Shown here: in pieces, positions 1 through 64,000 of the stretch
Layout of the letters: each line of letters starts with the position of its first letter
Position numbering within the stretch: position 1 is the stretch's first letter
Assembly (NCBI GenBank): GCA_030425295.1
Contig: JAUIAT010000006.1
Coordinates: 9,487-73,486, forward strand
Source of the DNA: Gammaproteobacteria bacterium
GTDB lineage: Bacteria > Pseudomonadota > Gammaproteobacteria > JAUIAT01
Length of the DNA: 64,000 nucleotides
Reading direction: 5' to 3'
Notes under the pieces: model-generated
Databases searched by the model: none
Told to the model about the DNA's origin: nothing
Seen by the model: only the letters and a program-made list of their open reading frames with translations
Program-made: the position numbers and the translations under genes

Positions 1-113
1 TGTTGCTTTTAATGTGATTCAGCTCTCAGCAAAGCAATTTCTTGACAAAAAAGCTTTTTTTGCATAAAGTATGCACAAAATATTCGTTAAAAACTATTAA
101 GCATAGGGCTTAC

Positions 114-646
114 ATGACTGAACCACACGAACATATAATTTACAACAATATAAGAGAATTAAAAAATACAATACAACCTACGGTTTTTTTTATTATGAAG
201 TTATAGGTCTTTCTTCAATAGGAACTCTTGAAAGAACTCTGGATCTAACGCAAGAAATTCTAGATAATGTTGTAGATAAACTTGAAAAATTAAGCCTTGA
301 TCCTTCCTATTCTCTAGAAAGCAACGAATTAGATAAAATTAAATGCTGGGGAATTCTTGCAGAAATTTATAAGCAAGAACCTACAAACAACGATGAAAAG
401 CATAGAAAATGCTCCCTTATGGGAATTTATTGCTATTTAAATGAATTAAATGAAAAAGGCATTAACATAAACCAACGATCAAGTGATACGAAGCATTTTC
501 AAGGATTAGTTCACAACTTACTAGCAGACGCGTCAGGTACCCTCCCTTCTCAGTCAACAGTCCTTTATACCATATTAAATAGTTTATCTGCTAATAAACA
601 AATAGACTACAAGAGTAAAAATATCCTTTCTTTTTGTTTTTTTTAA
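114..646 (+). pseudogene. Effector-like hypothetical ORF split by a frameshift. An ATG at 114 (frame 0) runs to a stop at 204-206. From 122, a stop-free frame runs to 646 (the 75-aa ORF 419..646 of the track). The two frames meet at a T8 tract at 184-191.
   Basis: Manual translation. With 9 T the two frames fuse into one ORF of about 177 aa (MTEPHEHIIYNNIRELKNTIQPTVFFYYEVIGLSSIG...). The frame 122-418 is open but has no ATG. Confidence 0.4.
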
Positions 647-746
647 AGAGTACTTTTTAAGCTCCAGCATAGAAACCTCTAAAAAATGCGAAAAATATAA
701 ACAGACAATTTTTGATAAAAATAAGCTAGGGTTAGCTAAGTTTTAT

Positions 747-2381
747 ATGCATCTATACAAAGAAAAACATTTGAAACATATAGATATTAGGTATATTTTT
801 AAATTACTTAAAGATGCCAGGGAGGAAGGCATAAGCAATGGAGAAGACACTCCGCCTTATTCTTATTTTTACGATTTATATCTTATAGCTAATAATTTAC
901 GTTTAAGTAGTTCTATTCAGGTTGAAAAAGATTTATTATTCAATATTCTAATAGCTAGCATACCAAAAAAAGTAAAACATAAAAAACATATAAATCCGCT
1001 TAATGATTTATCTATATTAATGTCTAGTGTAAGTAGCATTAATTCACTTACAAATGAAAATTTTAAACAACTTCGTGTGTTAAGTAATGGAATAAAAATA
1101 AGCCCAATAAATAAATTACGCTTATTAAGCTTTGAAAGAACCCAAATTAACCTATTGCACGAATACATGTCTTTGTTTAAGCCAAACAAAATTATAGCTG
1201 CAGTTATTGGTTTGTGTGCTGGGGCTGGGATTTTTGCATTAAATGTTTTCATTGGTGCATTGATTTCTATAGTATGGTTTACATTTATTAACGGCTTCAT
1301 TATGGGGCTCATGGGCTTAATTTTTTCACCACCAGTTAATCCTTTGGTAACTGCACTGATGTGTGGTTTGATCTTCATAACTTTCGGGGAAATTTTTGCG
1401 GGGGTTATCATTAGTATGGGATTTGGAGCTCTCTTAGCTTGGGGCTCAGTACATATTGCATATGATTTAGCAATTGGCTTACTAAATGGCATAACAAAAA
1501 ATTTGATACGTATAAATTCTCCGCTTACGGCACTAATTAAATCATCTAAATATTATGTAAAACCTGCTTTTAGTGAACCACTATCTGAGGTTCATGATGA
1601 TTCAAATAAATATCATCTAAGTCTTTTATTAGCCAATGGTAAAAAGTTGCATCTCTCAAATAATCTTACTCAAAATGTATTAGATGACTTAGAAAATAAG
1701 CATCTCAGACAGGAAGTAATTAGCAAAATAGTTAATAGACTTGGTAGATTAGATATACATCCTGAGAATAAAACTAAAATACTCTTAAAAACATTTATTG
1801 TAACTAATAAATTATATATTAGAAAGTTTATAAAGGTTTTAAAGCAAAATTTATCTTCAGATGAATTTTCTGCTGATCGCATCAATACTTACCTTGGATG
1901 GTCAATTGAATGCATAATACATTATCCATCCGCCGAAAAAGAACTGAATAAGTTAGCTATTATGTACTTAAAAAAGGTTATTGACACGGTCGATAGTCCA
2001 GCTTCCTTTATTTATGATAATTTAGAATCTTCAGAGTTAACCCATCTGTTATTTTTTCTTCAAGGCAACTTTACTCCTGAAGAAAACCTCACACAAGATA
2101 TTATGTTTCATGGAGATGAACCTATTATATTTGAAGATAATGGTTATGAATGGGCAAATGAAGGAGAAACAAGAACGGACATAATAGAATATATAAAAAA
2201 ATTCGAAGAAAAAATAAAGACAGGCAAAGAAGAAGCACGAAAAAAGATTTTAGAGTATTTAATTAAAAAAATACCTAATAAACCAGACTTAAAACAAAGC
2301 TCAACCAAACCAATAAATAATGAGACGACGCCTTTATTAGACGGTTATTCAGATAGAAATATGGTTTTAACTTATACTTAA
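747..2381 (+). CDS. Hypothetical membrane protein of 544 aa. Central bilobed Gly/Ala-rich hydrophobic region (residues ~150-245), hydrophilic termini, E/K-rich C-terminal region. Effector-like.
   Basis: Long ORF. GxxxG-rich hydrophobic hairpins (IIAAVIGLCAGAGIFALNVFIGALISIVWF... and MGLIFSPPVNPLVTALMCGLIFITFGEIFAGVII). No recognisable enzymatic motif. Confidence 0.55.
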   Translation: MHLYKEKHLKHIDIRYIFKLLKDAREEGISNGEDTPPYSYFYDLYLIANNLRLSSSIQVEKDLLFNILIASIPKKVKHKKHINPLNDLSILMSSVSSINSLTNENFKQLRVLSNGIKISPINKLRLLSFERTQINLLHEYMSLFKPNKIIAAVIGLCAGAGIFALNVFIGALISIVWFTFINGFIMGLMGLIFSPPVNPLVTALMCGLIFITFGEIFAGVIISMGFGALLAWGSVHIAYDLAIGLLNGITKNLIRINSPLTALIKSSKYYVKPAFSEPLSEVHDDSNKYHLSLLLANGKKLHLSNNLTQNVLDDLENKHLRQEVISKIVNRLGRLDIHPENKTKILLKTFIVTNKLYIRKFIKVLKQNLSSDEFSADRINTYLGWSIECIIHYPSAEKELNKLAIMYLKKVIDTVDSPASFIYDNLESSELTHLLFFLQGNFTPEENLTQDIMFHGDEPIIFEDNGYEWANEGETRTDIIEYIKKFEEKIKTGKEEARKKILEYLIKKIPNKPDLKQSSTKPINNETTPLLDGYSDRNMVLTYT

Positions 2382-2526
2382 CCCCTCACCCTACGTCATC
2401 TCGACTGAAGCACCAAAGGTGCGTAATGGAGAGATCTGACTGATGTGTGGATTCAGATCCCTCGACTACGCTCGGGATGACGGCTGTAGCGCTGGCATGA
2501 CAACTATGACGTTCGGGATTGTAGAG
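2382..2526. repeat. Degenerate copy or copies of the MITE-like family B palindromic element (CCTCGACTACGCTCGGGATGACG), located downstream of the stop of the 747-2381 gene and in the long intergenic region upstream of the glnII-like gene.
   Basis: 2458-2482 ccctcgactacgctcgggatgacgg matches the inverted repeat of the element at 40044-40148. Partial arms at 2394-2410 and 2508-2525 (acgttcgggattgtagag). Confidence 0.6.
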
Positions 2527-2710
2527 GTTAACTGTATAAATTTAGATGAGTTTACCCTAAACCTTAACAGCCTGAATAAGCACCTATGATTAAAAATCAA
2601 GTAAACTTGCATAAATTCACAGCATTTACAATTGTAAAAGAAATTGGTTGTTAACAGGCACTAGCCAGAAATTATGTTCACAATAACTACTGAATGGGGT
2701 ATTATCCTTT

Positions 2711-2760
2711 AGGGGCTATTGACAATTCTTGTTGCAGGAGAAAATTATCAACAGAACCCA
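2711..2760 (+). promoter_or_regulatory. Conserved promoter-like module AGGGGCTATTGACAATTCTTGTTGCAGGAGAAAATTATC, about 105 bp upstream of the glnII start. TTGACA at 2719-2724.
   Basis: The same ~40-bp module recurs at 52250-52295, 57606-57660 and 63100-63145 in promoter orientation relative to sulP, yciO and gdh. Confidence 0.5.
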
Positions 2761-2829
2761 GGTATCGCCCCTAAAGCTTTAACATAAGGGACGTTACCCA
2801 AGTCCAACTTCAAAAGACGTGAGGAAAAT

Positions 2830-3894
2830 ATGACTCTAAGCCAAGCAACTTATATATGGCATGATGGCACTGAACCGACTCAAACTCTTCGCTCAAAAAC
2901 TAGAATCATCAAACACCCTGAAGGCGAAATAACAATTAATGATTTCCCTGAGTGGGGATATGACGGATCATCAACTAATCAGTCAATTGGTGAAGACTCT
3001 GATTTAGTTTTAGAGCCTGTTTCTTTTGTTAGCGATCCTGTCTTAAAGGGTGATAATTACTTGGTATTATGCGAAGTATTAAATCCAGATGGCACACCTC
3101 ATCCTACAAATAAAAGAGCTATTCTCAGAAACATTCTTGAGAATGGAGGTGCTGAGCATGAGCCATGGTTTGGATTTGAGCAGGAATATACACTTTTCAA
3201 AGGTTCGCAGCCACTAGGTTGGCCAGAGCGTGGCTATCCGGCACCTCAAGGTCCCTTTTATTGTGGCGTAGGTGCAGATGAAGTTTTTGGTCGTGATTTA
3301 GTTGAAGCTCATACACAAGCTTGCCTAGAGGCAGGACTTATGATCTTTGGCATTAATGCCGAAGTAATGCCTGGTCAATGGGAGTATCAAATTGGCTACA
3401 GAGGAATTGAAGGTGAATCAGCAGATGCACTAACTGTTTGCGATCATCTTTGGTTAGCGCGATGGCTATTATACCGCTTAGGTGAAGACTATGGCATTTC
3501 CGCAACTCTTGATCCAAAACCAGTTAAAGGTGATTGGAACGGTGCAGGCAAGCATACAAACTTTTCAACAAAAGATATGAGAGACCCTAAAATTGGTTTA
3601 AAGGCGATAGATGCTGCAATTAAAGTTCTAGGCGAGCGTCACTCTGACCACATAAAAGTTTACGGTCATGGCTTAGAAGAAAGACTTACAGGGAAACATG
3701 AAACTGCCCATATTAGCAACTTTAGCGCGGGTGTAAGTGATCGTGGAGCCTCAATACGCATTCCAAGAGCTGTTGCTAACAAAGGTTATGGGTACCTAGA
3801 AGATCGTAGGCCAGGAGCAAATGCTAATCCTTATGAAGTAGCTGCAATTCTTATACAAACTATATGCAATGTTAAAACCAAAATCACAACATAA
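2830..3894 (+). CDS. glnII: Glutamine synthetase type II (eukaryote-like GS catalytic domain).
   Basis: GPFYCGVGADEVFGRD and KPVKGDWNGAGKHTNFS closely match GSII/eukaryotic GS signatures (GPYYCGVGADKAFGRD; KPIPGNWNGAGCHTNFS). GAGGAA RBS 7 nt upstream. Confidence 0.85.
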   Translation: MTLSQATYIWHDGTEPTQTLRSKTRIIKHPEGEITINDFPEWGYDGSSTNQSIGEDSDLVLEPVSFVSDPVLKGDNYLVLCEVLNPDGTPHPTNKRAILRNILENGGAEHEPWFGFEQEYTLFKGSQPLGWPERGYPAPQGPFYCGVGADEVFGRDLVEAHTQACLEAGLMIFGINAEVMPGQWEYQIGYRGIEGESADALTVCDHLWLARWLLYRLGEDYGISATLDPKPVKGDWNGAGKHTNFSTKDMRDPKIGLKAIDAAIKVLGERHSDHIKVYGHGLEERLTGKHETAHISNFSAGVSDRGASIRIPRAVANKGYGYLEDRRPGANANPYEVAAILIQTICNVKTKITT

Positions 3895-3922
3895 TAACCT
3901 AGACTTTGTTTGCAAAGCAGTT

Positions 3923-3945
3923 AAGCCCTAGAAACACTAGGGCTT
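3923..3945. terminator. Bidirectional hairpin between convergent glnII and MarC genes (9-bp stem AAGCCCTAG/CTAGGGCTT, 5-nt loop).
   Basis: Perfect inverted repeat read from the sequence. The flanks are A/T-rich but lack a clean U-run. Confidence 0.45.
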
Positions 3946-3987
3946 AATATAAATAAACGCATAAATTTAACGGCCCTAGATAAAACT

Positions 3988-4632
3988 TTATCTAAAATAT
4001 AATTCAGCAATTTCCACAATACTGTTTATAATAAATTGAGTTGCTATTGCTGCTAAAATAAGTCCCATCAATCTAGTCATGACATTCATGCCTATATGGC
4101 CTAATATTGAATATATCTTCTCAGCCTGAAGCAAAACAAAATAAAGTATGGAAATACAAGTGATCAGAGCTGCAGCAATAATAAAATATTCTATCGCAGA
4201 ATGAGCCTTACCTTCTAACATAATGACTGTAGTAATTGATCCAGGACCAGCAATTAGCGGAATCGCTAATGGAAAAACAGAAATATCCTCTTTTTTCACG
4301 CCCTCTGCAAATTCCCTTTGAGATGTAACAGAGCGCATTGTACGGACATAAAGCATATCTAATGAAATTTTAAATAAAATAATTCCTCCAGCAATTTTAA
4401 AGGATGAGGCTGTAATCATAAAAAACTTTAAAATAATAGAGCCTGTAAATCCAATTATTACCAAAATTGAACCTGCAATTAACACAGCTTTTTTGGTTGT
4501 ACTAATTAACTCCTGATGATTAAGACCCTCAGTAAAAGAAATAAATTGTGGCAACACCCCAACTGGATTTAGGATTGCTATCAATACACCAAAAACAAAC
4601 ACAGCAAAATTAAATTCTGCAAGCGAGCTCAT
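3988..4632 (-). CDS. MarC-family (UPF0056) integral membrane protein.
   Basis: 214 aa, six predicted TM helices, sequence typical of the MarC family (AGPGSITTVIML...). Confidence 0.6.
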   Translation of the reverse strand: MSSLAEFNFAVFVFGVLIAILNPVGVLPQFISFTEGLNHQELISTTKKAVLIAGSILVIIGFTGSIILKFFMITASSFKIAGGIILFKISLDMLYVRTMRSVTSQREFAEGVKKEDISVFPLAIPLIAGPGSITTVIMLEGKAHSAIEYFIIAAALITCISILYFVLLQAEKIYSILGHIGMNVMTRLMGLILAAIATQFIINSIVEIAELYFR

Positions 4633-4702
4633 AGTTTAATCTCCTTATAGAGGGCAATAAAGTATTATTTATAGCCAGTTTTCTGCTCTTACAGACACTA
4701 AA

Positions 4703-7210
4703 TTAATTTTTTTTATTTTCACTATCATCATCTTTAATTATATGAATATCTCTTTGCGGGAAAGGCATTTCAATTCCATTCTCAACAAATTTCCTATTAA
4801 TAGAGTGACGTAGCTGGCTACCAACCCCTACAGCTGTATTAAACTTTCTTAAATAAACATGTAAAGCAAAGTCTAAAGAACTTTCACCAAAATCCTTGAA
4901 GGTTACGAATGGCTCTGGGTTTTCCACCACACCATCTTGTGCTTTTGCGCATTCAAGTAATAATTCAGTAACTTTATTAGTATCAGTCCCATAAGCTACT
5001 CCAATGTTAAGATCTAATCGACGTTTAGCTCTATTGTCATATCCCCAATTAGTCAAAACTTTGCTCATTATCTCAGAGTTTGGAACTAATACAGTTGCCT
5101 TTTGCCCAGTAATAATCTCTGTTGTTCTTACATTAACCTTAGAAACTGTACCTATAATGCCGGATATTTCAACTAAATCTCCTTTCTTAACAGGCCTTTC
5201 TGCTAACATTAAAAGCCCCGATATAAAGTTAGTTACAACTGGAGTCAAGGCCAAACCTACACCTACAGACAAACCACCAAGAATATAAAAAAGGCTGCTT
5301 ATCTGCAGTCCTAGCATATTAATGGCCACTAAAATTGCAGCCGCATATCCAATATAACCAAACGCTGTCAGCATTGCTTGCTGAGATCCTTCAGTTAAAT
5401 TTGTATAGGCAAGTACCTGCTTTTCTGTAAAGTGCTGAATATTCTTGGTTATTGCAATTACTAAGAAAAACGCCGCTAGAGCCGTTATGATGCCAATTAA
5501 CGAGAAATGATATGGCCCTACATTAAAACCAAATAAGATAGACTCAACCCATCTATGTAACTTAAGAGGATCCATACCCCATATTATTAAGAAAACAGCA
5601 GCACTCGATACCCATACAATGAAATGCAAAATCATTACAACCCAGTACACAAATAACTCTTTTCCTCGATCAGACATAGCAAATCTTTTTTGCAATTTGC
5701 TAGATATATTATGACCATTAAGCAAGTGAGGAATTCCCTGGCTTAAAAGCGTTAAAATTAAATACATTAAAACTATTAGCGCACCAGTTTGAGTGATTGC
5801 ATAAAACAATGCATTTGCAAGATTTACGTACCCACATATGATCAGAATAGGATTAGTTAAAACCACCAACAGTGAAAACCATCTCGCAAACAAAATTAGC
5901 CTAAGCTTAAAAGATACATCGCCATCAGTTTTAACCAATTTGTACCAAAATCTTTTCTGCAGAATCATAAAAATTACAACGCAGGCAAATACTCTTAAAA
6001 TTAACCTAGCAACTTGTACAAATTCTGGAGGCATTGGTATAACGCCTGTTATTGTTGAAAAAAACCATACAATTGAAAAAAAGAAAATAAGAGCATTTAA
6101 TCTTATTTTTAAACCTTGAGCCAAATCACTACTGAGATTTACAAGTCTGTAAGGTTTATTTCTCACAGACAAGATTGATGCGCTTAAAGCACCGGCATTC
6201 CAAGCAAAGGCTAGAGATGCTATCAAAAATAAGAAGAAATAATCTTGATTTGGAGTAAGATTCGTTACATAGTTCACAGAGAACAAAATCGATAGAGCCA
6301 ATACAACTGGCAAAATCCCCATTAAAAGCAATCGTAACCCAACAACCGCAAGTTTCTTAACTGAGCCAGGTTTTTTATCTGATCTAATTGACTCCAATAA
6401 ATTCTTGAAATATGGCCTCACAAAGAAGAAGACCCATATTACAAACGCTAGAGCCAAAACAAAAACAAAAGCTGCTTGAATTTGAATTAAACCAGAACAA
6501 AGCCTGCTAATAATATCATGAACCTGATAAACCATAGTGGTCGCAACAAAGCCAACTTGAGAAGCTGATTTAGTTAAAATATCGACATTATAAAGTGGAA
6601 CACTTTGGCGTAAGTACCCTTTTAATTTCATCTCAGATCTTTTGTCAGATATTTTATTTAGAATTAGATCTCCTTTTTTAGCTACAGTATCTATTCCAAT
6701 TAAAAGACTTTTGCTTTTATTTATAACGCTTTCATATTCATTGCTTATATTTCTAACAGAATTTGAGAGTTTTTGTTGCGCATCTTTGCTTTCACTCTGC
6801 ATTGACGCTGAAGGATTAACAAGAGCTTCATTATCAGATAATATTTTTTCTACTTTCTTTTTAACCGAGGGAATTTCATTTAAAACAGTCTTAACTTTAT
6901 TGTACAGATACAATAATCTTGCATCACTTAGGTAAGCATTAGACTCTATTTCTGAATCAACCCTATTAAATGTTGCTAAATTATTTTTAATTATATTTTC
7001 TGATTCATTTATAAACTCAAGGAATGGTTCGTCAGTGACCATATCGGTTTTTAGTCCAGATGAGCCATTAATAGATCGTTCATTACTTTGATTGCTTAGA
7101 GAGGTTTTGGGAGATGCGCCCAGAGTATTTTCCACAGAAGGTGAAGCAGCATATGCTTGAAAAGAAACTAAAGATAAAACTAGAGTTATAGACAACAATA
7201 TATTTCGCAT
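4703..7210 (-). CDS. Mechanosensitive channel of the MscK/KefA (MscS-family) type, with signal peptide, periplasmic coiled-coil domain and multi-TM region.
   Basis: 835 aa. The C-terminal region (LVEISGIIGTVSKVNVRTTEIITGQKATVLVPNSEIMSKVLTNW) matches the MscS pore and beta domain. N-terminal signal peptide MRNILLSITLVLSLVSFQAYA. Confidence 0.8.
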   Translation of the reverse strand: MRNILLSITLVLSLVSFQAYAASPSVENTLGASPKTSLSNQSNERSINGSSGLKTDMVTDEPFLEFINESENIIKNNLATFNRVDSEIESNAYLSDARLLYLYNKVKTVLNEIPSVKKKVEKILSDNEALVNPSASMQSESKDAQQKLSNSVRNISNEYESVINKSKSLLIGIDTVAKKGDLILNKISDKRSEMKLKGYLRQSVPLYNVDILTKSASQVGFVATTMVYQVHDIISRLCSGLIQIQAAFVFVLALAFVIWVFFFVRPYFKNLLESIRSDKKPGSVKKLAVVGLRLLLMGILPVVLALSILFSVNYVTNLTPNQDYFFLFLIASLAFAWNAGALSASILSVRNKPYRLVNLSSDLAQGLKIRLNALIFFFSIVWFFSTITGVIPMPPEFVQVARLILRVFACVVIFMILQKRFWYKLVKTDGDVSFKLRLILFARWFSLLVVLTNPILIICGYVNLANALFYAITQTGALIVLMYLILTLLSQGIPHLLNGHNISSKLQKRFAMSDRGKELFVYWVVMILHFIVWVSSAAVFLIIWGMDPLKLHRWVESILFGFNVGPYHFSLIGIITALAAFFLVIAITKNIQHFTEKQVLAYTNLTEGSQQAMLTAFGYIGYAAAILVAINMLGLQISSLFYILGGLSVGVGLALTPVVTNFISGLLMLAERPVKKGDLVEISGIIGTVSKVNVRTTEIITGQKATVLVPNSEIMSKVLTNWGYDNRAKRRLDLNIGVAYGTDTNKVTELLLECAKAQDGVVENPEPFVTFKDFGESSLDFALHVYLRKFNTAVGVGSQLRHSINRKFVENGIEMPFPQRDIHIIKDDDSENKKN

Positions 7211-7270
7211 GGATGTTATTCCTTTAACAGCACTTATTTATCCAGTTTAGACTATTTTCTAACCCTCTGC

Positions 7271-8731
7271 CTACGTTATTGCCCACTTATTAATACGTGG
7301 GGCCATGAAAGCTATAAACACACCAACTGAAGCAACAATTAAACCAAAAACAATAAAATGATGCGCATAAATAGGATCAGTTAGTAGTGGATTTTTTACC
7401 CCCTTTCCAGACGAAGTCATTTGAGACAAATATCCTGAGATTGATCCAGCAACTCCGCTAGCAAGCTCCCATATCCCAACCATTAAAGCCTCCATTCGCG
7501 CGGGAACTAAACTTCCAACCATTGAAAAACCAACTGGCCCTACAAATAATTCACCAATGGTTTGAAATAAATAACTTATAACAATCCAATACAACGGTAT
7601 AAAACCTTGCGCATTATGAGTATGTATTCCTGCATATAAAATCATAAAACCCAAGCCCATAAAAATCAAACCACAAGAAAATTTTGCAGCGATAGAGTTT
7701 TGCTGATTTCCTCTTTTAGTTAATAGCCTCCAAATGCTTGTGACAAAGGGGCCAAGAATAACTATAAAGAAAGGATTTAAAGAAGAAAAACTTGCAGTTG
7801 GAACTATAAAGTGAAATATATGCCTATCGACATTACGTTCAATAAATAAAGTTAAGCCCGAAGCGCTAAGCATATAAAGGGACCAAAAACAAAGAGCAAC
7901 CACCGTTAAAGTAATAAAAGCGTGCAAATTAGATCTAGACTGTCCCCGCTCCTGAGAAGCAACATACAGCACAAATATAACACTACAAGCTCCCATCAGC
8001 AGAAGCATAGCGTTACAAAATTCTGAATATCTTAATAGCTCAGTAACTATTAAAACGGAAACCACGGTATACAGCGCACCTTTAAGATTTTTTACAAGAC
8101 CGAATCCACCAGCTTTTGACTCAGATCCCATATATTCTTCTTTAAACATATTTCTGAAATATATAAAGTACATTAACAATAAAATCTGAGCAGCCCCACC
8201 AATCCAAAATACTGTTCCGTAACCGAGCCAACTCTGCAAGGGTCCTGCCGACCCACAGGCCAAAAAACTACCAGTATTCATGCCTATATATGAAATTATA
8301 AACCCTGCTTCGCGATGCGGATGATTTTTACTATAAATGCGACTCAAAAGCACAAAGCTACAAGGAATTAATATCCCAGAACCAACTATAAACGCACTTA
8401 AACCAATAGTTAATAAGCTTTTAGAAATTGGGATTAAAAACAACCCAAATATTGATACAATTATTCCAAAAATAATGGCTTTTTTATAACCAAAGAACTT
8501 CTCACCTATATATCCTCCAGTTACATGCCATGCATACATAAGAGCAATATAAGCTGAACCAAGTGAATATGCGTGTTTATCAGAGAAATTCAAATCTGAA
8601 GTACAATATAAAACTAATAGATACATAACAAAAGAGAAGCCAATCATAGAGATTAGCTGCATAAAGAACATTACAAAAACACCGCGAGGGTATTTGGAGC
8701 AATCGTCAATATCATTAGGGGCAACCTGCAT
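7271..8731 (-). CDS. POT/PTR2 family proton-dependent di/tripeptide transporter.
   Basis: 486 aa, 12-14 TM, PTR2-like signature GGYIGEKFFGYKKAIIFG. Confidence 0.7.
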   Translation of the reverse strand: MQVAPNDIDDCSKYPRGVFVMFFMQLISMIGFSFVMYLLVLYCTSDLNFSDKHAYSLGSAYIALMYAWHVTGGYIGEKFFGYKKAIIFGIIVSIFGLFLIPISKSLLTIGLSAFIVGSGILIPCSFVLLSRIYSKNHPHREAGFIISYIGMNTGSFLACGSAGPLQSWLGYGTVFWIGGAAQILLLMYFIYFRNMFKEEYMGSESKAGGFGLVKNLKGALYTVVSVLIVTELLRYSEFCNAMLLLMGACSVIFVLYVASQERGQSRSNLHAFITLTVVALCFWSLYMLSASGLTLFIERNVDRHIFHFIVPTASFSSLNPFFIVILGPFVTSIWRLLTKRGNQQNSIAAKFSCGLIFMGLGFMILYAGIHTHNAQGFIPLYWIVISYLFQTIGELFVGPVGFSMVGSLVPARMEALMVGIWELASGVAGSISGYLSQMTSSGKGVKNPLLTDPIYAHHFIVFGLIVASVGVFIAFMAPRINKWAIT

Positions 8732-8989
8732 AAAAATCCCTTAAAATTCTTATCCGAGGTATAGCTTACACCTAATCTACCTAGGTTACTAGTTGTGATA
8801 ATGTTTTCAATCAAATTACAAATTAGCTATGGATCAATTCCATAATGTTTTATAATCACCTACTAAATAAAAATAAGACAAAGCTAGGGGGCTATCTGTA
8901 CATACAGTTGCAGACATGCTGTCACTCTATGCAGTCAGCCTATATTTGAGAAAACCACTATTTGTTGGATTAAATCATAAGGAAGAAAA

Positions 8990-9907
8990 ATGCTATTTAA
9001 ACAAGTTAAAATCTTTAAATGTAACTTAGGGGCTAATCTAGATACAGAAGCAATTGAAAGCAGAATGCAACCATATGCATACCAGCCCTGTCTTCCTTCA
9101 CTTGCATCTACAAAAGGCTGGGTTTCCCCTGTTACTCAAGATCCTGAAACTACGCTTATTATTAAAGGACAAAATGCAATAATGTTTTGCATGATGATAG
9201 AGGAAAAAGTTTTACCTCAGCCAGTTATCAAAAGACACGTGGATGAAGAAGTAAAGAAAATAGAAAATGAAGAAGCCAGAAAAGTTGGTGCAAAAGAAAA
9301 GCAAAGAATAAAAGATGAGGTTATCCACACACTTTTGCCACGAGCATTTAGTAAGCTAACCCCGATGCACGCATACATTGATACCGAACTAAACTACCTA
9401 GTTATAAATACAACTAATGCTAAACGCATAGAAAGATTTAATAGCTTCCTCAAGAGATCCTTAGGAGATATTGAAATAAAACCTCTTGAAGTATCTGAAG
9501 TTGGGCCCATGATGACAAGCTGGGTATTAGACGCGAGCAATCCGAGCAACATTCTTATAGATCAAGCAGCTGTTTTGCAAGATCCTAACCAACAAAACAG
9601 AGTGATAAGATGTCAACATCAAGACTTAGGGATGCCTAGCATTCAGGGCTTGATTAACGATGGTTGCGCAGTAAAACAACTTGCCCTTAATTGGAATAAC
9701 CAACTAAGTTTTTGCCTTGATAATGAATTCTCTTTAAGCAAAATAAAGTTTGCTGACGAATTACTTGAAACAGCAAAAGAAGCTTATGACGAAGCTAAAT
9801 TGCAACAATTTTCAACAGATTTTGTAATGATGAGGGAAACTTTTGCGAAGCTATTAGCTAACTTAACAGAACACTTTAGTGAAGAAGCTCAAGAGATTAT
9901 AGCTTAA
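8990..9907 (+). CDS. rdgC: Recombination-associated protein RdgC.
   Basis: 305 aa. HTLLPRAFSKLTPMHAYID and VKQLALNWNNQLSFCLDNEFSLSKIKFADEL align with E. coli RdgC ([49 protein letters not shown]). Confidence 0.85.
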   Translation: MLFKQVKIFKCNLGANLDTEAIESRMQPYAYQPCLPSLASTKGWVSPVTQDPETTLIIKGQNAIMFCMMIEEKVLPQPVIKRHVDEEVKKIENEEARKVGAKEKQRIKDEVIHTLLPRAFSKLTPMHAYIDTELNYLVINTTNAKRIERFNSFLKRSLGDIEIKPLEVSEVGPMMTSWVLDASNPSNILIDQAAVLQDPNQQNRVIRCQHQDLGMPSIQGLINDGCAVKQLALNWNNQLSFCLDNEFSLSKIKFADELLETAKEAYDEAKLQQFSTDFVMMRETFAKLLANLTEHFSEEAQEIIA

Positions 9908-9924
9908 TTTATTTAGTTTAGTTC

Positions 9925-20303: not shown

Positions 20304-21116
20304 ATGGCACAAAGAAAAGTCTCCGATCTTAAAAATAAAGGATTACCAACTCATGCAAAATTCATGAGTGCTACTGCAGGGCTTGGTGCAATAGTTGAAA
20401 CTTACAGTCAAAATTCGCTATCAACGCAAGAGCAAGAAAAATTTCTAGCAAAACTTACAAGGCAAATGCTTTTTCCTCAAATGAATCCTGAAGCACTAGC
20501 AATGACACTTGAAGGCCCATACGGAGAGTCAATTAAACTTGCAATCCAACTAAACGTTAAAGAACAAAACTTACAGGAAAAATGCAATGAAATTGATGCG
20601 CAAACAGAATACTACGAGGCTGAACTTAAAGAAGTAGAAAGAAAGCTGATTAGAGCAAAGTCAATAAATGAAGAAAATGAATCGCTTATAGAGTCAATAG
20701 AACAAGATATTGAGAACATATCTAAAGCCAGAAACGAATTTATCGAATCCAAAAAATTAACTTATAAAGAATTTAAAAATTTTAAAAAGCTAAGCGACAA
20801 ACGAACTCAAGCTTTTGATCTTATGAAAAAAGAATGGTTGAAATTTCATGAAAAACTTACGAATGAAGTTATAAACACACTCAAAGAAGAAGGAATAAGC
20901 TTAGATGAAGCAGGAGAAAATTTCATAAGATCCCACGAAACAATTGAAACTATTAGAAAAAGATTTATCGATCTACGCATTGGTGAAGATAAATTCAATA
21001 AAATTATAAAAAAAGATTATGATAGAAGCGGCAACCTAGATATTAGCTGGAAAACTTATGCTCTACTTAAATTAACTTTAGGTAGAGCACAGTCTACTCA
21101 TGTTGAAGGCGTTTAA
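20304..21116 (+). CDS. Hypothetical coiled-coil protein (270 aa).
   Basis: ORF with heptad-rich E/K sequence. Candidate promoter TGACGA-16-TATAAT about 40 bp upstream. Confidence 0.5.
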   Translation: MAQRKVSDLKNKGLPTHAKFMSATAGLGAIVETYSQNSLSTQEQEKFLAKLTRQMLFPQMNPEALAMTLEGPYGESIKLAIQLNVKEQNLQEKCNEIDAQTEYYEAELKEVERKLIRAKSINEENESLIESIEQDIENISKARNEFIESKKLTYKEFKNFKKLSDKRTQAFDLMKKEWLKFHEKLTNEVINTLKEEGISLDEAGENFIRSHETIETIRKRFIDLRIGEDKFNKIIKKDYDRSGNLDISWKTYALLKLTLGRAQSTHVEGV

Positions 21117-21127
21117 AGGGGGTAATT

Positions 21128-21376
21128 ATGGCCAATGAAAAAGAAATGCTAAAAAATATTGAGAATGATGCAATTGGTACCTTTCAAAAATTTAGAGAGC
21201 CAGCAGAACAGGTTAGCTTGGATATGGATAAGTGCTTCGAGTCATTATCAAAGATTCAAAAAGATCTTCTGACACAAACTGAGAATTTAAATACAATTAA
21301 ATTTAATCAACGTGACAATATCTCATTTGAAGATACGAAGACCCCAACCCAAGAACCATCCGCTCCAGCGGCTTAA
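21128..21376 (+). CDS. Hypothetical small protein (82 aa), probably co-transcribed with the 20304 gene.
   Basis: ORF 11 bp downstream of the preceding gene, preceded by GGGGG. Confidence 0.4.
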   Translation: MANEKEMLKNIENDAIGTFQKFREPAEQVSLDMDKCFESLSKIQKDLLTQTENLNTIKFNQRDNISFEDTKTPTQEPSAPAA

Positions 21377-21396
21377 CGCCAAAAAGGAGAAAAGCA

Positions 21397-23370
21397 ATGG
21401 ACCATACTTTATACCCTGACAGCCTATGGAACCCAGGCAAGAGCGAAATAGCAAACAGCAAGATGCTGCTGTTTATTAAATACCTTAATACTGAACTTAA
21501 ATTAAACTTAAATACCTACAAAGAATTACACAGATGGTCTATAGAAAACTCCGAAACCTTCTGGGACCAACTACTTAATTTTTTACATATAAAATTACAC
21601 AAAGAGTACGAACATAAAACCGAAAAAGGAAATCATATTTATGATTGTGATTGGTTTCCTGAGGCTGAACTTAATTATGCAGAACATTGCTTTAGGTTTG
21701 CTGAAGACAAAACGGCCTTAATATCAATTAAAGAAGATGGTGCTCGAGAATATTTAACATATTCTTCACTACAAACAATGGTCTATCAAATAGCTGAATC
21801 ATTTCATCAAGTAGGGATTAAATCAGGTGATACGGTAGCTGCAATCATCACAAATAGAGTTGAAGCTGTAGCCATCTTTTTGGCTTGTAGTGCAATTGGT
21901 GCAATCTGGGCACCATGCCTTCCAGAATATAAAGATAAATCAATAATAAACAGATTAAAACAAACAGAACCTAAAATATTAATTACAGTAGATGGATATC
22001 AATCCAATGGCGAAAAAAATGATATTTTAGCGAAAGTTCAAAGCGTACAAGAACAAGTTAAATCCATTGAAAACACCTACGTACTACCAAATATCTCAGA
22101 AAATCCTGACCTAACCCAACTAGAAAATACCTTTTTATTTTCTATGCTCTATCAAGCAAAACCCAAAACGAACCTTTTTACCCCCAAACCTTTCAACCAT
22201 CCACTTTCAATTCTTTTTTCATCAGGGATTGATGGTGAACCTAAATGCATTGTGCATGGAGCTGGCGGCACTTTATTGCAACACTTGAAGGAAATAAGTC
22301 TACATAATAATATCTCTCAGGAAGATATTGTATTGATGATGGCAAAACCCGGATTAGTTTCTTGGCAGTGGATGGTTAGCATTCTAGCAACGGGAGCCAG
22401 TCTGGTGCTTTACGATGGTGATCCAAATTACCCCGACCTAAAAAGAGCTCTCCATATTATCGAAGAAGAGAAAGTGACAGTATTTGGCGCCCTACCACAA
22501 TATTTTAATAACCTTGAAAAACACCTATATGCACCAAATGATGATAAAAGCATTCATGATTTATCAAGCTTAAAGCTTATTTTAAGCTATGGCTCTGAGT
22601 TGATGCACGGTAACTACGAATATATTTATGAAGATTTTAAGAAAGAAATAAGAGTTTCTAGCATGCTACTTTGCACGGATATCAACTCTTGTTTTGCTCT
22701 TGGCAACCCAATTTTACCTGTGCATTCGGGTGAAATTCAATGCTTACCCCTAGGCATGGATGTTGCTGTCTATAATGAACATGGCAAACCAGTGATTAAT
22801 GAGAAAGGTGAATTGGTTTGTCGTAACTCCTTTCCTGGCATGCCAATTTATTTCTGGGATGACTTTGACAAAACAAAATATCATCAGTATTACTTTAATA
22901 AATACCCTGATATATGGAATCAAGGTGATTATGTAATTATTACGAAACACAGTGGATTAAAATTATTCAGTCATAGCAAAACAGTTATTCCGACTAAATT
23001 TGGTAAAATTGGTTCTAATGAAATAGTTAGTTGCGTGCAAAAACTTGACGATGTCTTTGAAAGTGTTGCTTGCGGCTATAAAGACGGCGATGTTTTTGAA
23101 AAAATTGTTCTACTCATAACACTCAAAGGCAGTAGAGAGTTAACAGAAGACGTTAAAGCTAAAATAAATAGTTATATTTCTATTAGCACATCAGAGCACC
23201 ACAAACCCTGGGCCATTGTAGCTGTAGACCAATTACCAAAAACCTTTGATGGTAAGATTGCTGAATTCGCAATAAAACAAGCGATTAATGGCGAAGAAAT
23301 TGAAGCCATTGATTTGATTGCAAACCCTGAAAGCCTAGAGAAACTAATATCCATAAAACTTGAAAAATGA
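21397..23370 (+). CDS. Acetoacetyl-CoA synthetase family (ANL adenylate-forming) protein with divergent catalytic motifs.
   Basis: N-terminal LWNP...WSIENSETFWDQ and FSSGIDGEPKCIVHGAGGTLLQHLKE align to AACS ([26 protein letters not shown]). P-loop TT is ID, and the hinge GRSDG is SHSKT. Confidence 0.7.
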   Translation: MDHTLYPDSLWNPGKSEIANSKMLLFIKYLNTELKLNLNTYKELHRWSIENSETFWDQLLNFLHIKLHKEYEHKTEKGNHIYDCDWFPEAELNYAEHCFRFAEDKTALISIKEDGAREYLTYSSLQTMVYQIAESFHQVGIKSGDTVAAIITNRVEAVAIFLACSAIGAIWAPCLPEYKDKSIINRLKQTEPKILITVDGYQSNGEKNDILAKVQSVQEQVKSIENTYVLPNISENPDLTQLENTFLFSMLYQAKPKTNLFTPKPFNHPLSILFSSGIDGEPKCIVHGAGGTLLQHLKEISLHNNISQEDIVLMMAKPGLVSWQWMVSILATGASLVLYDGDPNYPDLKRALHIIEEEKVTVFGALPQYFNNLEKHLYAPNDDKSIHDLSSLKLILSYGSELMHGNYEYIYEDFKKEIRVSSMLLCTDINSCFALGNPILPVHSGEIQCLPLGMDVAVYNEHGKPVINEKGELVCRNSFPGMPIYFWDDFDKTKYHQYYFNKYPDIWNQGDYVIITKHSGLKLFSHSKTVIPTKFGKIGSNEIVSCVQKLDDVFESVACGYKDGDVFEKIVLLITLKGSRELTEDVKAKINSYISISTSEHHKPWAIVAVDQLPKTFDGKIAEFAIKQAINGEEIEAIDLIANPESLEKLISIKLEK

Positions 23371-23395
23371 ATCCCGTGGGCAAGCCACGAGATAA
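23361..23395. repeat. Solo degenerate hairpin of palindromic family A (TGAAAAATGAATCCCGTGGGCAAGCCACGAGAT) between the convergent AACS-like and accA genes. Probably acts as a terminator.
   Basis: 30 of 33 nt are identical to 63821-63853, including the flanking TGAAAAATG. Confidence 0.55.
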
Positions 23396-23403
23396 AACGT
23401 GAC

Positions 23404-24363
23404 TTAACTATTTTGATTTTGTCCATACTGACGAAGTCGCTGATACCTTGCTTCCAAAAGTTGTTCCATCGGCTCATTCTTTAAGACATTTAATGTGTCT
23501 ACCAACACTTCTTTTACGCGACGAGCTATTTCATCGTGATCACGATGTGCTCCACCTAGAGGTTCATCGATAATTTTATCATTCAAGCCTAATTCACGGA
23601 GATCTGTAGCTGTAACGCGCATAGCCTCGGCAGCCTCTTTGGTTTTATCCTGACTACGCCAAAGAATTGATGCACATCCTTCAGGAGAAATAGTTGAGTA
23701 AATACTATGCTCCAGCATAAACAATCGGTCACCAACCGCCAGGGCTAGTGCGCCGCCTGACCCACCTTCACCAATAACAGTACAAATAATTGGTGTGCGC
23801 ATATTTGACATTTCGAAAAGATTACGAGCAATTGCTTCACTCTGATTGTGCTTTTCAGCGCCAATACCAGGATATGCCCCCGGAGTATCAATAAAAGTAA
23901 TAATCGGCATACCGAATTTCTCTGCCATTTTCATAATGCGCAAGGCCTTACGATACTCTTCAGGACGAGGCATGCCAAAATTACGATACAGCTTTTCTTT
24001 AGTTTTACGACCCTTTTGATGCCCTAAAACCATAACAGGAATTCCATCAAGCCTTGCCATGCCTGCAACAATAGCAGGACCTTCAGATACACTACGATCA
24101 CCTTTTAGCTCAACAAAATCAGTAAAAATACGATCAATATAATCTTGCGTGTAAGGACGCTTAGGGTGACGTGCAAGCTGCACAACCTGAGAGGCATTTA
24201 GGTTGCTAAATATTGCAACTGTCAACTCAATAATCTTCTTCTCAAGACGAGTAATCTCTTCACTAATATTAATTTCAGAATCTGTACCCATACGGCGTAA
24301 TTCTTCAATTTTCTGCTGTAACTCAGCTATTGGTCTTTCAAAGTCTAAATAATCAAACGACAT
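23404..24363 (-). CDS. accA: Acetyl-CoA carboxylase carboxyltransferase alpha subunit.
   Basis: [22 protein letters not shown] matches the AccA N-terminus. Start placed at the ATG at 24363 (MSFDYLDF) with GAGG upstream. Confidence 0.95.
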
Positions 24364-24430
24364 AACAATCTGCCTCACAGTTTTTGGGGCGTACTCTAGA
24401 ATCTATCTTCCAGGGTTCGCCCTCTAAATC

Positions 24431-25423
24431 CTAATCAATCAAACCAAGCTCTTTAACGATTTCGCGCTCTTGAATCAACTCTGCTTCAGTGGCTTTAATT
24501 TTATCTAAACTAAATTCATTATTAGTTAAACTCTCAACCACGTGCAACTGACCCTCTTTTGTACAGCATGGGTAAGAAAAAATCAAGCCCCTTTCAATTC
24601 CATACTCACCCTCAGAGTACATGCCAACAGAGAATCTTTCGCCTTCTGGCGTGTCATGAACAAGATTATAAACAGATGAAATCGCAGCATTAGCAGCTGA
24701 TGCTGCAGATGAAGCGCCTCTAGCCTTAATAACTGCAGCACCACGTTGCTGAACAGTACTTAAAAAATCAGTTTTCAACCAACTTTCATCGGTTATAACA
24801 TCGGTAACTGGGCGGCCGTCGATTGTCGCATGATAAAAATCAGGATACTGGGTTGAAGAGTGATTACCCCAAATATTCATACACTTAACATCAGCAACCT
24901 GAACTCCTGCTTTAAGTGCAAGCTGTGCGCGCGCACGCTTTTCATCAAGCATGGTCATAGCAAAAAAACGATCAGCTGGAATATCCGGTGCGTTTCTCTG
25001 AGCAATTAGAGCATTAGTATTACAAGGATTACCTACAACAAATACGCGCACATCGTCCGCCGCATTGTCATTAATTGCTTTACCTTGAGCTGTAAAGATC
25101 TTACCGTTCATACTAAGAAGATCAGAGCGCTCCATACCTGCTTTACGAGGCGCAGAACCAACTAGGATACACCAGTTTGCATCTTTAAAGCCCTCGTTTA
25201 TATCAGAAGTAATCGTAATATTTCTTAATAGAGGAAATGCGCAATCCTGAAGCTCCATCACAACACCCTCAAGAGCTGGAAGAGCTGGTTCAATTTCAAT
25301 AAGACTAAGATCAACTTCGGTATCTTTACCTAGCATTTCACCTGCTGCAATTCTAAAAAGCATTGCATAACCAATCTGACCAGCTGCACCAGTTACCGCA
25401 ACCTTAACTCTATTTTTTGCCAT
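24431..25423 (-). CDS. mdh: Malate dehydrogenase (LDH-like, NAD-dependent).
   Basis: [12 protein letters not shown] Rossmann motif, 330 aa, MDH family signature. Confidence 0.9.
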
Positions 25424-25474
25424 TTTTCGCTCCTAAATTTAAAACCCATCCCACAAGCTTAATTTTATTTCCTA

Positions 25475-26281
25475 CTAGGGTGAGTTTTTAAGTACAAAGT
25501 CTAATAAATTTTTGTCATTTACTGCCCAAAAAATGTGGGTCTTTAAATCCGGCTTCATATTGTAACGAAACTTTTCACCAAACGCATCCGTTAATAAGCC
25601 GCCGGCCTCTTCTAATATGCATTGACCAGCTGCTATATCCCATTCCGAAGTTAAACCGAACCCTGGGTAAATATCTCCTTCGCCTGCAGCCAGCGCACAA
25701 AATTTTAATGCACTTCCCATTGGGTTGAATGTTACATTTATTGGCAAATGATCAACAGCCTTATTGCTTATTTTGTGATGTTTACTGCACAACACCTCTG
25801 TATTATTTTGCTCCCAACCTCGCACCTTGAGTAACTTCACACCATTCTTATTCTCACAGAAAGCACCTAGCCCACTGGCAGCGTAGTAAGTAGTCTTTGA
25901 CACAGGATGATGAATAACCCCCAGGACAGACTCATTACCTCTAATAAGGGCAATACAAACAACAAATTGACCATTTCTTGCAATAAACTCACGAGTCCCA
26001 TCTAAAGGATCAACCAGCCAATACTGCCTCCAGTGCTTACGATCCTCATAAGTCGAACCGATATCCTCCTCCGATAAAATAGGGATGCCAGGCGTCAATT
26101 TAATCAACTTATCTCTAATGTAGTCATGTGAAGCGAGATCAGCTTCAGTCACAGGTGTGTGATCCGACTTAGTATGGCAAGCAACAGCTTTTGGGGAGCT
26201 GTAAAAGCTAAGAATAACCTCTCCAGACCCCTTGGCAGTAGAGATCGCTGTAGTAAGCAGTTTATTGAGATCCTGATTCAT
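25475..26281 (-). CDS. cysQ: 3'(2'),5'-bisphosphate nucleotidase of the inositol monophosphatase family.
   Basis: WLVDPLDGTREF and EWDIAAGQ motifs. Confidence 0.75.
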   Translation of the reverse strand: MNQDLNKLLTTAISTAKGSGEVILSFYSSPKAVACHTKSDHTPVTEADLASHDYIRDKLIKLTPGIPILSEEDIGSTYEDRKHWRQYWLVDPLDGTREFIARNGQFVVCIALIRGNESVLGVIHHPVSKTTYYAASGLGAFCENKNGVKLLKVRGWEQNNTEVLCSKHHKISNKAVDHLPINVTFNPMGSALKFCALAAGEGDIYPGFGLTSEWDIAAGQCILEEAGGLLTDAFGEKFRYNMKPDLKTHIFWAVNDKNLLDFVLKNSP

Positions 26282-26837
26282 TCCTCAACCACTCCTGCAC
26301 CATCAACAGTGCGGTAATGCTTTGGGTCTCAACAAAATCTTCCCTCAGAATTAATTCCGGAATTTTATTAACAGGCCACTTAATAAGCTCAAGGGGCTCA
26401 GGCTCATCACCTTTTAACTTTGAAGAATACAAACCACGAGCAATTACAATTTTCGCAAAAGATGAGCTATAACCAGGAGATGCCCTTAAAGTCTTATCCA
26501 TGACAATAAGTTCATTTGCAGCAAACCCAACCTCCTCTTGCAGCTCACGATTTGCAGCAGCTGCAACATCCTCACCTGGGTCAGTCAAACCTTTTGGCAA
26601 TGAGATATAGTAATCCTCAATCCCAGCGCCATATTCTCGCACCAAAAGAATAGTATCTTTATCAAAAAATGCTACGACCGACACAACCTGCTTACCGCTA
26701 GGCGTGAATCTCTCAAAAATTCTTTCTTCACCGTTTGAAAACTGCAGATGAAGTTCCTCAACACTGAAGAAGCGACTACGACAAACCTCTGATTTTTCTT
26801 TAATTAATGGCTTTTGTTGTTCAACTAAATCTGGCAC
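26262..26837 (-). CDS. nudE: ADP compounds hydrolase NudE (NUDIX).
   Basis: Nudix box GLTDPGEDVAAAANRELQEEVGF. The whole sequence is collinear with E. coli NudE (CRSRFFSVEELHLQFSNGEERIFER vs ARSRLFTVESVDLEFSNGVRRVYER). Confidence 0.85.
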   Translation of the reverse strand: MPDLVEQQKPLIKEKSEVCRSRFFSVEELHLQFSNGEERIFERFTPSGKQVVSVVAFFDKDTILLVREYGAGIEDYYISLPKGLTDPGEDVAAAANRELQEEVGFAANELIVMDKTLRASPGYSSSFAKIVIARGLYSSKLKGDEPEPLELIKWPVNKIPELILREDFVETQSITALLMVQEWLRNESGSQ

Positions 26838-26900
26838 TTTGGATTCTCTCTGGTATAATTTGCATTAATTTTAGCAGAGTTAGTGCCATAAAACATATAA

Positions 26901-28052
26901 ATGACGCCAAAAAATCAAAACAATGAGATTCCTCTATCTCTATACATCCACACTCCATGGTGCGAACACAAATGTCCGTACTGTGATTTTAATTCTCATG
27001 CAATCAAAAAAAGTATTCCTGAAGAAACCTATATAAATTGCTTAATTGAAGATTTAAAACTAAGCCAACACCTTGCTCAAGGGAGAAAGATTAAATCTAT
27101 TTTTATTGGCGGCGGCACACCAAGCATGTTTTCAGCAGAAAGCATTTATAAGATACTAAACTCAACAAATAAGTTTATTCAATTCGAGACAAATATTGAA
27201 ATTACCATGGAAGCCAACCCTGGCTCTAGCGAGCAGATCAAATTTAAAGGATTCAGAGATGCTGGAGTTAACAGACTGTCAATTGGCGTTCAAAGTTTTA
27301 ATGATACCCAACTTAAAAAGCTACAAAGGGTGCACTCAAGCTCTCAAGCATTAAAATCTATAGACATGGCTATCGACTCTGGATTTGATAACTTTAATAT
27401 CGATTTAATGTTTGCTTTACCAGATCAAACCCTTGATCAATCAATTAGCGACTTACAAACCGCTATTAAATGCAATCCAAATCATATTTCTTGGTATCAA
27501 CTAACATTAGAGCCAAATACAGTATTCCATAAATTCCCCCCTAAACTTCCTAATGAAGAAATAACATGGAAAATACAAGAATCAGGGCACCAGTTATTAA
27601 AAGAAAATGGCTATGAGCAATACGAGATTTCAGCATTTTCTAAGCCTGGAAAGCAGTCAGCTCACAATTTGAATTATTGGCTTTTTGGCGACTACATTGG
27701 TATAGGAGCTGGCGCACACGGCAAAATCTCGTTCCAAAACAATGAAGCTACCAGACACAACAAAAAACTAATTCCCGAAAGCTACATGAACCCTAATTCA
27801 CCATTTACAGCAAAAGAAACTAAACTTAGTGATAAAGATAAAATTTTTGAATTTATGCTTAACGTGTTACGTTTACATAAAAAAATACCGAAATCACTAT
27901 TTGAAACAAGGACTGGTCTTGCTTGGGATAGTATTTCAGATAAAATTGATGTAGCTATCGCAAAAGAATTAATTAAAGAAGATAAAAGTCATTTCTGGAC
28001 AACTCAACAAGGTAAGAGATTTTTAAACGACCTTCAGGGGCTGTTTTTATAA
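26901..28052 (+). CDS. hemW: Radical-SAM heme chaperone HemW (HemN-like, oxygen-independent coproporphyrinogen-III-oxidase-like).
   Basis: CEHKCPYCDF CxxxCxxC motif, 383 aa. Confidence 0.85.
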   Translation: MTPKNQNNEIPLSLYIHTPWCEHKCPYCDFNSHAIKKSIPEETYINCLIEDLKLSQHLAQGRKIKSIFIGGGTPSMFSAESIYKILNSTNKFIQFETNIEITMEANPGSSEQIKFKGFRDAGVNRLSIGVQSFNDTQLKKLQRVHSSSQALKSIDMAIDSGFDNFNIDLMFALPDQTLDQSISDLQTAIKCNPNHISWYQLTLEPNTVFHKFPPKLPNEEITWKIQESGHQLLKENGYEQYEISAFSKPGKQSAHNLNYWLFGDYIGIGAGAHGKISFQNNEATRHNKKLIPESYMNPNSPFTAKETKLSDKDKIFEFMLNVLRLHKKIPKSLFETRTGLAWDSISDKIDVAIAKELIKEDKSHFWTTQQGKRFLNDLQGLFL

Positions 28053-28076
28053 AGCTATTTTTGGCCACGACCGCAT

Positions 28077-28757
28077 CTACTTAAAAACTTCGAACCTCAA
28101 ATCAAAAACCTCATGCCCCAAACTGTGCCCTCTTTTTTCAAATTTAGTAAGAGGTCGATCTGGGTTTCTCTCAGAATATTTGCCCTTACCAAATTTATTT
28201 TCAAAACCAGACTGCTTTTCCATAAGCATCAGGGCCTGCTCGGCATAATCTTTCCAATCAGTAGCAAATTGAAGTTCTCCACCTGACTTTAATGCCCTGT
28301 ACACCATATTAATTACTTCAGGACGAAGCAAACGACGTTTTTTATGACGATTTTTTGGCCATGGATCAGGAAAGAATACTTGTACTATATTAATAGAATT
28401 TTCAGTGACACACTCATTTAAAACCTTATATGCATCACCCCAGAATACCCTAACATTCTCAATACATTGCTCCTCGAGATCAGCAAGAAGACTTCCTACA
28501 CCAGGCTCATAAACCTCCACACCAATGAAGTTTTTTTCAGGATATTTTTTAGCTTGGTGCATTAATGCATGCCCCATACCAAAACCAATTTCCATAATTA
28601 CGGGATTATTATTTTCAAAAGCTAGCGAATGGTCTAATTTTTCATCAATTGATAAACCATATATTGAAAATAAACTATCAATTCCGTATTGCTGTCTATT
28701 GGTTAGCCTCCCCCTATTGCGAACAAAACTTCGAATGTGCTGCTGTGCTTCCATCAT
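28077..28757 (-). CDS. trmB: tRNA (guanine46-N7)-methyltransferase.
   Basis: VFFPDPWPKNRHKKRRL motif and SAM-binding region IGFGMG. Confidence 0.9.
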   Translation of the reverse strand: MMEAQQHIRSFVRNRGRLTNRQQYGIDSLFSIYGLSIDEKLDHSLAFENNNPVIMEIGFGMGHALMHQAKKYPEKNFIGVEVYEPGVGSLLADLEEQCIENVRVFWGDAYKVLNECVTENSINIVQVFFPDPWPKNRHKKRRLLRPEVINMVYRALKSGGELQFATDWKDYAEQALMLMEKQSGFENKFGKGKYSERNPDRPLTKFEKRGHSLGHEVFDLRFEVFK

Positions 28758-28835
28758 ACCAAACCTGTTAACTAAAAATATAAGACATGAATTTTGAGCT
28801 ATAATTCAATTACATGGTCATTTTAAGGACAAACA

Positions 28836-30071
28836 GTGAGATTTGCAATTAAATTAGCCTCCTATTTCCTCGGTATATTAATCTTTGGACTATTTTTGGG
28901 AGTGCTTGCACTTAATTATCTAATAGATCCGAATGATTTTCGTGATGACCTGGAAGACTATATAGAAGAAGCTACTGGCCAAGAAGTCGAAATTTCAGGC
29001 AGCATCGGCTGGAGTTTCTTCCCAACCCTTGGTTTGAATTTAAAAGACGTATCATTTCAAGACCCTAAACACCAAGACTCCATACCAATTGCAAAATTTG
29101 ATAAAATTAAAGTTGGAGTTAAAACTAAAGATTTAATAATAGATGGAGAGATAGAAATACCGTCGTTCCAAGCAACTCAAGGCATAATAACATTGGTCAC
29201 AGACCAACAAAACGAAACTAATTGGGAGAATTTTCTCTCTAACCTTGTTAAAGATACAGCAGAAAACGAGCCGGAAGACTCCCCAAATGCCATTGAGCAA
29301 ATTAGAGATCTTCAGCCTCTTGTTGAAAAATTTACAGTAACCAATTCAAAGCTGTTAATTATTAACAAGCTCACTAACAAGAAGATAAGTTTTGATGATG
29401 TTTATATTTATGCATCAAAATTTCATTACAACCAACCATTTCACTTTAAAATGAGCGGTAAATCAGTTATCCCCGGCTTCCCTAGCGCTAAGTGGATGAT
29501 TACCAGCAAAATCAAACCTAATTTTGAACGCCATTCGGCAACTTTTACAGAGTTAAATACAAAAATCTCTCTTCCAGAAGGCGCCGCTAATCTATTAATC
29601 CAAGGGATAGTGAAAGCAGATGATTTCCTTAAAGAAACCCCAGAATATACCGGAAAACTAACCCTTAAGACTCTTAAGAAAAGAGGCGCATTACTTGGCT
29701 ATACTCAAATTGATAACATACTTAATATCTTTTATGACACCGAAATTTCAGGTAACTTCAAAACATCTGACAACAAAATTTACATTCAAAATATGAGCGG
29801 ACATATACATAACGCAAAAATCATAGGAAACGTTATAATTAAAAACCTATTTGGAGAACATCCTGACATTAACTTTAATTTGCATTTTAAAAACATAAAC
29901 TTAAATGATTATAAAAAGATCCACCACTATACAGAAAAATTCACAACAAAAACCGCTCAAAACAAGAGCAAAAAACAACCTTCTTTTATAGATAAAGCCC
30001 ATATACATGGGAAAATTTTAATTGAGAAAATTATTGATCCCACTATCTCAAAAAATACAACTAATGGTTAA
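28836..30071 (+). CDS. AsmA-family protein (short, 411 aa).
   Basis: N-terminal TM anchor plus the AsmA-like N-terminal region ([48 protein letters not shown]). Confidence 0.5.
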
Positions 30072-30147
30072 GCAAATTGACGAAACATCGCATTTTTGGC
30101 ATGATCTAGACCTACAAATAACTCACAAAGAGAGTAAAAAATTGAGA

Positions 30148-30408
30148 ATGATAACTTGTGCTAAACTTAAAAAAGATGCACCAGGTCTTAGTTTTGTTCC
30201 TTACCCCGGAGAACTAGGTCAGCGTATTTATAATGAAATCTCTCAAGAAGCTTGGGATATGTGGCTGGGCCACCAAACTATGCTAATTAATGAATACAGA
30301 TTAAACATGGTTGATGCAAAAGCGCAGAAATTTTTAAAAGAAGAGATGGAAAAATTCCTTTTTGGCAAAGGAAGTGAAAAACCAGCTGGCTTTAAACCTG
30401 AAGAATAA
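30148..30408 (+). CDS. yggX: Fe(2+)-trafficking protein YggX.
   Basis: [37 protein letters not shown] matches YggX. Start moved to the ATG at 30148, because the track ORF 30022-30408 has a long non-homologous N-terminal extension. Confidence 0.8.
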
Positions 30409-30432
30409 AAACTTACTCAAAGGAAGGTTAAG

Positions 30433-50306: not shown

Positions 50307-51848
50307 TTATAGGGCATCAGTAACAACCTGATAGTTAGGATCTTCCATCACATTCGCCTCAACCATGCTTCCAGCTTTTTCAAGAAGCACTCGACAATCC
50401 TCGCTCAAATGGCGCAAATGTACCTTTTTGTTTAGCTTCATATAATTTTCAGTAACAGATTTAATAGCATCAATTGCAGAATGATCAGCAACGCGAGAAT
50501 ATTTAAAATCAATAATAACTTCAACAGGATCATTACTATAGTCAAATAAACCTTTGAACTCAGAAGTTGAAGCAAAGAACAAAGGACCTTCAATCATATA
50601 TTCTTTAGCACCTTCTTCAGTTGTAGAGGTTTTAGCGTGAATTTTTTTGGCAGTTTCCCATGCAAACACAAGACTCGACATGATAATACCAACTACAACA
50701 GCAACAGCTAAGTCGGTAAATACGGTCACAGCTGTAACTGTCACGATAACTAAAGCATCATGAAAAGGAATCTTACGAATAAACTTAAATGTCGCCCACT
50801 CAAACGTTTCAATTACCACCATAAACATCACACCAACAAGTGCCGCCAATGGGATAAGTTTAATAAAGCTCCAGAACACTAATATAAATAGTAATAATGC
50901 AACACCAGCCGTGATACCTGATAAACGGCCACGCCCGCCTGAACGGATATTAATCATGCTCTGACCAATCATAGCACAACCACCCATGCTACCAAAGAAA
51001 CCAGAAACAACGTTACCAATACCTTGAGCCACGCATTCCTTATTTGCTTTACCGCGGGTATGAGTCATTTCATCAATTAAAGATAAAGTCATTAAAGATT
51101 CAGAAAGCCCAATAATGCAAAGAATAACGGCATAAGAAAGAATAATAGCCATTGATTGCATAGTTATCGGCACACTAAGCATATGAAAATGAGGCAGACT
51201 ATTTGCCAAACTGTGCCCCTGCATCATATCCTCGACTACTCTCGCATCTAAATGCATAAAGTGAACAACTAAGCTTACTGTGATAATTGCAATAAGCGCA
51301 GAAGGTAAAGCTTTAACAAATTTTGGAAGATAATGCGTAATCATCATCGCAACAAATACTAATCCGATCATCATCCACAAAGCTGAACCATGTAACCATA
51401 AAAGCTGGCCACCAGAATGATATTTAAATTGCTCAAGCTGAGCTAAGAAGATAACAATTGCTAAACCATTTACAAAACCTACCATCACAGGCTTTGGCAT
51501 AATACGGATTAATTTACCCAGACCTAGCCCACCAATTAGAATTTGCAAAAGACCAGTCAATACAACAGTTGCAAACAAATAATTAATGCCATATTTACTA
51601 ACCAACGCAACCATCACAATAGCCATTGAACCGGTTGCGCCAGAAATCATGCCTGGGCGACCACCTAACACAGCTGTCAAGAAACACATAAAAAATGCAG
51701 CATAAAGCCCTACAAATGGCTGAACATGAGCCACTAAAGCAAAAGCAATAGCCTCAGGAATAAGCGCTAATGCAACAGTTAAACCAGAAAAGAAATCTTT
51801 ATGGAAATGCCCATCCTCAGGCAAGAAAAATTGTTTAATTTTGTTCAT
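50307..51848 (-). CDS. SulP-family anion permease with a C-terminal STAS domain.
   Basis: 513 aa, SulP TM core, STAS-like C-terminus. Confidence 0.85.
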   Translation of the reverse strand: MNKIKQFFLPEDGHFHKDFFSGLTVALALIPEAIAFALVAHVQPFVGLYAAFFMCFLTAVLGGRPGMISGATGSMAIVMVALVSKYGINYLFATVVLTGLLQILIGGLGLGKLIRIMPKPVMVGFVNGLAIVIFLAQLEQFKYHSGGQLLWLHGSALWMMIGLVFVAMMITHYLPKFVKALPSALIAIITVSLVVHFMHLDARVVEDMMQGHSLANSLPHFHMLSVPITMQSMAIILSYAVILCIIGLSESLMTLSLIDEMTHTRGKANKECVAQGIGNVVSGFFGSMGGCAMIGQSMINIRSGGRGRLSGITAGVALLLFILVFWSFIKLIPLAALVGVMFMVVIETFEWATFKFIRKIPFHDALVIVTVTAVTVFTDLAVAVVVGIIMSSLVFAWETAKKIHAKTSTTEEGAKEYMIEGPLFFASTSEFKGLFDYSNDPVEVIIDFKYSRVADHSAIDAIKSVTENYMKLNKKVHLRHLSEDCRVLLEKAGSMVEANVMEDPNYQVVTDAL

Positions 51849-52125
51849 TTGTTCTCTATCTTAAATTATTGGGGTTTACCGACCTAACCAGTCATACCAA
51901 GTCAGGAGAAATACTATAGCGCTACACCAAACTGCTATTTTACCCTACATCGGAATGTCACACCGCGTTTATTGCGAGGCCTTTTGCTATAACCGGAGCC
52001 TGCAACAAGCCTAGGATGAAAAACCATATATCCAAACACATGCTTGCCGCCCAAATAAAGTACAAATTCTACACAAAATCGCAAAAAATATCAAGGCATC
52101 GATAGAAAAACCACTACACAAGCTA

Positions 52126-52180
52126 GTATCTCTTAACAATTGGTTTTACAGCTGCAAATTTATATAATTTGTGAAAGATT
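52126..52180 (+). promoter_or_regulatory. Plus-strand-oriented copy of the conserved promoter-like module (TCTTAACAATTGGTTTTACAGCTGCAAATTTATATAATTTGTG). Inverted relative to the copy at 52250-52295 within the long sulP leader.
   Basis: 36 of about 38 nt identical to the yciO-upstream copy (57606-57655, opposite strand). Confidence 0.5.
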
Positions 52181-52189
52181 ACCCTTTAA

Positions 52190-52295
52190 TTCATTAAATA
52201 GAAAAAACATTCTACTGATTAAAAAACAAAATACTTAGCATGCCAAATATTTTTGATTTGCAACACCAATTTTCAACAGGGGCTAATACTAACCC
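52190..52295 (-). promoter_or_regulatory. Promoter-leader module upstream of sulP (minus strand: TTGAAAATTGGTGTTGCAAATCAAAAATATTTGGCATGC...). About 75-80 percent identical over about 100 bp to the gdh upstream region.
   Basis: Hand alignment of 52190-52290 with 63030-63143. Confidence 0.55.
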
Positions 52296-53947
52296 ATCTC
52301 ACGAGCCACTCTTCGCAGAATTTTCCCTACAGGAGATTTTGGCAATAAATCAACGAATTTAATTATTTTTGGAACCTTATAACGAGTCATGTATTCTCGA
52401 CAGTATGCTTTCAGGGAATCGTCATCCAAATTAGGATCTTCCTTTACAACAAGTGCCTTAACTTGCTCACCACTCCTCTCAGAAGGCACGCCAATAACCA
52501 CAGACTCCAATACCCCCGGATGATTATTTATCACTTTTTCAACTTCTGATGGATATACATTAAATCCAGAAACTACAATCATATCTTTCTTACGATCAAC
52601 AATATTGAGAAAGCCACGCTTATCCATAACCGCAATATCGCCAGTTTTCAGATATCCATCATTAGTAAACACAGCTTTGGTTTCTTCTTCGGCATGCCAA
52701 TACCCGGACATAACCTGAGGGCCTTTTACGCAAAGCTCTCCAGGCTTTCCAAGCTTTACTTCATTACCTTCTAAATCAAGCAATTTAACATCAGTAGATG
52801 GCAATGGCAGGCCAATGGTATTCATTTCCGGCATTCTTACAGGGTTAACTGTAACAACAGGGCTAGACTCCGTAAGACCATATCCTTCAATAATTGGTTT
52901 GCCAGTAATATCCATCCACCCCTCAAACACATCTTGCTCAACTGACGCGCCACCACCTACAGCAAACTTCATCTTAGAGTGATCCATTTTTTTAAACTCT
53001 TCATTATGGTTTAACGCCCTAAACAAGGTGTTCACGCCAACAAATACAGTGCAAGGCTCTTTCTTTAAAGCACGAATAATGCTAGAAATATTTCTAGCAT
53101 CTGGGATTAAAATCTGACTAGCACCCTTTAAACCAAGAGCAATACCGCAAATCGTCATAGCAAAAATATGATATAGCGGCAATGGCGCCAATACCGACTC
53201 TGTACCATCTTTTATATCTCCATCAAGCCAAGCCAACATCTGTAATAAATTTGCTAAGATGTTACGTTGAGATAAAACTGCAGCCTTTGGTTCTCCTGTA
53301 GTCCCACCGGTATATTGAAGAAAAGCTGTACAATTTTGGCTAATCTCTACAGCCCTAAATCCATCCTTTTCTCCAATTTCAACGGCCTTGTTAAAATTAA
53401 CACTCTTCAGATTGTATTTAGGAACCACCCTTTTCACATATCTAAGCACAAAGTTAATTAGGCTACCCTTTAAAAATGGCATCATATCACCAACAGAAGT
53501 CACAATTATGCTTTCTATATCAGTATCTTCCAGACCTTCTTGCAAAGTTTTTGCGAAATTTTCCAAGACCAAAATACCTTTAGTCCCAGAATTTTTTAAC
53601 CTGCCAGCTAATTCATAGTGCGTACACATTGGGTTAATATTTACGATTACGATTCCAGCCATAATGCAAGCATATAAAGCCACTAAATATTGAGGGAGGT
53701 TAGGCAACATAATTGCAAAACGATCCCCTTTCTTGAATCCGCACTCATTTTGCAGATAACTGGCAAAGTTTTTTGCTCGTTTATAAATATCCTTGTAAGT
53801 AAACCGACTCCCTAAACAATGCACAAGATCTGCATCAGCAAATTTCTGGCAGAATTCGTCTATAACTTCAGCTAAAGAATTGTATTGACTCAGATCAATT
53901 TTGGCAGGAACATGACTTGGATAAGACTTAAGCCAGATTTTTTCCAT
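52289..53947 (-). CDS. fadD: Long-chain-fatty-acid--CoA ligase (ANL superfamily).
   Basis: AMP-binding P-loop YTGGTTGEPKAA, GYGLTESSP and the C-terminal VGKILRR motif. 552 aa. Confidence 0.85.
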   Translation of the reverse strand: MEKIWLKSYPSHVPAKIDLSQYNSLAEVIDEFCQKFADADLVHCLGSRFTYKDIYKRAKNFASYLQNECGFKKGDRFAIMLPNLPQYLVALYACIMAGIVIVNINPMCTHYELAGRLKNSGTKGILVLENFAKTLQEGLEDTDIESIIVTSVGDMMPFLKGSLINFVLRYVKRVVPKYNLKSVNFNKAVEIGEKDGFRAVEISQNCTAFLQYTGGTTGEPKAAVLSQRNILANLLQMLAWLDGDIKDGTESVLAPLPLYHIFAMTICGIALGLKGASQILIPDARNISSIIRALKKEPCTVFVGVNTLFRALNHNEEFKKMDHSKMKFAVGGGASVEQDVFEGWMDITGKPIIEGYGLTESSPVVTVNPVRMPEMNTIGLPLPSTDVKLLDLEGNEVKLGKPGELCVKGPQVMSGYWHAEEETKAVFTNDGYLKTGDIAVMDKRGFLNIVDRKKDMIVVSGFNVYPSEVEKVINNHPGVLESVVIGVPSERSGEQVKALVVKEDPNLDDDSLKAYCREYMTRYKVPKIIKFVDLLPKSPVGKILRRVAREMG

Positions 53948-54026
53948 TTAAATATCCTTACAATGTTTTGATTCCGTGTAACATGCGATTATAATGACTC
54001 TTAGACAACTCGACAATGGATTTATT

Positions 54027-54731
54027 ATGGAAGCAACAACAAAAAAGGCTTTTGAGCTAAAAGGAAGCTTATTCGCACTGACTGTAATTCAACTTTATCA
54101 AACAGATATAGAATCAATAGACAATCAACTAAAAAAAATAACAGCAAATGCCCCAAAGCTTTTTGATTTTACTCCTGTCGCTCTTGATCTAAATGAAATT
54201 AAAGAAAAAAATCCAGATTTCAACTTCAAGGAACTAAAGAAAGTTTTTCTAAATAATAAACTTATTATAGCGGGTGTCAGGGCTGCAAAACCTGAACTAA
54301 AACAACTAGCCAGAGATAATAATCTTGGAATTTTCACAACTCACCAGCAGCGCCATGGTAACGCCAACCAAAGAAAAACAAGCAATAAAAAAGTAGACAA
54401 ACAAGAATCGACAACTAAAATTGTTAAGCACCCTGTCAGATCAGGCCAAAGAATTTACTCTGGTGGAGATTTGATCCTGTTAGCACCAGTTAGTGCAGGA
54501 GCAGAAGTTTTAGCTGAAGGTAATATTCATGCCTATCAAAGCATGCGAGGCCGAGCTATGGCTGGAATTTCTGGCAATGCTGAGGCCTGCATTTTTTGCC
54601 AAGAATTAAGTGCAGAGCTTGTAGCTATTGCAGGCATCTATTCACTTAATGAAAACATTAAAGCAATCAAAGGCAAAAATGGGGTTCAGATAAAATTAAT
54701 AGATGAGAAGCTTGAATTTGTAGCTATTTAA
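54027..54731 (+). CDS. minC: Septum site-determining protein MinC. No minD or minE follows.
   Basis: N-terminal AFELKGSLFALTVIQL (E. coli PIELKGSSFTLSVVHL). C-terminal VRSGQRIYSGGDLILLAPVSAGAEVLAEGNIHAY. The start may instead be the ATG at 53994. Confidence 0.85.
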   Translation: MEATTKKAFELKGSLFALTVIQLYQTDIESIDNQLKKITANAPKLFDFTPVALDLNEIKEKNPDFNFKELKKVFLNNKLIIAGVRAAKPELKQLARDNNLGIFTTHQQRHGNANQRKTSNKKVDKQESTTKIVKHPVRSGQRIYSGGDLILLAPVSAGAEVLAEGNIHAYQSMRGRAMAGISGNAEACIFCQELSAELVAIAGIYSLNENIKAIKGKNGVQIKLIDEKLEFVAI

Positions 54732-54787
54732 AACTAGATTTTAGCTAACAATCAAACTTATAAGTTTACGCCATTTATCAATAAGAT

Positions 54788-55585
54788 CTAGAGAGACTCT
54801 AAAACTTTGGTAACCAAGGTCCTTGGCAGCAATTCAGATTGGCCTTTTCTTAATTTGCTAGGCAAGAAAACATCTCCATAACGGACTCGTTTTAGCTTAC
54901 TAACTTTTACTCCTTGTGACTCCCAAAGCCGTCGAACAAGGCGATTCCTGCCTTCAACAACTACAACGTGATACCACTGATTTAAACCTTCTGCTTCACC
55001 TGAAGTTTGAATCTCTTCAAAACGACCCAAACCATCATCAAGCTTCACACCGTTCACCATGCGCTCAAGCATTTGCTCCGTAACTTCTCCAAAAACACGA
55101 ACCGCATATTCGCGCTGCACTTGCTGACTTGGGTGCATTAGCTTATTTGCCAGATCCCCATCATTTGTAAAAAGTAGCAATCCAGAGGTATTAAGGTCTA
55201 GGCGACCAACCGCAATCCAGCGCCCAGTAGCTATTTCTGGCAAGCTATCAAAAACAGATTTCTTATCTTTTTCCGGGTTTTTACTACAGATTTCGCCTTC
55301 CGGTTTGTTATATATAAGTATTTCGGGCAAAACTGACTCAGCTTGCTGAACTAACTTGCCATCAACGAAAACTTTATCTTTTCTTAAAACTCTTTGCCCA
55401 AGATGAGCAAGATTTTTATTTACCTTTACCCTACCTTCTTTTATCCATTCTTCCATTTGACGGCGCGACCCTACTCCCGCCTTGGCTAGAATTTTTTGAA
55501 TTTTTTCACCATTAGGATTTAATTTTTCAGGCCGTTTATTAAGCTTTGGCTTAATAGCCTCCGATTTAGTTTTCTTTAATCGCAT
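54788..55585 (-). CDS. rluB: 23S rRNA pseudouridine synthase RluB.
   Basis: S4 domain plus the catalytic region VGRLDLNTSGLLLFTNDG. 265 aa. Confidence 0.9.
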   Translation of the reverse strand: MRLKKTKSEAIKPKLNKRPEKLNPNGEKIQKILAKAGVGSRRQMEEWIKEGRVKVNKNLAHLGQRVLRKDKVFVDGKLVQQAESVLPEILIYNKPEGEICSKNPEKDKKSVFDSLPEIATGRWIAVGRLDLNTSGLLLFTNDGDLANKLMHPSQQVQREYAVRVFGEVTEQMLERMVNGVKLDDGLGRFEEIQTSGEAEGLNQWYHVVVVEGRNRLVRRLWESQGVKVSKLKRVRYGDVFLPSKLRKGQSELLPRTLVTKVLESL

Positions 55586-55587
55586 AA

Positions 55588-56112
55588 TTATTCACTTATC
55601 TTGGTAATTTCGGGCAATTCTGGCACATTTTTGATATTTTTTAAACCAAAATCATCTAAAAATTTCTTAGTAGTTATATATAAAGCGGGGCGTCCGGGGG
55701 TTTCTCTGTACCCTGAAATACGAATCCATTCATTATCCATCAATATCTGCAAAATATTCGAGCTTAATGCAACACCACGCACTGATTCGATCTCACCTCT
55801 GGTTATAGGCTGCTGATAAACAATCAGCGCAAGTGTCTCCATTAGTGCTGGGGAATATTTAGGAGGCTTTTCTTTCAATGAATTTTGAACCCAAGGTGTA
55901 AAATCAATTTTTATCTGAATACGCCACCCGCTTGCAACCTCAACAAGCTCGAATGCCCTATCTTGATAATCACACTGCAACTCTGCAAGAGCTTCTTCAA
56001 CCTGGTCTTCAGTAGTATTTGGATCATGCAAAGTTTCGTACAAATCCTTAGCTGTAACAGGACAACGTGATGCCATCAAAATAGCCTCAAGTATTTTTTT
56101 TAGATCACTCAT
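55588..56112 (-). CDS. scpB: Segregation and condensation protein B.
   Basis: ScpB wHTH pair. 174 aa. Overlaps the scpA stop by 4 nt. Confidence 0.9.
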   Translation of the reverse strand: MSDLKKILEAILMASRCPVTAKDLYETLHDPNTTEDQVEEALAELQCDYQDRAFELVEVASGWRIQIKIDFTPWVQNSLKEKPPKYSPALMETLALIVYQQPITRGEIESVRGVALSSNILQILMDNEWIRISGYRETPGRPALYITTKKFLDDFGLKNIKNVPELPEITKISE

Positions 56113-56939
56113 GATTGAGAATCCTTAGTTTTATTTTTGGCAAGCGAAATAAATATTGGATACAGTGGTTTTTCCTGAGTTATTTCAATTAATGAATTAC
56201 GGAGAAGTTGTAAAATAGCTGAAAAAGCTACTACCAATCCAGCTCGCCCCTCTTCTTCGGTGAAACAGTCTTGAAAACGAATAAAGTCAAACTCGCGCAA
56301 ACTATTCATTACATTATTCATTCTATCTGTTATAGAGAATTTAATAGCTTCAACTGTATGTGGTTTGCGTTGTTTTTTTCGAGCCATAACTGAAAGTAAA
56401 GCATGAGTTAAATCTCCAATATCCACTTGTGGCTTCGGCTGATCAAAGCAAAGATGATCAATATTAGCAGAAGCAATAAAAACATCTCGCCCAACCCTTT
56501 CCATGTCATCCAACTCAATACTAGCAAACTTTACTTTTTCGTATTCTTGCAAGCGACGCACTAACTCCGCCCGAGGATCTTCCTCATCTTCCTCTTCTTC
56601 GACTACACTTGGCAGCATCATACGAGATTTAATTTCAGCAAGCATTGCGGCCATAACAAGATATTCAGCTGCTAATTCAAAGTTAAGAATTTGCATTAAT
56701 TCAATGTAGCTAACATATTGATTTGTAATCTCATTTACCGGGATATTTAGAATATCAATATCTTGTTTTCTAATAAGAAAAAGCAAGAGATCAAGCGGGC
56801 CCTCAAATTGCTCTAAATAAACCTCAAGAGCCTCAGGAGGTATATATAGATTCTTGGGTAGCTCAGTTACTGGCTCACCTTTAACCGTAGCAAAAACCTG
56901 AGATTTTTCTGCTGTTTGCACAATATCATTTAAAGACAT
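56109..56939 (-). CDS. scpA: Segregation and condensation protein A.
   Basis: ScpA family. Start set at the ATG at 56939 (MSLNDIVQ) with AAGGGG upstream. The track ORF extends to 56981. Confidence 0.85.
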   Translation of the reverse strand: MSLNDIVQTAEKSQVFATVKGEPVTELPKNLYIPPEALEVYLEQFEGPLDLLLFLIRKQDIDILNIPVNEITNQYVSYIELMQILNFELAAEYLVMAAMLAEIKSRMMLPSVVEEEEDEEDPRAELVRRLQEYEKVKFASIELDDMERVGRDVFIASANIDHLCFDQPKPQVDIGDLTHALLSVMARKKQRKPHTVEAIKFSITDRMNNVMNSLREFDFIRFQDCFTEEEGRAGLVVAFSAILQLLRNSLIEITQEKPLYPIFISLAKNKTKDSQS

Positions 56940-57546
56940 TAGGGTCCCCTTGGCCCTTGCGCACCACCTCAGCAGTTCCATTCACCATATCAACGATAGT
57001 AGTTGGTAATACCTCTCCATAACCACCGTCAATCACTAAATCAACACAACCACCCAATATATTATTAATGTTTTCTGGATTATTGTGTGGCACAGATTCA
57101 CCAGCCAGCATAGCAGTGGTGCTCAGTATAGGCTCACCATGGTCCTTCAGCAATGCTTGCGCAATTTTATTATCAGGCAAACGAATACCTATTGTTTTTC
57201 TTTTAGATTGAATTAATCTTCTAGGAACATTTTTAGTTGCCTGCAAAATAAAAGTATATGCTCCAGGCGTAACTGATTTTATTCTTCGAAAAGAAGCCGT
57301 ATCCATCTTTGCATATTCTGATATTTGTGAAAAATCATGACAAACAAGCGTAAAATTATGCTTATCATCCAGATTTCTAAGTCTTCTTATTGTTTCCATC
57401 CCGCATTTATTTCCAATCTGGCAACCAAAAGCATAGCCAGAATCAGTTGGATAAACAATAACACCATTATTCTGCAATATGTTTACAGCCTGATGAATCA
57501 GGCGCATTTGAGGATTGTCTGGATGTATTGAAAAATACTGCGTCAT
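56926..57546 (-). CDS. yciO: YciO (YrdC/Sua5-family paralogue).
   Basis: [43 protein letters not shown] is almost identical in pattern to E. coli YciO ([43 protein letters not shown]). 206 aa. Confidence 0.85.
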   Translation of the reverse strand: [206 protein letters not shown]

Positions 57547-57605
57547 TTACACGATACCATATTATATATAGCTATATTCCTATGATAAACTAGTACCCAC
57601 TCTAA

Positions 57606-57660
57606 TGACAAATTATAGAAATTTGCAGCTGTAAGACCAATTGTCAACAGCCCTCAACAA
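57606..57660 (-). promoter_or_regulatory. Conserved promoter-like module upstream of the yciO-scpA-scpB-rluB operon (minus strand: GGGCTGTTGACAATTGGTCTTACAGCTGCAAATTTCTATAATTTGTCA).
   Basis: TTGACA and TATAAT elements. The TATAAT lies about 70 bp upstream of the yciO start codon. The same module is found in 4 other places. Confidence 0.55.
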
Positions 57661-57672
57661 CTAAGGTTAAAC

Positions 57673-58245
57673 ATGAAATTACTTTTTGACTTTTTACCCA
57701 TCGTCTTGTTTTTTATAGCTTTTAAAATATATGGCATATTTATAGCTACTGGAGTAATGATGACCGCATCAGCTCTTCAAGTATTACTGTATTGGCTCTA
57801 TCATCGTGAGTTTGAAAAACTCCACGTTATTACACTAGTTTTAGTCGTGGTTCTCGGCACTGCAACCCTGCTGCTGCACGACGAAATGTTTATCAAATGG
57901 AAACCCACAGCAATTTATTGGGCGTTCGCAATAGCATTTCTAATTAGCCAGTATTTTGGTGAAAAACCAATTTCTCAGCACATGATGGAAAACAAAATAC
58001 AGCTACCCTCTAGTATTTGGCTTAAGCTAAATCAAAGCTGGATGTATTTTTTTGCAGCAATGGGTTTCATAAATCTATTTGTAGTATATAACTTTAGCAC
58101 TGATGCTTGGGTTGATTTTAAACTGTTTGGAACCTTGGGTTTAAGCTTAATTTTTGTTATCCTTCAGGCAATTTACATGACTAGATACGCAAAGAAATTA
58201 GAAGACGACGCCTCAGCACCTAAAACATCTAATGACAAACCTTAG
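57673..58245 (+). CDS. yciB: Intracellular septation protein A (YciB family).
   Basis: 190 aa. N-terminal MKLLFDFLPIVLFFIAFKIYGIF is typical of YciB. Confidence 0.85.
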   Translation: MKLLFDFLPIVLFFIAFKIYGIFIATGVMMTASALQVLLYWLYHREFEKLHVITLVLVVVLGTATLLLHDEMFIKWKPTAIYWAFAIAFLISQYFGEKPISQHMMENKIQLPSSIWLKLNQSWMYFFAAMGFINLFVVYNFSTDAWVDFKLFGTLGLSLIFVILQAIYMTRYAKKLEDDASAPKTSNDKP

Positions 58246-58258
58246 AAGAGAAATAAAA

Positions 58259-58525
58259 ATGAACATCATCGAACAAAGAATCGATAAACTAACCAAACTT
58301 TTAAATGAAGCACTAGAACCAACTCATCTTGAAATAATTGATGACAGACACAAGCATCGCGGTCATGCTGCTGCAGAGGCTGGCCAAAGTCATTTTACTG
58401 TTGTTATTTCATCACCAAAATTTGAGGGAAAAACTAGGATAGCTTGCCACCGAATGATATATCAAGCGTGCAATGACATGATAAATACAGAAATTCACGC
58501 TCTACAAATTCACATTCAAAAATAA
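58259..58525 (+). CDS. bolA: BolA-family protein.
   Basis: QSHFTVVISSPKFEGKTRIACHRMIY...IHALQIH matches the BolA signature ([26 protein letters not shown]...VHALALH). Confidence 0.75.
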   Translation: MNIIEQRIDKLTKLLNEALEPTHLEIIDDRHKHRGHAAAEAGQSHFTVVISSPKFEGKTRIACHRMIYQACNDMINTEIHALQIHIQK

Positions 58526-58545
58526 TTTAACAGGAAATTATAATT

Positions 58546-59955
58546 ATGGCTAAAAAAGAGAAGTTAAAAAATCGTATTGAAAATGACAGTATGGGTGATA
58601 TTGAAGTTCCTGCTAATAAATACTGGGGGGCGCAAACTCAACGTTCATTAATCCACTTTAATATTGGTAACGACTTAATGCCACGCCCACTAATTCGTGC
58701 ATTTGGTATTCTAAAGAAATCTGCAGCACTTACAAATATGGAGCTTGGAAAGCTTGACTCTAAACGTGCTCAGCTAATTATTCAAGCAGCCGATGAAGTT
58801 ATTCAAGGCAAGCTTGACGACCACTTCCCTCTTCGTATCTGGCAAACCGGTAGTGGCACACAAACCAACATGAATACTAACGAAGTTATTGCTAATCGTG
58901 CCAATGAGATTGCTGGCAACCCCTGCGGGAGCAAAGACCCTGTTCACCCAAATGACCATGTAAATATGTCTCAATCATCAAATGACACATTCCCAACTGC
59001 TATGCATATTGCTGCCGCAGAAACAATTCATCATAACCTTCTACCTGAGATTAAAGACCTTAGGGAGAAACTAGATGACAAACGTCGCGAATTCAAAGAC
59101 ATAGTTAAAATTGGTAGAACGCACTTGCAAGATGCTGTACCTCTTACAATGGGGCAAGAGTTTTCAGGATATGTTAGTCAGCTTGATGACTGCATTTCTG
59201 CAATTGACAGCACTCTACCAAGCTTATATCAGTTAGCGCTTGGTGGGACGGCAGTAGGTACCGGCCTTAACAGCCACCCACAATTTGCAGAGAAAGGTGC
59301 GAAGCAAATTGCTAATTTAACTGAGCTGCCATTCTCATCGGCGCCAAATAAATTCGCCTCTCTTGCAGCTCATGATGCAATTGTCCTTTCAAGTGGAACA
59401 TTAAAGGTTCTAGCGTGCGCCTTAATGAAAATTGCAAATGACATAAGATGGTTAGGGTCTGGCCCTCGTTGTGGAATTAACGAACTTGAGCTACCTGCTA
59501 ATGAACCAGGCTCATCTATTATGCCAGGCAAAGTTAATCCGACTCAATCTGAAGCAATTACTATGGTTTGCTGCCAAGTTATGGGTAATGACGCTGCAAT
59601 TGGTTTTGCTGGATCTCAAGGCAACTTTGAACTTAACGTATTTAAACCAGTTATGATTTACAACCTACTTCATTCAGTTAAGTTACTAGGTGATAGCTGT
59701 CATAGCTTTGGCAAATACTGTGTTAAAGGACTAAAAGCTAATAAAAAACAAATTAATGAATATTTACATAACTCATTAATGCTAGTTACCGCCCTAAATC
59801 CTGTTTTAGGTTATGACAAAGCTGCTGAAATAGCGAAAAAAGCGTTCACAGATCACTCAAGCCTAAAAGAAGCCTGCTTAGAACTTGGTTACTTAAATGC
59901 AGAAGCATTTGATCAAGTTGTTAAACCTGAGGAAATGACTTCTCCGAAGGCTTAA
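58546..59955 (+). CDS. fumC: Fumarate hydratase class II.
   Basis: [16 protein letters not shown] signature. 469 aa. Confidence 0.95.
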
Positions 59956-60323
59956 TTAATAAGCTTATTAAAAATAAAAAAAGTGTTACCCCAGCAAGGC
60001 TGGGGTCCATCTAAGACCAAAATTAAACTACTGTTTAGCTAGCATAAAAACTCACTGCATTAACAGCTAACCTATACAAAAGCCTGCGTTTCCATCTTCA
60101 TATCACGTCTATTTTAATTCAATTCTCTAGATTTTATAAAAAGGAAAAACACAACCTAATGATCTATAATTGAACTATAAAAAAATGCAAAATAAACATT
60201 TTTTATTTGAGCGCTAAACAATATAAGAGAGTTTGATTAGCGCATTTATCAGCATGCTAGGAACTGGCTTTTATAAGCCAATTTACAGCATAAATTCACC
60301 TTACTAACAACTTGGAGAATAAA

Positions 60324-60518
60324 ATGAAAAAAAAAGATAAAAAAATATCAAAAATAGATAACTCCTCATTAACCAAGGTATCAGGGGGCGCTTACATAAA
60401 AGGCGTTACAGATAAAGAGTACCTTGAATTACAAAAAAAGCTTCTAAATAGTAAAGAAATACTTAGTATGAATGAATTTGATAAGTTGACTAGTTGGGAA
60501 AAGGATCAGGAAAAGTAG
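60324..60518 (+). CDS. Small peptide (64 aa) with a double-glycine-type leader (MKKKDKKISKIDNSSLTKVSGG) and a 42-aa hydrophilic helical core.
   Basis: GGAGAA RBS 6 nt before the ATG at 60324. The leader end LTKVSGG resembles colicin V / class II bacteriocin leaders (ELDSVSGG). Confidence 0.4.
   Translation: MKKKDKKISKIDNSSLTKVSGGAYIKGVTDKEYLELQKKLLNSKEILSMNEFDKLTSWEKDQEK

Positions 60519-64000: not shown

Follow-up and report, generated by a model that had tools for sequence, protein, structure and literature searches.

Organization of the locus

At the beginning of the 64-kb stretch of DNA analyzed in this study (the window), an ATG at position 114 opens a reading frame that reaches a run of eight T residues (T8) and closes shortly afterward, a second frame overlaps the first at this run, and a third frame overlaps the second at another T8 (Table 1). 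The ATG with its AGGG motif, the first T8 and the stop codon behind it lie where a previous sequence-only reading of this DNA had placed them. That reading had also reported a stop-free frame at 122-646 with no ATG before 419, and the observation holds for GTG and TTG as well; the earliest of these three codons is at 419, so the first 99 codons of the frame have no start. Adding one T to the first tract joins the two frames into an ORF of 177 aa, the sequence of which is exactly the one quoted at the time. What had been missed is the second T8, the overlap with the open frame 606-2381 and the fact that this downstream frame is the frame of ATG 114.

Table 1. Features of the two-tract locus and its flanks (positions in the window)
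Feature	Position	Strand	Remarks
Sigma-70-like promoter, TTGACA - 17 nt - TAAAGT	42-70	+	10/12 matches; consensus match only; 44 nt upstream of ATG 114
Weak Shine-Dalgarno-like AGGG	105-108	+	5 nt before ATG 114; duplex energy -3.0 kcal/mol
Segment A, first 26 codons, MTEPHEHIIYNNIRELKNTIQPTVFF	114-191	+	ATG 114 frame; codon log-odds 0.16
T8 tract 1, first frame junction	184-191	+	ORF continues with one T more (or two fewer)
Premature TAG	204-206	+	Ends the ATG 114 product, 30 aa, MTEPHEHIIYNNIRELKNTIQPTVFFIMKL
Segment B, ~151 codons, YYEVIGLSS...NILSFCFF	191-643	+	Frame 122-646
T8 tract 2, second frame junction	637-644	+	Preceded by T5-G; needs one T fewer (or two more) to enter frame 606-2381
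Segment C1, 34 stop-free codons, KEYFLSSSIETSKKCEKYKQTIFDKNKLGLAKFY	645-746	+	No start codon of its own; frame of ATG 747
Segment C, 544-aa ORF	747-2381	+	Called as a gene in public data (P0001); codon score 0.17
Hydrophobic block, ~4 predicted transmembrane helices	1185-1523	+	Fused residues ~358-470; Kyte-Doolittle 19-residue windows >1.6
Palindromic repeat element	2394-2482	.	Just 3′ of the gene stop; possible transcript end; nested arms CGTCATCTCGA/TCGGGATGACG and GCGTAATGGAGAGATCTGA/TCAGATCCCTCGACTACGC

The promoter-like match upstream of ATG 114 is the only good one of the gene, and across the whole region such matches are no commoner than in shuffled sequence. The Shine-Dalgarno (SD)-like duplex at this ATG can be read against a median energy of -5.4 kcal/mol for conserved genes of the window (n=23). 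Read in the frame of ATG 114, tract 1 is GU_U UUU UUU, with an in-phase U_UUU_UUU heptamer at 185-191. At tract 2, where the frames 122-646 and 606-2381 overlap, the last T is also the first base of the stop TAA (644-646) that ends frame 122-646. A T9 at the first site together with a T7 (or T10) at the second would yield a single stop-free ORF at 114-2381 of 755 (or 756) codons, with the predicted junction peptides NTIQPTVFFYYEVIGLSSIGTLER at site 1 and NILSFCFFK / EYFLSSSIETSK at site 2.

An antisense ORF of 191 aa (917-1492, minus strand) lies opposite the transmembrane block. It has no family match and a codon score of 0.01, and it is probably spurious.

Probable continuity of the coding sequence across the two tracts

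Codon usage was scored as log-odds on a scale on which real genes of the window reach 0.21 ± 0.13 and wrong frames -0.30 ± 0.13. Segment A scores -0.34 and -0.04 in its other two frames. Segment B is clearly coding over 194-418 (0.28) and ambiguous over 419-643, where its score of -0.02 is nonetheless the best of the three frames. Once stops are counted in, each segment is positive only in its expected frame. We estimate that an open frame of 175 codons has a probability of P ~5e-6 at the base composition of the window (37% GC). Since the 64 kb contain just 12 A/T runs of at least 8 nt, the chance that one falls within the 85-nt first overlap is P ~0.016; for the second overlap (41 nt), which also holds a T8, it is P ~0.008, and for both overlaps each to hold one of the 12 runs the joint probability is P ~1.2e-4.

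These numbers bear on an account of the locus in which no fusion ever existed, the ORFs of 30, 75 and 544 aa are independent and their overlaps at T-runs are coincidental. Public gene calls do list the 75-aa and 544-aa ORFs separately. However, independent ORFs would leave 99 open, clearly coding codons before ATG 419 without any possible start, ATG 419 itself has no SD (-0.8 kcal/mol), and two T8 runs in two overlaps would have to coincide at a joint chance of ~1e-4. We regard this account as very improbable, and we are confident that the T8 at 184-191 interrupts a formerly continuous coding sequence.

The second junction probably joins the same gene, although it is less secure than the first because segment C1 is short and its codon score (0.04) is ambiguous. 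It is here that an arrangement of two genes with one frameshift has to be weighed, in which segments A and B form a 177-aa gene broken at the first T8 while the 544-aa ORF (747-2381) is separate and intact, and the second T8 would simply happen to lie before the stop of the 177-aa gene. Public gene calls place the start at ATG 747, which has a marginal SD-like energy of -3.8 kcal/mol, a spacer of 100 nt (647-746) is of normal intergenic length, and the codon score of C1 does not discriminate its frame from the other two (0.005 and -0.16), with an atypical GC content by codon position. Against this, C1 is free of stops for its whole length, or for 47 codons if counted from 606, whereas the other frames contain 4 and 6 stops (P ~0.015-0.05 by our estimate, at a local GC of 26%); the second T8 sits exactly within the 41-nt overlap; the nearest AGGG is 16 nt from ATG 747, too far to serve it; no promoter-like or terminator-like site was found in 600-746; and the downstream frame is that of ATG 114. 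Taken with these points, two separate genes are rather unlikely. The two shifts are of opposite sign and restore the original frame, which would happen by chance in about 1 in 2 cases. A pair of opposite sign is also what a designed two-switch gene would be expected to carry.

Thus the proposal that a T8 splits a decaying gene holds in its core, since the tract does break a continuous coding sequence and decay is the best reading, but the unit concerned is probably one of 755 aa that is broken twice rather than one of 177 aa.

Genomic change or sequencing error

Sequencing indel error had been offered as one possible cause of the split frame. The locus is also present in the Logan assembly of run ERR3428545, in which contig ERR3428545_530190 (2,861 nt) is 100% identical over positions 1-2445 of the window including both T8 tracts, and the same T8/T8 contig is recorded in 2 samples. 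Elsewhere in the window, 8 further A/T 8-mers fall within intact genes and are in frame, each of them an A8 when read on the sense strand; intragenic T8 runs on that strand are confined to the two junctions. Were two errors to strike at random among these 10 intragenic tracts, both would fall in the one gene with a chance of 1/45.

It could still be argued that the consensus is wrong at both sites and that the true genome has in-frame tracts (e.g., T9 and T7) and an intact gene. Homopolymers are classic sites of indel error, correcting two positions gives a flawless ORF across 755 codons, and the Logan assembly was probably built on the deposited assembly's own reads and is hence no independent sample. 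On the other hand, a k-mer assembly made straight from the reads reproduces both T8 exactly, and the 100% identity of contigs of 2.9 and 10.9 kb implies that the reads are accurate. The 8 in-frame 8-mers lie in conserved genes, and no other gene in the 64 kb looks frameshifted. Moreover, the corrections needed are opposite in sign, unlike a systematic under-call or over-call. Because the second assembly is identical at both tracts and the other 8-mers are in frame, error is an unlikely explanation and both frameshifts are probably real changes in the DNA.

The Logan contig extends 416 nt upstream of the start of the window (L001 1-416), where it contains a divergently oriented partial ORF of 75 aa that belongs to no family. 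An AT-rich spacer of ~300 nt precedes ATG 114 on this contig, consistent with a gene start near 114. The only 9-nt homopolymers of the window are A9 runs at 45318-45326 and 60327-60335, and both are intergenic.

Predicted protein and its distribution

The fused product is predicted to be a mostly helical membrane protein of ~755 aa, whose central hydrophobic block comprises about four transmembrane helices. A single-sequence AlphaFold (AF2) model shows long helices in the hydrophobic block at low confidence; with a mean pLDDT of 44 the model is unusable. A word-index search of 5.8e9 clusters returned nothing but the gene itself, and an exhaustive phmmer (HMMER) search of 1.84e9 representative proteins returned only its own 544-aa and 75-aa fragments. 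Pfam, NCBIfam and the PDB contain no family, domain or structure that matches the protein, tblastn against 80 loci found no homologue, and the 64-kb window holds no paralogue. No intact full-length orthologue was found in these searches, a result that is uninformative for pseudogene status given that the gene is an orphan. The absence of long-ORF homologues anywhere had been named beforehand as a ground for rejecting the fusion. That absence is literally what we found, but it leaves the fusion standing, since no part of the gene has a known relative and its lineage has been sampled only once.

The GC content of the gene is ~30%, compared with 36.9% for the window, and together with its orphan status this is best read as the mark of a dispensable gene of accessory character. 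The label "effector-like" that had been attached to it is a guess from orphan status, low GC and membrane hairpins. No similarity to known effector families or to eukaryote-like domains was found in Pfam, NCBIfam and the PDB or among the 1.84e9 proteins, the 64-kb window showed no secretion-system genes, and the C-terminus, read by eye, has no obvious E-block.

Host genome and neighborhood

Judging from a single gene, the host appears to be an AT-rich Legionellales-like (Legionella/Coxiella-like) bacterium. The best matches of its glutamine synthetase in a search of 185,579 species genomes are 72-74% identical and come from MAGs of uncultured Legionellaceae and Coxiellaceae, in which the gene order around the match is not shared with the window. 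At 90% identity none of the proteins checked clusters with any other sequence, and the lineage has been sampled once. The neighboring genes are intact and include type II glutamine synthetase, MarC, an MscS-family channel, a POT transporter, RdgC, aconitase, fumarase, the Suf operon and MutS. Apart from the two-tract locus, each pair of overlapping ORFs that was tested in the window consists of complete, separate genes, and the region shows no general decay.

Several further observations were made in this neighborhood. The glutamine synthetase gene (2830-3894, plus strand) encodes the type II, eukaryote-like enzyme, and its closest relatives (59-74% identity) are scattered among MAGs of Legionellaceae, Coxiellaceae, Bdellovibrionota, Rickettsiaceae, Chlamydiales, Marinimicrobia and others, a patchy distribution that suggests horizontal transfer. 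Copies related to the palindromic element behind the two-tract gene lie beside the suf operon at 40048-40070 (plus strand) and 40122-40144 (minus strand), and since Logan contigs break inside the element, it is probably multi-copy in the genome (MITE/REP-like). An ORF of 346 aa at 42227-43267 (plus strand) has sub-threshold matches to YopJ-family Ser/Thr acetyltransferase effectors (Pfam PF03421, E 9e-5, 22.6 bits against a cut-off of 24.4; NCBIfam XopJ, E 0.003), weak similarities that hint at a host-interacting lifestyle. Two adjacent orphan ORFs at 33121-33900 and 33908-34927 (both minus strand; 259 and 339 aa) are rich in Gly/Ala hydrophobic segments and match no family; they look like separate membrane-protein genes rather than a split gene, and their junction has no homopolymer. 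Two larger ORFs, at 13757-16537 and 18061-19977 (both minus strand; 926 and 638 aa), match no Pfam or NCBIfam family, and the sole hit is a faint resemblance to PcnB-like nucleotidyltransferases over residues 577-631 of the 926-aa ORF. Both may be additional lineage-specific genes, possibly of the effector type.

Comparison with slippage, recoding and phase-variable systems

The split at the first T8 had been linked to phase variation and transcriptional slippage. Both junction tracts are T8, the lower limit reported for slippage (PMC1088944, PMC6260861). Runs of this kind are typically selected against from 9 nt upward, with 8 nt productive in some species (PMC1088944), and E. coli RNA polymerase at a T8 gives ~10% reporter rescue by insertion and ~10% by deletion (PMC6260861).

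A close parallel is with the host-associated Buchnera aphidicola and Blochmannia, in which pseudogenes frameshifted at poly(A) tracts are adventitiously rescued by slippage of RNA polymerase (cited in PMC5009743 and PMC5574713). As in those bacteria, a one-base change in an A/T homopolymer within slippage range breaks an otherwise intact ORF in an AT-rich genome. The tracts described here are, however, shorter than the 9-10 nt or more for which rescue has been documented, two tracts of opposite sign both need correction, and the surrounding genome has an intact MutS and no sign of general decay. The programmed sites of Shigella flexneri mxiE (T9), IS elements and Thermus dnaX (A9) resemble the locus in that overlapping ORFs are joined at a sense-strand T/A run and the longer product needs an inserted mRNA nucleotide (PMC1088944, PMC5009743). 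Those sites are single, usually of 9 nt and conserved among relatives, whereas here there are two sites of 8 nt known from one lineage, and efficiency at 8 nt is low (~10% in the E. coli reporters; PMC6260861).

Ribosomal frameshift sites offer a second formal likeness. Site 1, with its in-phase U_UUU_UUU, resembles the -1 heptamers of the dnaX/IS type, and site 2, with a UUU_UAA that allows tRNA-Phe to re-pair at +1, resembles the +1 sites of the prfB type; frameshifting would be predicted to give the same products as the T9 and T7 alleles. Unlike such sites, the tracts have no downstream structure beyond that of shuffled sequences and no upstream SD-like stimulator.

Phase-variable contingency loci with intragenic homopolymer tracts occur in Campylobacter, Helicobacter, Haemophilus and Neisseria. 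Like them, the locus has a homopolymer soon after the start of a gene for a putative surface or membrane protein, which would here be in the OFF phase. It differs from them in that no tract-length polymorphism was found, the two tracts are out of phase, and eight T residues make a short tract for rapid switching in a cell proficient in mismatch repair.

A functional switch or recoding site would thus take the T8 pair to be contingency tracts, at which slippage during replication turns the gene on and off, or sites of programmed transcriptional slippage or ribosomal frameshifting; the ribosomal route would consist of a -1 shift on U_UUU_UUU at site 1 and a +1 shift on UUU_UAA at site 2. The gene would then yield three products, of 30, 177 and 755 aa, at ratios under regulation. 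Several features fit. Tract 1 lies 70 nt past the start codon, a typical phase-variable position, and forms an in-phase X_XXY_YYZ heptamer; tract 2 sets a slippery UUU right before the stop (641-646), which is formally RF2 (prfB)-like; the two tracts are the only sense-strand T8 inside genes of the window; and all segments are still open. Bacterial RNA polymerase also slips best on poly(T) (PMC6260861), and Shigella secretion-system genes use such slippage (PMC5009743).

The searches made for such a system point the other way. RNA folding around both tracts was no better than that of shuffles (z = 0.11, 0.90, -0.89, -1.42), which leaves no stimulatory hairpin or pseudoknot, Rfam has no match in the window, and no SD-like motif lies upstream of 637. 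An exact look-up of the T9/T8, T9/T7, T9/T10, T8/T7, T8/T10 and T6/T8 products among 15e9 public proteins found none of them, and when metagenome DNA was searched for tract-length variants with a variable-gap pattern, 0 matches emerged, in what is very thin sampling. In addition, full length would require two independent low-efficiency events (~1% jointly), and MutS is intact. Neither phase variation nor programmed slippage therefore found positive evidence here, and we consider a functional switch or recoding site improbable. Its most specific form, in which an opposite-phase pair of T8 is kept under selection and slippage in replication or by RNA polymerase sets the ratios of a 30-aa peptide, a 177-aa soluble N-domain and a 755-aa membrane protein, is more improbable still. 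We know of no established mechanism of homopolymer phase variation in Legionellales.

A young pseudogene as the preferred explanation

On balance, we favor the view that 114-2381 holds the remains of one lineage-specific gene that was recently broken at two T8 tracts, and that it is now a young pseudogene or a dispensable accessory gene. Site 1 would be one T short of the in-frame length and site 2 one T too long (or two too short). Translation of the sequence as it stands would end 30 codons after ATG 114, the middle 150 codons would be unreachable, and the final 544 codons could be made only by separate initiation at the poorly equipped ATG 747. It is because translation would halt at 30 codons, with the rest unreachable or poorly initiated, that a young pseudogene or relaxed selection is preferred. 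Slippage of RNA polymerase could still produce a small fraction of transcripts that combine U9 (site 1) with U7 (site 2), and hence some full protein; by analogy with E. coli (~10% per site) this would amount to ~1% jointly, and such a leak would be adventitious rather than programmed. The frame anatomy, the coding signal, the orphan status and the identity of the second assembly were observed directly; in this scheme we infer the genomic mutation, the non-functional state and the rate of slippage alike.

The age of the lesion can be bounded from the frame itself. Across the 755 codons there is no other lesion, neither a stop nor a further indel, a state that fits a very recent break and would also fit continued selection. 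On the assumption that the entire gene is neutral, it would have diverged by less than ~2.4% since it was inactivated.

Implications

The finding matters mainly for annotation: the public "genes" of 75 and 544 aa are probably fragments of one orphan gene of 755 aa, and they should be flagged as frameshifted. Were the two-tract switch nevertheless true, an intracellular bacterium of Legionellales-like type would possess a homopolymer contingency or recoding system, and to our knowledge none has been established in the order; should both tracts turn out to be conserved or variable in length, it would be the first two-site slippage switch in the group. Most likely no regulated switch is involved and the lesion is a fresh instance of a well-known, ordinary kind. 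As a young pseudogene, the locus would illustrate that in Legionellales-like genomes accessory genes of low GC are the first to be lost at A/T homopolymers, whereas the 8-mers of housekeeping genes stay in frame.

Follow-up and report, generated by a model that had tools for sequence, protein, structure and literature searches.

The small open reading frame (ORF) located between the convergent housekeeping genes fumC and sixA is very probably a real, translated gene, and the most likely reading, at about even odds, is that its product is a soluble orphan protein that would remain in the cytoplasm, neither processed nor exported. It is probably a lineage-restricted small-protein gene situated in an oversized, AT-rich spacer. 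The N-terminus of the product bears a measurable but weak resemblance to a double-glycine (GG) leader, and export of the peptide by the GG-leader route appears to be a legitimate lead that is not established.

The analysed window, i.e. the whole stretch of 64 kb, has a G+C content of 36.9%. The small ORF extends from an ATG at position 60324 to a TAG at 60516-60518 of the plus strand, and its 64-aa product is MKKKDKKISKIDNSSLTKVSGG followed by AYIKGVTDKEYLELQKKLLNSKEILSMNEFDKLTSWEKDQEK, with a full-length mass of 7.4 kDa. The features of the locus are as follows.

58546-59955 (+): fumC, class II fumarase, the upstream neighbour (Pfam Lyase_1 and FumaraseC_C)
59956-60323 (no strand): upstream spacer of 368 bp, 30% G+C, with no convincing plus-strand sigma-70 promoter
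60314-60319 (+): Shine-Dalgarno-like GGAGAA; 6 nt separate its GGAG core, and 4 nt the whole GGAGAA, from the ATG
60324-60518 (+): very probable orphan small-protein gene, 64 codons and a stop (from the sequence, ORF list, codon usage and gene calls)
60324-60389 (+): double-glycine-leader-like segment MKKKDKKISKIDNSSLTKVSGG, codons 1-22 (from a regular expression, position-matrix scans and a match to NF046113)
60390-60515 (+): hydrophilic core of 42 aa, codons 23-64 (from physicochemical calculation and an AlphaFold2 model)
60519-60766 (no strand): downstream spacer of 248 bp, 40% G+C, from the stop of the small ORF to that of sixA
60767-61225 (-): sixA, SixA-type phosphohistidine phosphatase, the downstream neighbour, convergent with the small ORF

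An earlier note on this DNA had described a 64-codon ORF with this product, a good ribosome-binding site in front of it and sixA as its convergent downstream neighbour. The sequence and the ORF list agree with this description, as the GGAG core is present 6 nt before the ATG and a gene for a SixA-type phosphatase occupies 60767-61225 of the minus strand.

The leader-like segment and a possible route of export

For peptides with GG leaders, recognition by the C39 peptidase domain involves a helix at positions -10 to -4, a hydrophobic knot at -7/-12 and a specificity contact at -4 (PMC6959990), and the Gly-Gly sits in the narrow active-site cleft of the domain, as seen by cryo-EM of PCAT1-CtA (PMC6959990). 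The cargo is recognised by neither the C39 domain nor the transporter, the leader alone being read, and no constraint is placed on the cargo (PMC6959990). Leaders of this class have Gly-Gly, Gly-Ala or Gly-Ser at -2/-1, at 15-30 residues from the initial Met. The putative leader of the small peptide comprises 22 residues and ends in G21-G22, with Val-4, Leu-7, Ile-12 and Ile-15 in register with the Gly-Gly, and all of the positions read by the C39 domain (-4, -7, -12 and Gly-Gly; PMC6959990) are satisfied. These are the determinants named by the PCAT1-CtA and LahT structures, and their presence favours export, as does the length of the segment, which falls inside the range of 15-24 residues of known leaders (PMC6959990, PMC12219008).

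The pattern h-x2-h-x4-h-x2-h-x-GG occurs three times in the six frames of the 64 kb, and only the occurrence in the small ORF is at the N-terminus of an ORF. In addition, a position matrix of 15 columns was derived from 31 classical leaders, which are an uncurated set, so that its results serve as a lead. The segment scores 12.1 bits with this matrix, with the optimum exactly at residue 22, and no other site in the six frames of the window scores as high, the next-best (10.7 bits) being internal to a 552-aa AMP-binding enzyme. In a six-frame translation of 1.3 Mb, a score of 12.1 bits is reached by two other positions out of 1.6 million and by none of 5,299 other ORF N-termini. The false-positive rate of the matrix is about 1e-6 per position and roughly 0.1 chance matches are expected per genome, so that a leader-like motif of such quality would appear by chance about once per ten genomes, and the motif is suggestive, not decisive. 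Genuine leaders, scored by leave-one-out, reached 20.8 +/- 5.9 bits, and 1 of the 31 fell below the small peptide, which places its score in the low tail of true leaders. The main deficit is that -8 and -9 are occupied by Ser and not by an acidic residue, which costs 3.5 bits. An acidic residue at -8/-9 is common in classical GG leaders, albeit not universal.

Among 18,950 NCBIfam models, only NF046113, a GG-leader bacteriocin-like family, was matched by the small peptide, with an E-value of 0.062 for the full peptide (13.3 bits) and 0.0062 for residues 1-26 (16.5 bits), far under the family cut-off of 40. Residues 1-23 of the query are aligned to positions 1-24 of the profile, covering the leader only, and the match is lost in nine composition-preserving shuffles and in a variant with the GG changed to AA. 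This dependence on residue order and on the Gly-Gly speaks for export; the score itself, so far under the cut-off, speaks against it. No NCBIfam family was found for the core alone, and the absence of a match between the small peptide and any bacteriocin or leader family of Pfam, including ComC, is a further point against export. Published signal patterns of microcins and pediocins have R or [KEQI] at -14, [IL] at -12 and G[GAS] at the end (PMC12219008); both patterns fail at -14, where the small peptide has Ser, and its Ile at -12 and GG end fit. The GG-leader resemblance proposed in the earlier note is borne out by the positions that the C39 domain reads, by the matrix score and by the sub-threshold NF046113 match with its controls.

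The core of 42 aa has a mass of 5,035 Da, a pI of 5.3 and a GRAVY of -1.0. It contains 17 charged residues out of 42, one Gly, one Ala and no Cys, and the C-terminus of the peptide is polar and acidic. Helices are predicted at residues 30-43 and 49-59 by single-sequence AlphaFold2, with a mean pLDDT of 64.5, which was too low for a fold search. By its composition, this hydrophilic and charged core is unlike those of known bacteriocins and microcins, in line with what the earlier note had said of typical bacteriocins. In addition, we know of no characterised GG-leader cargo with a similar composition, which counts against export. However, as the cargo is ignored by the C39 domain and the transporter (PMC6959990), a hydrophilic core is not disqualifying.

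The genomic context in the window does not support export. None of the ten window ORFs of at least 500 aa was identified as an ABC exporter in a Pfam scan, which accords with the earlier remark that no transporter adjoins the gene, and the only protein of the window with Walker-A and ABC-signature motifs in a six-frame motif scan is SufC (39241-40005), encoded in a suf operon 20 kb from the small ORF. No credible C39 motif was detected in the six frames of the 64-kb window, no membrane-fusion protein or immunity gene was found in the 64 kb, and no exporter or paralogous leader peptide is encoded in the 60 kb upstream and 3.5 kb downstream of the small ORF. Paralogous GG-leader peptides, which the earlier note had proposed to look for, were not found in the 64-kb window, the matrix scan having revealed no second leader-like small ORF in it. 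Downstream of the small ORF, no immunity-like ORF with a membrane span or a ribosome-binding site was detected, the only ORFs being of 27-28 aa and starting with GTG or TTG. A minus-strand gene, the C-terminal end of which occupies 63880-64000, crosses the right edge of the window, 3.5 kb away from the small ORF. The analysis covered the window and two short Logan contigs of the organism; the Logan contigs that carry the neighbouring genes measure 1.6-3.8 kb and are contained in the window, and the M23 peptidase product was absent from the records with both starts. As a rule, genes for GG-leader peptides are linked to those for secretion (PMC8872720), and in E. coli an ABC transporter with a peptidase domain (PCAT) was present somewhere in the assembly for 82% of microcin hits (PMC9746304). 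The substrate of HetC is not known and may be encoded elsewhere in the genome (PMC10986499), and this discussion of substrate genes lying away from their transporter is a point in favour of export.

The reading as an unexported protein draws on several of these observations, namely the lack of a C39/ABC exporter or a paralogous leader peptide in the window, the lack of a downstream immunity-gene candidate, the usual linkage of GG-leader genes to secretion genes (PMC8872720), a leader score under those of 30 of the 31 genuine leaders with Ser in place of the usual Glu/Asp at -8, a Ser at -14 that is outside the microcin and pediocin patterns (PMC12219008), and an extremely hydrophilic and charged core with a single Gly and no Cys. 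The G+C content of the ORF (29.7%), being that of the spacer and not that of genes, and its low GC1 and GC2 values point in the same direction. On the other hand, the segment is the top site of the window, none of the 5,299 other N-termini equals it, and its match to NF046113 depends on residue order and on the Gly-Gly, all of which argues against a coincidence. The lack of constraint on C39 cargo (PMC6959990), and the scope of the context scan, which covered 64 kb of the genome and would allow an unlinked exporter, also argue against a non-exported product.

As an intracellular protein, the product would consist of an unstructured N-terminal third with a strong positive charge (7 Lys among 22 residues; net charge +4.5) and a remainder forming an acidic two-helix module (residues 30-43 and 49-59; pI 5.3). 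A mini-protein with two such oppositely charged parts would act by binding a partner protein or a nucleic acid, a role that its composition alone suggests, and its build would be that of no enzyme, membrane-active peptide or toxin. The ...L-x-x-V-S-G-G end of the first part would then be a coincidental likeness to a GG leader, which would have arisen in a Lys/Ser/Ile-rich sequence encoded by DNA of 30% G+C.

The principal alternative, which is possible but less probable, is that the product is a GG-leader precursor exported by an unlinked PCAT. Residues about 13-19 would in that case form a short helix that places Leu-7 and Ile-12 in the C39 domain's hydrophobic groove, Val-4 would set the specificity, and Gly21-Gly22 would enter the active site, with the cut made after Gly22; outside the cell, the peptide would be a signal or a host-directed factor and not a pore-forming bacteriocin. 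Precedents for hydrophilic or larger cargo and for roles other than that of a bacteriocin are provided by CtA (66-aa cargo) and RaxX (60-aa precursor). For the weighing of this alternative, a prior of a few per thousand for an uncharacterised small gammaproteobacterial protein to be a PCAT substrate was combined with a likelihood ratio of roughly 10^3 for the motif, and after deductions for the lack of linkage and for an atypical cargo, export stays at the tentative level given above. The more specific proposal, namely that a probably host-associated, deep-branching gammaproteobacterium exports an acidic, helical and cysteine-free 42-residue peptide through a transporter encoded elsewhere, and that this peptide is a new secreted signalling or host-directed factor, is less likely still and has to be considered doubtful. 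Such a cargo would belong neither to the bacteriocins nor to the short pheromones, and would follow a logic like that of RaxX with an unrelated sequence. The secreted signalling peptide or factor suggested in the earlier note found no support beyond the leader resemblance, the 64 kb being devoid of an exporter, an immunity gene or a paralogue.

If the small peptide were a true substrate, GG-dependent secretion would come to include a hydrophilic cargo of 5 kDa from an unexplored lineage of gammaproteobacteria, and the locus would illustrate a substrate gene that is not linked to its transporter. Unlinked substrate genes hamper the discovery of substrates for transporters such as HetC (PMC10986499). 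If it is not a substrate, the gene adds one more lineage-specific small protein and serves mainly as a calibration point. As chance motifs are expected about once per ten genomes, the spotting of a motif is not enough when a transporter is missing.

A gene or a chance reading frame in the spacer

With 50 long genes of the window as a reference, the small ORF has a codon log-likelihood of 0.318 bits/codon in its own frame, and all five other frames give negative values. The corresponding means are 0.288 +/- 0.073 bits/codon for the window genes and 0.044 +/- 0.086 bits/codon for random spacer-like ORFs (n=868), none of which reaches 0.318. When compared with shuffles of its own base composition, with stop codons ignored, the small ORF was matched by 0.26% of the shuffles (p = 0.0026), and its CAI-like synonymous-codon index of 0.690 is close to that of genes (0.693 +/- 0.029). 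Unlisted ORFs that score equally high on codon usage include recognisable small genes (YggX-like, NifU-like and SufA-like), which are verified as such. A Shine-Dalgarno core at the same distance is present in front of 39% of the window genes vs 5% of all ATGs, and for GGAG as such the proportion of all window ATGs is only 1%. In addition, gene calling in an independent Logan assembly includes the small ORF, and its source in the protein collection is given as 'NCBI'. The gene-like codon usage, the statistics of the Shine-Dalgarno core and the gene calling together favour a real gene.

The possibility that the ORF arose by chance in non-coding DNA of the AT-rich, 811-bp spacer is accordingly regarded as improbable; if so, any transcription of the region would occur for other reasons, for instance as a minus-strand transcript ending at a terminator at 60006-59988. 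In random sequence with the dinucleotide make-up of the spacer, 0.24 ATG-initiated ORFs of at least 60 codons are expected per 811 bp, and the length of the ORF is therefore no evidence for a gene by itself. Its G+C content of 29.7% is similar to that of the surrounding spacer (30.4%), vs 37-40% for genes, with both GC1 and GC2 well under the gene averages. A promoter and terminator scan of the spacer revealed no convincing plus-strand promoter or terminator for the small ORF, no homologue was found in any collection searched, and the terminator on the minus strand of the spacer may point to antisense transcription. All these points are compatible with a chance ORF. Against it stand the codon usage, gene-like in one frame only and above that of all random ORFs, the correctly spaced Shine-Dalgarno core, and the verified small genes found at the same codon score.

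The small ORF contains two homopolymer runs, A9 and A7, at 60327-60345, in its first eight codons (ATG AAA AAA AAA GAT AAA AAA ATA). They are potential slippage sites, where the frame could be turned on or off.

A second orphan small gene was noted at 21128-21376 (+), flanked by a 270-aa ORF and an acetyl-CoA-synthetase-like gene. It encodes 82 aa, has gene-like codon usage (0.362 bits/codon) and a purine-rich, Shine-Dalgarno-like AAAGGGGG upstream, and matches no Pfam family at threshold.

The spacer between fumC and sixA (59956-60766, 811 bp) exceeds all others of the window by far; those between other convergent genes measure -24 to 247 bp. Even after the 64-codon gene is counted, 368 bp and 248 bp of it are left over. 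The downstream part (60519-60766) folds no better than its shuffles (z = +0.39 and -0.49) and has no Rfam match at E <= 1, and no repeats are common to the spacer and the rest of the window. A structured RNA or a mobile element was rejected as a content of the spacer on the basis of the missing Rfam match, the shuffle-like folds and the missing shared repeats. Close to fumC, a terminator-like hairpin at 60006-59988 (8 bp, 6 of them G-C) is followed by a U-run that extends to about 59970. The orientation of the hairpin suits transcripts of the minus strand, whereas the adjacent fumC is on the plus strand. A promoter-like TTTATA-N18-TAAAAT is located at 60140-60111 on the same minus strand, upstream of the terminator. 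These elements could delimit a minus-strand small RNA of roughly 130 nt, or the hairpin could end a long 3' UTR of sixA that would be antisense to the small ORF. The fold of the minus-strand element is not significant (z = -1.1) and it has no Rfam match.

Homologues, source lineage and possible secretion by another route

A word-indexed search of 5.8 billion clustered proteins returned only the query itself. With HMMER against 1.84 billion representatives, the query and a single further protein, P0053, were found. The latter is an Ig-like repeat protein of 1,837 aa, its hit is the sum of six weak repeat matches, and it was rejected as a spurious homologue. Back-translated scans of metagenome and viral contigs and tblastn against plasmids and phages retrieved nothing, and searches of Pfam, PHROGs and the PDB gave no match or noise. 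A leucine-rich-repeat fragment was considered on account of PDB matches to chondroadherin and designed repeat proteins (E = 0.017) and likewise rejected, since these matches sum repeats with individual E-values of at least 16.

A genome scan with FumC yielded at least 600 candidates, whose proteins are at most 70% identical and come from many phyla with no shared neighbourhood, and no synteny was detected in 80 FumC-anchored loci among the matches listed. The closest SixA homologue is 50% identical and is encoded in an unrelated context. Eight conserved proteins of the window are each the sole member of their 90%-identity cluster in a collection of about 15 billion proteins, and two further window ORFs have no exact sequence in the protein collection. 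The best match of MutS is 60% identical, to proteins derived from assemblies, and its named matches, at 57-59%, are to Endozoicomonas, Coxiella sp. and metagenome-assembled genomes of Legionellaceae. The source organism forms a lone and deep lineage within the gammaproteobacteria and is a singleton. As the whole organism is a singleton, the missing homologues of the small peptide carry little weight.

Three large ORFs of the window lack a significant Pfam domain, namely 747-2381 (+) of 544 aa, 13757-16537 (-) of 926 aa and 18061-19977 (-) of 638 aa, the sole traces being weak matches to a nucleotidyltransferase and to TPR. Large domain-less ORFs of this kind are typical for lineage-specific proteins of host-associated bacteria.

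Effectors of the Dot/Icm type, recognised by their C-terminus, are seen in Legionellales-like host-associated bacteria. That the small peptide is a substrate of such another route, for example a type IV effector read by its C-terminus, is highly improbable: the AT-rich, deep-branching source organism, whose conserved proteins share 58-60% identity with their counterparts in Coxiella-, Legionellaceae- and Endozoicomonas-like bacteria, the several large domain-less proteins in the window and the polar, acidic C-terminus of the peptide would fit, but no secretion-system gene was seen in the window, the last 20 residues have no clear Glu block or hydrophobic residue at -3/-4 of the kind found in the Dot/Icm signal, and 64 aa is unusually short for such an effector.

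Comparison with known systems

The literature searched contained no report linking Legionella-like bacteria with double-glycine peptides. The match to NF046113 (BLP_Lacticasei, the LSEI_2386 family of Lacticaseibacillus) is shared through the leader only, residues 1-23 of the query corresponding to positions 1-24 of a profile of 46; it differs in that the family belongs to a Gram-positive taxon, the core is unaligned and the score is 13-16 bits vs 40, and the match is one of leader resemblance, not of family membership. For competence and pheromone precursors of the ComC type, a GG leader is followed by a charged, non-bactericidal peptide, as may be the case in the small peptide. Their mature peptides are of about 17 aa and their genes adjoin those of a histidine kinase and a response regulator. 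The small peptide has neither a Pfam ComC match nor such neighbours.

Colicin V (MccV) and other class II microcins, exported by CvaB-type PCATs, are small ribosomal precursors like the small peptide, with a signal ending in ...L-x-x-V-S-G-G and hydrophobic residues at -4, -7 and -12. Their core is typically rich in Gly, Ser and Ala and partly hydrophobic, and a membrane immunity protein is encoded alongside (in part PMC12219008). By contrast, the small peptide, with a core of 5.0 kDa within the microcin range of 5-10 kDa, is charged and hydrophilic, its leader comprises 22 aa vs 15-18 in microcins, and Ser replaces Glu at -8. For instance, the signal of cvaC15 is MRTLTLNELDSVSGG (PMC12219008). 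The -14 position of the small peptide does not fit the published microcin signal patterns, and no genes for a PCAT, a membrane-fusion protein or an immunity protein are present near the small ORF.

CtA, the substrate of PCAT1 from Clostridium thermocellum, is recognised via -4, -7, -12 and GG (PMC6959990), and shares with the small peptide a leader of about 22-24 residues followed by an unrecognised cargo of tens of residues. It is encoded with its transporter, whereas the small peptide has no known transporter and no sequence similarity to CtA. RaxX, exported by RaxB in Xanthomonas oryzae, has a core that is tyrosine-sulfated and a gene that adjoins raxST-raxA-raxB; the window has no comparable genes, and the sequences are not similar. 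RaxX is likewise a Gram-negative precursor of roughly 60 aa, previously unannotated, with a GG leader (PMC8872720), and its cargo is hydrophilic, non-bactericidal and used in signalling (PMC8872720), as the cargo of the small peptide is hydrophilic too.
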